Shown: positions 1-34,527 of the stretch, in pieces
How positions within the stretch are numbered: the stretch's first letter is position 1
Layout of the letters: each line of letters starts with the position of its first letter
Source of the DNA: a virus
Taxonomy: Duplodnaviria > Heunggongvirae > Uroviricota > Caudoviricetes
IMG/VR virus record: IMGVR_UViG_2667527789_000014
Length of the DNA: 34,527 nucleotides
Direction: 5' to 3' (one strand)
Position numbers and translations under genes: made by a program
The notes under the pieces: generated by a model
The model's database searches: none
What the model was told of the DNA's origin: nothing
The model's input: only the letters and a program-made list of their open reading frames with translations

Positions 1-933
1 CCCAAAAAGAATTCAATTTCAATTTGTTTTACCGGATTTGACCAGTCTGATAAATCTCGCTTAAGTGCTCTTGCAAAAGAAAATGGTATTGATGTTAAGT
101 CTGATGTTGGAAAAAGTTTGTTTTTCCTTTGTGTAGGAAAGAACAAAGGGTGGCGGAAAGTTCAGAAAGCCAGCGATTATGGCGTAATTATTCTAACAGA
201 AGAACAATTTATCAATTTTATTGATACTGGTGAAATTCCTCTTGAGCAAGACTGCGTGGTTGAGAATGATATCAGTAAATCGCTTGAGAAGGATGTTAAC
301 ACTTACAAGAGTATGATAGATGAGTTCTCGCTTTCTATCCGTACTGTAAGGGAGTTTCGCCGTAGTAATGCGTTGATTGCGGTATTTGTTGATGGTTACG
401 CAGCTGGTTGGCGCTTTGCTGTAAAAGAGTGTTACAAGGATTCTTTGGATATAAAACTTACCCCAGTAAAAACAGAGTTTTTTAATTATGAAATTTGGAC
501 GCAAGGGGATTCCTTTCAGTTTAATCGCGGTGATGTTTTTTATAGTGATCGCCTGGCGTATGATTCTTATTGCGATTTTTTAAAGCTTGATGATGCTGTT
601 GTTCTTCAGGTGAAATATGAGTGCTTTTCTGGTTACGATTCTGTAAGTACTTTTGATGGTGTGATGGATGGTGAGTTTTCTTTTTCTCGTATGGAACCCA
701 GACCTGTCCATAAATTACCTGTGCTGATTGAAACTCAACTGTATGACCCCGGAAAGATTATTGTTGATGTTTTTGTTCCTGATGCTGCGAAAAAACAATT
801 AAAACTTAAAGACACCTTAGAGCTGAAGCAGGATGAATTTGTCTGTTTACTTCAGTCAGGGTGTTGTTGGGTTAAACGAAGGGAAGCAGGAGATAAGAAA
901 AAACCTGAATTTATTAACCTATTCAAAAAATAA
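1..933 (+). CDS. 3' part of a larger ORF whose 5' end lies outside the window; BRCT-like module followed by a ~230 aa domain of unknown function
   Basis: Frame +1 is open from base 1 to the stop at 931-933, so the listed start at 118 is internal. The first ~75 residues (ICFTGF...SRLSALAKENGIDVKSDVGKSLFFLCVGKNKGWRKVQKASDYGVIILTEEQFINFI) resemble a BRCT fold by eye. The remainder matches nothing I recognise. AT-rich relative to the prophage. Confidence 0.5.
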   Translation, partial: PKKNSISICFTGFDQSDKSRLSALAKENGIDVKSDVGKSLFFLCVGKNKGWRKVQKASDYGVIILTEEQFINFIDTGEIPLEQDCVVENDISKSLEKDVNTYKSMIDEFSLSIRTVREFRRSNALIAVFVDGYAAGWRFAVKECYKDSLDIKLTPVKTEFFNYEIWTQGDSFQFNRGDVFYSDRLAYDSYCDFLKLDDAVVLQVKYECFSGYDSVSTFDGVMDGEFSFSRMEPRPVHKLPVLIETQLYDPGKIIVDVFVPDAAKKQLKLKDTLELKQDEFVCLLQSGCCWVKRREAGDKKKPEFINLFKK

Positions 934-939
934 AAATAT

Positions 940-1346
940 AGCCCGCATATCGCGGGCAAATGTCTATGTAATTCAACGGAGAAAGGGTGCCATATCGACC
1001 GAACCCGGCAACCGGATAGCGGGGGCTTTCACCCCCGCTGCGGTTTCTTACGGTTTACACTGCAAGAACGCCGCAAATTCTGACCACATGATGTTAAGTC
1101 TGAACTCACACGGAGAACGGTGTATCATCCAGACGGTCAACAACATGGTTAAGCATAAAATGCTCACGATGATCGTTTTTTGCGGCATAGCGCTTGACTC
1201 CTTTTACAGGGAGGCGCTAACCTTCCACTTGTCACGGTAGGAAGTGTTAGGGCCTCGGGTTAACATTTAAGTTGACTCGGGGCCTTTCCACATCCGGCCT
1301 TCAGGTAATCCTTCCAGCCATCAGCCGAAAGGCACCCGCGTGTAAT
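940..1346. repeat. direct repeat copy 1 (~406 bp) carrying a hok-like toxin locus
   Basis: Near-identical (about 90 percent by eye) to 1663-2068. Both copies begin with the palindrome GCCCGCATAT(C/T)GCGGGC and end at GCACCCGCG(T/C)GTAAT. Confidence 0.85.
1048..1188 (-). CDS. hok: Hok-family type I toxin, HokA-like small membrane peptide (46 aa)
   Basis: Minus-strand translation gives MPQKTIIVSILCLTMLLTVWMIHRSPCEFRLNIMWSEFAAFLQCKP. It shares the MPQK start, hydrophobic helix and C-E-x-R...E-x-AAFL-x-C-K pattern with HokA as I recall it. AAGGAG lies 9 nt upstream. A 20-codon leader ORF ends in the Shine-Dalgarno region (mok-like coupling). A GC hairpin follows the stop. Below the 60 aa cutoff of the ORF track. 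Confidence 0.65.
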   Translation of the reverse strand: MPQKTIIVSILCLTMLLTVWMIHRSPCEFRLNIMWSEFAAFLQCKP

Positions 1347-1451
1347 GTACTGATTTCCCTTTGTGTGCGCAATGCCTGGCGTTGAAGCAGACAACGCTAT
1401 CGCACTGGTGATATTCTTTCGCACAGGCTTACTCTGTCCTGTGTCGGGGCG

Positions 1452-1655
1452 ATGAAAATGATTCTTTCAAGAAAAAAAATTGAAATTGAGGTTGTGCAAA
1501 GTGGAACGGCTGATAATCCTGAGACGGTTACAAAAATAAAGGTTTCACGCCCGGAAGATCTTGAAGCGTGTGGTGTTATCGTGGAAAAAATTTGTGCTAT
1601 TCATGCAAAATCAGTTAATACCACTGCCAGTAACGACCACAATAAATACAACTGA
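1452..1655 (+). CDS. hypothetical small protein (67 aa) between the two hok-like repeats
   Basis: ORF with GGGG upstream and the repeat-borne palindromic hairpin immediately after the stop. No recognisable motif. Coding status uncertain. Confidence 0.3.
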   Translation: MKMILSRKKIEIEVVQSGTADNPETVTKIKVSRPEDLEACGVIVEKICAIHAKSVNTTASNDHNKYN

Positions 1656-1662
1656 ACAAAAA

Positions 1663-2068
1663 AGCCCGCATATTGCGGGCAAATACGTCTGTAATCCAAT
1701 GGAGAAAGGGGTGCCATATCGACCGAACCCGGCAACCGGATAGCGGGGGCTTTCACCCCCGCTGCGGTTTCTTACTGTTTACACTGCAAGAACGCCGCAA
1801 ATTGTGACCACATGATGTTAAGCCTGAACTCACACGGTGACTTGTGTATCATCCAGACAATCATCAAAATAGTTATGCATAAAATGCTCACTATGATCGT
1901 TTTTTGCGGCATAGCGCTTGACTCCTTTTACAGGGAGGCGCTAACCTTCCACTTGCGAGGTAGATGGGTTAGGGCCTCGGGTTAACATTTAAGTTGACTC
2001 GGGGCCTTTCCACATCCGGCCTTCAGGTAATCCTTCCAGCCGTCAGCCGAAAGGCACCCGCGCGTAAT
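1663..2068. repeat. direct repeat copy 2 (~406 bp) carrying a second hok-like toxin locus
   Basis: Aligns base for base with 940-1346 apart from scattered substitutions. Confidence 0.85.
1772..1912 (-). CDS. hok: Hok-family type I toxin paralog (46 aa)
   Basis: Minus-strand translation gives MPQKTIIVSILCITILMIVWMIHKSPCEFRLNIMWSQFAAFLQCKQ, the same architecture as the copy at 1048-1188 with six substitutions. Confidence 0.65.
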   Translation of the reverse strand: MPQKTIIVSILCITILMIVWMIHKSPCEFRLNIMWSQFAAFLQCKQ

Positions 2069-2770
2069 TTACCTTTTACGTCCGTTACGTGCAACGGATG
2101 ACGTGGCTGTTTTTCCTTCCCCTTCGCCATCCTTTTTCGGAGCAGTTGTGCAAAAGTGTGCAAAAGTGATTTTTGTTGCCACTTCCCGCCAGGCCGCGCC
2201 AGTTCTGGCTTTCCTGATTTTTTCGTTTTCGTCGCCGGATCCTTTTTCAGATCTTCGATCGTGACGTAATTTTAAAAATCTCTTGTTATTCAGTGCATTA
2301 AAATTTTTCGGGATCCTCAGAAAGCCGGAGTTTTTGCACACTTTTGCAAAACCTTGCACAAAGTGCAAAACCATTCAGAAGGGAAATCCTCAGTAATGGC
2401 GCGCCCTGGCGGGGTGTTTTGCACCCCTTTCGATTTGCAAAATTTATCGTACACAAATACCGGAGGCGTGTGCGGGGTAGCGCCGATTACGTCACTTTAC
2501 GCGTTACGTCGCCCCCGAAAATTTCCGGCCATTTGCGGCGATTCTGGGGCGCAGAAATCGTTTTCTGATGTCAGGGGATCGAATCGGGCTGGCGGGGTTA
2601 TCTCTTCGTTACGTGGCGTTACGTGACGTTTTACGCGGGGATTACGTGGGGCGTTTCGTCCATCTTTTTTTCTGCTGCGGACGGTTTTTCGTGGTGGGTG
2701 ATGTCCGTTGATGAATATTTTTTATTGTCGGGGGAATAAAAAAGGCCACATTGCGCGGCCTGTTAAAGTG
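2069..2770. promoter_or_regulatory. non-coding repeat-dense region: TTACG(T/C) iteron-like motifs, TGCAAAA repeats, GATC cluster; possible prophage end/arm or origin-like region
   Basis: At least 10 copies of (A/G/T)TTACG(T/C) in both orientations, clustered at 2075-2095, 2485-2510 and 2600-2650. TGCAAAAGTGTGCAAAAG at 2149-2169 recurs inverted at 2332-2352. Five GATC sites fall within 2238-2580. ORFs in the track here look spurious. Confidence 0.4.
2733..2761 (-). terminator. intrinsic terminator at the end of the late (tail) operon
   Basis: Minus strand reads AGGCC-gcgcaatgt-GGCCT followed by TTTTTTATT, directly downstream of the stop at 2776. Confidence 0.5.
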
Positions 2771-2775
2771 AATGA

Positions 2776-4449
2776 TTATTCGATTATTGGTGAATATTTA
2801 TTTTTAAGCTGGCGGCACTCCTGAGCGACCTGGCTGAACTGTGCGGCCTGCGGAGACGTGCCCGTTTTGGGGTGGGTATGTGATGCCGTAATATCGGCCA
2901 GCTCTTCCACCACATCGGCAAGGTCCGTCAGCATGGTCAGTACATTAATGCCCTCGTTTCCCAGCTTCACCGTATCGCCAACCAGCTTCTGCGCCAGCGC
3001 AATACTGTGACGGACGCCCTTAATCTTTTCGGTAAGGCTGCCGCCCACGGTGTCCAGTGTGTCGCCTTCCACGTCGCGCTCACAGGTACCGGCAACCACC
3101 ATCATGTGCCCGCCCGTGCTGATGCTGTAGTTCTCTTCAGTGATATGGGTGACTGCGCCAGCCTGAAGCGTGGATACGCCCAGGACGGTGGTTGTGTCGG
3201 TTGCCTGTATGGTGGTCTCCCGGCTGGTCAGGCTCCGCGTCTCCTCGTCTGCGCTCACCACGCGCTCGCGTGATGTCTCCTGTATCCGCTGGTCTGTCTG
3301 GCGCTCCCAGTCTCCGGCGACCGTCACGCGCTGCGATACGCCGTCGCGCTGTTGCTGCAACTGCTCGCCCGGCTTCACGTCGGGCAGATTGTGGCCCTCT
3401 GCCATTATCTGGCGGATGAAGGGCTTATCCGCCCGGCCTTCCACAAATCCCACTTCCACCAGGGTTCCGGGTGGCGGGAACTGGAACATGCCGGACTCAC
3501 TGCCCGCCATGGGAACGGGGAGGGGAACGGCGTTATAGACGGGCGTATCTGCTGCCGGGTTGCCGTTCTCGTCAAGCAGCTGGAGATTCACCGCGTAGCG
3601 GGGTCTGAACGGGTCGGCAATATTGCCCGCGCTGACGGCTTCGGTCGGTGCCTCAACACGTGCCAGTTTGGGCAGGTGAAGCCCTGATGCCAGCTCAGGG
3701 AAGGCCTTTTCAGCCTGGCGACGGAAAGGGGACTTCTGGAGGGGAGCGCCGGTAGCTTTATTGCGCGGTGTCCACGTGATGGTCATGTTGTCATCTTCCA
3801 GCATGACCATCGTCAGGCGCTGACCGTTCACCTCCACACCCGGTCGCAGCGTCTGAATCATCGGGAGGGTCATACTGTGCCCGCCCGTTGATGCCTGGCT
3901 GAACTCGTGCGGGATGGTGACGGGGCGACCGGAAAACATCCCCTGCGCGGCAGCAGCGGCCATAATGCCGCCGTCCGGTAACGGATGCCAGATGTAATCC
4001 GGTACGGAGAAAATACGCCCCAGACTGGCCAGCAGTTCGTAGCCCGTGCCGCTGTGTGTGAAATGCGGAACGGGTCTGTCAGTGTAAGCCGCGTTGTCCG
4101 GCAGGATGATTTCCAGCCCGCTGGTCTCACTCAGCCACTGTGTGACCGTGCGCATTGTCGGGTGCTGAAATGAACAGGGGAAGGGGTGATCAAGGATCCC
4201 CGCCATTTCACGAATCAGAAGCCGCACCGAGCCGTTTTCAGCGGGCTGGCTGCGTTCAACGTATCCGGTAAACCAGCGCACCAGGTCGTTTCCGTATCCG
4301 ATATCGAGACGAACGGGGCGCCCGGTGTAGTTCTGCTCTGTTCTGGCCGTGATAAATCCGCGTCCGCACGCGTTCAGCTCAAGCATGACGGAACAACTGA
4401 CCAGCTGAATGGTGTCGTTACCCAGTAACAGACGTTTAGTGGGGTTCAT
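2776..4449 (-). CDS. baseplate hub/central spike protein, fused gpD-like plus gpV-like (VgrG-like architecture)
   Basis: 557 aa. The segment PPGTLVEVGFVEGRADKPFIRQIMAEG matches the gpV/gp5 OB-fold signature by eye, followed by a Thr/Val-rich repetitive C-terminal region. Last gene of the tail operon. Confidence 0.5.
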   Translation of the reverse strand: MNPTKRLLLGNDTIQLVSCSVMLELNACGRGFITARTEQNYTGRPVRLDIGYGNDLVRWFTGYVERSQPAENGSVRLLIREMAGILDHPFPCSFQHPTMRTVTQWLSETSGLEIILPDNAAYTDRPVPHFTHSGTGYELLASLGRIFSVPDYIWHPLPDGGIMAAAAAQGMFSGRPVTIPHEFSQASTGGHSMTLPMIQTLRPGVEVNGQRLTMVMLEDDNMTITWTPRNKATGAPLQKSPFRRQAEKAFPELASGLHLPKLARVEAPTEAVSAGNIADPFRPRYAVNLQLLDENGNPAADTPVYNAVPLPVPMAGSESGMFQFPPPGTLVEVGFVEGRADKPFIRQIMAEGHNLPDVKPGEQLQQQRDGVSQRVTVAGDWERQTDQRIQETSRERVVSADEETRSLTSRETTIQATDTTTVLGVSTLQAGAVTHITEENYSISTGGHMMVVAGTCERDVEGDTLDTVGGSLTEKIKGVRHSIALAQKLVGDTVKLGNEGINVLTMLTDLADVVEELADITASHTHPKTGTSPQAAQFSQVAQECRQLKNKYSPIIE

Positions 4450-4451
4450 GG

Positions 4452-4994
4452 TTACTCCAGCGCATCATTGACGGGTTTGAGGACCTTTTCTTCGAACCAG
4501 GTCATTTTCTCCGGTGTTTCGTCGGCCACGGTTTTGCCTTTTGCGCCGGGCGTCTGCGGTGTCTGTTTACGGCTGCTGGCGGGTGCGGCGCGTGCCTGGC
4601 GTTTTTCCGGTACGCTTCGTCTTTCGCGTAATGTGAAGCTGACCTGCCAGGCGAGGCGGTCGGTCTGCTGCTGTGCGTCTATCTGCCCGGAAAATGTCCC
4701 TTCACGAAAGTTAATGGCGGCAGCGGTGGCGTTTGCGATACGGTAAACTTTCAGGGCACCGTCCCCGGTGGTGGCAGAGGCCAGCTGGAAAATGCGCTGA
4801 AGGGCCCGCTCATTGTCAAAGGTGATCATCCCGGTTACGCGAAGCTCTTTGGCCTTGATGCCCTGCTCGGCGTTCGCGGTGCTCGATGTCTGACCGGACT
4901 GGTCCTTTTCCTGGAACTGCATCGAGGGCGAAATCACCATGTTCTGCATGAAAATACCCTCACCATCAAGGGCGAGTAGTGCGGTCTGGCTCAT
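4452..4994 (-). CDS. hypothetical tail/baseplate-associated protein
   Basis: 180 aa ORF tightly packed between neighbours. Start may be an internal Met at 4949 or 4940, since 4994 overlaps the upstream gene by 29 nt. No motif recognised. Confidence 0.35.
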   Translation of the reverse strand: MSQTALLALDGEGIFMQNMVISPSMQFQEKDQSGQTSSTANAEQGIKAKELRVTGMITFDNERALQRIFQLASATTGDGALKVYRIANATAAAINFREGTFSGQIDAQQQTDRLAWQVSFTLRERRSVPEKRQARAAPASSRKQTPQTPGAKGKTVADETPEKMTWFEEKVLKPVNDALE

Positions 4995-5691
4995 GGATCA
5001 TTTTCCCCAGTTCGGTTAATGAGTCTGCCGCCAGGAGTGCGGCCACAGTATGTACAGCGGTCGGTGCCGGGATATCCTTCACCATGGCCGCCGCTGCGGC
5101 GCGGTGATACCCCCGGTACTGAAATACCCAGGCCTGCGCCTTCTGTTCTGCCAGTGTTCTGATCCCCTCTTCCAGTCCGGCAAGTGCGCCAGCCCGTCTG
5201 CTGATAAAGCGGCTTATCTGGCGGCGAAGCCCTGCGGCATCCGGGCGTTGTGCTGCCAGCTGCCTGGCCTGTGCTGCACGGGCGGCGCTGACTGCGTTGC
5301 GCATTGTGGCAACGGAAAAATGAACAGGTGCGGGCAGGGTGTCGGTGGTGATCGGGATTTGCATTTTGTCAGTGCTCAGACTGGCGGCAGCCTGCGCCAT
5401 GCGCTGTGCCTGCGTGAATACCGGCACGGGCAGAACGGCGGTCAGTGCCGCCATTGACTGTATAAAAAGATCGTGGGTGTTTTCGGCAATCATGATAATG
5501 GTCACGTCGCCGGATGCACGGCTTCCGGCCATTTTCCCGGCCAGCCAGTTTATGGCGTTCGGAGGGCTTAAATATACCCCCGATTCTTCATATCGTCCCA
5601 GCCCGTAAGTCCACGGTGTGACGGGGATGACGGAACAGCTCAGCGGGGGCATGTCAGCGCTGACGCTGATTGTTTTTCTTGTCCACGTCAT
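4966..5691 (-). CDS. hypothetical tail-associated protein
   Basis: 241 aa ORF starting 12 nt after the tail fibre assembly gene. GC-rich like the structural module. No motif recognised. Confidence 0.35.
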   Translation of the reverse strand: MTWTRKTISVSADMPPLSCSVIPVTPWTYGLGRYEESGVYLSPPNAINWLAGKMAGSRASGDVTIIMIAENTHDLFIQSMAALTAVLPVPVFTQAQRMAQAAASLSTDKMQIPITTDTLPAPVHFSVATMRNAVSAARAAQARQLAAQRPDAAGLRRQISRFISRRAGALAGLEEGIRTLAEQKAQAWVFQYRGYHRAAAAAMVKDIPAPTAVHTVAALLAADSLTELGKMIHEPDRTTRP

Positions 5692-5702
5692 GGTGCCTCC
5701 GG

Positions 5703-6299
5703 TCAGCCTGCGTGATGATCCGGCGAAGGGGATTCAGGCCAGACAATATCCGGCGCGTTGCCCGTGTCTGTCCGGCTCAGTAATACCCGGTATTTTTTCC
5801 ACAGGGGAAGCAGGGCGCTTTCATCGTCGGTCGCCATATTTAAATCCACGGCATCCTGGAGGATGTTTATTGTATTTGTTGCTTCCTGTATTAATTCCCG
5901 TTTTTTATTCTCCGCCTCGCTCACCCGGTAAGCCTGTTCTGCTGCTTCATCCTTAACCCATGATGAACCATCCCACCGGCAGAACTCCCCGTCCGGTTTT
6001 ATTTCTGTCACGTTTTCCGGCAACGGTCCCGGCCCGGAAATGAATAAGGCAGCCCCCGAGTCCAGACGCCAGACGGTTTTACCCCGGTGATCTTCCATGA
6101 GGTGCCAGGTGTTTTCGTCCTCATCAAAGATAGCCACGTGTCCTTCAGGAATGTCAGGCGGGGCAATGTCCGTTGAGTGCGCAGGCAGTCCGGTATGCGG
6201 AGGGATCCAGGCATCGCCTTCGCCGATAAATTCATTTGTTCCGGCTGACAGGTTGTAGATTTTAATTGTCTGTGGGTGTTCGCTCATTTTAAAGGTCAT
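5703..6299 (-). CDS. tail fibre assembly protein (Tfa, P2 gpG-like)
   Basis: 198 aa. [47 protein letters not shown] and the C-terminal WPESP region are typical of the Tfa chaperone family. Stop overlaps the fibre gene. Confidence 0.7.
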
Positions 6300-8359
6300 T
6301 ATGCAAGCCTCACGATGTAGTTAAATGCGATGTTTTTGACGGTGTTTTCCGCATTACCGGTGGGGTTAATGGTCAGGCCGTGGCCATGTTGACCCAGTGC
6401 GAGCGTGTGGATGTGTTCGCCAATGCTTACCGAATGTGTGTGTTCCGAAACTCTGGCGATCAGGTTCGCCCCGGAGCCCGGCCCGTATGCGGTCCAGTCA
6501 CCGCTGCCTTCCGGTGACGCGATGGCGGTTCTTAATGATATTGTTGCGCTGAACGGCCCCGCGCTGTTTGTTGTTTTTGTGCCGTAATTGAAGGATGAGG
6601 TCGTTTTTGTGCCAAGGTCAGTATTTGAGACGCTCCCTCCGTGGGTGTGCGATTTGATGCCGTCCTGCTCCTGTGACAATACCGCACGACCGCTGGCAGG
6701 TTTTCCCTTGATTGTCCAGCCACGCATATCCGGGATGCGACCGTCCGGATAGGCTTTTGCCAGCAGGGGATATTGCGCTTTATCGAATGTCTGCCCCACC
6801 ATGATGGCGTAACCGGCAGGTGGGGTGTCTGACGGCCACGGCAGGGGAACACCTGCGGGTAACAACTCACTTGCAGGCAGTGCGCCGATGTCCTGTGGTG
6901 TGGGTTTGTTTTTGTCCGTGTAAGTGCGGTACCAGATGGCGCTTTTCCCTTTACTTAAAATAACTCCGGTGAACTGTGTGCGGTGAGGTCTGGTGATGTC
7001 TTCAGGGGATTCAATGCCTGTAGTGATCCTGATGAGCCCCCCGTTGATGTCGCCTGATACTTCGATAAGGCAGCCTCCAAGGCAGATATCGCCATAGCCC
7101 GTATCAGTGAGCACGCTGTGCTGTGACAGTGAAATATTGGCTTTGAATATCCAGAGTCCTGGTCTGAAGGCGCCACGTTCATTCAGCCATTCCACGAATT
7201 GTTCCGTTGTCCAGCGTTGCCCTGCTTTACCCACGTACCCGTCTTTTGCATAAACGCGTGGTGCGCCCACGTTGATCAGGAACAGCTCCTTGTTGGGGAT
7301 GTCCTCACCATTGCGGTTTTTCGCAAGCCGACCATCGGCGTTGTCCATGGCGATCTTTATAGCCTTTGGCGTGGCTGCCTGTGTCTCTGATGTACTGGTG
7401 GTGGCGCTGCTTAACTGTGTGAAGCCCTTTTCTTTCAGCGTTGCGTCCGGGTGGTTGCGTGATTTCTCGTGTTTTTTCAGGGCGTCCAGACTGCGGCGCT
7501 CTTCCGGGGTTCCTCTGGGGCGGAGGTCAGTCACGTTGCCGTCTTCATCAATTTCAGCGATGGCACAAAAATATTGCTGAATGCCGTCCCTCGGATACGT
7601 TTTCCGTAAACGCTCTTCCGTAACGTCCGGGTCGGCTGTTATGATTTCGTGCTCTGTCGCCCATTCACTGGTGAGCGTGCCGGTCCACCACACATTCAGC
7701 CAGATACGGGACGGGAAGGCGGGCGTGGTCATGGGGTGGTGAGTGCTCAGCTCTGCGCGTAGCCCCTCCACGTAACCCACCCCTTTGTTGACTGTCCAGG
7801 TTTCGCCTTTCTTAACCAGCCACCCGTCATCAAAAAAAGTTGCCTTCCCGTAGATATCGACGTTTTCGCGGCGCTGGCGTTCGTCCATGGATGCCAGGCG
7901 TGCCGTGAAGTCTATCTGCCAGGTCTGCGCCGGGGTGGTGATACCTGTGGCTTCCTTCGCACCGCTGTACTCCATGAGCATGGAACGGACCAGCACATTA
8001 CCTTCGTTACCGTTGTGGGTTCTGATTTTTTTCTGTGTGGGGGCGTGAACAATCATGGCCAGCGTGCTGGTTGCTTTGCTGACCAGTCCCACCCAGTTAA
8101 ATTCAAAATCACCCAGCTCTGCCCCCAGGGTGACCGAATAAACCACGGCATTCTCATTCACCACGCCGGTTTTGCCGGTAGCCTGGCGGTGCACAATCTG
8201 ATCTTCAGGCGGCAGGGTTTCGTCGGGGGATACCGGTGTTTCCGGGTTGAGGTCCGGGACGTTTGCAAAAATAAACTCATCCAGCACAACGGGGGTGCCT
8301 TCCGCCGCCTGCTGTGCCTTGAGCCGGATAAAGGCGCTGGTAATTACAGATTTCGCCAT
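6299..8359 (-). CDS. tail fibre protein (gpH-like)
   Basis: 686 aa with a conserved-looking N-terminal fibre attachment region ([19 protein letters not shown]...[11 protein letters not shown]) and a Gly/His-rich C-terminus ending [11 protein letters not shown]. Followed by the Tfa gene. Confidence 0.65.
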
Positions 8360-8381
8360 AAAGTCATACTCCTTCAGTCAT

Positions 8382-8930
8382 TCACTCTGCCCTGGCCGTC
8401 CAGCAGATATACTCCCCTTCGTATGCGCCATAATGGATGATGAAGGGGTTGAGGGTTTCCACCTCAAAACGGTAACGGCGGCATGTCCTGCCATATTTGC
8501 GGATGATCTCCAGAAGAAGATCGCTGTTGTCGGCTATCTGGCTGTCTGTCACCTGCACCAGGATCACATCCCAGTCCACGCCGGGCTGGCGCTCGAGTAA
8601 CTCCACGTAGCCGATGCCCAGCCGTTCAAAAATGGCGATAAAGCCCGCCACCTCGCCAGCCTCCTGTGCATTGATGAAGGCGTAACTGATGCGGCGGCGG
8701 TAGATCTCCGTGGGTTCTCCTTTAAAGCGGGTGATGTCCCGCTCCCATGCCAGTAAATCAAGTACAGGCTCTGCACATGTCATGGGGTCAAACTGGCGCA
8801 CGGGCCAGGTGATCCATTCCCATACGCGGGACCAGAACGCCTGCGCGGCCCGCAGCAGTTTGTCGGGTTCTCCCCTGTCCATCCATGAGGGCAGTTTCAG
8901 CGAGCGAAGCCGCTGCAAAAAGTCATTCAA
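8382..8930 (-). CDS. baseplate/tail protein, P2 gpI-like
   Basis: 182 aa, positioned between the J-like and fibre genes as gpI is in P2. Confidence 0.45.
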   Translation of the reverse strand: MNDFLQRLRSLKLPSWMDRGEPDKLLRAAQAFWSRVWEWITWPVRQFDPMTCAEPVLDLLAWERDITRFKGEPTEIYRRRISYAFINAQEAGEVAGFIAIFERLGIGYVELLERQPGVDWDVILVQVTDSQIADNSDLLLEIIRKYGRTCRRYRFEVETLNPFIIHYGAYEGEYICWTARAE

Positions 8931-10107
8931 TGACCACCTCCACTGTCAGGGATTCGAGCCGTGGCACGGCCAGATCGCTGATGATGTCTTCCAGTGAAAA
9001 CTGAACCGAAGCTACCACCGGGAAGGTCTGATGAATTTCCTTGCCCAGTGTGGAAAACGAAAAGCGCGAATAGGGCCAGACTTTTTTCACATTAAAGCGG
9101 GCGTTCTCCCGGAAAGCGCAGCGTATCAGGTCGCCGATATCCTGCTTCAGCCCTTCCGCGCCGTCCGGTGGCAGGGTGGTTGAACTTCTGATGTATACGG
9201 TGACGTCCAGACGGTGACGCGTCTCCGGCATGGCGAAACACTGCAAATCATCCCCGTGTCCGTGGTGCCCCTCTTCGTTGATGTAGCGGTTGACTGCTTC
9301 AATGAAAGGGGCAGAGGCCTCGCCGCTGTCCAGTAACAGGTAGGCGTTGGCCGTTCCCGGTCCTCTCGGGGCGTCGTGCTGAAAGTAGATCCGGTCGATG
9401 CTCAGGCCCGCCACGCTGGCGATAAGTCCCCGGTAGACGGCGTCCGTGTGGTAACTGCTCACGAGGTTAAACTGGTTGCGTATTCTGTCGCGCAGTTCGT
9501 CGTCGCTTTCCTCATCGGCACCCGGTACGGTCAGCCAGTCTTCCCGGTTCACCACGGATGCAATGCCGGGAATGGCAACGGGAAGGATACGGAAGTACCC
9601 CGGCGCGAGGTTGTGCCCGCTGCCTTCGGTGGTGGCTTCCACGGGAACGGATGCGCCGCTTTTACCGCTGCTGATAAGCGTTTCTTCCGTGACGGTCATG
9701 CTGTATATCACGCCGTTAATTCTGGCGGTCTGGACGATGGTGCCTTCGGGGATGAGGACGTCATCATTTGCCCTGGTTTTGGCAAACCAGATCACGCCAC
9801 TGGCCTTACTGGCCGGTTTTGGGGTGATGTTGACGTCGTGCGCATGAAGCAGAAGAAGTGACCGGTCAGCCGTGGCGACAAACATACCGGGCAGCACAAC
9901 GTCAACCAGCGCATCACGCAGCCACTGAACGGGTCGTATGACAATGGTCAGAATGAGCCGCCAGAAGGGACTCATGGGCGAGGTGTTGGTGATGAGTCCG
10001 GTTTTCTGTGCATCCTCATGAAAGAGGGTGGCGATCTCTTCTTCTGTTTCCGGCATACCGCTTTCACGGAATACCTGATTAAAATCAACGTCCGGTTTCC
10101 CTTTCAT
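8923..10107 (-). CDS. baseplate J-like protein (P2 gpJ / Mu gp47 family)
   Basis: 394 aa. The stretch VPVEATTEGSGHNLAPG resembles the Baseplate_J signature. Position upstream of I-like and fibre genes fits. Confidence 0.6.
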   Translation of the reverse strand: MKGKPDVDFNQVFRESGMPETEEEIATLFHEDAQKTGLITNTSPMSPFWRLILTIVIRPVQWLRDALVDVVLPGMFVATADRSLLLLHAHDVNITPKPASKASGVIWFAKTRANDDVLIPEGTIVQTARINGVIYSMTVTEETLISSGKSGASVPVEATTEGSGHNLAPGYFRILPVAIPGIASVVNREDWLTVPGADEESDDELRDRIRNQFNLVSSYHTDAVYRGLIASVAGLSIDRIYFQHDAPRGPGTANAYLLLDSGEASAPFIEAVNRYINEEGHHGHGDDLQCFAMPETRHRLDVTVYIRSSTTLPPDGAEGLKQDIGDLIRCAFRENARFNVKKVWPYSRFSFSTLGKEIHQTFPVVASVQFSLEDIISDLAVPRLESLTVEVVIE

Positions 10108-10456
10108 AGTTCACCCTGGTGTTTATGCGTCCAAAATCCTGTGTCTCTGCCGTCACATGCAGCCTGCCCGGTGCCTCTTCGTTAATGAACACCGTCCCCG
10201 GAACCAGCCGTTCATCATCCTCAACCAGGAGGATAAGCCGGGTAATGATGTCGCTGCGCAGCGTCGGGCTGCGTTCGCCGATAAGCAGGGCGGCGATCCC
10301 GCTTTCGATAATGCTGTGCACCACGTCCTGGCCGATGCTGACCCGGTTATCACATCGCTGTGGCTCGTTGCCGCTGTTCAGCGTAAAACTGCCGTCAGTG
10401 ATAAGCAGGTCGATGTAAAGCGATGGCGTGTTCATCCCGCGTAAAGCTCCGTCCAT
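10085..10456 (-). CDS. small baseplate protein (gpW/gp25-like or Mu gp46-like)
   Basis: 123 aa ORF immediately upstream of the J-like gene and overlapping the tape measure 3' end. Assigned by position only. Confidence 0.4.
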   Translation of the reverse strand: MDGALRGMNTPSLYIDLLITDGSFTLNSGNEPQRCDNRVSIGQDVVHSIIESGIAALLIGERSPTLRSDIITRLILLVEDDERLVPGTVFINEEAPGRLHVTAETQDFGRINTRVNYERETGR

Positions 10457-12618
10457 TCATCCAGTTGCCCCGGCGTCATCGGGTTCTGCGTGTTGATTGT
10501 CAGATTGCCGAACGTCCGGCTGTTGTCGATACGGGTTGAGGTGTCCGTGCGTATCTGGTTGCGTATGCCTCCGGGTGGCAGCTCTGCGCTGATGCGGTTG
10601 CCTGCCAGTGCCGGGACGGCGGTTTCTGCAATCTGCGGAGGTACGGTGCTGCCTGTTGCGCCCCGCGTCATGGTGTTCACCTGCTCCGTGGGCTTCATGT
10701 CGATACTGATACCGGGGATTTTGTTCAGCTTTTCCGCAAGCCAGTTCCACGTCCGGTTAAACGAGTTTTTAATGACGTTCCATAAGTCCCCGAAGACGTT
10801 ACCGATGATCCCCGCCATTTTCCGGAAGGATTCGACCGGGGCGGTCGGGTCAAATGCAGCCACCACGTCCTGCCACCCTCTGATGACGATGGCGAAGATG
10901 TCGATCAGGGTTCTGATCACGCTGATAACCACCTCCAGCGCGGGGGATATCATGCTTACCGCTGCGGCCACCACGCGACCGCATGTTTCCCCGGCACGGG
11001 TGACGCTGTTCATCTGTCCCGTGGTCAGCTGTACCGGTGCAAACAGATCGGAGAAGGCACTGAACAGTGTTTTTATGCCCTGCCATACCGGGGCCAGCGC
11101 CCGGGCAATGTCACCGAACGCGGCAGTCACCGGGCTCATGGCGTCCAGTGCGCTGGTAAAACCATCAATAAAGCCGCGAATAAAGGCTTTGATGGGCTGC
11201 CAGAACTTAATGGCCACCACCACCAGAGCAGCGATGGCGGCGGCAACCAGGAGGACCGGGGCGCTCATGGTCAGAAACGACACGCCCGCCAGACGCGCGG
11301 CAAGACTGGTGGCAATGATGGCACTGCGTACTTTTGTGAGTGCAAGCGTGTACAGACTCCAGGCTGCCCTGGCGCCCTTTATGATGGCCTTATGGCCTTC
11401 CATGATGAAGCTGAACACACCCAGCACGATGTTCGTGACCGCACCGGCTGCGCCCAGCGCCAGCATGGTCAGCGTGATGTAACCCAGCCAGCGGGCGATG
11501 TTCGGGAACATGTTCAGCCAGCGCACGAACGTCGCGCCGATATCGGCAAAACGGCCAGCCAGTGGTGCGAGAATGGGGTAGAGGGCGTTACCGATGGCGG
11601 CCCGGATGTTGTAGAAGGAGGCCACAAGGCGGTCCCACGGGTCAGTCATGGCTTCCGCCATTTCCGTGGCACGCTTCATGCCGTCATTACGCCCCAGCGC
11701 TGATATGCTCCGGTTAAGCATTTCCTGCTGTCCCCAGAGTTTTTTAATCACGTCCGCGCCACTGCCGAAGGCGTCATCCAGCGCCTGTTGTGCCGCCACG
11801 TTACCCTCAATGTTCCTGCCGAACTTCGCCTGCAGACGGTCGAGGATGTCACCCATGGGTAAAATCTTCCCGGTGGCATCGACAAAACTCATCCCCATTT
11901 TTTGTGCGGCAGCGGGGGCACTGCGCAGGAACTCCTCATAGATGCCCGATGCCTCGGTACCCATGGTCCGTGACAGGGTGCCCAGTATGGCAAACTGCTC
12001 TGCCATGCTGACGCCAAAATCCGCGCCCGCGTTTTTGGTGCCCTCAATAAGCTCCTGCATGGTGCTCATTTCCACACCGAACTGCTGAACCATCCACGCT
12101 GTTTTACCTGCCAGATCTTCAGCAAACCCCACGGCACCCATGGCAGAAAACTCACTGCGGAAACGGGCACCCATGGCGGCAAGGTAGCCGCTCGCCTCTT
12201 CGCTGCTGACGCGGGCAGCCACGGCCAGGGTACTGGTTGCTGCCGTCACACGGGGTAAATCCCCGTCGCTCAGCCCGTCCAGTGCGCCGCGAATATGCCA
12301 TGCGGAACGGATGATCTCCGTGGAAGACTGACCGAATGCGGTCCCCAGTTTCATGGCCTGCGTGGTGAGGGCGGTCAGCGCCTGCGCTCCTACGCCTTTG
12401 GCCTCAAGCTCGCCCAGCGCCTTCTGCATCTCCCACGCCGGATCCATCGCGGCACGGATACCTTCAGCCACGCCCCACAGTCCGGCCACACCCACACCGA
12501 TACGCGCGAACGCGCCCTGCGAGCGTTCGGCGAATCCCGTCACGGATTCCTGAACCTGCCGCAGCGGGCGGGTAAGCTGGTCTGTCAGATTGATAATGAA
12601 ATCCAGCTGGCTGGCCAT
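10432..12618 (-). CDS. tail tape measure protein
   Basis: 728 aa, Ala/Gly-rich with predicted hydrophobic segments. Sits directly downstream of the frameshifting chaperone gene as in gpG/GT-TMP arrangements. Confidence 0.7.
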   Translation of the reverse strand: MASQLDFIINLTDQLTRPLRQVQESVTGFAERSQGAFARIGVGVAGLWGVAEGIRAAMDPAWEMQKALGELEAKGVGAQALTALTTQAMKLGTAFGQSSTEIIRSAWHIRGALDGLSDGDLPRVTAATSTLAVAARVSSEEASGYLAAMGARFRSEFSAMGAVGFAEDLAGKTAWMVQQFGVEMSTMQELIEGTKNAGADFGVSMAEQFAILGTLSRTMGTEASGIYEEFLRSAPAAAQKMGMSFVDATGKILPMGDILDRLQAKFGRNIEGNVAAQQALDDAFGSGADVIKKLWGQQEMLNRSISALGRNDGMKRATEMAEAMTDPWDRLVASFYNIRAAIGNALYPILAPLAGRFADIGATFVRWLNMFPNIARWLGYITLTMLALGAAGAVTNIVLGVFSFIMEGHKAIIKGARAAWSLYTLALTKVRSAIIATSLAARLAGVSFLTMSAPVLLVAAAIAALVVVAIKFWQPIKAFIRGFIDGFTSALDAMSPVTAAFGDIARALAPVWQGIKTLFSAFSDLFAPVQLTTGQMNSVTRAGETCGRVVAAAVSMISPALEVVISVIRTLIDIFAIVIRGWQDVVAAFDPTAPVESFRKMAGIIGNVFGDLWNVIKNSFNRTWNWLAEKLNKIPGISIDMKPTEQVNTMTRGATGSTVPPQIAETAVPALAGNRISAELPPGGIRNQIRTDTSTRIDNSRTFGNLTINTQNPMTPGQLDEWTELYAG

Positions 12619-12619
12619 G

Positions 12620-12820
12620 TCACCTTCCGTTAAATGCGATCGCTATACCTTCAGCGGTCTTGTTGGCGCGGGTACGGGCAAAATATTCATCCAGCCAGAT
12701 GGCCCGGGCGATGCTCTCTTCGTCGTCCGGCTCGCCGGGGAGGTAGTGACGCCGCAATGCCAGATACTGCTCAAGGGGATTGCGGCGGATGCTTTCGACC
12801 CGCGCGGTCAGTTTTTTAAC
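12620..12820 (-). CDS. -1 frame extension of the tail assembly chaperone (E-prime-like)
   Basis: The -1 frame is open from 12820 to the TGA at 12620-12622. Slippery heptamer A_AAA_AAC at 12811-12817 lies at the last codons of the chaperone ORF. A shift would add 63 residues and end 1 nt before the tape measure ATG. Confidence 0.5.
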   Translation of the reverse strand, partial: VKKLTARVESIRRNPLEQYLALRRHYLPGEPDDEESIARAIWLDEYFARTRANKTAEGIAIAFNGR

Positions 12821-13083
12821 TCAATCTCCAGTTTCGGGGAGTAAACCTCGTTAATCTTCTCGACGATCTGCATCTCACAGCCCGGATAACGCGCAATCAG
12901 GTCAGCCAGTGCGTCGCGGCTGGCAGGCGTCACGATGCGGTTAAGATAGGTGCTCATCGGCGCCACCTTGTTGGTCATCGTGATTTCGTTGATGAGGTTG
13001 TTAAATGCCGTTTTGTTCGGTTCAAAGCTCAGGGTTACGCCCGCAACGGACAGGATGATGGTGCCGGTGTTCTTCGTGGTCAT
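12808..13083 (-). CDS. tail assembly chaperone (P2 gpE-like, 91 aa)
   Basis: 91 aa, the same length as P2 gpE. Immediately upstream of the tape measure gene and ends in a slippery sequence. Confidence 0.6.
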   Translation of the reverse strand: MTTKNTGTIILSVAGVTLSFEPNKTAFNNLINEITMTNKVAPMSTYLNRIVTPASRDALADLIARYPGCEMQIVEKINEVYSPKLEIELKN

Positions 13084-13373
13084 TGCAGTTTCTCCGTGTT
13101 TCGTATGGTTTCCACCAGGCTGTTATGCCTGGCGGCGCATTCGGTGTAGCGGCTCGTGAGGGTTCGCAGTGCCGCATCAAAATCAGCGCCCGTCGGGCCT
13201 GCCAGTCTCGGCAGTGTCTTCGGGCATTCCGTCAGCTGGTTTTCCTGCCAGGGTACGTTCAGCGGCTTCAGCACGGGCGTTGAACAGCCGGACGTAATCA
13301 TCAGTAGCGCACACATTGCGGAATACCGGGCGGACGGTTTCCGTGTGAATAACGCGTTCAGTGTGAATTTCAT
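13080..13373 (-). CDS. o-spanin (Rz1-like outer membrane lipoprotein), start uncertain
   Basis: The ORF overlaps the Rz-like gene in another frame. The internal start at 13316 gives MCALLMITSGC, a short signal peptide with a lipobox-like Cys. Pro-rich mature part. Confidence 0.45.
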   Translation of the reverse strand: MKFTLNALFTRKPSARYSAMCALLMITSGCSTPVLKPLNVPWQENQLTECPKTLPRLAGPTGADFDAALRTLTSRYTECAARHNSLVETIRNTEKLQ

Positions 13374-13569
13374 TGCCCTTTAACGCCTCCAGCCGTTTTT
13401 CCAGTATGCGGGCGGACTGCTGCCCGGCTTCTGTCACCGCACGTCGCGTGGCTTCCATGGCTTCCTGTTCGGCAAGCGCCACCCTGGCGTCATGCCAGTC
13501 ATGGGCCAGCCAGCCTGCCCACATGGCGGCAAAGAGGATCACCAGGCAGCCCGCCAGCTGTTTCATCAT
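13183..13569 (-). CDS. i-spanin (Rz-like)
   Basis: 128 aa with an N-terminal transmembrane helix (LAGCLVILFAAMWAGWLA) and a charged, probably coiled-coil periplasmic region. Overlaps the endolysin stop. Confidence 0.55.
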   Translation of the reverse strand: MMKQLAGCLVILFAAMWAGWLAHDWHDARVALAEQEAMEATRRAVTEAGQQSARILEKRLEALKGNEIHTERVIHTETVRPVFRNVCATDDYVRLFNARAEAAERTLAGKPADGMPEDTAETGRPDGR

Positions 13570-13904
13570 TTCATCCCGTTGTGCTCAAGGCTGAAATGAT
13601 TGCCGTCCGCCCGACTGAAGCGCCCGCCCCATGTGCCGCCGATGGATTCCCAGTATTCCCCCAGCGGCCTGTAGGCGTCGGTGTCGGCCTGGTATTTGCC
13701 GTTAATGAACAGGTTGAAGTCCACCGCGAGGCGCAGCGTGTGAAGGCTGTTACGAATGCCTTTTCCGCTTTTCGCATTCAGTGCGGCCTGCTCCGGCGTG
13801 CGGTATGCCTCGCCGAAGGTCAGGCGATAGCCGTGCTCCTGTGCCCAGTGGATGAGATCGGCAATCATGACGGCAAACAGTTGTTGTTTTTCGCTCAGTT
13901 TCAT
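13566..13904 (-). CDS. endolysin, peptidase M15-like
   Basis: 112 aa. The H...D...H arrangement (NSLHTLRLAVDFNLF ... GNHFSLEH) resembles zinc-dependent M15 peptidases. Sits between the holin and spanins. Confidence 0.6.
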   Translation of the reverse strand: MKLSEKQQLFAVMIADLIHWAQEHGYRLTFGEAYRTPEQAALNAKSGKGIRNSLHTLRLAVDFNLFINGKYQADTDAYRPLGEYWESIGGTWGGRFSRADGNHFSLEHNGMK

Positions 13905-14655
13905 CAGTCATTCCTCTGTTCCGTCCCCGTAAGGCGCGCCTGTGCCACGCTGAAATAGTGGGCGTTCAGTTCAATACCCGTAAAACGGCAGCCCCGGCGA
14001 AGGGCGGCCACGCCCGTGGTGCCGGACCCCATAAACGGATCAAGGATCAGCCCTCCGGGTTCACACACGCGCACAAGCTCATCCATCAACGATTCCGGTT
14101 TACCTGTCGGGTGCTGTTTCTCCTGTGGGCGTGTGTGGTGCGTGATGCAGCCGTCGAACGGCCCTGAAGGGGATTTGCCCAGTGCGCCTTTGCTGCCCAG
14201 ACCACATATTCGCACTGGTGACGAAAATAACCGGTATGTGGTGTTCTTGAGCCCCGTCCCTTGTTCCATGCCACGATCCCCCGCCAGGTAAAACCGGCGG
14301 CCTGGAATGCGTCCGTCAGCGCGGGCAACTGCCGCCAGTCGGTGAAGACCAGGGCGTAACCACCGGGTCGTACCGTGCGCCATGCCTGTGTCATCCACAG
14401 ATGCGTCCAGTATTCCCATGAACGGGCGTCCATGTTCTCGCCTTCGAAGCCTTCAAAGCGGTGAAGATCTTCATCGTTGATGTATTTGGCGTGGCTGCCC
14501 TGGCATGTCCGCCCCGCCTTGTGTGTGGCACCTGAACTGTATGGCGGGTCTGTGATGAGCGCGTCCACACTGTTTTCCGGCAGCATCCGCAGAACGTCAT
14601 GCGCCTGCGCGTGATACAGGCTCAGGGAAGGCGAAATGTAAGGCTTATGGGTCAT
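13904..14655 (-). pseudogene. DNA N6-adenine/N4-cytosine methyltransferase (beta-class), interrupted by a frameshift
   Basis: Motif IV DPPY is in the frame of ORF 14086-14655. Motif I (DPFMGSGTT) and HPTGKPE are in a different frame, ORF 13904-14419, on the same strand. The two frames overlap over 14086-14419. The junction is probably near the GGG run at 14196-14198. Confidence 0.6.
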
Positions 14656-14950
14656 TTCTGCGTTCCTTCTGCTTCAGGTAGCGGTCTGCCAGACGGCAAA
14701 AGCATTCTTCAATAAAGGCGCTGCCCATAATGCCCAGCGCGCACGCCAGACCGACCACTACCAGCTCCGGCATGTCCGGAAATTTAAACAGCGGAATGGC
14801 GGCAACCGGTGCCACGGCAGAGCCCATAATCATTCGCCCGATAAGCAGACGGGCTGTGATGCGATCGCGGCTCACCATGAGACGCCCCAGCCCGATGGCA
14901 GCACCGATGATAATCAGTTTTGCCAGGAGTGAAGTCTGACCGTCCGGCAT
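14645..14950 (-). CDS. holin
   Basis: 101 aa with two to three hydrophobic helices and a charged C-terminus. First gene of the lysis cassette. Overlaps the methyltransferase start. Confidence 0.5.
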   Translation of the reverse strand: MPDGQTSLLAKLIIIGAAIGLGRLMVSRDRITARLLIGRMIMGSAVAPVAAIPLFKFPDMPELVVVGLACALGIMGSAFIEECFCRLADRYLKQKERRNDP

Positions 14951-14954
14951 GGCA

Positions 14955-15416
14955 TCACCCCTTCAGATCGCGGGTGTCACGGGCTGACAGGTAGGGCACG
15001 CCGTCAATGCTGATAAAGTCCGGGCTTGTGACCATGAACTTGATTTTTTTCGTGGTCTTTCCGGCTTCACCTGCGCTGATGTTCACCACGTCCGACAACA
15101 TGGGGACGCAGCCGAACACCTCGATTTTTTCCTCCTCGCTGCCGTTGTTGGCATAAAAGAGAAAATCCTTTTCAGGAATAGCACGCCACGACCCCGCAGA
15201 GCGGGCCACGGCACCAAACTTTTTAAAGTTCTGCGCGTCGACTTCCACCTCCACATCGGCAGAAACAGAACCACGGGTGTAGCCGTTCGGCACGCCGCGC
15301 GTCTGTGCCACGGCGCTGTTGTCGGTGATGGTGACGGTGGCGCTTTCCACGTGGATCATGATCCCGTCGTAGTTGATATCAAACGCGCCGCCGCTGATAC
15401 GTTCATTTCCGGCCAT
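14955..15416 (-). CDS. tail tube protein
   Basis: Immediately downstream of the sheath gene. Start chosen at 15416 (MAGNERISGG), 1 nt after the sheath stop, with GGAGA 6 nt upstream. The track ORF starts at 15446. Confidence 0.6.
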   Translation of the reverse strand: MAGNERISGGAFDINYDGIMIHVESATVTITDNSAVAQTRGVPNGYTRGSVSADVEVEVDAQNFKKFGAVARSAGSWRAIPEKDFLFYANNGSEEEKIEVFGCVPMLSDVVNISAGEAGKTTKKIKFMVTSPDFISIDGVPYLSARDTRDLKG

Positions 15417-15417
15417 G

Positions 15418-16563
15418 TCAGATCTCCAGTGCTGTGTCGAGTTCAATACTTACGCCAATGGCTTTTGCGCTCTCGTAGGGGCGTACCACAATGTAAATCT
15501 GCACGTGTGTACTGCTGGTCCAGACGATGGTGATATCCCCGTCCTGTGGCGGTTTAACCTCGCCGGGGAACGGTACGCCGTTAATCTCCGTGGCGAGCGC
15601 CATTTCACGCAGCGTGCGGCTGAAATATGTCTGGCTGGCGGCAATGCTGCCCGGTGTGCTGTTGAGTGCGCGATCCGCAAGGCGGGCAATGGCGCGCAGA
15701 CGTACACGGCGGGAGACTTTATCCACCACGCGCACGTTTTCGATGACCTGGTAATCTCCCCCCTCCACATCAAGGGTGCGTCCGTCTGACCAGTAGAGCC
15801 CGTCGAAATCGTGATACCACATGGGCACGCTGAAGCGTTTGCCTTCCAGCGAGCGCAGCGTGGCCAGCTCAAGGGGCTGTTTCTTGCCGTCCTGCGGGAT
15901 CTCATCGTTACCCATCGCCACCAGGGCACCGGTTGCCACACGTGCCGGACTGTCCGCAACGGTGACGGAAGGATTACAGAGACGGCCCGCCAGTACGCCG
16001 GGCTCATTTCCCCATAAGCGGGGAACCACCATCACGCCAGGTGCTGCCACGCCGTCCTGTATGGCACTGATGCGGGTGACGTATGCCGCCCATGCCTCAT
16101 CCTTGCCCGGTCCGGCCACGCACAGCATGAACCAGACAAAACGGCCATAAGCGGACTGAAGCAGGGCGCGGGTTTCGGTGGCGCGGTTAACGGCATCTCT
16201 GGCCGTGATGTCAATGGCAATCACCACGCCCTCGGCAGAGGCGATGGTCTGCGCTTTTTTCACCGCATCCACCCATGCGGCGTTAGCGTCGCCGCCCTCC
16301 GGTGCCGGGGGTTTGGGTTCAGACAGAACGTGAACATAGGCAAACCAGTTCTGGCCACCGTTGGCGATTGCGGCGGTAAGCGTGGATTTAAGCAGGCTTT
16401 CATCCGGTCCCAGCACGTCGTCCAGGTCGGTCTCAGGGGAGACGGAAAGGGTGTTACCTGTGTTCTTTTTGCCATAGCCCACAAAAAGCAGCGTGCGCTC
16501 CACTTCACGGGTGGCACCGTTGAAACGGTTCTGATGGCTTACGGTTACATTCGGCCAGCTCAC
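15418..16563 (-). CDS. contractile tail sheath protein
   Basis: 381 aa. Size and position upstream of the tube gene are typical of sheath proteins. Confidence 0.7.
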   Translation of the reverse strand: MSWPNVTVSHQNRFNGATREVERTLLFVGYGKKNTGNTLSVSPETDLDDVLGPDESLLKSTLTAAIANGGQNWFAYVHVLSEPKPPAPEGGDANAAWVDAVKKAQTIASAEGVVIAIDITARDAVNRATETRALLQSAYGRFVWFMLCVAGPGKDEAWAAYVTRISAIQDGVAAPGVMVVPRLWGNEPGVLAGRLCNPSVTVADSPARVATGALVAMGNDEIPQDGKKQPLELATLRSLEGKRFSVPMWYHDFDGLYWSDGRTLDVEGGDYQVIENVRVVDKVSRRVRLRAIARLADRALNSTPGSIAASQTYFSRTLREMALATEINGVPFPGEVKPPQDGDITIVWTSSTHVQIYIVVRPYESAKAIGVSIELDTALEI

Positions 16564-16574
16564 GGTGTGACTCC

Positions 16575-17285
16575 TTATCTGATATCCTGTGCGTCAACGT
16601 CCAGGCCGTAGCCCATTGCGTTCATCTGGCGTGCCAGGATGTGTGAAAATTCTTCGTTTGTTACCCCCAGAAAGACGCGCGACGGAAGGGTAATGGTCCA
16701 TGTCCGGGCCTTCTGCTGGCGTGGTCCGGCGATAATCTGATCTTCCATAATGGTGATCAGCAACCCGGCCTGCGCCCGCGAAAGCGTTAACAGGTATTTC
16801 ATGGATGCTTTCCGCCAGCGCCCCTTCTGACGTACCTTAAAGCCCAGCTCCCGCAGTCGTTTTGCCTGTCGGCGGGTGGCGGTCTGCCCGCTCTGGTCCT
16901 GACCGCTGAAGCTGTCAGCACTGACCCGGATTTCTGCGCCGTTGTGGTGAACCCAGCCCACGGCACCGGCACTGATGCGGCTCCTGCCACTGGTGTGATT
17001 GCCGTTACGGAAATAAACCTTTACGGCATCCTGTCCGGGCATCTCACGGACCGCCAGAAGACGCGGCAGCTTTCTGAACATTTTCCCCTTACCGCGTTTC
17101 CTGGGTGCCCATGCTGTACCGTCCGGTGCGGCCTGATCGCGCTGATGGCGTCTGGCAGCGGCGATAATGCCGTGCCGGGCAATACGCCATAACAGGCGAC
17201 GGCGTTTTTTTGGTGGCAGATCCAGCGACTGAAGCATCGCCTGCGCTTCTGCCAGCTGCTGCGGGTTCAGCTGGCCGCTTATCAT
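16575..17285 (-). CDS. virion morphogenesis / tail completion protein (gpS-like)
   Basis: 236 aa, basic. Sits between the R-like gene and the sheath gene. Assigned by position. Confidence 0.45.
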   Translation of the reverse strand: MISGQLNPQQLAEAQAMLQSLDLPPKKRRRLLWRIARHGIIAAARRHQRDQAAPDGTAWAPRKRGKGKMFRKLPRLLAVREMPGQDAVKVYFRNGNHTSGRSRISAGAVGWVHHNGAEIRVSADSFSGQDQSGQTATRRQAKRLRELGFKVRQKGRWRKASMKYLLTLSRAQAGLLITIMEDQIIAGPRQQKARTWTITLPSRVFLGVTNEEFSHILARQMNAMGYGLDVDAQDIR

Positions 17286-17755
17286 TCGCGGCTCCTGCTG
17301 ACAAACAGATCCATGGTTTCCGCCGTCCAGATTTCAGGGTTAACCAGTGTCCAGCGTTTCCCCCTGTACGGAACGGGGCCGTCTTCCTGCACCCGGATGA
17401 TCAGCGGGTCAGCCAGTCCCACCGTGATATCGAGAAGGCACGAGTCCTCATCGTTAAACTGCGGGTCGACGTTCACATCCTCCGGGCGGAATTCCTCCCT
17501 CAGCGGGTCCGCGTGCTCTTCCAGCCAGGCCATGACCAGCGCGTAAACCAGCCCCGGTGAGTATTTGCGGAACGGGAAGTTATCCCATGCAATCACGCCG
17601 GTGTACGTCATCACGCCCATGCGGATCTGGTCGTTACCCAGCGCCTTCTGACTGCGGATAAGCTGCGCGTCTTCCTGACTGCTCATGAAGAACTGCATGG
17701 CGTCAGGCGGCAGATTTTCGGTAATGAAGGCGGTCAGGCTTTCCAGCTGGTTCAT
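17282..17755 (-). CDS. tail completion protein (P2 gpR-like)
   Basis: 157 aa. The LVMAWLEEHADPL region resembles the gpR family by eye. Confidence 0.45.
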   Translation of the reverse strand: MNQLESLTAFITENLPPDAMQFFMSSQEDAQLIRSQKALGNDQIRMGVMTYTGVIAWDNFPFRKYSPGLVYALVMAWLEEHADPLREEFRPEDVNVDPQFNDEDSCLLDITVGLADPLIIRVQEDGPVPYRGKRWTLVNPEIWTAETMDLFVSRSRE

Positions 17756-18276
17756 ATGATGTGCACTCCCGCGCGTCTGTGCCCCAGCATGTTACGCATG
17801 ACCAGCGAGGCTTCAGCCAGTAAGGTGGCGCGTGTGTCCTCGCTTTCCTGCCCCGGATAGGTTTCACGGCGACCAATGGTGGCGAACTCGCCCATAAGAT
17901 CGGCCTTGGCACGGGCATAAACGGCCTTTTTGTACTGTGCGACCAGCTGGGTTTCATCGCCCAGCCTGGCCCCTGGTACGTCTGCGGCGCGTTCATGCCC
18001 CTGCGCCTTCCAGTGCGCCACAACCGGCGCCAGCGTGGTGTTCACCTCGGCCACTGCGGCAAGCAGCGCCATGGCCGCCGTGTCGTCGGGTAAATCAGCC
18101 GGAAGCGTGCGTGACCCCTGAAGCTCAGCCAGATCAAGGTCCGGCCAGAACGGCTCGCCGTTTGTCACCGTCTGCGGTGTGGATTTCAGCGGTTTACCGC
18201 TGACGCTGAAGCTCGGTTCGCTCATGACGTGCCTCATATGAATAAAAAGGCGGGCTGTCCGGGATTCCACGGCCAT
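17752..18276 (-). CDS. head completion/stabilisation protein (P2 gpL-like)
   Basis: 174 aa, directly downstream of the M-like gene as L is in P2. Confidence 0.5.
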   Translation of the reverse strand: MAVESRTARLFIHMRHVMSEPSFSVSGKPLKSTPQTVTNGEPFWPDLDLAELQGSRTLPADLPDDTAAMALLAAVAEVNTTLAPVVAHWKAQGHERAADVPGARLGDETQLVAQYKKAVYARAKADLMGEFATIGRRETYPGQESEDTRATLLAEASLVMRNMLGHRRAGVHII

Positions 18277-18332
18277 ACAGTTTCCGTCACTGATGCCTCC
18301 TCCCGCGCCCGCCCGGCCCTGCGGGTAGTCGT

Positions 18333-19031
18333 TTACGCTGCATTAAGGGCGCTGATGCGTGCCCTGATGCGCGCCCTGATACTTTTTACGCCAGCGGTAC
18401 GGCTCAGTGCTGCCGCCTGTGCCAGGTATGCGTCTGCCTTTTCCAGTACGGCAGTATCATTAATCGCGGTGGCTCTCGGTTTGCCTGCCTCGTCGCGCAG
18501 AAGATACAGCCCGGCAAATCTGAACCACTTCGCGCGGATTTCCTCATGCAGCCGCCACGTGGTGGTGACGTTCCTGAAGGTGCGCGAAAAATACGGCTCT
18601 ATGCTGTGTCCGGCCTCGCTGTTGTCGGTGGCCCACTGCAACACCGTGTCGGCCACGAAGGCGGGCAGGGTGCTACGGAAGTTGTCCGGCGTGGCCTGGC
18701 CTTCACTGATGGCAATGTCTGCCCAGTCAAGGGCGCGACTCAGGTCGCCCGTGTCGAACAGCCAGATGATGCAGTACACCAGTACCGGGCAGGCGTGGCG
18801 CTTTCCGTCAGCGATATAGCGCTCCGCGACGGGCAGCCAGCGCGGCAGGAGAATGTCGCGCTTGAACGCCAGCCGCTCTTCACGGACCGGAAGACTGCGC
18901 AGCCGTGCCACATCGCGATCAAGCTCCGCGCGTAACAGGTGGAAGCTGACCGGGGAGGCCGTCAGCGCCTCCCGGCGTTCGAGTGCCTCCTGTGTGCGGA
19001 TTTTCGCCCGGTGTCGCTGGCAGGGTGTCAT
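18333..19031 (-). CDS. terminase endonuclease subunit (P2 gpM-like)
   Basis: 232 aa, between the major capsid and head completion genes, matching the P2 O-N-M-L order. Confidence 0.55.
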   Translation of the reverse strand: MTPCQRHRAKIRTQEALERREALTASPVSFHLLRAELDRDVARLRSLPVREERLAFKRDILLPRWLPVAERYIADGKRHACPVLVYCIIWLFDTGDLSRALDWADIAISEGQATPDNFRSTLPAFVADTVLQWATDNSEAGHSIEPYFSRTFRNVTTTWRLHEEIRAKWFRFAGLYLLRDEAGKPRATAINDTAVLEKADAYLAQAAALSRTAGVKSIRARIRARISALNAA

Positions 19032-19048
19032 TGCGCCGCCCTCTGTGC

Positions 19049-20077
19049 TTATGCGCCGCCAGATGCGGGCTCTTCTGCCGCTTCTGCGCCCTTGATGGTC
19101 AGCTTGTCGTAGGCCGCGTAAATTTCGTCGTGCTCCACGGCGTAACCTTCCATGCGCAGATAGTTGTTTTCAAAACGCTTGCGATCGTCGTTCCATTCCG
19201 CACGGCGCTGACGGGTGCCGCGCTGCGTGTAGATGTGAAGGTTTGCCAGCGTGGTGACAATCAGGCGCCCTTCCGGCATGAACGGCGGGGTGTATGCTGT
19301 CAGCCCGGCGATCTGGCGACCGATAAGCTGCGCGGCCACTTTTTCCGTGGGGGCGTCAATGGCGTTAAGCAGCGTCACCTTGTCCTGTGCCACAAGATCG
19401 GGCGCAACCAGTACCACCAGATCCGGATGACCGCGATACGACTCATCAATGAGGGTGTGCACGAGGTCTGCCACGGCTGCATCCAGCCCGATAAAGTCGC
19501 CACCCTTGCCCAGCGTCGGGCCAGCCTCCACGATCTGTTTTGCGCTGCGGTCTTTGACGATGGCATGCCAGCCGGTGTTGACGTCCTCGCCGTTTTTGTT
19601 GGTTACCGGGTCGGTATCTTCGGCCACGCTGGTACCGTTAAAGGCAATGCGCAGGATATCCAGCGCGATCTGTCTGTTAACAAAATTCTGAATGCGGTTA
19701 AAGAACTCGTTTTCACCGCCTGCGTTTGCCCAGGTGACCAGTGTGGTGTACAGGAGGTGGGCACCGGAATCGGTTTCAGCCAGCTTGTATTCATTCCCGG
19801 TAACACCCAGCGGAAGGGTGAAGCGGGCATTTTTTTTACGTCCGGTATGGAGGCCCGGAACGCCGGTGGTAACCACCTGGCCTGTCACCTGTTCAACATC
19901 CAGCACGTTCGGCAGTTTTGATAAAAACTCGTCGGAGTGCATGATGGCGTCACGCAGCGCGGTCTCCTTCGGGTCAGACAGCGCAAAATAGCGTGTGACG
20001 TCGTCAACTCCGTTTGCCGCACCCAGCCCGGCAGCGTACTTACGAAGCAGTGATTCGGTTTTCTGGTTCAGTTGCAT
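19049..20077 (-). CDS. major capsid protein (P2 gpN family)
   Basis: 342 aa. Segments GKGGDFIGLDAAV, HPDLVVLV and ANLHIY align with P2 N as I recall it (GKGGDYASLDALV, DPDLVVIV, ENLSIY). Confidence 0.75.
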   Translation of the reverse strand: MQLNQKTESLLRKYAAGLGAANGVDDVTRYFALSDPKETALRDAIMHSDEFLSKLPNVLDVEQVTGQVVTTGVPGLHTGRKKNARFTLPLGVTGNEYKLAETDSGAHLLYTTLVTWANAGGENEFFNRIQNFVNRQIALDILRIAFNGTSVAEDTDPVTNKNGEDVNTGWHAIVKDRSAKQIVEAGPTLGKGGDFIGLDAAVADLVHTLIDESYRGHPDLVVLVAPDLVAQDKVTLLNAIDAPTEKVAAQLIGRQIAGLTAYTPPFMPEGRLIVTTLANLHIYTQRGTRQRRAEWNDDRKRFENNYLRMEGYAVEHDEIYAAYDKLTIKGAEAAEEPASGGA

Positions 20078-20088
20078 GTTGCGTATCC

Positions 20089-21138
20089 TTAAACAAAGTC
20101 AAACGGTTTTTCGCTTTCTGCCGGTGTGCCGGCCGGGCGTGGCGTGATGCCGGTGGCTGACAGCTTCGTGGTCAGGTCGTTAAGTTTTTCGGCAATGGCT
20201 TTGATTTCTTCTTTGTCGGTGTCGTCCCGGCGACGGGCGGCAAAGCGGCGGTAACGTTCGCCTTTTTCCGGTGTGATGGCACTGAACGCTTTAATCGCGT
20301 CTTCCAGCTTCGCTTTTGCAGCGGTAAAGGCTTCAGCCTTAACCTCATCTTCCGGGGCGGCTTCCACTTCTTCTGCCAGCTCTGCCACCTCTGCGGCGGC
20401 ATCGGCGATTTCGGCGGCGATTTCCGCGACTTCGGCTTTTGCTTCTTCCGGCGTGTCTGCTGTACCCTCGCCGGTGGCAGCGGCGCTGCCGCCTTCCACC
20501 AGGGTGATCAGCTTTTCAAGCAGTGCTTTAATTTCGTCCATTTTTGCGTCCTCGCCTGTATCAGGCTTACTGGTGTCGGTGTTGTCGGTCTGTCCTGCGC
20601 TGAACAGGCGTTTCAGGAATGATTCAGGTTTACGGGGGGCCGGGGAGGCGTCCGGTGACAGGCTGCCCAGCGTGAACGTCTGGCAGTTCGCCCGCTGTGC
20701 CGTGTATTCCTCGTTGTTCAGGGTGAAGCGTATTTTTTCTGTCCCCAGACTGGCGGGGATATCCGTCACCGCCACGCCCAGGAGATAGTCGCGTCCGCTC
20801 CGGGCGAAGTTCTCCACTATCTCGGCGGATGTGAACAGCTTCTGCCCCAGTCTGTTGGCTTCAATCAGGTACTGGTTAGGGACCAGCCGTGCGTAGAGGC
20901 GGGTTTTACCGTCCTCGCCGGTCTCCGCTTTCAGTGAGTCCACTTCGCCCAGATTACTGGTGTACTGGCGGTGTCCGATTTCTTCCTCATGCCAGGGCCA
21001 CAGCATCGCCGTGTAGGTGTTGCGGGAATAGGTTTCAGCGGCATCAGTCAGCCACTGCGGATCAATTTCGCGGCCGTCAACGGTCGGTCCTGATGTGGCG
21101 ATACATATCCAGTCGGTCATCAACGTTGGCTGCGGCAT
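20089..21138 (-). CDS. capsid scaffolding protein (P2 gpO-like)
   Basis: Start chosen at 21138 (MPQPTLMTDW) with AAAGAGG upstream. Acidic Ala/Glu-rich coiled-coil C-terminal half typical of scaffolds. Divergent from the terminase gene as in P2. Confidence 0.65.
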   Translation of the reverse strand: MPQPTLMTDWICIATSGPTVDGREIDPQWLTDAAETYSRNTYTAMLWPWHEEEIGHRQYTSNLGEVDSLKAETGEDGKTRLYARLVPNQYLIEANRLGQKLFTSAEIVENFARSGRDYLLGVAVTDIPASLGTEKIRFTLNNEEYTAQRANCQTFTLGSLSPDASPAPRKPESFLKRLFSAGQTDNTDTSKPDTGEDAKMDEIKALLEKLITLVEGGSAAATGEGTADTPEEAKAEVAEIAAEIADAAAEVAELAEEVEAAPEDEVKAEAFTAAKAKLEDAIKAFSAITPEKGERYRRFAARRRDDTDKEEIKAIAEKLNDLTTKLSATGITPRPAGTPAESEKPFDFV

Positions 21139-21283
21139 CGTGGCCTCTTTTACGTGAAAATCTGAAGAACTCCGGTGAGTGTCGGGATTTTTACAGCGGG
21201 GGGCTACTGGCTGAATTCGGCTGTCTTCGGATAACGCGGGATAGCCGAACACAGCCGAAATTTTCTGCCTGAATGCGGGCCGG
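21139..21283. promoter_or_regulatory. divergent late promoter region between scaffold and terminase genes, with dyad-symmetry element
   Basis: TTCGGCTGT at 21216-21224 and its reverse complement ACAGCCGAA at 21251-21259 flank 26 bp. The TGT...ACA ends are reminiscent of Ogr/Delta-type activator sites, though the spacing differs from the TGT-N12-ACA I recall. Confidence 0.35.
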
Positions 21284-23110
21284 ATGCGCCGCCATAATGG
21301 GCGCATGGCTAAATATTCTGACGAAATCAAAGAGGCGGCGCGATCGCTTTACCTGAAGCGGTGGCACCCCCGCGATATTGCGGCGGAACTCGGTATTCCG
21401 CCGCGCACGGTTTACCACTGGTGTGATGTGGGGCAGTGGGCTACCCTGCTGCCCGCTGAATCCGTTGAGGACGTGATCGCCCGGCGTATTGATGTGCTGA
21501 CTGGACGGGAGGGCAAGACAGAGTGTGAACTTGCCGAACTGCGTGAACTTATCGCGCAGCACGTGAAGATCATCGCCCAGAAAAACAAACACGCTGAAAG
21601 GATGGCGGAAATTGCCGCCCTGCGTCCGGCAGGGCATGAGGACGGCGTGGCTGCGGGGACCTGCGGCGGGGGAGAAGGGAAAAAGCGGCGCTACCGGAAA
21701 AACGACGTTTCCGGACTGACTGCTGAAATGCTGGATGAATGGGCGCGTAAAAATCTTTATGCCTACCAGCTGCACTGCCGCGAGAACCGGCACCGTGAGC
21801 GCCGTTTCATCCTCAAGAGCCGCCAGATCGGCATGACCTGGTATTTTGCATGGGAGGCGTTCGAAGATGCGGTGGTGACCGGTGATAACCAGATTTTCTT
21901 TTCTGCGTCACGGGTACAGGCGGAAATCTTCCGTGAATATATTATTAACTTCGCCCTGCAGTTCGGGATCACGCTCACGGGTAAGCATATCCGTCTGAGC
22001 AATGGTGCAATGCTGCGTTTCCTGCCCACCAATGCCAGTACCGCCCAGGGATTTAACGGCCACCTTTACGGCGATGAGGTGTTCTGGATCCCAAAATTCA
22101 CGCGACTGCATGAAGTGGCCTCGGCAATGGCGACCCACGACAAATACCGCACGACGTATTTTTCCACACCCAGCGCCAAAACCCACCAGGCTTATCTGGT
22201 CTGGAATGGTGACGACTGGCGCGGGGATGACCCGGCGCGTCGTGCTGTTGAGTTTCCGAAAGAAAGCGCGATGCGTGTGGGCTGTGAATGCCCTGACGGG
22301 ATCTGGCGCTACATTATCCGGCTGGAAGAGGCGGTGGCGGGTGGCCTGTCTGCTCGGGTTGATATTGAACGTATCAGGAACCGCTACAATCCGACCACTT
22401 ACGCGATGCTGTACGGCTGCGAGTTTGTTGACAGCAAGGATGCGGTATTTAAGTTCTCCGAACTGGTCAGGTGCGAGGTGGAGATGGAGACGTGGGGTGA
22501 CTACGATCCCACGGCGGCACGTCCGTTCGGCAATCGTGAGGTGTGGGCGGGCTTTGACCCGTCAAGGTCCGGGGATAATTCCACGTTTGTAATTGTGGCT
22601 CCGCCTGTCCATGAGGGCGAGCGGTTCCGTGTGCTCGCCGTCTGGCAGTGGCAGGGATTTAACTTCACCTGGCAGGCCGATCAGATCCGCGAACTGATGC
22701 AGCGTTTTAACATTACCTATATCGGCATAGATATCACCGGTATCGGGAAAGGGGTGTTTGATATCGTCAGTCGCTTTGCGCCACGTGAGGCTAACGCCAT
22801 TCTTTACAGCGTGGAGAGCAAAAACCGCCTGGTGATGAAAATGATAGACGTGGTGGCCCATAAGCGTATCGAGTGGGCGAAAGACGCCATTGATGAGGCC
22901 AGCCGTGAACGCACGGAGATCCCCGCGTCGTTCATGTCCATACGCCGCACCACCACAAAAAGCGGTAACGCGCTGACGTTCGTGGCGGAACGGTCGGATG
23001 TTACGGGGCATGCGGATGTGTTTTTTGCCATTTCGCACGCCGTGATTAATGAGCCTGTAGATTATGACTATGAACGCCCGTCCACATGGGCCTTCGGGAA
23101 AGCCGCATGA
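21284..23110 (+). CDS. terminase ATPase (large) subunit (P2 gpP-like)
   Basis: 608 aa with an N-terminal helix-turn-helix-like segment and a large ATPase/nuclease body. Divergent from the scaffold gene. Stop overlaps the portal start (ATGA). Alternative start at 21305. Confidence 0.75.
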   Translation: MRRHNGRMAKYSDEIKEAARSLYLKRWHPRDIAAELGIPPRTVYHWCDVGQWATLLPAESVEDVIARRIDVLTGREGKTECELAELRELIAQHVKIIAQKNKHAERMAEIAALRPAGHEDGVAAGTCGGGEGKKRRYRKNDVSGLTAEMLDEWARKNLYAYQLHCRENRHRERRFILKSRQIGMTWYFAWEAFEDAVVTGDNQIFFSASRVQAEIFREYIINFALQFGITLTGKHIRLSNGAMLRFLPTNASTAQGFNGHLYGDEVFWIPKFTRLHEVASAMATHDKYRTTYFSTPSAKTHQAYLVWNGDDWRGDDPARRAVEFPKESAMRVGCECPDGIWRYIIRLEEAVAGGLSARVDIERIRNRYNPTTYAMLYGCEFVDSKDAVFKFSELVRCEVEMETWGDYDPTAARPFGNREVWAGFDPSRSGDNSTFVIVAPPVHEGERFRVLAVWQWQGFNFTWQADQIRELMQRFNITYIGIDITGIGKGVFDIVSRFAPREANAILYSVESKNRLVMKMIDVVAHKRIEWAKDAIDEASRERTEIPASFMSIRRTTTKSGNALTFVAERSDVTGHADVFFAISHAVINEPVDYDYERPSTWAFGKAA

Positions 23111-24159
23111 GCAAGAAACGCAGAAACAAAACGTCACGCGTGACGAAAAAAGCATTCACGCCCGCACGTGGCAGCACAATCACGTTTGGTCAGCCGGAAC
23201 CGGTGCTGACCACCGGCACGGACTACCATAACATCTGGTATGACAACGAACACAACCACTGGCAGCTGCCGATTAACCGCCTGGCACTGGCGCAGCTCCC
23301 GAACCTTAACGCCCAGCACGGTGGGGTGCTGTATGCCCGCCGTAACATGGTGGCGGGGGGCTATACCGGTGGTGGCCTCACAACGGACCAGATGGAACAG
23401 GCGGTATTTGACTACCTGTTGTTCGGCGATCTCGCCCTGCTCAAGGTGCGTAACGTATTCGGCGACGTCGTGGCACTTGAGCCGCTTCCGTCGCTGTATC
23501 TCCGGCGCCGCAAAACCGGTGAGTTCGTGGTGCTTCAGGAAGGCCCCGCGCTGGTCTATACGCCGGAAGATATTATCTTTCTGCGGATGTATGATCCGCG
23601 TCAGCAAATTTACGGGCTGCCGGATTATATCGGTGGCATTCACTCGGCGCTGCTGAACAGCGAGGCCAGCCTTTTTCGTCGCCGTTACTACAACAACGGG
23701 GCGCATATGGGGTTTTTGCTGTATACGAACGACCCGGGGATCACCACGGAGATGGAGGATGAGATCCGCGAGAAGGTGGCGGAGTCTAAGGGGCTGGGAA
23801 ATTTCCGCAATCTGTACATCAACATCCCCAAAGGTTCGCCGGATGGGGTGAAAATTATTCCGATTGGTGAGGTGAGCGCCAAGGATGAATTTTCAAACAT
23901 CAAGGGGATCAGCGCCCAGGATGTGTTTACGGCACACCGCTTTCCTGCCGGTCTTGCGGGGATCATCCCCACGAACGGGGCCACCATCCCTAACCCGGAA
24001 ACGACGCGTGAAACGTACCGCAAGGATGAGGTGATACCGCTTCAGCGTAAAATCATGAACGCCGTGAACAGCGATCCCGATATACCGGAACACCTTTATC
24101 TTCGTTTTGATGTGGATGCCGGGCATGTGGCGGAAGAAAAAGCGGTGCCGGTCGGGTAA
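23107..24159 (+). CDS. portal vertex protein (P2 gpQ-like)
   Basis: Start at 23107 (MSKKRRNK) overlaps the terminase stop. Follows the terminase gene as Q follows P in P2. Confidence 0.75.
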   Translation: MSKKRRNKTSRVTKKAFTPARGSTITFGQPEPVLTTGTDYHNIWYDNEHNHWQLPINRLALAQLPNLNAQHGGVLYARRNMVAGGYTGGGLTTDQMEQAVFDYLLFGDLALLKVRNVFGDVVALEPLPSLYLRRRKTGEFVVLQEGPALVYTPEDIIFLRMYDPRQQIYGLPDYIGGIHSALLNSEASLFRRRYYNNGAHMGFLLYTNDPGITTEMEDEIREKVAESKGLGNFRNLYINIPKGSPDGVKIIPIGEVSAKDEFSNIKGISAQDVFTAHRFPAGLAGIIPTNGATIPNPETTRETYRKDEVIPLQRKIMNAVNSDPDIPEHLYLRFDVDAGHVAEEKAVPVG

Positions 24160-24196
24160 AATGTCCTCCCCGGGATACGTGTTATCGGGAGGTAAG

Positions 24197-24460
24197 ATGC
24201 GGATTTTTAAAGCCCGGTGTCCGGACTGTGGCGCACCTGCTGTCATCCGGAAGACAGACTGGAAAACCCCTGAACTTGCGGATCTGTACTGTGCATGCAG
24301 TGATGTCGAATGCGGGCATACCTTCGTCTGTACGATGACCTTTTCCCATACCCTCAGCCCCGGCGCCCGCTCCGGTCGCAATATGGTGAAGTTTCTTGTT
24401 GATGCCATGTGCCCGGAAGATCGCCGGTATGCGCTTGAACTACTGTCGCGGCGTTCCTGA
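24197..24460 (+). CDS. ogr: Ogr/Delta-family zinc-finger late gene activator
   Basis: 87 aa starting MRIFKARCPDCG, with a C-x2-C...C-x4-C arrangement (CPDCG ... CACSDVEC) like P2 Ogr. GGGAGG lies 4 nt upstream of the ATG. Confidence 0.7.
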   Translation: MRIFKARCPDCGAPAVIRKTDWKTPELADLYCACSDVECGHTFVCTMTFSHTLSPGARSGRNMVKFLVDAMCPEDRRYALELLSRRS

Positions 24461-24487
24461 CGCGCTTCGCTTGTCTGCTGCTTCGCC

Positions 24488-24510
24488 GGGGCAAAAAGAA
24501 TTTTTGCCCC
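24488..24510. terminator. bidirectional hairpin between convergent ogr and early-operon genes; also a cos-site candidate
   Basis: GGGGCAAAAA-gaa-TTTTTGCCCC is a perfect 10 bp inverted repeat between the ogr stop (24460) and the stop of the minus-strand gene at 24526. Confidence 0.5.
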
Positions 24511-24525
24511 GACTCACCAGCTCCT

Positions 24526-24852
24526 TTAACGGAATGCAGCGCCGTAGATAAACAGAATTCGCTTCATGATTTCGCTGCGCTTGCAGGCTTCGATGACTGA
24601 TTTTTCCTGCTGCTGTTCAGCCCGTTGCGCCAGTTCCTGTCGTTCCTTTTCCGTTGGCTTCCGGTAATGCGTTATCTTGTCCGTGTACCCGTCCACAACC
24701 AGCAACCCTTCCCGTACCATTTTTCCGGCGGCCTGATTAATGACGGTTCTTTTCACGCCCAGTTTTTCTACCAGTTCTGGGGCGCTGAAACGTGCGTGCG
24801 TTTCCAGGTAGCGTAAAATGATTTCCTTTCCGGTCATTCCTGGGGGCTTCAT
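24526..24852 (-). CDS. winged-helix DNA-binding protein (108 aa), last gene of the early operon
   Basis: Start at 24852 (MKPPGMTGKE) with AAGGAG 7 nt upstream and an ATGA overlap with the upstream gene. The central region looks like a helix-turn-helix. Confidence 0.5.
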   Translation of the reverse strand: MKPPGMTGKEIILRYLETHARFSAPELVEKLGVKRTVINQAAGKMVREGLLVVDGYTDKITHYRKPTEKERQELAQRAEQQQEKSVIEACKRSEIMKRILFIYGAAFR

Positions 24853-25019
24853 TTGGCGGCTCCTTCGTTGTTCCGGCGTTCCCGGAGTTCGGTCAGTGCT
24901 GCCAGTAAATTCTCCCACCATGTTTCTTCCACGACCGGGTTTTGTCGTGAAAGCAGCTGCTGCGCCGACTCAATCATTTTCGTAAGCTCTCTGTCGCTGA
25001 TCCTCCTGGTGCTGTTCAT
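24849..25019 (-). CDS. hypothetical small protein (56 aa)
   Basis: Start at 25019 (MNSTRRISDREL) with AAGGAG 6 nt upstream. Translationally coupled to the downstream gene. Confidence 0.4.
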   Translation of the reverse strand: MNSTRRISDRELTKMIESAQQLLSRQNPVVEETWWENLLAALTELRERRNNEGAAK

Positions 25020-25067
25020 GGTGCGCTCCTTTAGTTGGCTGTTTCTGGTTATGTTCATGGTCTTTGT

Positions 25068-25472
25068 TTACCTGCGTGATTGTCTGCCAGCGGCTGAATG
25101 CACATAGCGGGCAATTGCCGCTTTGCGGTTAATCGATGCCAGTGTTCTGGTCAGTTCTGCGTTGTGTTTGTGTGCCTGCTCTTCGTGGTACTGCCGCATG
25201 ATTTTTCCGGCAGGCGTGAGCGGCTCCGGCTCTCCGGGCGGACGGCGCGGACGAACGGCGACAAGCCAGCTGCGGTTGGTGCTGTCCGGTCGTCCGTTGA
25301 GTATGTCGGTGATGATGGCCGTGGTGGTGCGATCGGGACTGACGACCGTGATTTCCAGCTCATCGCCCGGTTGTGGCCCCGTGGCAATGTTGTTCAGGGT
25401 CAGTAAGGGCGTGCGCTGGCGCATCATTTCGTCAAAGCGCTGGCGCTGCATGGCACAATAAAAGCGGGTCAT
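25068..25472 (-). CDS. hypothetical protein (134 aa) downstream of the replication gene
   Basis: Overlaps the replication gene stop by 4 nt. No recognisable motif. Confidence 0.45.
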   Translation of the reverse strand: MTRFYCAMQRQRFDEMMRQRTPLLTLNNIATGPQPGDELEITVVSPDRTTTAIITDILNGRPDSTNRSWLVAVRPRRPPGEPEPLTPAGKIMRQYHEEQAHKHNAELTRTLASINRKAAIARYVHSAAGRQSRR

Positions 25473-27997
25473 TGTGGCGCCTCCGTATTCGGTGCGGGGG
25501 TGATATCAATGCGGCGGGTGCTGTCATTCCAGTACGCGGTGCGTCCGTCAGCCAGGCGCACGCGGGCACCGTGACGGACGGAAACGACGGCGCTTTCATG
25601 CAGCTGCACGCCCAGCGCATCAAGCTCGCGGGTGATTTGTGCGGTGATGTGTGGCTCAGCGGTCAGAGCGACACTCACGCGAACGCCGCCAGCGGGCGCA
25701 CTGATGCCGCCGTTTTTCACGGTTTCCGTGTCAGGTGGCGGGTTTTTCAGCTGCCTGGTGAGTTGTTTTCGCTCTGTGGGGGTCAGTGACCTTAACCATT
25801 CACCCAAATCACCTTCCGGCAGGGTAAGTCGCTGCTCCCTGCGTCCGTCCGGCTGCCTTTCTGGCGGGTCGTTTATGGTCAGATTCTGGTCAGGGGGACA
25901 GTTATTGCCACGAGTCCAAGGTGCGGCAAAGCCGCACTCAACGTCAAAACCCTCGTCCGTGCGGTCTTCGTTTTCCGGCTTACGTCTGACCAGTTTCCAG
26001 GTGTCCGGGTGGGTGCATATGGTGTAGCGCTCCCCGAGTGACGGGGCGCGGACGCCGTAAATGCGTTGCGGGAATTCGCCGTAGTCGTTGGCCTCTTCGG
26101 CAGTTTCGTATGCGGTGCGGACCAGGTACGTGTTGCGGGGAATGAGCACACCACCCTGGCGGGTGATATAGGTGGCAAAACATCCCACGTCGGCGGCGGC
26201 CAGTATGGCGTCAATGTCGTCATGGTCCAGACGCTGCGGGGCAGCCGGGTTACGGGCCATCTGCCCGGCAAGGCGGCGGAGTTCTCGCCATACCTGGCGG
26301 GGAGGGATACCGAAGAACTGGAACTGGCGGATGCGGTGAAGGGCCGCCCAGCCGATGGCGTTCTCCACGGTTTCGGCCATGGTTTTGCCTGATTCCTTAT
26401 CGACGTAAGGTTTGCCGGTTTTCGGGTCATTCCCCATGAAGGCGCTGGCGTCCAGGTTCTTACCGATATAGGTCGCGATATAGCTCGCCGGTGTGCCTTT
26501 TGCCGGGTCGATTTTTTCGCATTTAAAACGCGGGGAGATATCATCACCCAGCTCTGCGCGGTCCTCCCTGATGGCGGCGTTGCGCATGATTTCAGTGATA
26601 CGGGCTTCGTTTTCCGGGCTGGTGAATACCAGCATGTGCCAGTGCGGTGTACCGTCGTGGTGGGGCTCCACGGTGCGCACGCCGTACCAGCCCAGCCCGG
26701 CCTTGTTGATGGCCCTGCGGACGGCGGCGAAAAAGCGGTAAACCAGATAATCACTGGCATCACGTACCGTTGCTCCGCAGTATTTCGGGTTCAGGCTGCC
26801 GTCATCGTTCACGCTGTGAAAACGGGAAGGGGCTGTGACGGTGACGAAAAACGCCAGGTCGCCGCGTGCTTCGGCGACCTGCTCCATTCCCCGGACGCAG
26901 GCCATCATCTCGTTACGGCGGTTACGCGGATTAGAGAGACCTGCCCAGTAGATATCCTCAAGGCTGAACCGTTCTCCCTCTTCGTTCTCGATGTCCCAGG
27001 CCTTCAGAAAATCGCGGGTGCGCTGGCGTTTTTCGCGCCAGTCCAGTAACGCTTCATGGCTGATATATACCGATGTCTTACGTGACACCAGACCTGCGGC
27101 GCGTAACAGTTCTTCACGCCAGATGTCCCGGAGGTGTCTTAACTGACTGTTCCACCATGTCGCACAGGAAAGGCGCATGACCGCACCCGGCACCTGTTCC
27201 GGGTCGGGGGCGGTGCGGCGGTCGGGCCTGATTTCCAGCGACGGCCAGCAGGGTGGCGTGATACCCAGTTTTAACGCCATGTGTGCCAGTGGCTGGTAGG
27301 TCAGTAACCAGGTGAACAGGTCATCGTCACCCCTGCCGGTCTTTTCGATGACCTCATCACATGCGCGCTCCAGTGCGGTGGAAAACGCGGTGGCGGTCAG
27401 GGTGGCAAGGCGCTGGATTTCGTCACGGCTCAGCTGCGGCAGCATAAGCAGTTCATCCAGCCGTTCGCGCGCGGCGGTGGCCTTAAAGGCCGGGGTGGCA
27501 AAGCGATCATTCACACGGGCGATACGTTTCAGGCGGGCACGCAGCCCGTGACGAACGAAGTTATCCGCCGCGTATGCGCTGTTGTTCTTAAGCCCTTCCC
27601 GGCGTGCGCTCTCCTGTTTGCGGCTCAGGCGTGCCAGGTCACGGATGAGCGGACCGGCAAGAAACGGCGGCAGGGCGCGCAGCTCTGCCATGGCTTCAGA
27701 TACCAGCGTTGGCGGATTCTCGTGTTTGTGCCGCGCCAGTTTTTCCAGTCTGATCCGACGCTCTTCGTCGTGGTGAAGATGCGAATTAATTCGCTTGCCT
27801 TCGTCTGTGTTTGTCAGGAAGTCGACGGTCTCTTCATCCAGTCTTGCATCAATGCGAATGTCTTCGTTGATGTAGCTCTGAATGGCCTGGCGCAATGCGG
27901 TTGGTTGCGCTCTGCCGAATGTTTCAGGATCGATAACCGGTAGCGGGGCGTTCCACGGGTACGCCAGTTGTGCGTTATGGTCGCTCATGCGTCGCAC
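25469..27997 (-). CDS. rolling-circle replication initiation protein (P2 gpA family)
   Basis: 842 aa. Contains the HUH-type motif in DGTPHWHMLVF and the paired active-site tyrosines in YIATYIGKN, as in the P2 A nickase family. Confidence 0.8.
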   Translation of the reverse strand: MRRMSDHNAQLAYPWNAPLPVIDPETFGRAQPTALRQAIQSYINEDIRIDARLDEETVDFLTNTDEGKRINSHLHHDEERRIRLEKLARHKHENPPTLVSEAMAELRALPPFLAGPLIRDLARLSRKQESARREGLKNNSAYAADNFVRHGLRARLKRIARVNDRFATPAFKATAARERLDELLMLPQLSRDEIQRLATLTATAFSTALERACDEVIEKTGRGDDDLFTWLLTYQPLAHMALKLGITPPCWPSLEIRPDRRTAPDPEQVPGAVMRLSCATWWNSQLRHLRDIWREELLRAAGLVSRKTSVYISHEALLDWREKRQRTRDFLKAWDIENEEGERFSLEDIYWAGLSNPRNRRNEMMACVRGMEQVAEARGDLAFFVTVTAPSRFHSVNDDGSLNPKYCGATVRDASDYLVYRFFAAVRRAINKAGLGWYGVRTVEPHHDGTPHWHMLVFTSPENEARITEIMRNAAIREDRAELGDDISPRFKCEKIDPAKGTPASYIATYIGKNLDASAFMGNDPKTGKPYVDKESGKTMAETVENAIGWAALHRIRQFQFFGIPPRQVWRELRRLAGQMARNPAAPQRLDHDDIDAILAAADVGCFATYITRQGGVLIPRNTYLVRTAYETAEEANDYGEFPQRIYGVRAPSLGERYTICTHPDTWKLVRRKPENEDRTDEGFDVECGFAAPWTRGNNCPPDQNLTINDPPERQPDGRREQRLTLPEGDLGEWLRSLTPTERKQLTRQLKNPPPDTETVKNGGISAPAGGVRVSVALTAEPHITAQITRELDALGVQLHESAVVSVRHGARVRLADGRTAYWNDSTRRIDITPAPNTEAPQ

Positions 27998-28401
27998 TCC
28001 CCGGCAGTCGCCGCCTGAAACGCCGCGCGGTACAGCACGAGAAGGCGCTGGTATTCACCGATAAAGTCTTCTGCGGTGTATATGCCTTTCACGGCCACGC
28101 TGTGGGTTGTCATTTCCAGAACAAGCGTCATCTCTGACGACGACCAGCTGATGGCGGTGCTGTCGGTTCCGTTGATGTGAAATAAACCAAAACCATCACC
28201 ATCGCCTTTCACGTCCACGCGGTAACGGCCGTCAACGGTGAAGGAGAAATCCCCGTATGTGGTGACGCGTCTGGCGACCTGTTTACAGGCGCGGCGGTAA
28301 TAGTCGTGCCAGTCGTTCAGGCGGGAAGCCAGCCGGGGATCCACTGCCCACATCCAGTTAAAAAAATCCTGAATATCTGAAAGTCCCTTAACGCTCTTCA
28401 T
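27985..28401 (-). CDS. hypothetical early protein (138 aa)
   Basis: Overlaps the replication gene start by 13 nt. No motif recognised. Confidence 0.45.
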   Translation of the reverse strand: MKSVKGLSDIQDFFNWMWAVDPRLASRLNDWHDYYRRACKQVARRVTTYGDFSFTVDGRYRVDVKGDGDGFGLFHINGTDSTAISWSSSEMTLVLEMTTHSVAVKGIYTAEDFIGEYQRLLVLYRAAFQAATAGECDA

Positions 28402-28469
28402 GAGAACCTCCGGTAACCGACGTGCGGAAGCCTCCCGCGCACGGGTGCGGGATGGCTTCAGGATGTTGT

Positions 28470-28697
28470 TTAGTGGTGGTGTTGCTGGTTGATAAGGTCC
28501 TGCAGTTCTGCCAGGTCTTCGGCCAGATAGCTGAAGACTGCCGCGTAATACCCGGCAGCGATACCATCGTTAAGTCGATGTAATGCGTTTGACTGCATGA
28601 TGAAGGTGACAGATGCAGCCCGATGGAGTCTGCGGTTAATTTCAGTGCGGATGTGAAGACGCTCAGCGCGGGCGCGCTGTTGTTTGCGGTTTGCCAT
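28470..28697 (-). CDS. hypothetical small basic protein (75 aa)
   Basis: Plausible AAGAGG 9 nt upstream. This ribosome-binding site lies inside one arm of the repeat element at 28700-29010. Confidence 0.4.
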   Translation of the reverse strand: MANRKQQRARAERLHIRTEINRRLHRAASVTFIMQSNALHRLNDGIAAGYYAAVFSYLAEDLAELQDLINQQHHH

Positions 28698-28699
28698 GG

Positions 28700-29010
28700 T
28701 GTTTGGCCTCTTGTAGTAAGTTCTGAAAACTCACCAACCCGAGGTTCCAAGCTCAGGGTGGCGAGACGTACAGGGTTGGAACTACCGGCTACAAGAGATC
28801 CCGGCCCGACCGAAGTCGGCCCCGTACGCCCCGCCATAATTCTGACGCGAAAAAGACGTGGCGATACAGTACGCACAAAAAAACCGCTGGCGCGGTTGTG
28901 CGCTCTTGTAGTCGGCGGGGTTCCAATCCCGGCACCCGTTTTATGAGGTGCGGGAAAACTGTAACCCGACCAGGCGAACGCTGGCAAGCGGTTTTTTTGT
29001 GTGTGCATGT
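28700..29010. promoter_or_regulatory. structured non-coding element inside the early operon (three copies of a 22-24 nt motif in alternating orientation, plus terminator hairpins)
   Basis: Motif CTCTTGTAG...GGTTCCAA occurs at 28709-28750 and 28904-28927 and inverted at 28774-28797. No credible ORF; the 206 aa ORF in the track here is low-complexity. Confidence 0.35.
28866..28894 (-). terminator. intrinsic terminator or attenuator within the early operon
   Basis: Minus strand reads CGCACA-ACCGC-gcca-GCGGT followed by TTTTTTT. It lies upstream of the replication-proximal genes. Confidence 0.45.
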
Positions 29011-29019
29011 TCTGGTTTC

Positions 29020-29319
29020 TTACTGGTTCAGAAAAAAATCAAAAACCTTGTCAATGCGTTGCAGCAGCTCTTGCTGTATTGCTTCCGGCGTTTCCGGTTC
29101 ACCTGGCGCCTCCAACGTCGCGCAGAAATCAGCGATTTCATGATGGAGCGTCAGGCGAATGGCAGGAGTCGTGGTTCTGGCGTGCTCCAGCTCATCCAGC
29201 AGTGCCAGCACAGCAGACGGCGAGAGCATTGCGCGAAATGCCAGTAATTTTTGAGGCGTTGCCATTCGTTGCAGGGCAAATGCCAGTTCGCGTAGCTTCT
29301 GGTGGTTGATGGTGCTCAT
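29020..29319 (-). CDS. hypothetical early protein (99 aa), paralog of 29608-29859
   Basis: Shares the pattern E-I-x-D-F-x-A-T-L-x-x-P-G-x-P-x-T-P-x-x-I with the 83 aa ORF. Confidence 0.45.
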   Translation of the reverse strand: MSTINHQKLRELAFALQRMATPQKLLAFRAMLSPSAVLALLDELEHARTTTPAIRLTLHHEIADFCATLEAPGEPETPEAIQQELLQRIDKVFDFFLNQ

Positions 29320-29582
29320 GCTCTGGCTTCCTTCAGTAGCTGGTTAAACATGTGAGTAAGTGGATTGCTACACCCGAACGGCATCGGGTTTACGTGGTAA
29401 GAAGCCTGGCCTCCTGTTTTGCGAGCGCGACCACCTGTGCTGCGGTTTGTTCTGATGACTAAGCCGCCGCGCCAGAGTCGGCGTAACTCAGCATTAATGG
29501 CTGTGGTCTGGGTATTCAGTGCCGTGGCGATTTCACTTCCGCTGCACCCCGGATTGGCTGCGATGTAGTCCAGAATGGTCAT
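29316..29582 (-). CDS. putative winged-helix DNA-binding protein (88 aa)
   Basis: N-terminal segment ILDYIAANPGCSGSEIATAL...ELRRLWRGGLV looks like a helix-turn-helix with wing. Flanked by the two paralogous genes. Confidence 0.4.
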   Translation of the reverse strand: MTILDYIAANPGCSGSEIATALNTQTTAINAELRRLWRGGLVIRTNRSTGGRARKTGGQASYHVNPMPFGCSNPLTHMFNQLLKEARA

Positions 29583-29607
29583 CGTGAGATCTCCTTTGCA
29601 GTTCCGG

Positions 29608-29859
29608 TTATTCAGTCGGGTTCAGGGTGTAATCAATGGCGTTTTCAATACGGCGTTTAAGGTCCCGGTGGATCTCACCTGGTGTTACTGGTGCGCCCGG
29701 ACCGCTCAGCGTTGCCGTGAAGTCGTCGATTTCCTCCAGTAACAGATTGCGGAGTACGGCGATGTGGTGGCGTGCGTCTTTACCGGGTTTACGTGCGTTG
29801 GTGGTGTACTTGCTGATCATGGCCGCAGCTCTCCGTGGGCTTGTGTTTCTGATTTCCAT
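29608..29859 (-). CDS. hypothetical early protein (83 aa), paralog of 29020-29319
   Basis: See the paralog. EIDDFTATLSGPGAPVTPGEIHRDLKRRIENAIDYTLNP versus EIADFCATLEAPGEPETPEAIQQELLQRIDKVFDFFLNQ. Confidence 0.45.
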   Translation of the reverse strand: MEIRNTSPRRAAAMISKYTTNARKPGKDARHHIAVLRNLLLEEIDDFTATLSGPGAPVTPGEIHRDLKRRIENAIDYTLNPTE

Positions 29860-30083
29860 GCCCCTCTGATGGTCATTACTTCGCGAACGGTACTGGCAAT
29901 CGCGGTAATTTGTGTGCCGTCAGCCAGATGGATGTAGAGATAATCAGCGTCTGACGGGCACGGCGTGGTCGTTGTGATCAAATAACTTTCCACCATGAAC
30001 TCGCGGCCTGCGGCATCGGTGAAATGCGTCAGCAGGGTTCGTCTTGTGGCGGTAAATATGCTGTTCATCGTCCTGCCCCTCAC
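29817..30083 (-). CDS. hypothetical protein (start at 30083 or 30068)
   Basis: ORF packed between neighbours with a 4 nt overlap upstream. No motif recognised. Confidence 0.4.
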   Translation of the reverse strand: MRGRTMNSIFTATRRTLLTHFTDAAGREFMVESYLITTTTPCPSDADYLYIHLADGTQITAIASTVREVMTIRGAWKSETQAHGELRP

Positions 30084-30358
30084 GCTGAAAACTGGCCGGA
30101 CTGTGCCCGGAGTTCTGCCAGTTCGCGCTCGAGGCGCAGGTTTTTCATATAGAGTTCACTGATGGTCTGTTTTGCTGTCACCATTGCCATGCTTTGCATT
30201 TGCAGGGCCATGTAGGTGGCAAAATGCTTGTCTTTATCTATTTCTGATATTCTTTCATCCAGTACATTGGTTATTTCAGTCAGCGTTTTTTGCGTCAATT
30301 CAATATGCGCCGGGTCGGTAAATAGTTTGTTTATTTCTGTAGGTGTATTGGTGCTCAT
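30080..30358 (-). CDS. hypothetical protein (92 aa), low-GC, predicted coiled coil
   Basis: AT-rich compared with neighbouring phage genes. C-terminal LRLERELAELRA heptad-like segment. Confidence 0.4.
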   Translation of the reverse strand: MSTNTPTEINKLFTDPAHIELTQKTLTEITNVLDERISEIDKDKHFATYMALQMQSMAMVTAKQTISELYMKNLRLERELAELRAQSGQFSA

Positions 30359-30437
30359 AGCTGTTTCTCCGTTTCTGGATTGAGTGAAGCCCTCCGCAGA
30401 TGCGGATGGTTTTAATGTTTTCTGTCCGGTTGGTTAT

Positions 30438-30563
30438 TTATTTACGGCGTTCTTCGCCAGTAAATAAAGATTCGATATTTTTCAGCGCTTCGATAATTCG
30501 CATAATGCCAATCGCCATAAGCACGGAAATAATCAGAATCACCCATGAAAGAAATACGCTCAT
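30438..30563 (-). CDS. small hydrophobic peptide (41 aa), single predicted transmembrane helix
   Basis: MSVFLSWVILIISVLMAIGIMRIIEALKNIESLFTGEERRK. Its ATG overlaps the stop of the upstream gene (ATGA). Below the ORF-track size cutoff. Confidence 0.4.
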   Translation of the reverse strand: MSVFLSWVILIISVLMAIGIMRIIEALKNIESLFTGEERRK

Positions 30564-30802
30564 GCTGCCACCTCTGTGAAATAAGGCTCAACGATTTCAC
30601 CTTCAAACAGTTCGGCCACAATAACTTTTAATTCTTCCAGTGCTTCGCGGTCATCGCTGCCCAGTGCGCAGTTATACAGTCCCATAATTGCGCCCCGCAG
30701 TGAGTTACGAAGTCCTTCGTCCCGGGTTACCCCCCGGTTTGCGAGTTCGAAGTGATAACGCTGCAACGCATTATTAATAAGTATTTTGTAGGCTTCGATC
30801 AT
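30560..30802 (-). CDS. hypothetical protein (80 aa)
   Basis: ORF in the early operon, coupled to the downstream peptide gene. Confidence 0.45.
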   Translation of the reverse strand: MIEAYKILINNALQRYHFELANRGVTRDEGLRNSLRGAIMGLYNCALGSDDREALEELKVIVAELFEGEIVEPYFTEVAA

Positions 30803-30821
30803 GGCTGAATCCTTTTATTTA

Positions 30822-31160
30822 TCAGCGGCGATGTTCCGGGTGCTGAAAACTGCGACCGCTGATTAACCGGTCTGCCGTTCTTAATGCTTCGTGCAGGGTG
30901 AAATCCTGCCCGAACTGCTCATCTCCGCGAGTCAGGGAGTAACAGGTATTTCCGGTAATCGGGTTGCGTGCGCCTCTGTGTATGACAATTCCGGCATCAT
31001 TAATCAGCCAGGTATGTTTACCGGTTTGTTTAACCAGATGCCCGTCAGGTGTGGCGTGCGTTTCCTGCAGGCTGTAGTGCGAGTTGCTGCGTGATGCGCT
31101 GGTTGAGAAACGGGCTGCGTGGCGTTCTGTGCCAGTGCGGAAGCTGCGTCTCTGTGTCAT
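30822..31160 (-). CDS. hypothetical protein (112 aa)
   Basis: ORF in the early operon. No motif recognised. Confidence 0.45.
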   Translation of the reverse strand: MTQRRSFRTGTERHAARFSTSASRSNSHYSLQETHATPDGHLVKQTGKHTWLINDAGIVIHRGARNPITGNTCYSLTRGDEQFGQDFTLHEALRTADRLISGRSFQHPEHRR

Positions 31161-31268
31161 ATCGGAAAACCCCGTTTAAGTTAAATGAAAATCAGTGCCG
31201 GGATGTTTAACCACGCCCGGCGCGTGGTATTCTGGTGTTTCCACACAACCAGAAAAAAGGTAACTAAC

Positions 31269-31592
31269 ATGATTGATAAAAGCGTTAAGGACGCTATCAC
31301 TGAATACCTGGTTAGCATTTACACAACTAATCTTGCTGTGGCTCCTGTTGATAAGTTGACTGACCCAAGAGACTCAGTGGGAGTGGTGTCCGATCTGCTT
31401 ATTTCGCTCCTCATTAGCGAACTTCCCGATGATAAAAGGGATGCATTGATGAAAACTGCGTCAGAAATTTTGCGTCAGATAGAGGGGCAACAAGCCTTTG
31501 CTCCCTATGCCGTGAATATAAGGACACGATTTCATAGTATTAATCATCTTGCGTGCTTTATTCGCGCCTCTAAAGACAAACCAGATCTCTGA
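31269..31592 (+). CDS. hypothetical protein (107 aa), low-GC, opposite strand to the early operon
   Basis: Start at 31269 (MIDKSVKDAITEY). Upstream has a candidate promoter, TTTAAC-16 nt-TATTCT, whose spacer carries the inverted repeat CCACGC-ccggc-GCGTGG. The 3' end overlaps the convergent gene by about 23 nt. Confidence 0.45.
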   Translation: MIDKSVKDAITEYLVSIYTTNLAVAPVDKLTDPRDSVGVVSDLLISLLISELPDDKRDALMKTASEILRQIEGQQAFAPYAVNIRTRFHSINHLACFIRASKDKPDL

Positions 31593-32061
31593 CTTGTTCA
31601 ACAATATATTTTTCCACCCCTTCTTTGACTGGCAGGTTCCGGTCAAGGGAGGGGAAAAGAATCAATGGTTTTTGTAAAAATCCCATTAACGTCGATAAAA
31701 ACTCAATTTTCACATCGAAGCCTTCTGATTTTCGTCGCATTATTTCGCGTTGTACGATTGGCCACATGTAGTCCAGGTTAATTTTCTTTAGCTCCGCAAC
31801 GTAATTAAGGTATGCCTCGCACCCCTGAATGCTTACAGGTCTAAAAGAAATATCCAGATAATTATCAGGAATAATCGTACTGGTTGAATAAATAATTCCA
31901 CCCACAACCCTATCTTTGTGCTTTATTGCTCTGACAAAAAATGTTTTGCCTTCTAAATCCCTTTCTGTTGCCAGCCAGGGGTCTCCTGTTATCAGGCAAT
32001 CCTCGTCAATGGCGATTGCTTCGCCAGCCTTGCTCCCGTGTTCGCTGTATTTCTTAATCAT
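31570..32061 (-). CDS. hypothetical protein (163 aa), low-GC accessory-like gene in the early operon
   Basis: GGGAGGA 5 nt upstream of the ATG. Roughly 40 percent GC by eye against about 55-60 percent nearby. No motif recognised. Confidence 0.5.
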   Translation of the reverse strand: MIKKYSEHGSKAGEAIAIDEDCLITGDPWLATERDLEGKTFFVRAIKHKDRVVGGIIYSTSTIIPDNYLDISFRPVSIQGCEAYLNYVAELKKINLDYMWPIVQREIMRRKSEGFDVKIEFLSTLMGFLQKPLILFPSLDRNLPVKEGVEKYIVEQVRDLVCL

Positions 32062-32091
32062 CCTGTCCTCCCAATGATTGCCAGTTCTATA

Positions 32092-32517
32092 TCACGCAGC
32101 TTTTTTACTGATGCGTTTATTCCGTGAACCAGCTGCTGGCTTAAATAAAAAAAGTCGGTTTTCCCATTCGTGCCATTCTTGCGGTGCGTTTTCAGTGAGT
32201 CGATCGCAGGCTTCATCCCATGCTTTCCGGTTGATGTAAAGTTCGGCGTTTCCGCCAGGCTTGAGGGGATCCGCCATGTACACAGCGGGTAATTTCCCTG
32301 CTTTTGCCATGCTCACGATGGCGTCAACGGTCTTGCCGATATACATCGCAAACCCTTCTTTTGACAGGAGATGAGAAGGGTTTTGTGAAAGCCTGATTTC
32401 CTGGCGTTCAGGGGCTTTGCGCCCGGTCTTTTGGTGTGCGGTTTCTGGCGCATCTGTCAACTGATCGCACTGTGTTTCGGCAGGCGATTCAGGCGCGTTT
32501 TGAGTGACTTCTTGCAT
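32092..32517 (-). CDS. Cox-like excisionase/regulator with an N-terminal extension
   Basis: Start at 32517 (MQEVTQN) with GGAGGA 6 nt upstream. The C-terminal ~85 aa (YIGKTVDAIVSMAKAGKLPAVYMADPLKPGGNAELYINRKAWDE) resembles P2 Cox as I recall it. First gene of the leftward early operon, divergent from the repressor. Confidence 0.5.
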   Translation of the reverse strand: MQEVTQNAPESPAETQCDQLTDAPETAHQKTGRKAPERQEIRLSQNPSHLLSKEGFAMYIGKTVDAIVSMAKAGKLPAVYMADPLKPGGNAELYINRKAWDEACDRLTENAPQEWHEWENRLFLFKPAAGSRNKRISKKAA

Positions 32518-32624
32518 CTGGTATCCTCCGTTATTGGCCCCTTTTTCGAATAGGGACCATGTAGAACCAATTGCGACTATTCTTGTGTTGCTATACACAA
32601 AAATTATTGGAGATTAGAAAAATT
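32518..32624. promoter_or_regulatory. lysis-lysogeny switch region (divergent early and repressor promoters)
   Basis: A 107 bp AT-rich gap between divergent Cox-like and repressor genes. TTATTGG repeats at 32530 and 32604; candidate -35/-10 hexamers TTGCGA and TATACA on the plus strand. Confidence 0.45.
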
Positions 32625-32924
32625 ATGTCAATACCGCAAAATGAGAAATTAAAACTTATCAGAGAGTCCGAACGGATGAAAATGAAGGAACTATCTGATT
32701 TAATTGGAATTAATTACTATACATATCATGGCTATGAAAGTGGGAAATCTAAGATGCCTCTTGATTTTGGGATCCTTCTTTTGCGGCACGCTCGTTTCCG
32801 TAAATACCGTGACTGGTTTTTGTTCGATGAGGTCGAACCAAAGGCCGGGCAGGTGGTACCGGCTCTCGCACACATTGGGCAAAGCGAAGCGGAATCATCC
32901 CACTCCGGCAAGAAGACTGGTTAA
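32625..32924 (+). CDS. immunity repressor, P2 C-type
   Basis: 99 aa, the same length as P2 C. Ends PALAHIGQSEAESSHSGKKTG against PALAHFGQNETTSPHSGQKTG in my recollection of P2 C. GGAG ribosome-binding site upstream. The track ORF starts earlier at 32571. Confidence 0.8.
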   Translation: MSIPQNEKLKLIRESERMKMKELSDLIGINYYTYHGYESGKSKMPLDFGILLLRHARFRKYRDWFLFDEVEPKAGQVVPALAHIGQSEAESSHSGKKTG

Positions 32925-32990
32925 CGGTCCATCTGGCCTTTATTTCTCAAAATTGTGATCAAGATGATGTTTTCATTGGGGGGCTTCCTT

Positions 32991-33986
32991 ATGTCGATTA
33001 AGAAGCTCGCTGATGGCAAATACTGTGTGGACGTGCGGCCTGCTGGATCTGAAGGAAGAAGATTTCGGCGGCGATTTCCTACCCGTGGTGAAGCGGCGAT
33101 GTATGAACGCCATGTTCTGACGCATTATCACGATAAGGACTGGGTCGAAAAACCTATTGAACGTAAAGCGTTAAGCGATCTTCTGGAACTGTGGTGGGTG
33201 TACCACGGTAAGAATCATCGTTATGGCGCGATGAATCGGGTCAGAATTGAAGCGGTTCTTCGTGATATGCAAGAGCTTGGTATTAACAGAAGTGACCACT
33301 TAACCCGAAAAAATATTATCAGATATCGCCTTGAATTAATGAATCGCGGAATTAAGCAGTCAACGGTAAATCGTTATTGTGCAATGATGAGCGGTTTCTT
33401 TGAAAAGCTGATTGATGTTGAAGAGTTTGTGGGTGATAACCCGTTTCACGAGATACGCAAGCTAACAATTAATCAGCCGGAAATGGCTTATCTTGCACAT
33501 GATGATATTCCCAGGCTAACCGCACTTTTATCTGGCGATAATCTTAAGGCTGTATTGTTAAGCCTGGCTACAGGCGGACGCTGGGGTGAAGTTGCCAATA
33601 TTAAAGGTGAACACATAATTGGTGGGAAGGTTATTTTCATGGAGACAAAGAATGGATCGCGGCGGGTTATTCCTATAGCTAAAGCTCTTGAATCTCTGAT
33701 TAAAGTCAAAGCGACGGGAAGATTAATGAACCCCAGTTATGCGATAGTCAGAAGTGCAATAAGGACTGTGCGGCCTGATTTACCAGTCGGTCAGTCTGTG
33801 CATGTTTTACGGCACACATTCGCAACTCATTTCATGATTAATGGAGGGAACATTATTACCCTTCAGCGTATTTTAGGGCACAGCACAATTCAGCAGACAA
33901 TGACCTATGCGCACTTTGCACCTGATTATCTCCAGGACGCGGTAAGGTTCAATCCGGTTGCGGAGTTGTCCAGATTTTGCCCATAA
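32991..33986 (+). CDS. int: tyrosine integrase (P2 Int-like)
   Basis: Starts MSIKKLADGKYCVDVRP (compare P2 Int MAIKKLDDGRYEV). C-terminal catalytic region HVLRHTFATHFMINGGNIITLQRILGHSTIQQTMTYAHFAPDYL carries the R-H-R-Y signature residues. Confidence 0.85.
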   Translation: MSIKKLADGKYCVDVRPAGSEGRRFRRRFPTRGEAAMYERHVLTHYHDKDWVEKPIERKALSDLLELWWVYHGKNHRYGAMNRVRIEAVLRDMQELGINRSDHLTRKNIIRYRLELMNRGIKQSTVNRYCAMMSGFFEKLIDVEEFVGDNPFHEIRKLTINQPEMAYLAHDDIPRLTALLSGDNLKAVLLSLATGGRWGEVANIKGEHIIGGKVIFMETKNGSRRVIPIAKALESLIKVKATGRLMNPSYAIVRSAIRTVRPDLPVGQSVHVLRHTFATHFMINGGNIITLQRILGHSTIQQTMTYAHFAPDYLQDAVRFNPVAELSRFCP

Positions 33987-34075
33987 ACGGGGACTAAATG
34001 GCACTATTCCGAACCACTTTGAACTCGTAACCATTTGATATATAAAGGGGGATAGCGATACGCGCTACCCCCTTA

Positions 34076-34101
34076 TGCCACCTTCGGGTGGCGTTGTTTT
34101 T
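34076..34101 (+). terminator. intrinsic terminator downstream of the integrase gene
   Basis: GCCACC-ttcg-GGTGGC followed by GTTGTTTTTT. A second 12 bp stem (AAGGGGGATAGCG...CGCTACCCCCTT) lies at 34044-34073. Confidence 0.5.
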
Positions 34102-34244
34102 TGCGAGACGACTCGCATTCTGTTTTGTAATTCCCTCACCCTTTGCTTTTCTCTCCGAGCCGCTTTCCATATCTGTTAACGCATAAAAAACTCTGCTGGC
34201 GTTCACAAATGCGCAGGGGTAAAACGTTTCCTGTAGCACCGTGA

Positions 34245-34261
34245 GTTATACTTTGTATAAC
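34245..34261. promoter_or_regulatory. palindromic operator overlapping the promoter of the antitoxin gene
   Basis: GTTATAC-ttt-GTATAAC is a perfect inverted repeat 15 nt upstream of the ATG, overlapping TATACT/TATAAC -10-like hexamers. Confidence 0.5.
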
Positions 34262-34275
34262 TTAAGGAGGTGCAG

Positions 34276-34527
34276 ATGCGTATTACCATAAAAAGATGGG
34301 GGAACAGTGCAGGTATGGTCATTCCCAATATCGTAATGAAAGAACTTAACTTACAGCCGGGGCAGAGCGTGGAGGCGCAAGTGAGCAACAATCAACTGAT
34401 TCTGACACCCATCTCCAGGCGCTACTCGCTTGATGAACTGCTGGCACAGTGTGACATGAACGCCGCGGAACTTAGCGAGCAGGATGTCTGGGGTAAATCC
34501 ACCCCTGCGGGTGACGAAATATGGTAA
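34276..34527 (+). CDS. chpS: MazE/ChpS-family antitoxin (83 aa)
   Basis: MRITIKRWGNSAGMVIPNIVMKELNLQPG... has the AbrB/MazE fold signature and matches E. coli ChpS as I recall it. AAGGAGG 5 nt upstream. The cognate toxin gene would lie beyond the window end. Confidence 0.75.
   Translation: MRITIKRWGNSAGMVIPNIVMKELNLQPGQSVEAQVSNNQLILTPISRRYSLDELLAQCDMNAAELSEQDVWGKSTPAGDEIW

Follow-up and report, generated by a model that had tools for sequence, protein, structure and literature searches.

A three-domain WYL-like–BRCT cargo gene with a variable poly-C tract in a P2-like Escherichia coli prophage

RESULTS

The gene at the window edge and its prophage

The DNA analysed in the present study (hereafter the window) is a stretch of 34527 nt of a tailed-phage record, and its first feature is a reading frame on the plus strand at 1–933, which is open from base 1 and terminates with a stop codon at 931–933 after 310 translated codons. 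The preliminary description had taken this for the 3′ part of a larger gene, and megablast recovered the rest in NZ_CP148318.1. The full gene there is 99% identical and has 399 codons (L001 14734–15933; WP_231238016.1, annotated as a 'BRCT domain-containing protein'), and the 89 codons missing from the window lie upstream of it. The exact 310-residue product of the window (P0168) is recorded as a 'partial' E. coli protein on 46 contigs, and a minus-strand ORF at 193–504 lies wholly within the conserved coding frame. Window 1–933 is the 3′ part of a real and conserved gene. It was also described as AT-rich, and the GC content of window 1–1000 is indeed 0.377 compared with 0.55–0.63 (approximately 0.58) for the prophage body. 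A further possibility raised in that description was a housekeeping enzyme conserved in synteny across the species; megablast found carriers of the gene in two out of 5426 complete E. coli genomes.

The limits of the prophage were defined by alignment with the empty site of E. coli K-12, in which the gene order is tamB, ytfP, chpS, chpB and ppa, with the insertion point between ytfP and chpS. After ytfP, the K-12 sequence matches the ytfP-side junction up to a 17 bp core and, from the core on, the integrase-side junction. The right att core, GCCACCTTC[G/C]GGTGGCG, is located at 34077–34093 on the plus strand, as given by unique matches in the empty-site alignment, and the left att core lies outside the window, at L001 14580–14596, 137 bp upstream of the gene's ATG. 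Because the core is duplicated, everything between its two copies is an integrated element. A search for exact k-mer repeats (k≥12) missed the core owing to one mismatch, and the repeat was found via the empty K-12 site. The order of the element is the WYL-BRCT gene, two hok/gef loci, tail, lysis, head, ogr, a replication gene, cox, C and int, which puts the cargo gene and int at opposite ends of the prophage; circularization would bring C, int, attP and the gene together in this order on one strand. The gene had been placed beside a prophage end, but both it and the two hok loci are inside the att-bounded P2-like prophage. By location and composition it is prophage cargo (a 'moron').

The duplicated toxin loci noted next to the gene were borne out as two Hok/Gef genes downstream on the minus strand, at 1048–1188 and approximately 1772–1912. 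They belong to a hok/gef-type unit of approximately 420 nt that is tandemly duplicated (932–1350 and 1655–2072; 82–95% identity, spacing approximately 723 nt); Rfam detected no RNA family in window 1–2800. Right after the stop codon of the cargo gene, a GC-rich hairpin (GCCCGCATATCGCGGGC) at 941–957 (L001 15941–15957) was picked up by the terminator scan and as repeat family D3. This hairpin has a terminator score on the minus strand only and is part of the repeated hok unit.

The att core is the hairpin of the ytfP terminator. In the junction on the ytfP side, CGAAAATTG replaces the T-run that comes after the hairpin in K-12 (L001 14580–14610 compared with K-12 L009 3004–3035); the T-run now lies after int (window 34077–34110). 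The terminator is therefore probably weakened, and read-through into the cargo gene is possible in a lysogen. Upstream of the gene, no consensus σ70 promoter was found, and expression in the lysogen is thus assumed.

Several other features were seen in and around the prophage. Window 34277–34527 ends in chpS, the antitoxin gene of chpSB, and the prophage here is located between ytfP and chpSB; in NZ_CP148318.1, ppa is the next gene after the prophage integrase. The hok loci are separated from the tail-fibre assembly gene by three minus-strand genes at 2776–5691, which encode proteins of 557, 180 and 241 residues. Related loci contain an HP1_ORF34-like relative of one of the three, and the 557-residue protein recurs in Pseudomonas-type P2-like contigs (L033).

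A BRCT domain with a putative phosphate pocket

The BRCT domain spans residues ~92–168 of the full-length protein (window 7–237, plus strand) and was identified by Pfam, profile matches in the PDB and Foldseek. The match to Pfam PF00533 (35.4 bits, with a gathering score of 21.3) covers residues 92–161 (window nt ~7–220), and the profile matches among PDB sequences included the BRCT domains of RFC1 (7e-6) and LigA (1e-4). For the fold, the AlphaFold model of P0002, a 58%-identical homologue, stands in for the full-length E. coli protein. Residues 97–167 of this model are arranged in the order β-α-β-β-α-β-α, and the top 45 Foldseek matches in the PDB were nearly all BRCT domains. The BRCT resemblance proposed in the preliminary description, which it would have given up had profile searches failed, thus passed the Pfam cut-off, the PDB profiles and the fold comparison. 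Its accompanying remark that BRCT is rare in bacteria outside LigA did not hold, as WYL-BRCT fusions were already listed in 2014 (PMC4012209) and are common in P2-like phages.

Residue-level alignment placed Thr100, Gly101, Lys107 and Lys142 on Thr415, Gly416, Arg423 and Lys458 of RFC1. The TG...K/R...K residues that form the phosphate pocket in BRCTs of the RFC1/LigA type are kept at these four positions: in the family alignment, Gly101 and Lys142 are invariant, Thr100 is at least 90% conserved and residue 107 is always lysine or arginine. As judged by alignment, the protein carries the putative phosphate-pocket residues of the RFC1/LigA class. In RFC1 the four residues reportedly bind the 5′-phosphate of double-stranded DNA ends, a finding ascribed to Kobayashi and colleagues (2006, 2010).

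Might the protein then be a DNA ligase or another housekeeping DNA-repair enzyme? The name is not without precedent, since phrog_2561 and some GenBank records label short WYL-BRCT relatives 'DNA ligase', and NCBIfam LigA models give weak matches to the present protein. These models matched only at their BRCT end, with 30.3 bits compared with a cut-off of 444, and Pfam found no adenylation (KxDG), OB, zinc-finger or HhH region in the 399 residues. A match confined to the BRCT end and far below threshold means that the protein is not a ligase, and the ligase reading is refuted by domain content. The presence of the gene in so few complete E. coli genomes, and in a prophage, also argues against a housekeeping enzyme, an explanation to which we attach practically no credence. 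The protein is accessory, neither a ligase nor a housekeeping enzyme. As to the label itself, Escherichia phage 500465-1 gp44 is an example of phrog_2561 mislabelled as a 'DNA ligase', and NC_049342.1, NC_028898.1, NC_008201.1 and other records likewise carry short WYL-BRCT proteins under this name in which only the BRCT end of LigA is present. The 'DNA ligase' label is very likely an annotation error spread via phrog_2561 of PHROG.

The BRCT part was also matched by the PADLOC defence candidate PDC-S48 (2e-7), at profile positions 315–406 of 411. Pfam found no RNase_T/DEDDh exonuclease in the 399-residue protein, which accordingly has a different architecture from PDC-S48. In the literature searched there was essentially no described role of BRCT in anti-phage defence, and nothing relevant on PDC-S48.

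The N-terminal barrel, the acidic helix and the C-terminal domain

The N-terminal part outside the window had been thought able to carry an enzymatic domain. It has only 89 residues, of which the first ~75 are predicted to form a WYL-like five-stranded β-barrel (strands at residues 13–61 in the AlphaFold model of P0002). The E. coli sequence scored 13.6 bits against Pfam WYL (PF13280), below the cut-off of 21.8, although eight out of 16 family members matched it (best 2.5e-6); hence we call this part WYL-like. The PADLOC WYL E-value for the E. coli protein was 0.027, and Foldseek gave a weak match of the P0002 model to PafBC (31% identity over 91 columns, E = 1.6e-2). In the predicted structure, the N-terminal part has the Sm-like five-stranded barrel of WYL domains. 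The WYL domains of DriD and PafBC bind single-stranded DNA, which both regulators sense as a damage signal. No HTH or other sequence-specific DNA-binding module was found in the protein.

Downstream of the BRCT domain is an acidic linker (residues ~170–200, window 238–330, plus strand; pI 4.1), predicted as one long helix (178–202 in the AlphaFold model of P0002 and 6–28 in that of the C-terminal region of the window). It is followed by a β-rich C-terminal domain of ~200 residues (window 331–930, plus strand) that belongs to an undescribed family. The ~230 residues after BRCT (window nt 241–930) had been put forward as a domain that could not be assigned, and this proved correct: they match no Pfam, NCBIfam or PADLOC family, and a profile of the C-terminal domain returned only noise from PDB and NCBIfam sequences.

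Conserved motifs of the domain are R..LIA.F.DGYA.GW.FA, LDIK.T, WTQG..F.F..GD and LLQ.G. In an alignment of 155 sequences, the most conserved polar residues were Arg210, Asp239, Thr256 and Gln257, which are ringed by aromatic residues; this combination offers no obvious catalytic set and does not look like the site of a hydrolase. With a pI of ~6 the domain is not basic, and it is therefore probably not a general DNA binder. From these sequence features, a role in binding or switching is more likely than an enzymatic one. The protein has no recognizable nuclease, NADase, kinase or membrane segment that could serve as an effector.

The family is large. Among 1.84 billion cluster representatives, the profile of the C-terminal domain matched 772 clusters at E≤1e-3 and 401 at E≤1e-10, mostly stand-alone proteins of 150–240 residues, with fusions elsewhere to TerB-like plus BRCT domains, to WYL or to SWIM. 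This third domain is new, being a large family with neither annotation nor fold relatives.

A poly-C tract of variable length

Between the segments that code for the WYL-like and BRCT modules, the gene contains a poly-C tract, located 17 nt upstream of the window (L001 14977–14991). Its length differs between copies, and with it the reading frame, the lengths coming from consensus assemblies to which homopolymer sequencing error could contribute. The WYL part is in frame with 15 C (399 residues) and 12 C (398 residues), both read from DNA copies, and with 9 C (397 residues), inferred from protein variants. It is out of frame with 10 C (328 residues), as in three IMG/VR contigs and in the protein variant P0167 on 81 contigs, and with 13 C (329 residues), again inferred from protein variants. 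The 10 C allele, with its 81 contigs, is the commonest seen. Outside the tract the ORF is intact and near-identical in all of the alleles that were read, and homologues in other genera, which have no poly-C tract, are intact as well. A homopolymer that lies within the frame, varies in length and shifts the frame is a sequence signature of a candidate contingency locus. This tract of variable length in the E. coli allele is new. In E. coli phase variation, homopolymers are far less common than invertible elements or Dam-dependent switches.

The same tract accounts for the position of the window edge. All eight of the contigs examined (L050–L057), which come from independent draft assemblies, stop at the same base, 13 nt past the poly-C tract and 2 nt short of the window. 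Since drafts break at one base, the edge is a systematic assembly break and not an arbitrary cut, and the tract explains why the gene is truncated in many draft assemblies, as it is in the window. Breaks of this kind would be compatible with switching.

The alternative is that the gene is a decaying remnant in the window strain, in which the poly-C differences are fixed frameshifts or sequencing errors and no three-domain product is made. The most frequent allele, 10 C, splits the ORF (on the 81 contigs and in the three IMG/VR copies), such homopolymers are error-prone in sequencing, assemblies break at them, and the tract of the window strain itself is not visible. We nevertheless consider decay improbable, because no other disabling mutation occurs in the alleles read, in-frame alleles exist at three lengths (9, 12 and 15 C), full-length conservation at 37–58% identity shows clear purifying selection across genera, and the tract-less homologues are intact.

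Homologues and their gene neighbourhoods

A word-indexed search of 5.8 billion proteins found full-length homologues (~400 residues) in 17 clusters at the identities just given, with sources in E. coli, Salmonella, Enterobacter, Pectobacterium, Yersinia, Aeromonas and unnamed metagenomes. The three-domain form is rare elsewhere: there was no full-length match in 50697 phage records, and it occurred in only three out of 185579 species representatives. P2-like phages of several genera commonly encode short WYL-BRCT proteins that lack the C-terminal domain.

An E. coli allele with 58% identity is found at the same site, in the order ytfP, gene and hok, followed by P2-like prophages with two different tail modules. 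In 186/P2-like prophages of Pectobacterium, Aeromonas and Yersinia, the gene is located between the immunity repressor and the integrase, on the strand of the repressor. The order is cI, orf, gene and int in Pectobacterium, and repressor, gene and int in Yersinia, where the stop codon of the gene overlaps the start of int. The position between repressor and integrase was likewise found in IMG/VR contigs including L033, and Pseudoalteromonas phage PY3 has the order int, gene and LexA-like repressor. Beyond the replication gene, the Yersinia P2-like prophage (L011 and L012, 1–1590) contains a reverse-transcriptase plus trypsin-like protease gene, which indicates a second cargo slot with a retron- or DRT-like element.

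A wider set of IMG/VR loci was retrieved with a degenerate DNA pattern for the motif WTQG..F.F..G; this yielded 59 loci, 55 of which encode the domain. Of three scans with single proteins, two gave no relatives and the third only contigs already collected. A tyrosine integrase was just downstream in 17 of the approximately 21 three-domain loci that had enough flank. The 31 loci with shorter proteins had a SWIM zinc finger fused or next door in 15 cases, a repressor alongside in ten, an integrase nearby in eight and an adjacent DEDDh exonuclease-BRCT gene in five, and this adjacent gene matched the PADLOC candidate PDC-S48 (1.8e-24). For stand-alone homologues, the contigs were mostly too short for gene context. 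In L087/L040, L115, L083 and L086, an S24-type repressor, a DEDDh exonuclease-BRCT protein (PDC-S48-like), a C-domain protein, a small SWIM zinc-finger protein and an integrase follow one another in this order, a recurrent prophage module in which the fused E. coli protein seems to be split over several genes. Across the survey of lysogeny-module neighbours, repressor and integrase recur in many P2/186-like prophages. What is new is that the C-terminal domain is consistently associated with partners bearing SWIM or BRCT domains next to prophage repressors and integrases.

Such a position invites the explanation that the protein works for its own phage, in lysogeny or DNA transactions, as an accessory factor in integration or excision or as a DNA-damage sensor that tunes the repressor switch or induction. 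The gene is invariably near the integrase, attP and the immunity repressor; in Yersinia it overlaps the start of int, and in the circular E. coli phage it would follow C, int and attP on one strand. PafBC and DriD are moreover established sensors of single-stranded DNA damage, and the weak Foldseek match is to PafBC. Most P2-like phages, however, do not have the gene, which therefore cannot be a core component of integration or of the switch, and the protein contains no HTH or sequence-specific DNA-binding module. The stand-alone domain also accompanies LexA-like self-cleaving repressors, for which an additional damage sensor would be superfluous. We regard a role in the lysogeny of the carrier phage as unlikely, although it deserves serious attention.

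A further explanation is counter-defence or end protection, in which the protein would cap the 5′-phosphorylated cohesive ends or nicks of the phage, or compete with LigA, RecBCD or exonucleases. This would suit a BRCT domain that most resembles the nick- and end-binding BRCTs of LigA and RFC1, and a family confined to phages and prophages. End protection would, however, require packaging or early expression, whereas the gene is in a lysogeny operon or at an att end, far from the early lytic genes, and phase-variable or frameshifted alleles dominate. Protection of the phage's own ends thus appears distinctly improbable.

DISCUSSION

A possible exclusion protein

The reading that we favour, though we stop a little short of calling it probable, is that the gene encodes a lysogen-expressed exclusion or defence protein that senses DNA ends or single-stranded DNA and is switched on and off by the poly-C tract. 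The protein would be made in lysogens, where the BRCT pocket may recognize nicks or DNA ends with a 5′-phosphate, and the WYL-like barrel a nucleotide or single-stranded nucleic acid. Such structures typically arise when foreign phage DNA is injected or replicates. The output would come from the C-terminal domain, which might obstruct the DNA or else recruit or inhibit a partner, and superinfecting phages would be excluded. In the manner of a contingency locus, changes in the poly-C tract would turn production of the full-length form on (9, 12 and 15 C) or off (10 and 13 C). An on/off tract fits a costly function. In other temperate phages, genes in such a position are typically exclusion or defence genes, for example λ rexAB and BTP1 bstA, and the PDC-S48-like neighbour of the stand-alone domain points to a defence candidate.

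Several points weigh against exclusion. The protein has no recognizable effector, the conserved residues of its C-terminal domain form no obvious catalytic set, and this domain is not basic. No consensus promoter was found upstream, and the literature searched does not link BRCT with anti-phage defence. The predominance of the 10 C allele could equally mean decay, and the sole PADLOC match of the protein is to the BRCT part of PDC-S48, itself an unvalidated candidate.

The exclusion reading can be extended to the whole family: the C-terminal domain with SWIM proteins and a BRCT partner, either a DEDDh exonuclease-BRCT protein or WYL-BRCT fused as in E. coli, may form a hitherto undescribed immunity module that senses DNA ends and is encoded in the repressor–integrase region of temperate phages, with the E. 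coli protein as its single-chain and phase-variable form. This extension is tentative, and we regard it as somewhat unlikely in its full breadth.

If exclusion is the function, prophages would encode an immunity or exclusion module that combines BRCT and WYL sensors with a new fold, and a family of at least 772 sequence clusters left blank in databases would gain a testable function. The name 'DNA ligase' given to related phage proteins would be put right as well, and the poly-C tract would exemplify homopolymer-based phase variation in an E. coli prophage gene.

Comparison with known systems

Temperate-phage accessory genes with sensor domains are already known, as are WYL-BRCT fusions. The nearest relatives in architecture are the short WYL-BRCT proteins of phrog_2561 (~160–170 residues), which have the same first two modules (1.2e-37 over residues 12–169, 35% identity) and occupy the same slot at the att/ogr end of P2-like prophages as the E. 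coli gene. They differ in lacking the ~230-residue C-terminal region, and they have no described function.

The BRCT domains of LigA and RFC1 are the closest solved relatives by both sequence and fold, with the TG, K/R and K of the phosphate pocket conserved. Unlike in LigA and RFC1, the BRCT domain here is not attached to a ligase or an AAA+ clamp-loader core, and its DNA binding is putative. The small N-terminal Sm-like barrel, as predicted, is shared with the WYL-domain sensors PafBC, DriD, BrxR/CapW and Cas13d WYL1. WYL sensors of the PafBC/DriD type have a wHTH that is absent from the E. coli protein, which is thus not a transcription factor of that type.

PDC-S48 is a DEDDh exonuclease-BRCT protein that has the BRCT domain in common with the E. 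coli protein, and genes of this kind adjoin stand-alone C-domains in prophage lysogeny modules. Its exonuclease domain is absent from the E. coli protein, and PDC-S48 is a computational candidate only. Finally, although λ rexAB, BTP1 bstA and P2 old/tin/fun have no sequence or fold kinship to the E. coli protein, established knowledge of these genes suggests an analogy of position and presumed expression, as they are likewise accessory, lie beside the repressor, the integrase or att, and have an atypical GC content.

Follow-up and report, generated by a model that had tools for sequence, protein, structure and literature searches.

The closest described systems are hok/sok (parB) of plasmid R1, the chromosomal hokA-E loci of E. 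coli, and hokW-sokW of the Shiga-toxin prophage Sp5. Modules of the hok/sok type stabilise mobile DNA and can also act against other phages. Translation of hok in R1 depends on mok (PMC9841398). A preprint of 2026 (bioRxiv 10.1101/2025.08.07.668861) reports that 42 of 45 Hok homologues are toxic, that hok genes are enriched four-fold in prophages, and that hok islets hold 13.5% of the chromosomal hok genes of Escherichia; it covers the coding sequence only and explicitly leaves open Mok, Sok, and the mRNA ends. P2-like prophages are not mentioned in that preprint, and hok goes unmentioned in the papers on P2 defence hotspots. The hokW-sokW locus (Takada et al. 2021, PMC8621323) is a prophage-borne type I system, like the loci described below; its toxicity and its RNA antidote have been shown, and it is the only prophage hok locus with a tested role among those found here. 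We considered it as an orthologue of our loci and rejected it, because HokW is a different peptide of 51 aa from another Hok subgroup (the published primers give MKQQKAM...).

The DNA analysed here is a window of 34,527 nucleotides, and its features are collected in Table 1. We find that it very probably carries two separate, apparently functional hok/sok-type loci as accessory cargo of a P2-like prophage that is inserted in E. coli at the ytfP terminator. Two hok/sok loci in a prophage are real but ordinary, and of an already catalogued kind, and RefSeq already names these peptides Hok/Gef. The new details are modest: mok is missing, and the predicted Sok 5' tails are hypervariable and do not cross-match.

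Table 1. Features of the two hok/sok-type loci and of the surrounding prophage (window coordinates)
Feature	Position	Strand	Basis
BRCT-domain gene, 3' part; cargo between hok loci and attachment site	1..933	+	
Repeat copy 1, 'outer-type' hok/sok locus, hok promoter -10 to terminator	932..1350	-	D1-D3, alignment, clustering
Intrinsic terminator, hok-1	941..957	-	
hok-1 mRNA fbi-like 3' arm (..GGUUCGGUCGAUAUGGCACCC)	985..1006	-	MFE and consensus folds
Post-stop G+C hairpin, copy 1	1017..1040	-	Compensatory changes
hok-1 CDS, 46 aa (MPQKTIIVSILCLTMLLTVWMIHRSPCEFRLNIMWSEFAAFLQCKP)	1048..1188	-	Pfam PF01848 27.8 bits; PHROG 251 E 4.6e-19
Predicted Sok-1, RNA ~1230-1293	1194..1293	+	Conserved boxes, fold, analogy with K-12 sokC/sokA
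Leader ORF of copy 1, 20 codons, in frame with hok, UAA directly 5' of SD (AAGGAG)	1204..1266	-	
hok-1 mRNA 5' end, tac-like arm (GGGUGCCUUUCGGCUG...)	1314..1337	-	MFE and consensus folds; Rfam RF01794 match starts here
Putative hok-1 promoter: TTGCGC, 17 nt, TACATT, 6 nt, first mRNA G	1344..1372	-	Read from sequence
Spacer; includes hok-1 promoter (to ~1388) and 67-aa ORF (1452-1655, +)	1351..1654		PHROG match
Repeat copy 2, 'inner-type' hok/sok locus	1655..2072	-	91.9% identity to copy 1, clustering
Intrinsic terminator, hok-2	1664-1680	-	
hok-2 mRNA fbi-like 3' arm	1709..1730	-	MFE and consensus folds
Post-stop G+C hairpin, copy 2	1741-1764	-	Compensatory changes
hok-2 CDS, 46 aa (MPQKTIIVSILCITILMIVWMIHKSPCEFRLNIMWSQFAAFLQCKQ)	1772..1912	-	Pfam PF01848 26.0 bits; PHROG 251 E 2e-19
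Predicted Sok-2, RNA ~1954-2015; -35 1918-1923, -10 1942-1947	1918..2015	+	Same as for Sok-1
Copy 2 counterpart of leader ORF, 15 codons, other frame	1941-1988	-	Stop 13 nt before SD
hok-2 mRNA 5' tac-like arm	2036..2059	-	MFE and consensus folds, Rfam match
Putative hok-2 promoter: TTGCAC, 17 nt, TAAATT	2066..2094	-	Read from sequence; inference
Integrase-sized ORF	32955-33986		Integrase annotated at matching place in 97-98%-identical relative
Attachment core, integrase end (ytfP terminator hairpin)	34077..34093	+	K-12 empty site, 98% relative

Each copy encodes a 46-aa minus-strand peptide of the Hok family, as an earlier note on this DNA had proposed. Both peptides exceed the 22-bit cut-off of Pfam HOK_GEF and match PHROG 251, whose 'MokW-like' tag on the 46-aa peptides names a family and does not denote orthology. 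They share with R1 Hok and HokA-E the small hydrophobic form and the C...T...C-E...AAFL pattern, whereas they are 46 aa long and the R1 and chromosomal peptides 50-52 aa. Among named proteins, HokA comes closest (46% identity to K-12 HokA); against it C12, T14, C27, E28, and the AAFL motif are invariant, and M1 is present. The best NCBIfam model is likewise the HokA equivalog (NF007290), whose cut-off of 89 bits is not reached (37.9 and 36.3 bits), so the peptides are HokA-like, the label they had already been given, and not HokA orthologues. The Hok logo of the preprint has M1, C16, T18, L30, C31, E32, and E41 as conserved residues (bioRxiv 10.1101/2025.08.07.668861). Both peptides fit the corresponding profile of about 50 aa with a hydrophobic helix at the N-terminus and the residues of the logo; the L30 position is P in both copies, and the E41 position is E in copy 1 but Q in copy 2. 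The copy 1 peptide is 80% identical over all 46 residues to 82_1289 of Hok 60%-identity cluster 82 (Escalera-Maurer et al.), and 72_1589 of cluster 72 is identical to a VT2-Sakai relative of these loci. Both clusters are of high abundance, and neither 82_1289 nor 72_1589 is among the three named non-toxic exceptions (bioRxiv 10.1101/2025.08.07.668861); the exact window peptides do not occur in the accessible part of the supplementary text. PADLOC gives no match for the hok peptides, the 67-aa ORF, or a 101-aa ORF, and when one genome for each species was scanned, the matches were all hokA-type loci (40-45% identity), which is uninformative on the range of the 46-aa subgroup.

The reading frames are intact in both window copies, and the 46-aa ORF with a ATGCCGCA-type start codon is uninterrupted in 25 of 25 related copies. 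Among homologues its dN/dS is 0.24-0.5 with dS up to 1.0 (0.31 for copy 2 against copy 1), and variability falls from codon position 3 to 1 to 2. The hok ORF is under purifying selection, and the earlier view of both copies as intact holds.

We next consider where the loci sit. The attachment core GCCACCTTC[G/C]GGTGGCG is the ytfP terminator; its integrase-end copy is the only one inside the window, and a left core is placed ~0.4 kb beyond the left end of the window by a 98%-identical lysogen. The empty site in K-12 has no hok between ytfP and chpS. Because the attachment cores bracket both hok loci and the BRCT gene, all of these are phage cargo. The annotation of the 98% relative lists an integrase, a C-type repressor, Cox, a replication endonuclease, and Ogr, together with portal, terminase, scaffold, P2-family capsid, and tail genes, and the loci lie between two cores (the left one deduced from the relative) in a prophage with P2-type core genes. 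Both hok genes are co-oriented with and directly downstream of the late tail operon, which ends at 2776 with a terminator-like hairpin at ~2740-2765, and the hok loci and the BRCT gene are sited between the terminator of this late tail/baseplate operon and the attachment site. The full BRCT gene encodes 399 aa in L001 (Pfam BRCT, 35.4 bits; PHROG 36782, E 2e-74), and PADLOC gives only a weak domain-level match for its product. Other P2-like prophages, inserted at serS and in yfaA, carry the same hok pair at their end. The earlier note had put the hok loci at the prophage boundary, but comparison with the prophage-free K-12 locus and with the 98%-identical lysogen places that boundary at the ytfP terminator. 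A repeat-rich non-coding stretch does begin at 2072, where the copy 2 repeat stops, as had been observed, but this point is not the prophage end. Of the two suggested origins, import of the toxin locus by the phage agrees with the attachment cores and integration beside it does not. The corrected map therefore takes the prophage past the hok loci to the ytfP terminator, which makes the toxin modules and the BRCT gene part of the phage accessory load. We also considered a separate island inserted in tandem and rejected it, since there is no second core between hok-2 and the tail genes.

The two copies are direct repeats with a similarity far above chance (start-to-start distance 723 nt). Their identity of 91.9% over 420 nt by blastn agrees with the approximately 90% estimated before, and the direct-repeat families D1-D3 within them are 94%, 95%, and 82% identical pieces. 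The hok start codons are 724 nt apart, the two peptides are 85% identical to each other, and the pair falls under the definition of a hok islet, at least two hok genes within 2 kb (bioRxiv 10.1101/2025.08.07.668861). The copies are not head to tail. The 304-nt spacer between them carries a 67-aa ORF whose match covers just the C-terminal half of PHROG 14142, and an intact 138-aa version of this gene adjoins a single hok in lysogen L148; the spacer is a leftover of the 3' part of this phage gene, a sign of recombination between cargo regions. It is present in only 7 of 5426 E. coli genomes. In the search of viral contigs, most matches of a 14-mer scan were chance, and the true homologues were sorted out by blastn.

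Two ~420-bp direct repeats that are 92% identical would fit a chromosomal hok at the prophage-chromosome junction that was recently and locally duplicated in tandem, as first proposed for this pair, and hok islets generally arise by in-place duplication (bioRxiv 10.1101/2025.08.07.668861). The position of the copies across prophages makes this origin scarcely credible: inner copies cluster with inner and outer with outer at three different integration sites, and not with their own neighbours. Copy 1 clusters with the outer copies of other prophages, and copy 2 with the inner copies of L002, L148, L149, L018, and L019. The dS of 0.25 between copies 1 and 2, the gene remnant in the spacer, the empty K-12 site, and the cores on either side of the loci also argue against it. 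The two copies are instead old paralogues that travel as an inner/outer pair.

The predicted hok mRNAs resemble those of R1 and chromosomal hok/sok in their length of ~400 nt, a tac/fbi-like closure, a sequestered Shine-Dalgarno (SD) sequence, and a SokC-like geometry. The tac-like and fbi-like arms of copy 1 pair with each other in the minimum-energy fold and in the consensus fold of 21 homologues, and both mRNAs show the 5'-3' closure in their minimum-energy folds (z -8.1 and -6.8). In the 21 homologues the closure helix is invariant or shows one-sided pair-preserving changes (G-U to G-C, U-G to U-A) with no double changes; 13 pairs elsewhere in the consensus fold carry double changes. The hok SD is sequestered in a hairpin in both copies. 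The G+C hairpin reported after the stop codon is likewise found in both, and 3 of 21 homologues show compensatory AU-to-GC and GC-to-AU changes that keep its pairing. The Rfam model RF01794, which has the orientation of the hok leader, gives 39.2 and 45.4 bits, below its gathering score of 59, and the E-values (6e-7 and 1e-8) still indicate homology to hok leaders. Canonical loci reach 118 bits (hokC) and 122 bits (hokA); leaders of 39-45 bits and the lack of a conserved mok ORF set the present loci apart from them.

A standard sigma-70 promoter scan of 850-2250 passed no site, neither the hok nor the Sok candidates, and for this reason promoter placement follows conservation and the analogy to K-12 sokC. 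The putative promoters and RNA ends accordingly follow weaker matches together with these two guides. All lineages retain the TANATT -10 of the hok promoter, and the putative -35 of hok-2 lies outside the repeat, within the first TTACGT motif cluster.

A Sok-like antisense RNA on the plus strand, which the earlier note had suggested looking for, is predicted opposite each leader. The candidate Sok-1 promoter read from the sequence has a -35 TTGACT at 1194-1199, an 18-nt spacer, and a -10 TAACCT at 1218-1223. The -35 and -10 of the Sok candidates fall within blocks with little or no variation across 18 variants, and the complement of the Sok -10, AGGTTAGC, is also kept in hokA. With RNA ends modelled on those of the annotated K-12 sokC and sokA, Sok-1 would have a 19-nt 5' tail, a 16-bp hairpin, and a C/U-rich 3' tail, and both predicted RNAs share the layout of annotated K-12 SokC. 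The hairpin is specific to the antisense strand: Sok-1 has -30.8 kcal/mol (z -5.8) on the plus strand against -16.1 on the mRNA strand, and Sok-2 has -29.7 kcal/mol (z -5.6) against -15.2. When each variant was folded on both strands, the antisense strand gave -24 to -31 kcal/mol and the mRNA strand -12 to -20 in 18 of 18. Column-wise covariation of this hairpin was dropped because loop indels make the alignment unreliable. These features predict an antisense RNA that is encoded in cis, is transcribed from its own promoter, consists of a 5' tail and a hairpin, and is complementary to the leader.

The 5' tail and the loop of Sok are the most variable transcribed parts, with 0.40 and 0.38 differences per site compared to 0.03-0.12 elsewhere. 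Sok-1 and Sok-2 differ in their 5' tails and are identical in their hairpin parts. The tail-to-target energies are -34 and -32 kcal/mol for the matched pairs and -8 and -13 kcal/mol for the crossed pairs. Because the predicted tails fail to match the target of the other copy, each toxin probably has its own antidote, while the identical hairpin parts would leave room for some cross-regulation. For type I systems, the loci offer a natural hok family without a recognisable mok and a set of natural Sok specificity variants.

The short leader ORF ending in the SD region that had been ascribed to each copy is found in copy 1, which alone has ORFs that reach the SD; a 2-nt indel shifts the frame in copy 2, where the ORF stops 13 nt short of the SD. 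A further copy 1 ORF lies at 1164-1235. No upstream ORF keeps its start, its frame, or its stop across 25 copies, 3 of which lack any upstream ORF of at least 10 codons. No conserved frame starts in the Sok target and is translated to the hok SD as in mok, and the hokA mok start CCCUAUG is replaced by CCCUAAC. Since the copy 1 leader ORF is unconserved among homologues, a mini-mok role for it is conjectural.

The missing mok start and the sub-threshold RF01794 score could also mean that the loci are in decay and have ceased to make toxin, the loss of mok being one part of this. Most hok loci of E. coli K-12 are decayed relics, and K-12 hokA is disrupted by IS150. We regard decay as quite improbable for the present loci. 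The 46-aa ORF is kept in all copies under the constraint described above, free variation in the antisense tail stands beside near-invariance of the fold-back arms, the SD hairpin, and the antisense promoter blocks, and the cluster representatives 82_1289 and 72_1589 are toxic on expression (bioRxiv 10.1101/2025.08.07.668861). In addition, the structure without mok is common to all lineages examined, which indicates a family trait and not a lesion.

How the SD would open without mok was addressed by folding. In the minimum-energy fold of the 3'-trimmed mRNA, the 5' end pairs with GGAAAGGCCCC and the SD is freed, and the mean unpaired probability of the SD goes from 0.29 in the full mRNA to 0.38 after trimming and 0.30 with the Sok target blocked. 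The folds thus lend weak support to mok-independent SD opening after 3' trimming, and the change from 0.29 to 0.38 is too weak to claim a structural switch. It is possible, though on balance doubtful, that the 46-aa Hok subgroup works without mok, that the paired loci form a non-cross-reacting double lock, and that the tails are under diversifying selection. If so, the antisense RNA would control hok translation or decay in another way, such as direct RNase III-dependent decay or obstruction of a leader element for standby or refolding. The toxin of each copy would then be safe from neutralisation by the other copy or by a related element coming in, and P2-like prophages would keep both beside the attachment site.

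If the loci work like hok/sok in plasmid R1, a stable hok mRNA of ~400 nt would be made from a weak promoter. Its 5' end (GGGUGCC...) would pair with a 3' element (...GGCACCC) and so close the molecule, with the SD locked in a local hairpin. The promoter on the opposite strand would yield an RNA of ~62-64 nt, with a single-stranded 5' tail and a long hairpin, that is fully complementary to leader positions -45 to -108. As long as this antisense RNA is present, mRNA opened by 3' trimming would be bound and then destroyed or kept silent. Once transcription of the locus stops or its DNA is lost, the presumably short-lived antisense RNA would vanish first, and the 46-aa peptide would then be made, damage the inner membrane, and kill the cell.

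As biological roles, we would favour prophage maintenance, followed by aborting the infection of other phages, and then by an aid to lysis after induction. Host lysis and phage release as the main role has a parallel in Sp5, where phage release fell by half on deletion of hokW-sokW and the appearance of HokW after mitomycin C depended on RecA (PMC8621323), and it would suit the orientation of both hok genes with, and directly downstream of, the late tail operon. We consider it an unlikely main role, since HokW is a different Hok, the effect in Sp5 is two-fold, and no sequence feature ties the present loci to induction. R1 hok/sok, according to the report as cited in PMC8621323, lowers T4 plating, a further point against lysis as the main role. 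The Stx phages with hokW also carry, beside lom, a separate unannotated 46-aa homologue of the loci described here.

The repeats noted earlier are genuine and form an ordinary pair of hok/sok loci carried by a prophage. The window DNA is from E. coli, and the best match to 900-2200 (98.6% identical) is found in E. coli strain Z1323MEC0001, where RefSeq annotates a P2-like prophage between ppa and ytfP carrying genes for integrase, repressor, Cox, replication endonuclease, Ogr, portal, terminase and scaffold together with P2-family capsid and tail genes. Comparison was made with K-12, where the site is empty (ytfP-chpS-chpB-ppa). The right end of the window, from 34074, aligns with K-12 directly downstream of ytfP, and on the ytfP side of the relative Z1323MEC0001 the K-12 match ends ~20 nt further along. 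The segment common to both comparisons, GCCACCTTC(G/C)GGTGGCG, is the attachment core and corresponds to the ytfP terminator hairpin. The other core copy in the relative lies ~0.4 kb left of the window's first base, and a search allowing up to 3 mismatches found no further core within the window. These positions put the BRCT-domain gene, both hok loci and the repeat-rich region 2073-2775 inside one prophage. An earlier note had put the prophage boundary at ~2068, which is wrong, as the cores bracket the hok loci; the comparison with a prophage-free locus that it proposed places the boundary at the ytfP terminator instead, and its alternative, a toxin locus imported by the phage, is correct. 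Beyond the core, at ~34276-34527, lies chpS, which encodes the host's antitoxin of the ChpB-ChpS type II system; chpS-chpB is absent from this site in Z1323MEC0001.

Features of the hok pair and its surroundings (window coordinates unless a comparison locus, L, is named)
Feature	Position	Strand	Remark
BRCT-domain gene	1-933	+	3' part; full gene (399 aa) in L001, 6835-8034
Intrinsic terminator, copy 1	941-957	-	
hok-1 ORF	1048-1188	-	46 aa; in copy 1
RF01794 match, copy 1	1177-1337	-	E 6e-7, under gathering score
Sok-1 putative -35, TTGACT	1194-1199	+	18 nt to -10
Sok-1 putative -10, TAACCT	1218-1223	+	
Predicted Sok-1 RNA	about 1230-1293	+	ends placed by analogy
Leader ORF, copy 1			20 codons
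GUG ORF, copy 1			23 codons, overlaps hok start
Spacer ORF	1452-1655	+	67 aa; matches PHROG 14142 at 74-122 of 128 only (C-terminal half)
Intrinsic terminator, copy 2	1664-1680	-	
hok-2 ORF	1772-1912	-	46 aa; in copy 2
RF01794 match, copy 2	1901-2059	-	E 1e-8, under gathering score
Sok-2 putative -35, TTGACT	1918-1923	+	18 nt to -10
Sok-2 putative -10, TAACCT	1942-1947	+	
Predicted Sok-2 RNA	about 1954-2015	+	ends placed by analogy
Leader ORF, copy 2			15 codons
Motif clusters	2076/2085; 2487/2497/2504; 2609/2619/2631/2642		
Inverted repeats of TGCAAAAGTGTGCAAAA	2145-2168 against 2332-2362		21-23 nt
GGCCGCGCAATGTGGCC then TTTTTT	about 2740-2765	-	directly after baseplate gene stop
Baseplate gene	2776-4449		557 aa
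C4 antisense RNA	28754-28841	-	Rfam RF01695, 83.3 bits
isrK RNA	28877-28951	-	Rfam RF01394, 69.1 bits
Attachment core	34077-34093		ytfP terminator hairpin
RF01794 match	L151 502-654	-	comparison locus
RF01794 match	L010 2852-3003	+	comparison locus
VT2-Sakai 46-aa hok locus	L150 1470-1860 (AP000363.1 about 44550-44940)	-	

A repeat search of the window found three collinear direct-repeat families (82-95% identity, 722-724 nt start to start) that jointly span 932-1350 (copy 1) and 1655-2072 (copy 2), and blastn gives 91.9% identity over 420 nt, confirming two direct repeats of about 90% identity. Both encoded peptides belong to the Hok family, as proposed: they score above the Pfam HOK_GEF cut-off of 22 (27.8 bits for hok-1, 26.0 bits for hok-2) and match PHROG 251. 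Among NCBIfam models the HokA equivalog fits them best, with scores (37.9 and 36.3 bits) below its cut-off of 89, and they share 46% identity with K-12 HokA, so that 'HokA-like Hok-family peptide' is a fair name for both and 'HokA' is not. Positions invariant relative to K-12 HokA include M1, P2, Q3, K4, C12, T14 and W20-M21-I22, and further C27-E28, A39-A40-F41-L42 and C44-K45. RefSeq names these peptides 'Hok/Gef family protein'.

The copies had been described as a tandem duplication, but they do not abut: between them comes a 304-nt spacer (1351-1654) holding the plus-strand ORF. Of 5426 complete E. coli genomes, just 7 have the spacer. Its ORF is what remains, at the 3' end, of a 138-aa gene, which is intact in the lysogen JNEC-KY202 (L148, 3292-3708) in place of the spacer ORF, flanked by the ytfP core and a single inner-type hok. 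Because the spacer ORF is a partial gene found intact beside a single hok in JNEC-KY202, the present arrangement appears to have arisen by recombination between cargo regions. A local duplication is not supported, since such pairs recur in other prophages, the copies group by position, and dS between the two genes is 0.25 (dN/dS 0.31). The same kind of pair is found at the attachment-site end of other prophages: a related one downstream of serS (L002), a classical P2-like prophage in yfaA (L003), where the pair comes directly after ogr, a second Z1323MEC0001 prophage at serS (L149) and several viral contigs. The ~1 kb common to L002 and L003 consists of the hok-hok module only (90% identity). 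In a neighbour-joining tree of 28 hok copies, the phage-proximal (inner) copies group together, as do the att-proximal (outer) copies, with copy 2 among the inner and copy 1 among the outer ones; some contigs have a third lineage (MSQKS...) in place of one partner. The tight-tandem hok junction occurs in 20 genomes, and the hok family as a whole in about 730 of 5426 E. coli genomes. All 198 matching records of the phage collection are single-match, mostly Stx-converting phages by organism name. The second, related Z1323MEC0001 prophage at serS (L149, NZ_CP148318.1 3147400-3154679) repeats the hok/remnant ORF/hok order of the window, and the strain closest to the window thus holds four such loci in one genome. 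Between lom and orf66, phage VT2-Sakai (Sp5) has a 46-aa hok locus of the window's subgroup that is missing from its annotation, in addition to the published hokW-sokW.

Both minus-strand copies fold into closed structures (z -8.1 and -6.8), in which 5'-end GGGUGCC pairs with 3'-region GGCACCC, and CGGCUGA with UCGGUCG. This closure is retained in the consensus fold of 21 homologues, where its changes are one-sided and pair-preserving only, while compensatory double changes affect 13 pairs in all, in the post-stop hairpin and other helices; the hairpin noted earlier after the hok stop codon is thereby borne out. The hok Shine-Dalgarno (SD) sequence AAGGAG pairs with CCUCC in a local hairpin. 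At K-12 hokC, Rfam RF01794 ('sok antitoxin') matches the hokC strand, opposite the annotated sokC; the family models the hok mRNA leader, from the first mRNA base to the hok AUG. The minus strand of the window matches is therefore the expected one, and the match strand should be read as the hok leader strand despite the family name. The hok 3' UTRs with terminators (936-1026 and 1659-1750, minus strand) give weak isrK-like matches in Rfam, far under the gathering score of 50 (23.4 bits, E 0.016, and 20.7 bits, E 0.08), probably a mere hairpin-plus-terminator resemblance.

In plasmid R1, hok translation requires translation of the leader ORF mok up to the hok SD (PMC9841398). Intact hokA loci have mok as an in-frame extension that begins at CCCUAUG, whereas the window loci have CCCUAAC and an in-frame stop before the SD. 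Upstream ORFs vary in start, frame and stop among 25 copies, three of which have no upstream ORF of 10 codons or more. A leader ORF ending in the SD region, as described earlier, is found in copy 1, where it ends directly 5' of the SD; that of copy 2 ends 13 nt short. A purely structural SD release after 3' trimming, a possible switch for hok translation, is seen in minimum-energy folds but is weak in the ensemble.

The plus-strand search for a Sok-like RNA yielded a candidate promoter and a predicted strand-specific hairpin for each copy. Both hexamer blocks are invariant or nearly so in 18 distinct variants; hokA, too, keeps the complement of the -10, and the -10 of K-12 sokC is equally atypical. 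A standard promoter scan called no promoter at the Sok sites, so both promoters are putative. With ends set by analogy with annotated K-12 sokC and sokA, each predicted Sok has a free 5' tail followed by a 16-bp hairpin, and Sok-1 and Sok-2 fold at -30.8 and -29.7 kcal/mol (z -5.8 and -5.6), compared with just -16.1 and -15.2 kcal/mol for the same segments of the mRNA strand. This asymmetry is present in all 18 variants, including several different, fully paired upper stems.

Mean pairwise difference per site across the transcribed part of the locus is 0.03-0.12 in the fold-back arms, lower Sok stem, promoter/SD block, coding sequence and 3' UTR, and reaches 0.40 in the target of the Sok 5' tail and 0.38 in the Sok loop and upper stem, both above third codon positions (0.17). 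For the window's two predicted tails, binding energies are -34 and -32 kcal/mol with the matching target and -8 and -13 kcal/mol with that of the other copy, and tails differ within all four pairs with both Sok regions extracted (window, L022, L003 and L019). Some cross-talk is possible in this model because the Sok-1 and Sok-2 hairpins are identical. Two details are new in a modest way: mok is absent, and the Sok tails evolve fast and do not match each other.

Loci of the same kind as the window's pair are already known, annotated and catalogued. In prophage Sp5, hokW-sokW has been proven to be a type I system and aids the release of phage, but HokW is a different, 51-aa peptide (PMC8621323). 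A 2026 preprint catalogues 32,532 hok loci, of which 10% lie in islets of 2-6 hok genes within 2 kb (13.5% on Escherichia chromosomes); prophages show a four-fold enrichment of hok, the neighbourhood of defence systems shows none, and two copies occur in 3.5% of the phages that bear hok (bioRxiv 10.1101/2025.08.07.668861). In that study 42 of 45 homologues tested were toxic; those tested include 82_1289, 80% identical to the copy 1 peptide, and 72_1589, identical to the VT2-Sakai relative, and neither belongs to the three non-toxic exceptions; the analysis stops short of Mok, Sok and mRNA ends (bioRxiv 10.1101/2025.08.07.668861). In two papers that treat the defence hotspots of P2 and P4, hok goes unmentioned.

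The BRCT-domain gene is phage cargo adjoining the attachment site; its protein matches Pfam BRCT (35.4 bits) and PHROG 36782 (E 2e-74), and PADLOC gives a single hit, weak and at domain level, to the candidate defence family PDC-S48 (E 2e-7). On the other side of the pair, the GGCCGCGCAATGTGGCC hairpin is likely the late tail operon terminator; both hok genes follow it downstream, oriented like the operon. The whole window has 41 TTACG[T/C][G/C] motifs, where chance predicts about 14. Ten of them fall in the ~700-bp non-coding region 2073-2775 between this terminator and hok-2, and one more sits just beyond its edge, at 2061. They are grouped in three same-strand clusters with steps of roughly one helical turn between motifs, a layout that resembles a protein-binding array. 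The first cluster contains the -35 of the putative hok-2 promoter. ORFs of this region have no family match, and the region itself matches no phage record; it is found in only 12 of 5426 E. coli genomes. A hok locus adjoins its counterpart in all five annotation-read relatives (L001, L002, L148, L149 and strain 154). In the early region of the prophage, the C4 and isrK RNAs lie side by side and are a P1/P7-type immunity RNA pair within a P2-like genome.

What the first reader, a model, noticed from the sequence alone, without database searches (positions are those of the whole stretch)
13904..14655. DNA methyltransferase embedded in the lysis cassette and split by a frameshift
A beta-class amino-methyltransferase, an accessory gene in a lysis cassette, has its DPPY motif and its DPFMGSGTT motif in different frames of the same strand. 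The likely site is a one-base loss at the GGG run at 14196-14198, where a fourth G would give an uninterrupted W-G-S-K-G junction. This could be a genuine pseudogene, meaning loss of an anti-restriction or epigenetic function, or an assembly error.
Basis: seen in the sequence. Interest (0 to 1): 0.45.

Follow-up and report, generated by a model that had tools for sequence, protein, structure and literature searches.

The report
Frameshifted prophage DNA methyltransferase pseudogene
A small DNA-methylating enzyme gene sitting between the holin and endolysin genes of an E. coli P2-family prophage has lost one G and is dead; this is an ordinary, recent loss of a dispensable accessory gene that related prophages have lost repeatedly in other ways.

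Summary
The minus-strand gene at 13904-14655 is a beta-class N6_N4 (PF01555) DNA methyltransferase. It lies between a holin and an M15 endolysin in the late operon of an E. coli P2-family prophage. It lacks one G of a GGGG run (window 14196-14198); intact 250-aa orthologues read VVW-GSKG there.

The deletion is most likely real rather than an assembly error. A separate public assembly (GCA_053185565.1) carries the same deletion and differs from the window by one SNP in 20.5 kb. The exact 189-aa frameshift product is on three contigs. It is also the only uncompensated indel in about 25 kb of coding sequence compared with a sibling prophage.

The restored protein matches exactly an intact allele seen on 77 contigs, so the loss is recent. 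Neither leftover ORF keeps residues 154-190, which include the conserved HPTGKP block, so no activity is expected.

Other public assemblies carry at least five further independent lesions in this gene, four small indels and one nonsense codon. Sibling prophage copies have deleted the gene almost entirely.

This is an ordinary pseudogene of a dispensable accessory gene. Programmed frameshifting, phase variation and a working split enzyme are not supported.

The parts
13904..14655 (-). DNA methyltransferase pseudogene (beta-class, PF01555 N6_N4_Mtase). It is 752 nt here and 753 nt (250 aa) in intact orthologues.
   Evidence: It is 97.8-99.2% identical to annotated intact genes (WP_000149053.1, WP_063087962.1, WP_338899513.1) in 12 complete E. 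coli genomes.
14196..14198 (-). Lesion site: a GGG run on the coding strand (CCC on +) where intact alleles have GGGG. The one-base deletion falls after codon 153.
   Evidence: Alignment A1; coordinates checked.
14086..14655 (-). ORF A, 189 aa: native residues 1-153 (DPPY motif IV at 14539-14550) followed by 36 out-of-frame residues. Its stop TGA is at 14086-14088.
   Evidence: The exact product P0001 is on three public contigs.
13904..14086 (-). Residual native-frame ORF of 60 aa starting at Met191 (MDELV...), containing motif I DPFMGSGTT (14015-14041). Its ATG (14084-14086) overlaps the ORF A stop as TGATG.
   Evidence: It is called as a separate gene in GCA_053185565.1.
14096..14113 (-). 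Conserved HPTGKP block in the native frame. It lies in the stretch (residues 154-190) that neither leftover ORF translates correctly.
   Evidence: It aligns with HPTQKP of CcrM (6pbd); coordinates.
14645..14950 (-). Holin. Its 3' end overlaps the MTase start by 11 nt, and an AAGGA Shine-Dalgarno-like sequence for the MTase lies inside it.
   Evidence: PF04550 at 1.2e-19; phrog_175; sequence.
13566..13904 (-). M15 endolysin. Its ATG overlaps the MTase stop by one base (TGATG), and a GAGGA lies 9 nt upstream.
   Evidence: PF13539; phrog_1768; sequence.
13080..13569 (-). Spanin pair: Rz-like 13183..13569 and overlapping Rz1/LysC-like 13080..13373.
   Evidence: phrog_1152 at 5.5e-31 and phrog_456/PF23793, the latter two weak.

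Best explanation
This is a genuine, recently arisen null allele of an accessory phage DNA methyltransferase.

The intact gene encodes a 250-aa beta-class N6_N4 MTase. From its DPPY motif IV it is most likely an N6-adenine enzyme. It is wired into the late sheath-to-tape-measure transcription unit of an E. coli P2-family prophage with an HP1-like tail module. It sits between holin and endolysin and is coupled to both by overlapping stop and start codons.

Its inferred job is to methylate progeny phage DNA late in infection, so that the DNA survives restriction in the next host. This function is inferred, not shown.

In this prophage, slippage at a GGGG run removed one G after codon 153. Ribosomes then read 36 wrong residues and stop. 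Residues 154-190, which span the region between the catalytic half and motif I and include the conserved HPTGKP block, are not made in any product. The enzyme should therefore be inactive (inferred).

By chance, the new stop overlaps the ATG of native Met191 (TGATG). Reinitiation could therefore carry ribosomes on to the endolysin start, and the endolysin also has its own Shine-Dalgarno sequence. Lysis is probably unaffected (inferred).

The gene is dispensable, because sibling prophages lack it or carry other knock-outs. The loss is best read as decay of a non-essential accessory gene in a lysogen.
For: Lesion and family:
- Searches confirm the lesion and the family assignment.

Real rather than artefact:
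- GCA_053185565.1 (contig JBRSUB010000011.1) carries the same deletion. It is identical to window 4086-24655 except for one SNP at 24485.
- The exact 189-aa product is on three contigs from NCBI and Logan.
- Compared with the strain 48 prophage, the MTase deletion is the only uncompensated indel between window 2776 and 28196.
- All other late genes have the same lengths as in the annotated relatives.

Recent:
- The restored protein is identical to P0031, an intact allele on 77 contigs.
- The four substitutions that separate the window from five intact orthologues are all synonymous third-position changes in the ancestral frame, three of them downstream of the shift.
- pN/pS of the restored allele against intact alleles is 0.12-0.31.

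Dispensable and repeatedly lost (for the point lesions; for the deletion):
- +G in the G5 run at 374-378 (SRR3240980, SRR35986947).
- W124* from TGG>TAG (DRR103009).
- Loss of one T in the T4 run at 429-432 (SRR36032692).
- Loss of one G in the G4 run at 401-404, on the window's own allele background (ERR10177201).
- A complex +1 change at 358-359 (SRR26321796).
- A deletion of about 700 nt that leaves only the first ~52 nt of the gene, in second prophage copies of NZ_CP148318.1 and NZ_CP067426.1.

Operon context:
- No minus-strand terminator-like site lies between 12500 and 17500.
- The stop/start overlaps are shown.
Against: - No reads were available, so a reproducible sequencing error at this site cannot be formally excluded.
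- The three contigs with the exact product could be re-assemblies of one isolate's reads. The tool collapsed them and showed only one sample.
- Loss of activity, late expression and the anti-restriction role are inferred from sequence and from knowledge of related enzymes. None was measured.
- The target sequence of the enzyme is unknown.
- The other lesions were found by looking up the 60-aa residual ORF. That look-up only detects breaks between roughly codons 89 and 190, and it gives no denominator. Whether this gene is lost more often than its neighbours was not tested.
Confidence: 0.88

Rival explanations
1. Sequencing or assembly error: the isolate really has GGGG and the gene is intact.
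For: - The lesion is a single-base change in a homopolymer, the classic error type.
- One Logan contig (L040, DRR275267) shows that error-prone data for this locus exist: it has six one-base deletions in 5.2 kb.
Against: - The run is only four bases long.
- The same deletion is in a separate NCBI assembly that differs from the window by one SNP, and on three contigs in all.
- The window has no other uncompensated indel in about 25 kb of coding sequence, so it does not come from an error-prone assembly.
Confidence: 0.08
2. Programmed ribosomal frameshift or transcriptional slippage restores the full-length enzyme from the shifted gene.
For: Programmed frameshifting does occur nearby in such phages, in the tail chaperone pair at 12808..13083 and 12620..12757.
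Against: - Every orthologue examined is a single uninterrupted frame, so the shift is not conserved.
- The site GTC-TGG-GCA is not an X_XXY_YYZ slippery heptamer. A -1 slip of tRNA-Trp from UGG to CUG would not re-pair (read from the sequence).
- A three-base run is far too short for polymerase slippage.
Confidence: 0.01
3. Phase-variable on/off switch: the G run is a contingency tract that toggles the methyltransferase.
For: The Bordetella phage homologue bpm has a G8, G9 or G10 tract that differs among three sibling genomes and shifts the frame. Tract-mediated switching is therefore conceivable in this family.
Against: - The E. coli tract is G4 or G3, well below the length at which slippage is frequent.
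- The off allele is confined to three near-identical contigs, against hundreds with G4.
- Other lesions in the gene sit at different sites and include a nonsense codon and a deletion of about 700 nt. That is the pattern of irreversible decay, not switching.
Confidence: 0.01
4. The two fragments (189 aa and 60 aa) reassemble into a working split methyltransferase.
For: - The ORF A stop overlaps the ATG of native Met191 (TGATG), so both pieces could be translated.
- The catalytic DPPY half and the FxGxG half end up on separate polypeptides.
Against: Native residues 154-190 are absent from both fragments. These include the HPTGKP block conserved through to CcrM, and the stretch between the conserved EYVVW block and motif I, where beta-class enzymes carry their target-recognition region. 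ORF A also carries 36 unrelated residues.
Confidence: 0.02

Closest known systems
Intact E. coli prophage DNA-methyltransferase (WP_000149053.1; exact parental allele P0031 / UPI000936BADA)
   Same: - It is the same gene in the same holin-MTase-endolysin position in sibling P2-family prophages, at 97.8-99.2% nucleotide identity.
- The restored window protein is 100% identical to P0031.
   Different: The window allele lacks one G and is split into a 189-aa ORF and a 60-aa ORF.
N4/N6 methylases inside the tail clusters of P2-like Burkholderia phages KS5 (gene 20, with Com) and KL3 (gene 28) (Lynch et al. 2010, PMC3091744)
   Same: They are PF01555 MTases carried as accessory genes inside the late structural operons of P2-like phages, and are proposed to protect phage DNA from host restriction. 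P2 itself has none.
   Different: - They sit at other insertion points, between sheath and fibre assembly or between V and S, rather than between holin and endolysin.
- KS5 pairs its gene with a Com-like translational regulator, which the window lacks.
- Those genes are intact.
Escherichia phage Chuche MTase (73% identity) and Stenotrophomonas phage Smp131 orf4 (48%)
   Same: They are the closest homologues in deposited phage genomes and are also in P2-like phages.
   Different: They are located near the integrase or the portal end, and are preceded by a Com-like or 'translational regulator' gene rather than embedded in the lysis cassette.
Bordetella phage BPP-1 Bpm adenine methyltransferase (51% identity)
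   Same: It belongs to the same MTase family. It is also frameshifted in the sibling genomes BIP-1 and BMP-1.
   Different: It is a podovirus gene next to the repressor. The frameshifts there are in a long G8-G10 tract, whereas here the run is G4.
Solved beta-class MTases CcrM (6pbd) and the H. pylori 'DpnA' enzyme (5hek/5hfj)
   Same: - They share the motif order (DPPY first, FxGxG last) and the HPTxKP block.
- 5hek aligns over residues 11-243.
   Different: - The relationship is distant: E-values of about 1e-21, below the NCBIfam equivalog cut-offs.
- CcrM has an extra C-terminal domain.
- No specificity can be transferred.

Membership tests
Beta-class N6-adenine/N4-cytosine DNA methyltransferase (Pfam PF01555 N6_N4_Mtase) | A profile match above the curated threshold across the whole domain. 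| tested here: met
   The restored protein scores 98.4 bits against a cut-off of 26.7, covering profile positions 1-220 of 221. The two window ORFs each match half of the profile: 39.6 bits over positions 1-112 and 64 bits over positions 154-220.
Beta-class N6-adenine/N4-cytosine DNA methyltransferase (Pfam PF01555 N6_N4_Mtase) | Circularly permuted motif order: catalytic motif IV (D/S-P-P-Y/F) lies N-terminal to AdoMet motif I (FxGxG). | tested here: met
   DPPY is at residues 36-39 and DPFMGSGTT at residues 206-214 of the restored protein.
Beta-class N6-adenine/N4-cytosine DNA methyltransferase (Pfam PF01555 N6_N4_Mtase) | Demonstrated AdoMet-dependent DNA methylation at a defined target. 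| not testable with these tools
   It needs methylome sequencing or enzymology. Adenine specificity is only inferred from DPPY as opposed to SPPY/F.
CcrM / YhdJ-type equivalogs (NCBIfam NF050803, NF008572) and PRK13699 | A score above the curated equivalog or subfamily cut-off. | tested here: not met
   The scores are 86 against 830, 60.7 against 292 and 105 against 244 bits. It is a relative, not a member.
Frameshift pseudogene (genuine null allele) | The reading frame is broken relative to intact orthologues by a defined lesion. | tested here: met
   There is a single one-base gap against four or five intact orthologues.
Frameshift pseudogene (genuine null allele) | The lesion is reproducible in independent sequence data. 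| tested here: met
   The same deletion is in GCA_053185565.1, which differs from the window by one SNP in 20,570 nt, and the exact product is on three contigs. The independence of the underlying isolates could not be shown.
Frameshift pseudogene (genuine null allele) | Loss of the encoded activity. | not testable with these tools
   It is inferred from the absence of residues 154-190, including HPTGKP, in both leftover ORFs.
Programmed ribosomal frameshift gene | The frameshift is conserved in orthologues and a slippery site is present. | tested here: not met
   Orthologues are single-frame. There is no X_XXY_YYZ heptamer at GTC-TGG-GCA.
Phase-variable methyltransferase (phasevarion) | A long simple-sequence tract, with tract-length polymorphism among close relatives. 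| tested here: not met
   The tract is only G4 or G3. No tandem repeat lies at the site. The G3 allele is limited to three near-identical contigs.
Phage lysis cassette (holin - endolysin - spanins) | Adjacent, co-oriented holin, endolysin and Rz/Rz1 genes. | tested here: met
   The matches are PF04550/phrog_175, PF13539/phrog_1768, phrog_1152 and phrog_456/PF23793. Sibling prophages have the holin followed 50 nt later by the endolysin, with no MTase.

The most novel reading that the evidence does not exclude
The repeated independent knock-outs of this one gene may not be neutral decay. There are at least six point lesions including the window's, plus a deletion of about 700 nt, while flanking late genes stay intact. 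This could reflect selection against the methyltransferase in some E. coli hosts. One possible cause is that leaky expression marks the chromosome and provokes a methylation-dependent (Type IV, Mrr/McrBC-like) restriction system. If so, the window shows one outcome of a host-prophage epigenetic conflict.
Probability: 0.1. Interest if true: 0.45.

Novelty: already known. Interest (0 to 1): 0.12.

Why it matters
The practical consequences are modest. For annotation, 13904-14655 should be one pseudogene and not two 'methyltransferase' genes. GCA_053185565.1 currently has it called as a 189-aa gene and a 60-aa gene.

For biology, virions from this prophage would presumably carry DNA without this enzyme's mark. 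They would then be more exposed to any cognate restriction system in a new host. Methylome studies of the strain should not expect a motif from this gene.

The wider pattern illustrates how dispensable a methyltransferase carried in a phage late operon is to a resident prophage. In this lineage the gene is intact in most copies, broken in several different ways in others, and deleted in some. This was already the general expectation for such accessory genes.

Tried and rejected
- **Phage record search by DNA.** A megablast of the region against 50,697 phage records found nothing. The lineage is known only as prophages, apart from one IMG/VR contig with the intact allele.
- **Sample identities.** I tried twice to see which samples carry the exact 189-aa product. 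The tool collapses similar places, so only GCA_053185565.1 was shown.
- **Context in other species.** The species-representative genome scan gave only relatives of about 50% identity in very diverse phyla. None is in a comparable lysis context; one Mycoavidus locus has a holin-like match about 900 nt upstream.
- **Com regulator.** I looked for a Com-like translational regulator, as found next to the homologues in Chuche, Smp131 and KS5. There is no credible match in the window.
- **Second methyltransferase.** I looked in the early region of the window for a second enzyme that could compensate. None was found among the ORFs tested.
- **Target sequence.** Two literature searches found no paper that assigns a recognition sequence to this enzyme.
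- **Rejected readings.** Programmed frameshifting, phase variation and a functional split enzyme were considered and rejected; the reasons are given under the rival explanations.
- **Not attempted.** I did not predict a structure, because sequence alignment to solved relatives already places the break. I did not test whether this gene is lost more often than its neighbours, because no tool gives an unbiased lesion count per gene.

Full report
**Observation**

The region 13904-14655 holds two overlapping minus-strand ORFs in different frames. ORF A (14086..14655, 189 aa) carries DPPY. ORF B (13904..14419, 171 aa) carries DPFMGSGTT. ORF A matches positions 1-112 of Pfam PF01555 (N6_N4_Mtase) and ORF B matches positions 154-220.

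Twelve of 5,426 complete E. coli genomes carry the same region at 97.8-99.2% identity, each one base longer than the window. In the four I opened, it is a single annotated 753-nt gene: WP_000149053.1, WP_338899513.1 and WP_063087962.1. Alignment shows one gap, a missing G in a GGGG run at gene positions 458-461. On the + strand this is CCC at 14196-14198.

Restoring the G gives ...EYVVW-GSKGALGK... and a 250-aa protein that matches PF01555 end to end at 98.4 bits.

**Context**

The window is essentially one complete P2-family prophage. Its parts are:
- a P2-type capsid, scaffold, terminase and portal;
- Ogr, Cox, the gpA replication protein and an integrase;
- an HP1-like tail module (PF10772, PF25759, DUF2586 sheath).

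In the window it is inserted next to chpS, as in the JNEC-KY202 relative.

On the minus strand the gene order is sheath, tube, holin (14645..14950), MTase, M15 endolysin (13566..13904), Rz-like spanin, Rz1/LysC-like ORF, tail chaperone and tape measure. No minus-strand terminator-like site lies between 12500 and 17500.

The holin overlaps the MTase start by 11 nt, and the MTase stop overlaps the endolysin ATG by one base (TGATG).

It is dispensable for that cassette. Second copies of the same prophage type in NZ_CP148318.1 and NZ_CP067426.1 have the holin followed 50 nt later by the endolysin. They keep only the first ~52 nt of the MTase ORF, which is the footprint of a deletion of about 700 nt.

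**Real mutation or artefact**

Three lines of evidence favour a real mutation.
1. A separate NCBI assembly (GCA_053185565.1, contig JBRSUB010000011.1) carries the same deletion. It is identical to window 4086-24655 except for one SNP at 24485. The exact 189-aa frameshift product is recorded on three contigs from NCBI and Logan.
2. Compared with the strain 48 prophage, the MTase deletion is the only uncompensated indel between window 2776 and 28196. Every other late gene has the same length as in annotated relatives. The window therefore does not come from an assembly prone to homopolymer errors.
3. The run is only four bases long.

I could not see reads. I also could not show that the three contigs come from different isolates. 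A small residual chance of artefact remains, about 8%.

**Age of the lesion**

The restored protein is identical to an intact allele (P0031) seen on 77 contigs. Four substitutions separate the window from five intact orthologues. All four are synonymous third-position changes in the ancestral frame, and three lie downstream of the shift.

ERR10177201 shares those substitutions on an allele that still has GGGG at 458. They therefore belong to the allele background and predate the deletion. pN/pS of the restored allele against intact alleles is 0.12-0.31. The gene was under purifying selection until recently, and no decay has accumulated since the break.

**Consequence (inferred)**

ORF A keeps native residues 1-153, which include motif IV (DPPY) and run through the conserved EYVVW block. 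It then reads 36 wrong residues.

The only native-frame ORF downstream starts at Met191 and is 60 aa long (motif I onward). Residues 154-190 are missing from both products. They span the stretch where beta-class enzymes carry their target-recognition region. They also include HPTGKP, which aligns with HPTQKP of CcrM. No activity is expected.

The ORF A stop overlaps the Met191 ATG (TGATG), and the endolysin has its own GAGGA. Polarity on lysis is therefore probably small.

**What the intact enzyme is**

It is a small beta-class MTase. DPPY (rather than SPPY/F) suggests N6-adenine, which is my inference from established motif knowledge.

Its nearest relatives in deposited phage genomes are:
- Escherichia phage Chuche, 73% identity;
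- Bordetella BPP-1 Bpm, 51%;
- Smp131 orf4, 48%.

In Chuche and Smp131 the gene sits elsewhere in the genome and follows a Com-like regulator. The window has no Com homologue.

The nearest solved structures are CcrM (6pbd), 9c3u/8urk and the H. pylori DpnA-like enzyme 5hek. The protein falls below every NCBIfam equivalog cut-off, so no recognition sequence can be transferred.

PF01555 methylases inside the tail clusters of P2-like phages are already described for Burkholderia phages KS5 and KL3. There they are proposed to protect phage DNA from restriction (PMC3091744). Late expression and an anti-restriction role here are inferences by analogy.

**Recurrent loss**

Looking up the 60-aa residual ORF found 16 contigs. 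Aligning them shows distinct lesions:
- +G in the G5 run at 374-378 (SRR3240980 and four similar places; SRR35986947);
- TGG>TAG, W124* (DRR103009 and one similar place), which lies in a CCTGG Dcm site, a classic deamination hotspot (own knowledge);
- loss of one T in the T4 run at 429-432 (SRR36032692);
- loss of one G in the G4 run at 401-404, on the window's own allele background (ERR10177201);
- a complex +1 change at 358-359 (SRR26321796).

In the contigs with about 4.4-5.2 kb of sequence held, the MTase lesion is the only indel. DRR103009, which carries the nonsense codon, has no indel at all. SRR26321796 is only a 1,060-nt contig, so it says nothing about flanking genes. DRR275267 has six one-base deletions in 5.2 kb, and I discounted it as error-prone.

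With the window's lesion and the sibling deletion, the gene has been lost at least seven times. Intact alleles are far more common: 414 and 77 contigs for just two of them. The look-up only detects breaks between about codons 89 and 190, and it provides no denominator. I therefore cannot say whether this gene is lost more often than its neighbours. Neutral decay of a dispensable gene is the simplest reading. Selected loss is possible but untested.

**Rivals rejected**

- Programmed frameshifting: orthologues are single-frame, and GTC-TGG-GCA is not slippery.
- Phase variation: the tract is G4 or G3 with no repeat array, and the other lesions are irreversible.
- A split functional enzyme: residues 154-190 are absent from both pieces.

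**Verdict**

The finding is real and correctly interpreted, but ordinary. It is a recent single-base-deletion pseudogene of a known, annotated, dispensable prophage methyltransferase.

Noticed in passing
L047-L049 (Bordetella phages BMP-1 AY526908.1, BIP-1 AY526909.1, BPP-1 AY029185.2; bpm at about 29758-30513 of the BPP-1 record): The bpm homologue (51% identity to the E. coli MTase) has a poly-G tract at the PGG codons just before motif I. The tract is G8 in BPP-1 (intact, 251 aa), G9 in BIP-1 and G10 in BMP-1. Both siblings are therefore frameshifted. This could be a genuine contingency tract or an old sequencing error.
   Followed up: partly
L050 (NZ_CP148318.1 4472126-4472820) and L051 (NZ_CP067426.1 4814908-4815602): Second copies of the same prophage type have the holin followed 50 nt later by the endolysin, with no MTase. 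They retain the first ~52 nt of the MTase ORF, which indicates a deletion of about 700 nt rather than an ancestral absence.
   Followed up: yes
L037-L045 (Logan and NCBI contigs; MTase gene positions 358-432): At least five further independent inactivating lesions of the same MTase are present in public E. coli assemblies. One is a W124* nonsense change at a CCTGG Dcm site.
   Followed up: yes
window 28754-28841 (-) and 28877-28951 (-): There are Rfam matches to C4 antisense RNA (RF01695, 83 bits) and isrK (RF01394, 69 bits). This is a P1/P7-type C4 immunity RNA module in the early region of a P2-family prophage. Relatives annotate 'ash family' and 'derepression' proteins there. Both RNAs lie inside the mechanical ORF 28388..29008, which has no Pfam hit.
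   Followed up: no
window about 941-1350 and 1709-2072: Two tandem, mutually similar Hok/Gef-type toxin modules lie at the left end of the prophage.
   Followed up: no
window 6299-8359 (-): The tail fibre gene is one uninterrupted 686-aa ORF in the window and in GCA_053185565.1. It is annotated as two partial pseudogenes with a gap of about 500 nt in the JNEC-KY202 and strain 48 relatives. This is probably an annotation issue or a different fibre allele.
   Followed up: no
window 12620-13083 (-): A tail assembly chaperone (PF10963, 12808..13083) is followed by a small DUF6890 ORF (12620..12757). This is the usual chaperone pair linked by programmed frameshifting upstream of the tape measure gene. 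I did not look for the slippery site.
   Followed up: no
window 14084-14088 (-) and 13904-13906 (-): There are two TGATG stop/start overlaps. The frameshifted ORF A stop overlaps the native Met191 ATG. The native MTase stop overlaps the endolysin ATG. All -1 lesions in the gene end at the same TGA, so they may preserve translational coupling to the endolysin.
   Followed up: partly
window 24485: This is the only difference (G here, T in GCA_053185565.1) across 20,570 nt shared with that assembly. It is intergenic, just downstream of ogr.
   Followed up: partly

What the first reader, a model, noticed from the sequence alone, without database searches (positions are those of the whole stretch)
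24160..25472. Late activator relocated to the replication-portal interval, with three small genes in the slot that P2 uses for variable cargo
In P2 the late activator lies near the integrase end, and the interval between the replication gene and the portal gene carries variable accessory genes. Here an Ogr-like gene occupies that interval on the plus strand, convergent with three small early-operon genes of 134, 56 and 108 aa (the last a winged helix), separated by a perfect 10 bp palindrome. The small genes are translationally coupled and unassigned; they could be regulators, anti-defence or exclusion factors.
Basis: partly seen in the sequence, partly recalled or inferred. Interest (0 to 1): 0.45.

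Follow-up and report, generated by a model that had tools for sequence, protein, structure and literature searches.

The report
Late activator beside portal, swappable neighbours
In this E. coli P2-like prophage the late-gene activator sits next to the portal gene, which is normal for the K139/ESSI-2 branch of these phages. It faces three small early genes (an ASCH-fold partner of the replication gene, an orphan, and a lambda Ren homologue) in a slot whose far end is swapped among relatives, so the finding is real but largely ordinary.

Summary
An 87-aa Ogr/Delta zinc-finger gene (24197-24460, +) follows the portal gene. It converges on orf108, orf56 and orf134, which end the early operon after replication gene A. 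An 11-bp perfect palindrome (24487-24511) lies between.

The "relocation" holds only relative to P2, 186 and P88. It is the standard, published layout of K139-type Peduoviridae. In a gpA-anchored sample, 17 of 17 loci with this portal type have Ogr beside the portal, against 0 of 48 with P2/P88-type portals.

The trio is not one unit.
- orf134 overlaps the gpA stop codon (ATGA). It followed gpA in every orf134-carrying relative examined. Its N-terminal domain has an ASCH/DUF3850 fold, like P2 Orf91 at the same position.
- orf108 is a full-length homologue of lambda Ren (42% identity).
- orf56 is an E. coli-only orphan.

The part of the interval beyond orf134/orf56 is variable cargo: Ren is replaced by other genes in sister prophages.

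The palindrome lies in a 69-74 bp element found in about 1,100 E. coli genomes. It always abuts the last late gene, at the seam between a P88-like early module and an ESSI-2/K139-like late module.

Verdict: a new member of a known kind, of low to moderate interest.

The parts
23086..24159 (+). Portal gene (gpQ homologue), the last structural gene of the rightward terminase-portal late operon.
   Evidence: Pfam Phage_portal E 2.1e-15 and phrog_68 E 4e-120. It is 57-67% identical to ESSI-2-type portals but only about 31% identical to the P88 portal.
24157..24162 (+). TAAAAT hexamer overlapping the portal stop codon, a candidate -10 element of the activator gene's own promoter.
   Evidence: The AAAA core is invariant in all 14 aligned portal-Ogr junctions, and the full TAAAAT is present in 13 of them (all except K139). 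It lies about 30-35 nt before the start codon. No good -35 is present, and the consensus promoter scan did not call it. Its function is inferred.
24197..24460 (+). Ogr/Delta-family zinc-finger protein (87 aa), the presumed late-gene activator.
   Evidence: Pfam PF04606 E 1.2e-15 and phrog_603 E 1e-28. The cysteine spacing C8-X2-C11-X22-C34-X4-C39 matches that of P2 Ogr (read from the sequences). It is 48-60% identical to K139 orf13, SI7 and ESSI-2 proteins, all encoded beside the portal gene.
24455..24528 (.). Conserved 69-74 bp junction element that contains the palindrome and abuts the stop codon of the last late gene.
   Evidence: It is 90-95% identical in about 1,100 of 5,426 E. coli genomes and in P88-type phages. 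In 20 loci it always sits directly after the Ogr stop or the portal stop. It is absent from non-E. coli relatives. No Rfam family reaches threshold.
24487..24511 (.). Perfect 11-bp palindrome with a 3-nt spacer (CGGGGCAAAAA GAA TTTTTGCCCCG). It is probably the stop or 3'-end hairpin between the convergent operons.
   Evidence: (fold z-scores -3.5 and -3.6). The P88 copy carries a compensatory stem change, CATAAA/TTTATG. No T-tract follows on either strand, so it is not a canonical intrinsic terminator. Relatives have canonical terminators at this same position after Ogr.
24526..24852 (-). orf108, a homologue of lambda Ren (winged helix) and the last gene of the early operon. It is swappable cargo.
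   Evidence: BLASTP against lambda Ren gives 42% identity over 99 aa, E 6e-27. phrog_142 'Ren-like exclusion protein' E 8e-29. Pfam MarR_2 scores just below cut-off. Its start overlaps the orf56 stop as ATGA. It is replaced by other genes in L002, L003 and L029-L032. Its GC content is 0.51, against 0.60 for gpA.
24849..25019 (-). orf56, a small protein of unknown function found only in E. coli.
   Evidence: phrog_14672 E 3e-32. There are 75 clusters, all from E. coli, with no Pfam match. An AAGGAG Shine-Dalgarno sequence precedes the 56-aa start. It is kept in sister prophages that lack orf108, with a different C-terminal end.
25068..25472 (-). orf134, with an ASCH/DUF3850-fold N-terminal domain plus a long C-terminal helix. 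It is translationally coupled to gpA.
25469..27997 (-). Replication gene A (rolling-circle initiator), which anchors the early-operon end.
   Evidence: Pfam Phage_GPA E 1.9e-106 and phrog_91.
21226..21249 (.). Dyad TTCGGATAACGCGGGATAGCCGAA in the scaffold-terminase intergenic region, a candidate binding site for this type of Ogr-like activator.
   Evidence: It is the only TTCGG-N11-17-CCGAA in the window. The same dyad type sits mid-region in 29 of 31 loci with portal-adjacent Ogr and in neither of 2 P88-type loci. Binding is inferred, not shown.

Best explanation
This is the convergent junction between the late and early transcription units of a mosaic P2-like (Peduoviridae) prophage of E. 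coli, inserted between serS and dmsA.

**Late side.** The late module is of the ESSI-2/K139 type. In that branch the Ogr/Delta zinc-finger activator is encoded immediately after the portal gene, on the same strand. I infer that it is made first from its own weak promoter, whose conserved TAAAAT -10 overlaps the portal stop codon. I also infer that it is then made by read-through from the terminase-portal operon it activates, which would give positive feedback. Its likely target is the TTCGG-N14-CCGAA dyad between the divergent scaffold and terminase operons.

**Early side.** The early module is P88-like and ends with gpA-orf134-orf56-orf108.
- orf134 is translated by coupling to gpA. It is an ASCH/PUA-like nucleic-acid-binding-fold protein, the structural counterpart of P2 Orf91. 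It is most likely an accessory of rolling-circle replication.
- orf108 is a lambda Ren homologue. It most likely acts like Ren, letting the phage replicate in cells that carry a RexAB-type exclusion system.
- orf56 is of unknown role.

**Seam.** The palindrome-bearing 69-74 bp element marks the end of the P88-type early module. It most likely stops or stabilises the 3' ends of the converging transcripts. It is also the fixed right-hand edge of a slot in which genes distal to orf134/orf56 are exchanged between prophages.

**Shown versus inferred.** Shown here: gene identities, folds, synteny and variability. Inferred: promoter use, DNA binding, termination, and the functions of Ren and orf134.
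For: - **Activator identity:**
- **Placement is a lineage trait:** K139, SI7 and ESSI-2 share the layout. So do 16 Enterobacterales genomes. In a gpA-anchored IMG/VR sample, 17 of 17 window-type portals have Ogr beside them, against 0 of 48 P2/P88-type portals. P88 itself has an unannotated P2-type Ogr after gpD. The literature states the K139 layout.
- **Own promoter:** the AAAA core of a TAAAAT hexamer is invariant in all 14 aligned junctions, with the full hexamer in 13. The scan called no terminator between portal and Ogr.
- **Candidate target site:** the dyad is present in 29 of 31 loci.
- **orf134:** fold; ATGA coupling; always directly after gpA in the loci examined. P2 Orf91 matches DUF3850 and ASCH and also overlaps the A stop codon.
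- **orf108 is Ren-like:**. Lambda ren likewise directly follows the replication genes O and P. Two-hybrid contacts between Ren and the Rex proteins have been reported.
- **Variable distal cargo:**
- **Junction element:**. Relatives have canonical terminators at the same spot.
- **Mosaic origin:**
Against: - The hairpin has no U-tract on either strand and is not called by the terminator scan. Termination is therefore argued only from position.
- The candidate Ogr promoter lacks a recognisable -35.
- orf134 shows no sequence-profile similarity to P2 Orf91 and no Pfam ASCH hit. Its link to replication is positional only. In other P2-like loci DUF3850 genes lie upstream of A rather than after it.
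- Most of the loci that show orf134 after gpA were retrieved using orf134 itself as the query, so that sample is biased. P88 (gpA 53% identical) has ParM there instead.
- Ren's molecular mechanism is not known even in lambda.
- The orf108 model was of low confidence (pLDDT 59).
- The packaging site (cos) of this prophage was not located.
Confidence: 0.65

Rival explanations
1. The three small genes form one accessory cassette (anti-defence, exclusion or immunity cargo), equivalent to P2 tin/old. They would have been acquired together and would be dispensable for the phage.
For: They occupy the same interval as P2 tin/old. The interval is variable among relatives and holds obvious accessory genes elsewhere: an HTH-M78 peptidase plus a PIN protein, an Ead/Ea22-like protein, SSB, and an IS3 insertion. 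orf108 belongs to the PHROG named 'Ren-like exclusion protein'. orf56 and orf108 have lower GC than gpA. The trio occurs together in two different head lineages.
Against: orf134 stays with gpA when orf56 and orf108 are absent (L033-L040, L044-L047, L050). orf56 stays when orf108 is replaced (L002, L003, L029-L032). The genes are co-oriented with gpA and coupled to it (ATGA), unlike tin/old, which have their own leftward transcript. No convincing PADLOC hit was found. P2 has a fold-equivalent gene (Orf91) in the constant part after A.
Confidence: 0.2
2. The palindrome-bearing element is not a transcription stop. It would instead be a protein-binding or packaging-related site (a cos-associated or terminase/IHF site), or a dedicated recombination site for module exchange.
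For: No U-tract is present. The element is very strongly conserved (90-100%) over 69-74 bp, while the genes on both sides differ. Exchange junctions fall exactly at its two edges. In P2 the cos site lies in this interval, and no cos was found anywhere else in the window.
Against: It is shared by prophages whose terminases and portals are only 31-38% identical, which argues against a terminase recognition site. It is absent from ESSI-2-type relatives that share this window's packaging genes. P88 has about 420 bp of additional non-coding DNA next to it that could hold cos. The compensatory stem change fits a hairpin as well as it fits a palindromic protein site. Relatives carry plain terminators at the same position.
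Confidence: 0.2
3. The Ogr-like gene was moved here recently in this particular prophage by rearrangement, which would change the timing of late gene expression relative to its ancestors.
For: P2, 186 and P88 all have the activator after gene D, next to attP. This prophage's early region is P88-like.
Against: Every relative with this portal/terminase type has the gene in the same place, across Vibrio, Aeromonas, Cronobacter, Salmonella, Yersinia and many other genera. The activator subfamily, its position and the promoter dyad all co-vary with the head module. What moved is therefore a whole late module, not the gene.
Confidence: 0.03

Closest known systems
Vibrio phage K139 orf13 and its layout (also Smhb1, phiO18P, ESSI-2, SI7)
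   Same: An Ogr/Delta zinc-finger gene lies directly downstream of the portal gene on the same strand. It converges on the end of the rep operon, with a hairpin between. The proteins are 48-60% identical.
   Different: K139 has an extra small gene (orf14) between portal and orf13. Its rep-side neighbours are different: a DUF262 protein and a small gene with a LexA box. Here the rep side is P88-like.
P2 Ogr / 186 B / P4 Delta late activators
   Same: Same Pfam family and the same C-X2-C-X22-C-X4-C zinc-finger spacing. The presumed role is activation of divergent late promoters.
   Different: Only about 32% identity over 37 residues to P2 Ogr. The gene position differs: after D next to attP in P2, 186 and P88. 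The scaffold-terminase region carries a TTCGG-N14-CCGAA dyad rather than the P2-type TGT-N12-ACA.
Lambda Ren
   Same: Full-length homology at 42% identity, E 6e-27. It is a small winged-helix protein. It is encoded in the early operon downstream of the replication genes, as lambda ren is after O and P.
   Different: The host phage is P2-like with a rolling-circle initiator rather than lambda O/P. RefSeq labels the gene only as 'MarR family'. The Rex-resistance phenotype is untested. In this lineage it is present only in a subset.
P2 Orf91 (DUF3850/ASCH)
   Same: The gene start overlaps the stop codon of gene A. It has an ASCH/PUA-like fold. Its function is unknown.
   Different: No detectable sequence or profile similarity. 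orf134 adds a 47-residue C-terminal helix. Its family is restricted to a few E. coli prophage lineages.
P2 'tin-old' accessory region between A and cos/Q
   Same: The same interval, and it is variable among relatives.
   Different: P2's cargo is transcribed leftward from its own promoter and encodes known exclusion proteins. Here the genes continue the early operon, the proximal one is constant, and no defence model matches.

Membership tests
Ogr/Delta late-activator family | Match to the Ogr_Delta zinc-finger profile above the curated threshold | tested here: met
   PF04606 E 1.2e-15, 57.6 bits against a cut-off of 26.3, covering the full 47-position profile. phrog_603 'transcriptional regulator' E 1e-28.
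Ogr/Delta late-activator family | Four zinc-binding cysteines spaced C-X2-C-X22-C-X4-C, as in P2 Ogr | tested here: met
   C8, C11, C34 and C39 in the window protein correspond to C4, C7, C30 and C35 in P2 Ogr, read from the translations.
Ogr/Delta late-activator family | P2-type activator site (TGT-N12-ACA) upstream of the late promoters | tested here: not met
   None of the six TGT-N12-ACA matches in the window lies in the scaffold-terminase region, and their number is at chance level. That region instead has a TTCGG-N14-CCGAA dyad, conserved in 29 of 31 related loci.
Ogr/Delta late-activator family | Activates late promoters through RNA polymerase | not testable with these tools
   Needs reporter or in vitro transcription assays.
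Lambda Ren family | Full-length sequence homology to lambda Ren | tested here: met
   42% identity over 99 of 108 residues, E 6e-27. phrog_142 E 8e-29 over profile positions 11-111 of 116.
Lambda Ren family | Encoded in the early operon just downstream of the replication genes | tested here: met
   Lambda has O-P-ren. Here the order is gpA-orf134-orf56-orf108 on one strand with overlapping stop and start codons.
Lambda Ren family | Confers resistance to RexAB exclusion | not testable with these tools
   This is a phenotype known from lambda genetics (my own knowledge; only indirect mentions). It needs plating assays.
ASCH / PUA-like superfamily (including DUF3850) | ASCH-type beta-barrel fold | tested here: met
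ASCH / PUA-like superfamily (including DUF3850) | Match to the ASCH or DUF3850 sequence profiles | tested here: not met
   No Pfam hit for orf134. hhalign against P2 Orf91 gives probability 0.2%. P2 Orf91 itself matches both profiles.
ASCH / PUA-like superfamily (including DUF3850) | Conserved basic/acidic pocket residues of catalytic ASCH proteins | tested here: inconclusive
   The invariant residues of the family do not visibly reproduce the Lys/Glu/Arg motif that I recall for ASCH enzymes. No structure-based residue mapping was done.
Rho-independent (intrinsic) terminator | Stable G+C-containing hairpin | tested here: met
   An 11-bp perfect stem. The 76-nt context folds at -25.8 and -33.7 kcal/mol, z-scores -3.5 and -3.6.
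Rho-independent (intrinsic) terminator | U-rich tract immediately 3' of the hairpin | tested here: not met
   The terminator scan does not call it. The flanking sequence is GACTCACC on the plus strand and GCGAAGCA on the minus strand.
P2-type variable accessory ('moron') slot between gene A and the portal gene | Gene content differs between otherwise closely related phages | tested here: met
   Sister prophages with 97-100% identical Ogr, portal and gpA carry different genes in place of orf108. The interval measures 363-3713 bp.
P2-type variable accessory ('moron') slot between gene A and the portal gene | Cargo is an independent transcription unit with a defence or exclusion function | tested here: not met
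   The genes are co-oriented with the early operon and overlap it. No promoter-like site was called in the scanned region apart from one inside the portal gene. PADLOC gave no hits for orf134 or orf56, and only weak winged-helix hits for orf108.

The most novel reading that the evidence does not exclude
orf134 would define a very narrow, previously unrecognised ASCH-fold family that is the functional equivalent of P2 Orf91: a nucleic-acid-binding partner made in fixed proportion with the HUH rolling-circle initiator gpA. Next to it, a Ren homologue would show that P2-like phages have borrowed lambda's counter-measure against RexAB-type abortive infection. The 69-bp hairpin element would be the fixed 'docking edge' at which such counter-defence genes are exchanged among roughly a fifth of E. 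coli genomes.
Probability: 0.2. Interest if true: 0.45.

Novelty: new member of a known kind. Interest (0 to 1): 0.22.

Why it matters
The finding mainly corrects annotation and expectation.
- The activator's position is a lineage marker of K139/ESSI-2-type late modules, not an oddity.
- The gene labelled 'MarR family regulator' is a Ren homologue.
- One 'hypothetical protein' has an ASCH fold, like P2 Orf91 at the same position.

If Ren-like proteins do counter RexAB-type systems, their presence in P2-like prophages widens the known reach of that counter-defence. It would also give a second, simpler system for working out what Ren does. The recurring ASCH-fold gene beside gpA offers a testable lead on an unexplained accessory of P2-type replication. 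The conserved junction element is a handy landmark for finding exchangeable cargo in E. coli P2-like prophages.

Tried and rejected
- **Cos site.** I searched the window for the P2 cohesive-end sequence with up to 3 mismatches and found nothing. Low-stringency BLAST of the P2 cos region and of the P88 non-coding region next to the portal also found nothing meaningful. BLAST of the Ogr-rep gaps of relatives gave only one short 27-nt chance-level match. The packaging site remains unlocated.
- **orf134 versus P2 Orf91.** A profile comparison showed no similarity. The link between them is by fold and position only.
- **Defence models.** PADLOC gave nothing convincing. NCBIfam gave nothing above cut-off.
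- **orf134 in phage genomes.** tblastn against the deposited phage genomes found no match, although a PHROG family exists.
- **orf108 structure.** The prediction had pLDDT 58.8, too poor for a fold search, so none was run. The PDB sequence search gave only a weak LrpA winged-helix hit.
- **Rfam.** No family matched the hairpin. The only hit was a sub-threshold gyrA RNA match, probably chance.
- **Literature.** The K139 genome paper (PMC135448) and the Thomason & Court ren paper (PMC9529316) are not held.
- **Errors of my own, corrected.** I first recalled that 186 gene B lies near cos, but the record shows it after D next to attP. I first guessed that P88 gp53 was its Ogr, but it is not. The real P2-type Ogr in P88 is unannotated, starting near 34476.
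Full report
**What is there.**

The window is a P2-like prophage of E. coli. A 99.7% identical copy lies between serS and dmsA in strain 2013C-3033, and 12 of 5,426 complete E. coli genomes carry this lineage. The gene order around the finding is as follows:
- scaffold gene (-)
- large terminase 21284-23110 (+)
- portal 23086-24159 (+)
- an 87-aa Ogr/Delta zinc-finger gene 24197-24460 (+)
- a 65-bp gap
- orf108 24526-24852 (-)
- orf56 24849-25019 (-)
- orf134 25068-25472 (-)
- replication gene A 25469-27997 (-)

The gap holds a perfect 11-bp palindrome with a 3-nt spacer at 24487-24511. The gpA/orf134 and orf56/orf108 junctions are ATGA overlaps preceded by Shine-Dalgarno sequences. A 48-nt gap separates orf134 from the 56-aa start, which has an AAGGAG ribosome-binding site.

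**The activator's position.**

In P2 and 186 the activator (ogr, B) lies after gene D next to attP. P88 also has an unannotated P2-type Ogr there. The window has only one Ogr-like gene, the one beside the portal.

This is not a local relocation.
- The protein's nearest relatives (48-60% identity) are K139 orf13, Kappa kp19, phiO18P, SI7/SW3/SW5, ESSI-2 and a Yersinia phage.
- In K139, SI7 and ESSI-2 the gene lies immediately after the portal gene and converges on the rep operon.
- The same is true in 16 genomes from Pectobacterium to Providencia.
- I took a sample of IMG/VR contigs anchored on gpA rather than on Ogr. All 17 loci with this window's portal type have Ogr beside the portal. None of the 48 with P2- or P88-type portals do.
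- A 2021 paper says so explicitly for K139 and Smhb1 and contrasts it with P2 (PMC8537503).

The placement is thus a known lineage trait of the K139/ESSI-2-type late module.

**How the activator is probably expressed and where it acts (inferred).**

An alignment of 14 portal-Ogr junctions shows the AAAA core of a TAAAAT hexamer invariant in all 14, about 30-35 nt before the start codon. The full hexamer is present in 13, all except K139. In the window it overlaps the portal stop codon at 24157-24162. There is no good -35, and no terminator is called between portal and Ogr. A weak promoter of its own, plus read-through from the terminase-portal operon, is therefore the simplest reading.

The scaffold-terminase intergenic region lacks the P2-type TGT-N12-ACA site. 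It does carry TTCGGATAACGCGGGATAGCCGAA at 21226-21249, the only such dyad in the window. The same dyad type sits at the middle of that region in 29 of 31 loci with portal-adjacent Ogr. Near-variants occur in the other two, and it is absent from the two P88-type loci. Activator subfamily, gene position and promoter dyad thus co-vary, which supports the late-activator role without proving it.

**The three small genes are not one unit.**

*orf134.* It has no Pfam, NCBIfam or PADLOC match. Its family is tiny: 35 clusters, all from E. coli. Only three real relatives exist among 1.84 billion representative proteins.
- Its AlphaFold model is confident (pLDDT 86). It shows a beta domain (residues 3-75) plus a 47-residue helix.
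- P2 Orf91, whose start also overlaps the stop codon of gene A, matches both DUF3850 and ASCH profiles.
- The two proteins share fold and position but no detectable sequence similarity.
- orf134 directly follows gpA in all 22 IMG/VR loci found with it and in the E. coli loci, whatever the head type.
- That sample is biased by its query. P88 itself has ParM after A.

*orf56.* This is an E. coli-only orphan, with 75 clusters and no domain match.

*orf108.* This is a full-length homologue of lambda Ren: 42% identity, E 6e-27, and phrog_142. In lambda, ren likewise follows the replication genes in the early operon. RefSeq calls orf108 only 'MarR family'.

**Variability of the slot.**

Sister prophages with 97-100% identical Ogr, portal, gpA and orf134 keep orf56 but replace orf108. 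The replacements are a 54-aa membrane protein plus a 187-205-aa protein, a 72-aa protein, or a 90-aa protein.

Other orf134-bearing lineages lack orf56 and orf108. Their cargo includes the following:
- an Ead/Ea22-like protein
- an HTH-M78 peptidase with a PIN protein
- SSB
- a DUF4760 protein
- a ClpX-zinc-finger-like protein
- IS3 insertions

The interval beyond orf134 ranges from 363 to 3713 bp. orf56 and orf108 also have lower GC (0.54 and 0.51) than orf134 and gpA (0.60).

**The palindrome and the module seam.**

The palindrome lies in a 69-74 bp element (24455-24528). The element is 90-95% identical in about 1,100 E. coli genomes and in P88-type phages.
- In 20 loci it always abuts the stop codon of the last late gene. 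That gene is Ogr in this lineage and the portal in the P88 type.
- The genes on its other side differ from locus to locus.
- It is absent from ESSI-2-type relatives in other genera.
- P88's copy has a compensatory change in the stem.
- ESSI-2-type relatives have canonical hairpin-plus-T-tract terminators at exactly this position after Ogr.
- The window's hairpin has no T-tract and is not called by the scan.

The early region is P88-like: gpA is 79-89% identical to prophages with P88-type heads. The late region is ESSI-2/K139-like. The element therefore marks the seam of a mosaic. I read it as the 3' end of the P88-type early module, acting as a stop or 3'-end hairpin between the convergent units. 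A protein-binding or packaging role is the main rival.

**What remains open.**

- The cos site was not found.
- Ren's mechanism is unknown even in lambda. Two-hybrid contacts with the Rex proteins and a likely role in replication have been reported.
- The role of orf134 rests on its fold and on its coupling to gpA.
- No defence model matches any of the three genes.

**Verdict.**

It is partly wrong: the activator was not relocated here, the genes are not unassigned, and they are not a unit. This is a new member of known kinds, with modest added value from three results: the Ren assignment, the ASCH-fold parallel with P2 Orf91, and the conserved junction element.

Noticed in passing
window 21226-21249 (scaffold-terminase intergenic region, 21139-21304): The dyad TTCGGATAACGCGGGATAGCCGAA lies here. 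The same TTCG-N15/16-CGAA dyad sits mid-way in this intergenic region in 29 of 31 loci with portal-adjacent Ogr, from Vibrio K139 to Enterobacterales. It is absent from the P88-type loci. It is a candidate operator for this Ogr subfamily, distinct from P2's TGT-N12-ACA.
   Followed up: partly
window 28754-28841 (-) and 28877-28951 (-): Rfam hits above gathering score to the C4 antisense RNA (83 bits) and the isrK Hfq-binding RNA (69 bits). They lie in the early region upstream of gpA, near genes that RefSeq calls 'derepression protein' and 'ash family'. This suggests a P1/P7-style RNA-controlled antirepressor switch in this P2-like prophage.
   Followed up: no
loci L058-L130 (gpA-anchored IMG/VR contigs); L007 29046-29061; L010 5523-5538; window: none: Most P2-like loci carry a LexA-box-like CTGT-N8-ACAG a few hundred bp downstream of gpA, as at phage 186 p95-tum. 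In ESSI-2/K139-type relatives it precedes a small minus-strand gene in the same rep-Ogr interval. The window has no such box anywhere in its 34.5 kb. This lineage apparently does not use an SOS-controlled gene in this slot.
   Followed up: partly
L005 (phage P88, NC_026014.1), starting at 34476 (+): An unannotated P2-type Ogr gene (MFRCPLCGASARIRTS..., 42% identical to P2 Ogr, E 5e-11) lies just after gpD. The deposited annotation shows no gene there.
   Followed up: yes
window about 585-1925 (NZ_CP027323.1 644690-646028): RefSeq annotates three Hok/Gef-family toxin genes in a row. They lie between serS and the tail-fibre end of the prophage.
   Followed up: no
whole window: No recognisable cos site was found. 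There is no match to the P2 cohesive end (up to 3 mismatches), to the P2 or P88 cos-side non-coding DNA, or to the Ogr-rep gaps of ESSI-2-type relatives. The roughly 300-bp non-coding gap that those relatives have after Ogr is replaced here by 65 bp. Whether the prophage can still package its DNA is unknown.
   Followed up: partly
L038 and L042 (IMG/VR), interval between orf134/orf108 and the late genes: IS3-family insertion sequences (100-aa and 272-aa transposase ORFs) sit inside the same slot in two different prophage lineages. L038 and L039 also carry an HTH-M78 peptidase (381 aa) next to a PIN-domain protein (183 aa).
   Followed up: partly
window 13903-14655 (NZ_CP027323.1 658008-658760): RefSeq annotates a DNA methyltransferase gene embedded between the holin and the M15 peptidase (endolysin) genes of the lysis cassette.
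   Followed up: no

What the first reader, a model, noticed from the sequence alone, without database searches (positions are those of the whole stretch)
28700..29010. Structured non-coding element in the early operon with mutually exclusive pairings that could gate the downstream ribosome-binding site
About 310 bp without a credible ORF carries three copies of a 22-24 nt motif. The middle copy (28774-28797) is inverted relative to the outer two (28709-28750, 28904-28927), so it can pair with either one. Pairing with the downstream copy would sequester the AAGAGG upstream of the gene at 28470-28697; pairing with the upstream copy would free it. An intrinsic terminator for the early transcript sits between them at 28866-28894, and a second weaker hairpin plus T-run faces the other way at 28975-28997. 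This looks like an attenuator, antitermination site or small-RNA locus upstream of the replication genes. An invertible DNA switch is an alternative reading.
Basis: seen in the sequence. Interest (0 to 1): 0.6.

Follow-up and report, generated by a model that had tools for sequence, protein, structure and literature searches.

The report
Known IsrK–C4 phage immunity RNAs
The repeats are real and mark a well-known pair of small phage RNAs (IsrK/seqA and the C4/CI antisense RNA) that block the ribosome-binding site of an anti-repressor gene in a P2-like prophage, so this is an ordinary, unannotated member of a known system.

Summary
The three-copy motif is real. CTCTTGTAG occurs three times in 34.5 kb, all in this region, against 0.09 expected. 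Rfam explains the region completely: 28877-28951(-) is isrK (RF01394, 69 bits) and 28754-28841(-) is the C4 antisense RNA (RF01695, 83 bits). The same pair occurs in satellite phage P4 (seqA and CI RNA) and in Gifsy-1 (IsrK and 'orf45'/STnc1160).

The middle, inverted copy is the C4 loop (b2) and joint (b'). The upstream copy lies inside IsrK. The downstream copy lies just after C4 and covers the AAGAGG Shine-Dalgarno sequence of a 75-aa homologue of P4 epsilon (Derepression family).

In 14 related P88-like (Xuanwuvirus) loci almost all variation falls in these six patches, and they change in concert: 98-100% of cells stay paired, with 52-55 double-sided changes. Across about 84 loci, cognate complementarity clearly exceeds non-cognate.

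The element is a processed, probably trans-acting immunity RNA system, not an attenuator or an invertible switch.

- The "second hairpin" coincides with the -35 box and A-tract of the predicted isrK promoter.
- The region is not ORF-free: a conserved eta-like read-through ORF spans it.

Verdict: a new member of a known kind, of low interest.

The parts
28958..28998 (-). Predicted isrK promoter: A7 tract 28992-28998, -35 TTGCCA 28982-28987, -10 TACAGT 28958-28963. The predicted start site is about 28951.
   Evidence: The consensus scan matches 9 of 12 positions. Both hexamers and the A-tract are conserved in 14/14 P88-like loci although the spacer comes in two unrelated versions. The -10 aligns with the TATAGT upstream of the P4 isrK/seqA match. 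Position 1 of the Rfam isrK model falls at 28951.
28877..28951 (-). IsrK / seqA-like small RNA. It carries the upstream target sites a1' (UUGGAAC, 28920-28926) and a1-2 (CUACAAGAG, 28903-28911).
   Evidence: RF01394 scores 69.1 bits against a gathering score of 50, over the full length of the model, E 5.8e-13. The same model hits P4 8615-8692 and Gifsy-1 34240-34316. Covariation with C4 is shown.
28872..28903 (-). Intrinsic terminator of IsrK: stem 28882-28897, seven U at 28875-28881, with an extended outer stem.
   Evidence: Found by the terminator scan. It corresponds to the third hairpin of the isrK model. The hairpin folds at -15.4 kcal/mol. It is invariant in 14 relatives.
28754..28841 (-). 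C4 / CI-type antisense RNA. The b2 loop is CUCUUGUAG (28789-28797) and the b' joint is GUUCCAA (28774-28780).
   Evidence: RF01695 scores 83.3 bits against a gathering score of 45, over the full length of the model, E 3.8e-15. The fold is -47.8 kcal/mol with z -4.96 and matches the family consensus structure.
28707..28750 (-). Downstream target (equivalent to seqC, or a'/a2). a' is UUGGAAC (28744-28750), 3 nt after the C4 3' end. a2 is CUACAAGAG (28708-28716) and overlaps the Shine-Dalgarno sequence AAGAGG (28707-28712).
   Evidence: Sequence. The same positions relative to C4 and to the SD/ATG recur in most of 60 specificity types. Covariation with b'/b2 gives 97.8-100% of cells paired.
28470..28697 (-). 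First gene controlled by the module: a 75-aa homologue of P4 epsilon, the anti-repressor ('derepression protein').
   Evidence: Pfam PF25738 Derepression scores 27.5 bits against a gathering score of 27. BLASTP against P4 epsilon gives 34% identity over 50 aa, E 2e-8. P4 epsilon itself scores 170 bits on PF25738. Close relatives annotate the gene as 'derepression protein'.
28388..29008 (-). Eta-like read-through ORF of 206 aa. It starts 11 nt after the stop of the upstream early gene. It spans the promoter, IsrK, the terminator, C4, the targets and the whole epsilon-like gene (in another frame). It stops 11 nt inside the next ORF.
   Evidence: ORF list. Weak Phage_ASH hit of 19.6 bits, below the gathering score of 26. 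The same frame relative to C4 is open in 14/14 P88-like, 9/9 'MATT' P4-like and 18/18 Rha-group loci, while the other two frames are almost never open. The stop overlaps the next start as ATGA in 9/14 loci and lies 11 nt after it in 3 more, including the window. The P4 precedent (eta) is described in PMC10111431.
25469..28401 (-). Downstream operon: a 138-aa ORF (27985-28401) and the gpA replication endonuclease (25469-27997), which overlap by 13 nt.
   Evidence: ORF list. PF05840 Phage_GPA scores 356 bits. A 97.5%-identical E. coli prophage carries the same annotation.

Best explanation
The region is an IsrK-C4 RNA immunity module. It is the same system as seqA/CI RNA/seqC of satellite phage P4, c4 of P1/P7, and IsrK/'orf45' (STnc1160) of Gifsy-1. 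Here it sits inside the early operon of a P2-like (Xuanwuvirus, P88-like) prophage.

**Shown here**
- Both RNA genes are present at full length.
- The C4 loop (b2) and joint (b') are complementary to a site pair inside IsrK. They are also complementary to a site pair immediately after C4 that covers the Shine-Dalgarno sequence of the 75-aa epsilon-like anti-repressor gene.
- All four helices are maintained by concerted changes in related phages.

**Inferred from the characterised relatives**
1. An internal, probably constitutive promoter (start site about 28951) makes short IsrK, which ends at its own terminator. Some transcripts read through.
2. C4 is cut out of the read-through RNA. In P1 and P4, by my recollection of that literature, RNase P makes the 5' end.
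3. C4 pairs with a'/a2 and blocks translation of the epsilon-like gene. Polarity on downstream genes follows.
4. IsrK, which carries the same target sequence, competes for C4 either in cis or as a free RNA. This relieves the block.
5. The pairing patches are hypervariable because they set immunity specificity between co-resident elements.

**More tentative**
Transcripts from the early promoter Pe may escape the module. Ribosomes would translate the eta-like ORF through the terminator and C4, then reinitiate at the 138-aa ORF and gpA.
For: - **Rfam matches.** C4 scores 83.3 bits and isrK 69.1 bits, both full-length.
- **Same pair in characterised elements.** The isrK and C4 models hit, in the same order and strand, in P4 and Gifsy-1. 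P88 has the pair immediately upstream of its epsilon-like gene; P2's early region has neither RNA.
- **Collinearity.** The alignment runs promoter -10, isrK, terminator, C4, target, SD, ATG in the window, P4 and Gifsy-1.
- **Repeat significance**.
- **Fold.** C4 folds into the family structure with z -4.96.
- **Duplex energies.** The b segment pairs with a1 at -35.4 kcal/mol (z -5.6) and with the a2 region at -29.0 kcal/mol (z -2.7).
- **Covariation in 14 P88-like loci.** 97.8% and 100% of cells are paired, with 52 and 55 double-sided changes. No shuffle of 500 reaches the observed covariation score. Controls with partners slid by 1-3 columns give 31-52% paired.
- **Cognate versus non-cognate complementarity over 84 loci.** The mean longest exact complement is 8.0 vs 4.95, 6.8 vs 4.7, 7.2 vs 5.1 and 7.1 vs 4.9 nt for the four site pairs. 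In most specificity types a2 sits on the SD 7-10 nt before the ATG.
- **Downstream genes elsewhere.** Thirteen of 20 sampled first ORFs after C4 are anti-repressor-type proteins: Rha, Bro-N, AntA, KilAC, ORF6N or P22_AR. Here the gene is a P4-epsilon homologue.
[quoted passage not shown] PMC4825925 shows IsrK read-through, a processed RNA of about 80 nt, IsrK pairing with that region, and translational activation.
Against: - No expression data exist for this locus. The promoter, the processing and the trans action are all inferred.
- The promoter match is only 9 of 12.
- The Derepression Pfam hit is barely above threshold (27.5 vs 27).
- RF03163 (c4-a1b1), a separate model for the upstream target, scores only 21.5 bits against a gathering score of 46.7.
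- The published Gifsy-1 model stresses cis alternative structures and an activating role for IsrK, not a repressing C4. The division of labour between cis and trans is therefore unsettled.
- How the phage expresses gpA past a strong terminator during lytic growth has not been shown.
Confidence: 0.88

Rival explanations
1. The element is a purely cis-acting leader. The read-through transcript switches between two folds: IsrK site paired with the C4 region, or the C4 region paired with the SD region. No processed RNA acts in trans.
For: - The minimum-free-energy fold of the 262-nt leader pairs the IsrK a1 sites with the C4 b region in cis. In that fold the SD sits in a local hairpin.
- PMC4825925 documents alternative cis structures A and B at the homologous Gifsy-1 locus.
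Against: - The same paper shows that short IsrK acts in trans and that an RNA of about 80 nt is processed out.
- C4 alone folds stably into the family structure.
- The six pairing patches diversify in concert within otherwise near-identical sequence. This is expected for trans-acting specificity (heteroimmunity). A purely cis switch would gain nothing from it.
Confidence: 0.07
2. The region is mainly protein-coding. The conserved 206-aa eta/Ash-like ORF is the functional product, and the RNA-family matches are secondary.
For: - The frame is open in all members of the enterobacterial groups examined.
- Both ends of the ORF show translational-coupling signatures.
- There is a weak Phage_ASH hit.
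- P4 eta is a translated ORF in the same position (PMC10111431).
Against: - The covariation follows base pairing, including double-sided changes in all four helices. It does not follow amino-acid conservation.
- Many more distant C4 loci lack any spanning ORF.
- In P4 the ORF and the RNAs coexist, so this reading complements the main one and does not replace it.
Confidence: 0.03
3. The element is an invertible DNA switch. The inverted repeats are recombination sites that flip the segment between them.
For: Inverted repeats of 13 and 10 nt flank segments of about 105-137 bp.
Against: - No invertase gene lies nearby. The only recombinase is the prophage integrase about 4 kb away.
- All 14 close relatives are collinear. 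In every homologue where a downstream ORF was identified, C4 lies on the same strand as that ORF.
- The arms are bipartite with different spacing in each copy.
- G-U pairs occur at covarying positions.
- The arms lie inside two Rfam RNA genes.
Confidence: 0.01

Closest known systems
Satellite phage P4 immunity region: PLE promoter, seqA, CI RNA, seqC, all within the eta/kil ORF and upstream of epsilon and the replication gene alpha
   Same: - The isrK and C4 Rfam models hit in the same order and on the same strand (P4 8615-8692 and 8420-8507).
- The promoter -10, target sites, SD and ATG are collinear.
- The module lies upstream of an epsilon-family gene and then a replication gene.
- A read-through ORF spans the RNAs, in the same frame relative to C4 in P4-like loci.
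   Different: - The host element is a complete P2-like phage with gpA, cox, C, terminase and portal, not a satellite.
- P4 has an extra stretch of about 75 nt between seqA and CI.
- In P4 the first regulated ORF is kil (65 aa), which is in frame with eta and coupled to epsilon. Here C4 targets the epsilon-like gene directly. The eta-like ORF overlaps that gene out of frame and couples to the next ORF.
- The 138-aa ORF is unrelated to P4 orf151.
IsrK / 'orf45' (STnc1160) / AnrP locus of Salmonella prophage Gifsy-1 (Hershko-Shalev et al. 2016, PMC4825925)
   Same: - isrK (79 bits) is followed by a C4-model hit (69 bits) that falls between the isrK hit and the annotated anti-repressor-like gene, where the paper places 'orf45'.
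- The locus has its own promoter, a leaky terminator, complementarity between IsrK and the C4 region, and control of an anti-repressor.
   Different: - Gifsy-1 is lambdoid, and its module lies after the Q antiterminator gene.
[quoted passage not shown]
- Here the module lies in a P2-type early operon ahead of an epsilon-like protein and the replication initiator.
c4 antisense RNA of the immI operon of phages P1 and P7 (c4-icd-ant).
   Same: - The RNA family is the same.
- Recognition is two-part (b'/b2 with a'/a2).
- a2 lies on the ribosome-binding site of the first downstream ORF.
- The RNA and its target are transcribed from one promoter.
- Specificity is set by a few bases in the pairing patches.
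   Different: - P1 was not fetched or scanned here, so I did not test whether it has an isrK-type upstream RNA.
- The regulated genes there are icd/ant, and the host is a plasmid prophage.

Membership tests
Rfam RF01695, C4 antisense RNA | Covariance-model score at or above the gathering score (45 bits) over the full model | tested here: met
   83.3 bits, model positions 1-87 of 87, E 3.8e-15.
Rfam RF01695, C4 antisense RNA | A long closing stem encloses two hairpins. The second loop and the 3' joint are single-stranded. | tested here: met
   The minimum-free-energy fold equals the consensus architecture: -47.8 kcal/mol, z -4.96.
Rfam RF01695, C4 antisense RNA | The loop (b2) and joint (b') are complementary to target sites on the same transcript, and a2 covers the ribosome-binding site of the first downstream ORF. 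| tested here: met
   9 + 7 nt of perfect complementarity. a2 overlaps AAGAGG. Covariation gives 97.8-100% of cells paired. The pattern recurs across 60 specificity types.
Rfam RF01695, C4 antisense RNA | The regulated gene is an anti-repressor. | tested here: met
   PF25738 Derepression scores 27.5 bits against a gathering score of 27, which is borderline. BLASTP against P4 epsilon gives E 2e-8. Anti-repressor activity itself was not tested.
Rfam RF01695, C4 antisense RNA | The RNA is processed (RNase P at the 5' end) to about 77 nt and represses in trans. | not testable with these tools
   This needs Northern blots, RNA-seq and genetics.
Rfam RF01394, isrK (= P4 seqA RNA) | Covariance-model score at or above the gathering score (50 bits) | tested here: met
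   69.1 bits, model positions 1-77 of 77.
Rfam RF01394, isrK (= P4 seqA RNA) | Own promoter directly upstream and an intrinsic terminator at the 3' end | tested here: inconclusive
   The terminator is clear. The promoter is a 9-of-12 consensus match whose hexamers are conserved while the spacer varies. No start site has been mapped.
Rfam RF01394, isrK (= P4 seqA RNA) | The middle part is complementary to the C4-like RNA downstream. | tested here: met
   a1'/a1-2 pair with b'/b2. The duplex energy is -35.4 kcal/mol, z -5.6. Covariation is shown.
Rfam RF03163, c4-a1b1 (upstream target motif of C4) | Covariance-model score at or above the gathering score (46.7 bits) | tested here: not met
   21.5 bits, E 0.0039, at 28912-28964. 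The isrK model covers the same region better.
P4-like satellite phage | Satellite gene set (alpha primase, sid, psu, delta) with no structural genes | tested here: not met
   The window encodes gpA (PF05840), terminase, portal, Cox, a C-type repressor and an integrase, so it is a P2-like phage. Only the immunity cassette and the epsilon-like gene are shared with P4.
Invertible DNA switch (Hin/Gin/Fim type) | An adjacent invertase, with both orientations present among isolates | tested here: not met
   No invertase gene lies nearby. All 14 close relatives are collinear. In the distant homologues with an identified downstream ORF, C4 and that ORF share a strand.
Classical cis transcription attenuator | An alternative pairing that competes with the 5' half of the terminator stem | tested here: not met
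   None of the repeat copies overlaps the terminator stem. The terminator hairpin persists in the full-leader fold. The 21-nt inverted repeat 28984-29004/28871-28891 pairs with the 3' half and the U-run only, and it is not conserved as a helix.

The most novel reading that the evidence does not exclude
In P88-like P2-type phages the P4-style immunity cassette may be wired as a two-route switch.

- **Route 1, from the internal isrK promoter.** These transcripts are terminated, and C4 silences the epsilon-like gene. The anti-repressor stays off unless IsrK titrates C4. This could give an otherwise P2-type repressor an RNA-gated induction route.
- **Route 2, from the early promoter Pe.** A conserved eta-like ORF carries ribosomes through the terminator, C4 and the whole epsilon-like gene, which is nested in another frame. 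Translation is handed on by stop/start overlap to orf138 and gpA, so replication would escape C4 immunity.

A corollary is that this helper-type phage lineage and its P4-like satellites share one diversifying RNA-immunity cassette and one epsilon family.
Probability: 0.3. Interest if true: 0.45.

Novelty: new member of a known kind. Interest (0 to 1): 0.22.

Why it matters
Mostly as an annotation fix. Several annotated records leave the two RNA genes unannotated. They either call nothing, place a hypothetical CDS on the opposite strand (phage P88), or flag an "ash family" pseudogene.

The locus also shows that the RNA immunity cassette and epsilon-type anti-repressor known from satellite P4 occur in a lineage of its own helper family (Xuanwuvirus), directly ahead of the replication initiator.

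The concerted changes in three separated patches within near-identical backgrounds give a clean natural data set on how RNA-based immunity specificities diversify. None of this changes the known mechanism.

Tried and rejected
1. **The 21-nt inverted repeat 28871-28891/28984-29004 as an antiterminator for early-operon transcripts.** Rejected. It would pair only with the 3' half of the terminator and the U-run. The upstream arm is simply the promoter A-tract plus the -35 box. Ten of 14 relatives lack the local hairpin.
2. **A plus-strand promoter (CTGACG-17-TACAGT, about 28843-28871) making an RNA antisense to IsrK that ends at the plus-strand T-run.** It matches only 8 of 12 positions by eye and falls below the scan threshold. 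Not pursued.
3. **Homology of the 138-aa ORF to P4 orf151.** None found.
4. **Shared full specificity (b2 plus b') between P88-like phages and P4-like or Rha-type elements, which would imply cross-talk.** No identical combination appears in this sample. Only single determinants are shared.
5. **The second GGGUUGG motif at 28732-28738 as an alternative partner for b'.** It is not conserved in relatives.
6. **tRNA or tmRNA.** None found.
7. **Original P4 papers.** PMC176756 is not held and I did not try PMC94026. P4 details rest on secondary descriptions in PMC4825925, PMC3632133 and PMC10111431.
8. **P1/P7.** Not fetched.

Full report
**Observation**

- The motif is bipartite. CTCTTGTAG and GTTCCAA lie on the + strand at 28708-28716/28744-28750 and again at 28903-28911/28920-28926. 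The reverse complement of both halves lies at 28774-28780/28789-28797.
- The 9-mer occurs three times in the 34.5-kb window, all in this region. The expectation is 0.09, and none of 100 shuffles reaches three.
- Read on the minus strand, the downstream copy overlaps AAGAGG (28707-28712), which lies 9 nt before the ATG at 28697.
- The minus-strand terminator is real. It has a 6-bp G+C-rich stem at 28882-28897, seven U, and an outer extension.

Two sub-claims do not hold.
- The "weaker hairpin" at 28975-28997 has a 4-bp stem.
- The region is not free of ORFs. Both points are taken up below.

**What it is**

A scan of the whole window against Rfam gave exactly two hits, and both fall in this region. 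C4 antisense RNA (RF01695) lies at 28754-28841(-) with 83.3 bits against a gathering score of 45. isrK (RF01394) lies at 28877-28951(-) with 69.1 bits against 50. Both cover the full model.

The middle, inverted copy is the second hairpin loop (b2) and the following single-stranded joint (b') of C4. C4 alone folds into the family structure at -47.8 kcal/mol, z -4.96. The downstream copy starts 3 nt after the C4 3' end and ends on the Shine-Dalgarno sequence.

The same two models hit, in the same order and on the same strand, in two characterised elements.
- In satellite phage P4 they fall at 8615-8692 and 8420-8507, which are the seqA region and the cI RNA gene.
- In Gifsy-1 they fall at 34240-34316 and 34131-34214. 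The second hit lies where the paper places 'orf45'/STnc1160.

An alignment of the window with P4, Gifsy-1 and a P88-like phage is collinear. It runs from the promoter -10 through IsrK, the terminator, C4, the target and the SD to the ATG.

The literature already makes this equation.
- Barquist et al. 2013 call IsrK and C4 the structural homologues of P4 seqA and CI RNA. They speak of the "IsrK-C4 immunity system" used by P4, P1, P7 and N15 (PMC3632133).
- Hershko-Shalev et al. 2016 say the same for Gifsy-1 IsrK. They describe an RNA of about 80 nt processed from the read-through transcript (PMC4825925).
- Weinberg et al. 2010 list both the c4 RNA and its upstream target motif (PMC2864571).

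**Context**

The window is a P2-like prophage. Its genes are:

| Feature | Coordinates |
|---|---|
| Integrase | 32955-33986 |
| C-type HTH repressor | 32571-32924 |
| Cox | 32092-32598(-) |
| Long minus-strand early operon (DUF4761, DUF4754, MarR-like, Ead/Ea22-like) | between Cox and the RNA module |
| RNA module | 28707-28998(-) |
| 75-aa gene | 28470-28697(-) |
| 138-aa ORF | 27985-28401(-) |
| gpA replication endonuclease | 25469-27997(-) |
| Portal and terminase | opposite strand |

- The closest records are P88-like phages (genus Xuanwuvirus) and E. coli prophages, with up to 97.5% identity.
- Phage P88 itself has isrK and C4 directly upstream of its "derepression protein". P2's early region has neither RNA.
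- The 75-aa protein belongs to the family of P4 epsilon, the anti-repressor of the P2 C protein. PF25738 scores 27.5 bits against a gathering score of 27. BLASTP against P4 epsilon gives 34% identity, E 2e-8. P4 epsilon itself scores 170 bits on the same model.

**Test across relatives**

A structural pattern for the C4 core retrieved 120 viral contigs. About 84 of these are non-identical, genuine C4 loci with about 60 different b2/b' combinations.

I compared the longest exact complement between a locus's own b2 or b' and its own flanks with the same measure using other loci's b sequences.

| Pairing | Cognate (nt) | Non-cognate (nt) |
|---|---|---|
| b2, downstream | 8.0 | 4.95 |
| b', downstream | 6.8 | 4.7 |
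| b2, upstream | 7.2 | 5.1 |
| b', upstream | 7.1 | 4.9 |

In most types a' sits 0-6 nt after C4, and a2 sits about 30-38 nt after it, on a GGAG/GAGG motif 7-10 nt before an ATG.

In the 14 P88-like loci almost all sequence variation is confined to the six patches. I counted the four inter-site helices on that alignment.
- The result is 97.8% and 100% of cells paired, with 52 and 55 cells changed on both sides.
- No shuffle of 500 reaches the observed covariation score.
- Controls with partners slid by 1-3 columns give 31-52% paired.

The first ORF downstream of C4 in other lineages is usually an anti-repressor-type protein: Rha, Bro-N, AntA, KilAC, ORF6N or P22_AR (13 of 20 sampled). That matches an epsilon-like gene here.

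**Mechanism**

The RNA genes, the complementarities, their conservation by compensatory change, and the overlap with the SD are shown here. The remaining steps are inferred from P1, P4 and Gifsy-1.

1. A promoter directly upstream of IsrK is predicted: TTGCCA, an 18-nt spacer, then TACAGT. The hexamers are conserved in 14/14 relatives across two unrelated spacers. It would make short IsrK plus some read-through.
2. C4 is processed out of the read-through RNA.
3. C4 binds a'/a2 and blocks translation of the epsilon-like gene.
4. IsrK carries the same target sequence. It pairs with the C4 region in cis: the minimum-free-energy fold of the 262-nt leader does exactly this, as in "structure A" of PMC4825925. 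It may also act as a free RNA that relieves repression.

The patches diversify in concert inside otherwise invariant sequence. This argues that at least part of the action is in trans and sets immunity specificity. A purely cis switch would have no reason to diversify. That last point is my inference.

**The spanning ORF**

A 206-aa minus-strand ORF (29008-28388) runs through the promoter, IsrK, the terminator, C4, the targets and the whole epsilon-like gene, which it overlaps in another frame.
- It gives a weak Phage_ASH hit of 19.6 bits. The old P4 "cI ORF", which is part of eta/kil, hits the same family at 59.7 bits.
- The same frame relative to C4 is open from at least 100 nt upstream to at least 35 nt downstream in 14/14 P88-like, 9/9 'MATT' P4-like and 18/18 Rha-group loci. 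The other two frames are almost never open.
- Its ATG lies within 11 nt of the stop of whatever early gene precedes it.
- Its stop overlaps the start of the next ORF as ATGA in 9 of 14 loci. In three more, including the window, the stop lies 11 nt after that ATG.
- Synonymous resampling of the epsilon-like gene gives only modest support for the open overlapping frame, P 0.11-0.64 per sequence.

In P4, the eta ORF contains the internal promoter, seqA and CI. It is translated only from the upstream late promoter, and its translation suppresses termination (Forti et al. 1999, as summarised in PMC10111431).

By analogy, Pe-initiated early transcripts could carry ribosomes through the module and reinitiate at orf138 and gpA. 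That would explain how replication genes get past a strong terminator. This is a hypothesis at about 0.3 probability.

**Rejected readings**

- **Invertible switch.** No invertase lies nearby. All close relatives are collinear, and C4 shares a strand with the downstream ORF wherever one was identified. G-U pairs occur at covarying positions.
- **Classical attenuator.** None of the repeats competes with the terminator stem.
- **Second terminator at 28975-28997.** Only the A-tract and the -35 box are conserved there.

**Verdict**

The element is a member of a known, catalogued system. What is specific to this instance is its host (a P2-like Xuanwuvirus), its direct control of an epsilon-family gene ahead of gpA, and the out-of-frame eta-like ORF. 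The right description is a new member of a known kind, of low interest.

Noticed in passing
window 28388-29008 (-): A conserved eta-like read-through ORF of 206 aa spans both RNA genes and overlaps the whole epsilon-like gene in another frame. Its start lies 11 nt after the upstream gene's stop. Its stop overlaps or closely follows the start of the next ORF (ATGA in 9 of 14 relatives). This suggests a chain of translational coupling that bypasses the RNA module.
   Followed up: partly
window 28774-28780, 28744-28750, 28920-28926 versus L001 (NZ_CP067426.1): An E. coli prophage that is 97.5% identical over 1 kb has the same b2/a2/a1-2 sites. All three b'-type sites are replaced together (GTTCCAA/TTGGAAC becomes TGGTAA/TTACC-type). 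It is unexplained how three separated patches change in concert while the interleaved b2-type patches stay the same.
   Followed up: partly
L126 (phage P88, NC_026014) 5033-5221: RefSeq annotates a 62-aa hypothetical protein on the opposite strand exactly over the isrK and C4 RNA genes. It has no Pfam match and is probably a spurious call. Another record marks the region 'similar to ash family protein'. The closest E. coli prophage (L001) calls nothing there.
   Followed up: partly
L123 (P4) 8168-8584 versus 7888-8175: Pfam PF10554 (Phage_ASH) matches the P4 ORF that overlaps the CI RNA gene (eta/kil). The real epsilon protein belongs to PF25738. A published survey of P4-like satellites lists PF10554 as its epsilon marker (PMC8628076). 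In current Pfam that marker would detect the eta/CI region instead.
   Followed up: partly
L018 2013-2267 (+): In one viral contig a C4 RNA with the same b' as the window sits directly upstream of an 85-aa protein. That protein carries a Tad2-like (Thoeris anti-defence 2) domain, not an anti-repressor domain.
   Followed up: no
L004 2210-5047 (+) and 7332-7573: Another C4 locus precedes a 946-aa helicase (ResIII/Helicase_C) interrupted by an intein. A HEARO RNA lies about 2 kb further on.
   Followed up: no
window 28732-28738 (-): A second sequence (GGGUUGG) is complementary to the 3' part of b' plus the start of the C4 closing stem. It lies between a' and a2 but is not conserved in relatives.
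   Followed up: yes

Follow-up and report, generated by a model that had tools for sequence, protein, structure and literature searches.

What is a pair of small, convergent genes of low GC content doing inside the early operon of a P2-family prophage? The question is raised by positions 31161-32091 of a 34,527-nucleotide stretch of viral DNA (the whole of which is referred to here as the window), where two genes, orf163 and orf107, run toward each other between a Cox-family gene and a gene for a DUF4761 protein. A preliminary description of this DNA, made from the letters alone, had proposed that the two genes form a defense, exclusion or toxin-antitoxin module carried by the prophage.

Genomic Setting and Anatomy of the Gene Pair

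The nearest isolated phages of the window are P88-like (genus Xuanwuvirus, Peduoviridae), and its right end corresponds to the immunity/early region of a prophage of the P2 family. A C-type helix-turn-helix repressor (about 32626-32924) and the integrase gene int (32955-33986) are encoded on the plus strand. Between C and cox, on the minus strand, the promoter scan found a candidate early promoter Pe (32603-32631, TTGACA-17-AATAAT, 11/12 matches), a position that agrees with the annotated P2 record; this candidate would drive cox and orf163. The order of genes on the minus strand is Cox, orf163, DUF4761, DUF4754, further small genes and the replication endonuclease. The Cox-family gene (32092-32517, minus strand; Pfam Phage_Cox PF10743, E 1.1e-27; phrog_1831, E 2.8e-50) and the DUF4761 gene (30822-31160, minus strand; Pfam PF15958, E 4.7e-48), of which no mention was found in the literature searched, are the upstream and downstream boundaries of a variable slot. 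In P2 and 186 lysogens Pe/pR is repressed (annotated P2 and 186 records; PMC6593788), and convergent promoters interfere with one another (PMC6593788). E. coli is the host; the end of the window carries chpS (NCBIfam equivalog, 196 bits), and ppa adjoins the sister prophages.

orf163 (31570-32061, minus strand) encodes an acidic protein of 163 aa (pI 5.8, GRAVY -0.07) with a beta-rich N-terminal half, a helical C-terminal half and no membrane segment in the model. orf107 (31269-31592, plus strand) encodes an acidic protein of 107 aa (pI 5.6) that is predicted to be all-helical. The 3′ coding ends of the two overlap by 23 bp (31570-31592). Only 30 bp separate cox from orf163 (32062-32091, minus strand); this spacer has the strong ribosome-binding site GGGAGGA at 32066-32072, and together with the first codons of orf163 it is common to loci L002 and L006. 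Neither a promoter nor a terminator was found in the spacer by sequence reading or by the promoter and terminator scan, which agrees with the earlier suggestion that orf163 rides on the early transcript behind the Cox-like gene. A longer version of orf107, a 135-aa ORF starting at 31185, is not supported, because conservation among relatives ends at the ribosome-binding site.

GC content is 41.3% in orf163 (GC3 42%) and 43.2% in orf107 (GC3 40%), compared with 50.9% in Cox, 55.5% in DUF4761, 55.4% in the whole window and 55-60% (GC3 63-72%) in the structural genes. The overlapping 3′ ends and the markedly low GC (41-43% vs. 51-55% in the flanking genes) that first drew attention to the pair were thus both recovered. 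The pair is not unique in its composition, as other early or immunity genes are also low in GC (int and orf92, 44.8% each; a 41-aa gene, 38%).

Both orf163 and orf107 are, judging from sequence comparison, real coding genes, because their dN/dS ratios are below 1 and because the convergent, overlapping layout is kept by homologs at 23-32% identity. dN/dS was 0.46-0.61 for orf163 and 0.15-0.19 for orf107, the latter calculated from few differences, and orf163 is constrained yet fast-evolving. Relative to its counterpart in L006, orf163 is also a mosaic, with dS of 0.15 in the N-terminal half and 1.40 in the C-terminal half. It is hardly credible that these are chance reading frames or decaying remnants devoid of function: the extreme rarity of both families is the one observation in favor of that view, and it is opposed by the dN/dS values of both genes, by the good ribosome-binding site ahead of each and by the full-length frames kept in homologs at 23-59% identity.

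A Variable Slot Between cox and DUF4761

The content of the slot differs strongly among relatives. Phage P88 has nothing in it, its cox and DUF4761 genes being 37 bp apart, and L002 has a single unannotated ORF of 76 aa. Loci L006 and L007 have an orf163 relative (P0003 and P0004, respectively) followed by a co-directional 99-aa gene, L003 and vB_EcoM-705R2 a gene of 131-140 aa with a convergent one of 63-64 aa, and L001 and L008-L011 a 131-aa gene (orf131), orf163 and the convergent orf107. DNA of the orf163-orf107 pair was present in 3 of 5,426 complete E. coli genomes, and the exact junction of the window with its cox in none of them. The preliminary description had regarded the pair as a candidate accessory insert of foreign composition, and had recommended a comparison of the interval between cox and the next gene across P2-like relatives. 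That interval did prove variable, and the presence of the pair in so few genomes bears out that the insert is accessory and horizontally exchanged; the two genes were found neither to be conserved in most P2-like phages nor to share the GC content of their neighbors.

The main defense hotspot of P2 lies between gpA and gpQ (PMC9122126), and a 2026 survey located 8% of the defense systems of P2-like prophages in the int-to-gpA (integrase-primase) interval (PMC13586616). An accessory site within the int-gpA interval is plausible since published surveys place defense systems there. A slot as fine as that between cox and DUF4761 is not described in either PMC9122126 or PMC13586616.

Both Protein Families Are Apparently Very Rare

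Neither protein matched Pfam, PHROGs, PADLOC, NCBIfam, PDB sequences or the fold library, so that the earlier statement that no family could be recognized is upheld by database searches, and profile searches with their distant homologs were also empty. PADLOC-DB 2.0 gave no match at E <= 1 for orf163 or orf107, and none at E <= 0.1 for P0009, the 241-aa protein of L099 or the 96-aa protein of L033, which are their distant relatives. By PADLOC, Pfam and fold searches, no resemblance to a known toxin, antitoxin or defense protein was seen in either protein.

The relatives of orf163 comprise four protein clusters at 52-98% identity, all from E. coli, together with the distant P0009 in L033 (23% identity, hhalign probability 95.5%) and the 241-aa protein in L099 (hhalign probability 97.9%, E 4.9e-13). 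For orf107 there is one close cluster and one distant homolog (L033, 32% identity), with the common signature VSDxLISLLISEL. An exhaustive HMMER search of 1.84 billion representatives yielded no further genuine relative (two of its five matches were repeat-protein noise), nor did word-indexed searches or pattern scans of IMG/VR and JGI metagenomes. Within the scope of these searches both families appear to be very rare, and the pair adds a new and very rare entry to the accessory repertoire of prophages.

A Conserved Palindromic Cassette Upstream of orf107

Upstream of orf107 lies a conserved regulatory cassette of ~70 bp (31186-31257, plus strand) that is near-invariant in 30 loci. It opens with a short conserved lead-in, TGAAAATCAGTG; two palindromes that overlap each other come next, then a motif like an extended -10, and last a CA-rich leader that includes TTTCCACA (31238-31245). 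Palindrome 1 (31197-31221, plus strand), recognized by sequence reading, consists of GCCGGG at 31197-31202 and CCCGGC at 31216-31221, 13 nt apart; among variants the arms are 11 or 13 nt apart, and in an RNA fold of 31190-31268 this palindrome forms the main stem (z -4.19). Palindrome 2 (31211-31227, plus strand) is the CCACGC-ccggc-GCGTGG already pointed out in the preliminary description, and its 21-nt version occurs once in the window compared with 0.01 expected by chance. Across 68 unique variants among the matches listed, CCAYG and CRTGG covary without exception, the variable pair being C..G or T..A and never mixed; L033 has the CCATG/CATGG form.

Sequence reading also revealed a candidate extended -10, TGgTATTCT (31225-31233, plus strand), with a predicted transcription start near 31240. 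Owing to its poor -35, it went unreported in a generic sigma-70 scan. Of 72 unique contexts among the matches listed, 22 have TGnTAnnnT directly next to the palindrome and another 22 have it 6-7 nt further on; overall, roughly three in four of the unique contexts listed have an extended -10-like motif behind the palindromes. We infer that the palindrome-bearing cassette is probably a promoter active in the prophage. A sigma-70-like site antisense to orf181 in L006 amounted to no more than chance expectation.

The interval 31197-31256 is near-invariant among relatives, with an abrupt switch, at the ribosome-binding site, to other flanking DNA and another downstream ORF. Exact-pattern scans located 30 loci with the cassette, in which it precedes four ORFs unrelated to one another (107, 64, 91, and 78 aa), and a relaxed pattern recovered at least 123 copies, with at least 68 unique variants, in more than 120 Peduoviridae contigs. 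The shared parts are TGAATnnGTG, GCCGGG-N11/13-CCCGGC and CCAYG-N7-CRTGG, often followed by TGnTAnnnT and then by the leader with TTTCCACA, and a ribosome-binding site and ATG lie 35-80 nt downstream of the cassette. A crude ORF call on this downstream cargo gave 38 clusters among the matches listed, a handful of them spurious, and the cassette appears, among the same matches, to precede about 30 unrelated small ORFs. When 10 representatives of the cargo clusters were tested, seven matched as many different PHROG families, all of unknown function, and the four best-sampled cargo proteins showed no detectable homology to orf107 (hhalign probabilities <= 2.5%). The preliminary description was therefore correct in that a control element lies ahead of orf107, and its palindrome, conserved and covarying, looks functional; the element is, however, a generic cassette and not specific to this module. 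This conserved antisense cassette with rotating cargo is a more general and more interesting result than the pair itself.

In all 77 loci with recognized flanks the cassette points toward C/CI and int, antisense to the early genes (flanks were not recognized in ~40 more). It lies 0.5-2.5 kb inside the early operon and was seen between C and cox, after cox, and after cII (the last in SopEPhi). P2 and 186 do not have it, and no description of its sequence was found in the literature searched.

Several known elements were compared with the cassette and rejected. No known RNA family accounts for it, as Rfam 15 gave no match at E <= 1 across 29500-33200. With the CII-dependent site of 186 pE it has a single half-site-like 9-mer in common, which is not conserved among variants, and the direct repeats ATAATTTTT that flank Pe as the P2 C operator are absent from 31186-31268. 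By eye, neither the TGT-N12-ACA of an Ogr/Delta late promoter nor a LexA box or sigma-54 promoter was found. An intrinsic terminator on either strand was dismissed for want of a U-run, and were the two palindromes to form an H-type pseudoknot, its connecting loop would be just 1 nt.

Co-occurrence of orf163 and orf107

A relative of the pair is found in L033, a 5.9-kb contig in which cox is a different one, a Toprim primase takes the place of DUF4761 and an Ogr/Delta gene is also present. Here P0009 is followed by a convergent orf107 relative of 96 aa, and the 3′ ends overlap by 38 bp. Both known orf107 lineages are thus paired with an orf163 homolog. The reverse does not hold: L006 and L007 carry orf163 relatives without orf107 and without the cassette, and all that separates the cassette from the 3′ end of the L099 relative of orf163 is a mini-ORF of 20 aa. 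The cassette faces the 3′ end of orf163 in three of the four orf163 lineages. orf131, for its part, is accompanied by orf163 in some loci and not in others, and several different cargoes go with it.

The proposal of a two-gene module therefore stands in part, with the same convergent layout in L033 over a deep divergence, and fails in part, with L006, L007 and L099 lacking orf107. With two orf163 lineages that do without orf107, the pair is not obligate, and orf107 is unlikely to be an obligatory antidote because these three orf163 relatives do without it. Co-inheritance in L033 could be plain linkage.

A Hairpin Within the orf163 Coding Sequence

Just past the orf107 stop, within the orf163 codons for LDRNLPVKEG, lies a 16-bp hairpin (31617-31654, plus strand). 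Its stem overlies the codons of the most conserved motif of the orf163 family, LDxxLPxxE. On the plus (antisense) strand the predicted energy is -29.9 kcal/mol (z -3.55), and none of 200 shuffles was as good; on the minus strand G-U pairs at several positions make the hairpin much weaker (-19.0 kcal/mol, z -1.17). Each of the four orf163 lineages has it, even where orf107 is missing. Across the four, 92% of cells pair and 5 of the 16 pairs show compensatory changes, whereas slid registers are 45-63% paired. The covariation score was 0.51 vs. 0.33 +/- 0.05 in shuffles, a value that none of 500 shuffles reached. From four sequences only, this pattern is suggestive of compensatory conservation.

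The stem is followed by AAAAGAAUCAAUGGUUUUUG and has no U-run, and the terminator scan made no call, so that a canonical intrinsic terminator was rejected. The hairpin may stop the transcript of orf107 well before cox.

Possible Roles of the Pair

The explanation that we favor, though tentatively, is that the pair is a rare accessory unit occupying a swappable cox-DUF4761 slot of a P88-like (Xuanwuvirus, P2-family) E. coli prophage, and that orf163 and orf107 act as an antagonistic, antidote/effector-like pair divided between two life-cycle states. orf163, co-transcribed with cox from Pe, would be made only in lytic growth or on infection, and could be an early-phase effector on the host or on competing phages. 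orf107 would be transcribed oppositely, in the C/int (lysogenic) direction, from a promoter within the palindromic cassette, and its transcript would enter the 3′ end of orf163 and cross the conserved hairpin. Since the two transcription units converge and overlap, reciprocal expression is expected. In the prophage Pe would be repressed and orf107 on, with any leaky orf163 message meeting antisense RNA; in lytic growth strong transcription from Pe would make orf163 and suppress orf107 through collision and antisense pairing. Whether as a protein, an antisense 3′ RNA or both, orf107 would antagonize orf163. The mini-ORF that is all L099 has in place of orf107, together with the strand bias of the hairpin, suggests that antisense RNA is at least part of this antagonism.

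Retention of the pair layout in L033, in a region that otherwise swaps genes freely, is counted in favor of the antagonistic pair. So are the cassette facing the 3′ end in three of the four orf163 lineages, the hairpin with its stronger antisense strand, the uniform orientation of the cassette in the 77 recognized loci, the place of orf163 close behind cox with no promoter of its own, and the coding nature of both genes. Against it, about 30 unrelated cargoes stand behind the cassette without an orf163-like partner, orf163 relatives exist without orf107, linkage could explain L033, the -35 is poor and the site was not called by the promoter scan, the hairpin lacks a U-run, and both proteins are acidic and unlike known toxins, antitoxins or defense proteins. 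A wider proposal, unlikely when taken as a whole, is that the cassette marks an unrecognized hypervariable locus of the P2/186 family, in which a conserved, probably regulated promoter of lysogeny direction, lying antisense within the early operon, would serve rotating small proteins that act, for instance, in exclusion, in anti-defense or as modulators of the switch, and in which orf163/orf107 would be a new effector/antidote pair, its halves allotted to lysis and lysogeny through convergent transcription and the effector gene holding a conserved antisense hairpin.

The main competitor of the antagonistic pair is independence, in which orf163 would be an early-lytic gene (e.g., for anti-defense or host takeover), orf107 the cargo of a generic cassette, and the overlap and hairpin incidental or 3′-end structure. 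The many unrelated small ORFs behind the cassette, its partners as diverse as cII, orf131 and C, the orf163 relatives without orf107 and the varying company of orf131 are all in line with two independent neighbors. However, both orf107 lineages are convergent and 3′-overlapping with an orf163 homolog despite 23-32% identity and different surroundings, and compensatory changes preserve a hairpin within orf163 that folds more strongly on the antisense strand, so that we consider independence somewhat unlikely. What was initially proposed, taken here as a classical lysogen-expressed defense, superinfection-exclusion or type II toxin-antitoxin module, has become distinctly improbable. Lacking a promoter of its own, orf163 belongs to the lysogen-repressed Pe operon, and the pair therefore cannot be a classical two-protein system co-expressed in the lysogen. 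Moreover, PADLOC, Pfam and fold searches gave no match, orf163 also occurs without orf107, and a convergent overlap is an unusual layout for type II toxin-antitoxin genes. These points outweigh, in our assessment, the low-GC, rare and variable nature of the insert, the two-gene unit conserved in L033, the rapid evolution of orf163 (dN/dS 0.46-0.61) and the 8% of P2-like prophage defense systems found in the int-gpA interval (PMC13586616), all of which would suit such a module.

It is also improbable that the locus is primarily a unit of the lysis-lysogeny switch, acting against Pe through leftward interference or as an establishment- or maintenance-like promoter such as 186 pE, with the ORFs as secondary passengers. 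The uniform C/CI-int-ward orientation in the 77 recognized loci, 0.5-2.5 kb inside the early operon, would fit such a unit, as would the direction shared with 186 pE, located between apl and cII, and the presence of GGGATGTTT in both the cassette and the left CII half-site of pE. Yet the second CII half-site is missing and ATGTTT is not conserved among variants, the cassette is found in phages without cII (the window and L005), and P2 and 186 are without it. In addition, each cassette copy among the matches listed has, within 35-80 nt downstream, a good ribosome-binding site and an ORF belonging to a genuine phage protein family, which a switch-modulating promoter would leave unexplained, and the hairpin after orf107 may end the transcript well before cox.

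Comparison With Known Systems

Phage morons are reportedly autonomous accessory transcription units in prophages. The present unit resembles them in its own promoter-like element, deviant GC, patchy presence and orientation for expression in the lysogen. It is present or absent among close relatives and has a GC content of 41-43% vs. 51-55%; in place of the promoter and terminator of a moron there is a candidate cassette with an extended -10-like motif and, after the ORF, a strong hairpin that lacks a U-run. Unlike morons, it lies antisense inside an early lytic operon, shares its cassette with about 30 unrelated cargo genes, and converges on and overlaps a co-travelling gene of the lytic operon.

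Antisense control through 3′ overlaps is known from the type I systems txpA/RatA and bsrG/SR4 of B. subtilis prophages. In lambda and P22, oop and sas have been described in the antisense controls oop-cII and sas-sieB (PMC7067206). The likeness to all four lies in convergent units overlapping at their 3′ ends, a structured antisense end and one partner expressed in the prophage, which is predicted here. The 23-bp coding overlap and the conserved antisense-strand hairpin observed in the sequence would fit the geometry of a type I toxin-antitoxin system, where the 3′ end of the toxin mRNA is covered by a convergent antisense RNA. The target, however, is a soluble acidic protein of 163 aa and not a small membrane toxin (type I toxins being hydrophobic membrane peptides of under about 60 aa), and the predicted antisense transcript itself encodes a 107-aa protein. 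A type II toxin-antitoxin system differs in layout, being a co-directional autoregulated operon, whereas orf163 and orf107 converge from two separate transcription units; in addition, no known fold or family was found for either protein. Known defense systems offered no counterpart in PADLOC-DB 2.0.

In anti-CRISPR/aca loci a conserved regulatory inverted repeat stands ahead of fast-swapping small ORFs, and the cassette is similar in that a conserved palindromic promoter region is followed by variable small proteins of unknown family. It differs in having no conserved HTH regulator gene with it and in its lysogenic rather than immediate-early orientation, and no cassette cargo matches a known anti-defense protein. 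As a variable accessory locus within the int-gpA interval, the slot is comparable to the P2 defense hotspots (gpA-gpQ, PMC9122126; minor int-gpA, PMC13586616). Unlike these, it holds no recognized defense gene, is finer (cox-DUF4761) and is tied to a cassette absent from those papers. The 186 promoter pE likewise runs leftward inside the early operon, toward repressor and integrase, and has the 9 nt GGGATGTTT in common with the cassette. The cassette nevertheless has no inverted CII half-sites (ATGTTTG/CAAACAT) 20 bp apart over the -35 region, follows cII in SopEPhi, always has an ORF of its own downstream and is missing from 186.

Prophage accessory genes are a main source of new functions in phage defense and counter-defense. 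In P2-like phages attention has so far been on the gpA-gpQ hotspot, and the locus described here points to a second, finer variable site in the early region. The proposed design would be state-specific, as a gene set into the lytic operon in antisense orientation would be expressed in the lysogen and silent during lytic growth. If the antagonism of orf163 and orf107 is true, the logic of toxin-antitoxin systems would be coupled to the switch between lysis and lysogeny. The dual palindrome, in turn, provides a sequence tag with which dozens of uncharacterized small-protein families can be harvested.

Distribution and orientation of the dual-palindrome cassette

The cassette upstream of orf107, which combines dual palindromes with an extended -10-like motif (window 31186-31257), is widespread in contigs of the P2/186 family. 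Copies were found at comparison loci L004 (2503-2561) and L005 (2510-2568), in two contigs with distant relatives of orf163 (L033, 2034-2071, minus strand; L099, 10729-10790) and, among the matches listed, at no fewer than about 120 IMG/VR loci (L013-L139). Among these listed matches the ORFs downstream of the cassette are small and fall into at least about 30 unrelated families, none with a known function, and at every locus with recognised flanks it is oriented in the direction of C/int. The cassette may mark a hypervariable locus that has so far not been described.

The cassette leader carries a conserved motif, (G/C)TTTCCACA, that shares 8 of 9 positions with the DnaA-box consensus TTWTNCACA. 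This candidate DnaA-box-like motif (window 31238-31246) recurs at the equivalent place in many variants of the cassette and lies just 3' of the predicted transcription start, where it may be a binding site for DnaA or another factor. In L099 the sole ORF following the cassette and leader is a mini-ORF of 20 aa (10837-10903, plus strand), which overlaps a 241-aa gene of the orf163 family at the 3' end of the latter. Antisense RNA may be the only mode of action of the cassette in this contig. Besides cox and an orf163/orf107-like pair, the L033 contig (Logan SRR24146886, 5954 bp) contains a P4-alpha-like Toprim primase together with an Ogr/Delta gene, and this small element may be satellite-like or a P2/P4 hybrid.

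Mosaic structure of orf163 and the cox-DUF4761 interval

Comparison of orf163 (window 31570-32061) with its counterpart in the relative L006 (5001-5546) revealed a recombination breakpoint midway along the gene, with dS of 0.15 in the N-terminal half and 1.40 in the C-terminal half. The presence of orf107 co-varies with the C-terminal, predicted helical domain of orf163. The seemingly empty cox-DUF4761 gap of comparison locus L002 (NZ_CP148318.1) is occupied by an unannotated 76-aa ORF (3114-3344, minus strand), which joins the RBS and first codons (MIK) of the orf163 type to the main part of the 99-aa gene that L006 and L007 carry downstream of their orf163 relatives. This ORF has the appearance of a scar left by a deletion or a fusion.

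Other small genes and the attachment region

The classical P2 gpA-gpQ hotspot (window 24526-25472, minus strand) holds two small genes, one encoding a 131-aa winged-helix protein with a sub-threshold match to MarR_2 and weak PADLOC matches to MkoB/WH, and the other a 134-aa protein for which no match was found. A second low-GC patch encodes a 92-aa early-operon protein (30080-30358, minus strand) whose weak PADLOC matches are PDC-M64B (E 3.7e-4) and PDC-M64C (E 3.3e-3), both proteins of candidate systems. The gene for a 41-aa hydrophobic peptide (30438-30563, minus strand; 38% GC) overlaps the DUF4754 stop by 4 bp, and its phage P88 counterpart is annotated as a membrane protein.

Just outside the prophage, at the integrase end, lies the host antitoxin gene chpS (window 34270-34527, plus strand; NCBIfam equivalog, 196 bits). 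Since sister prophages adjoin ppa, the attachment site is located in the ppa-chpS region.
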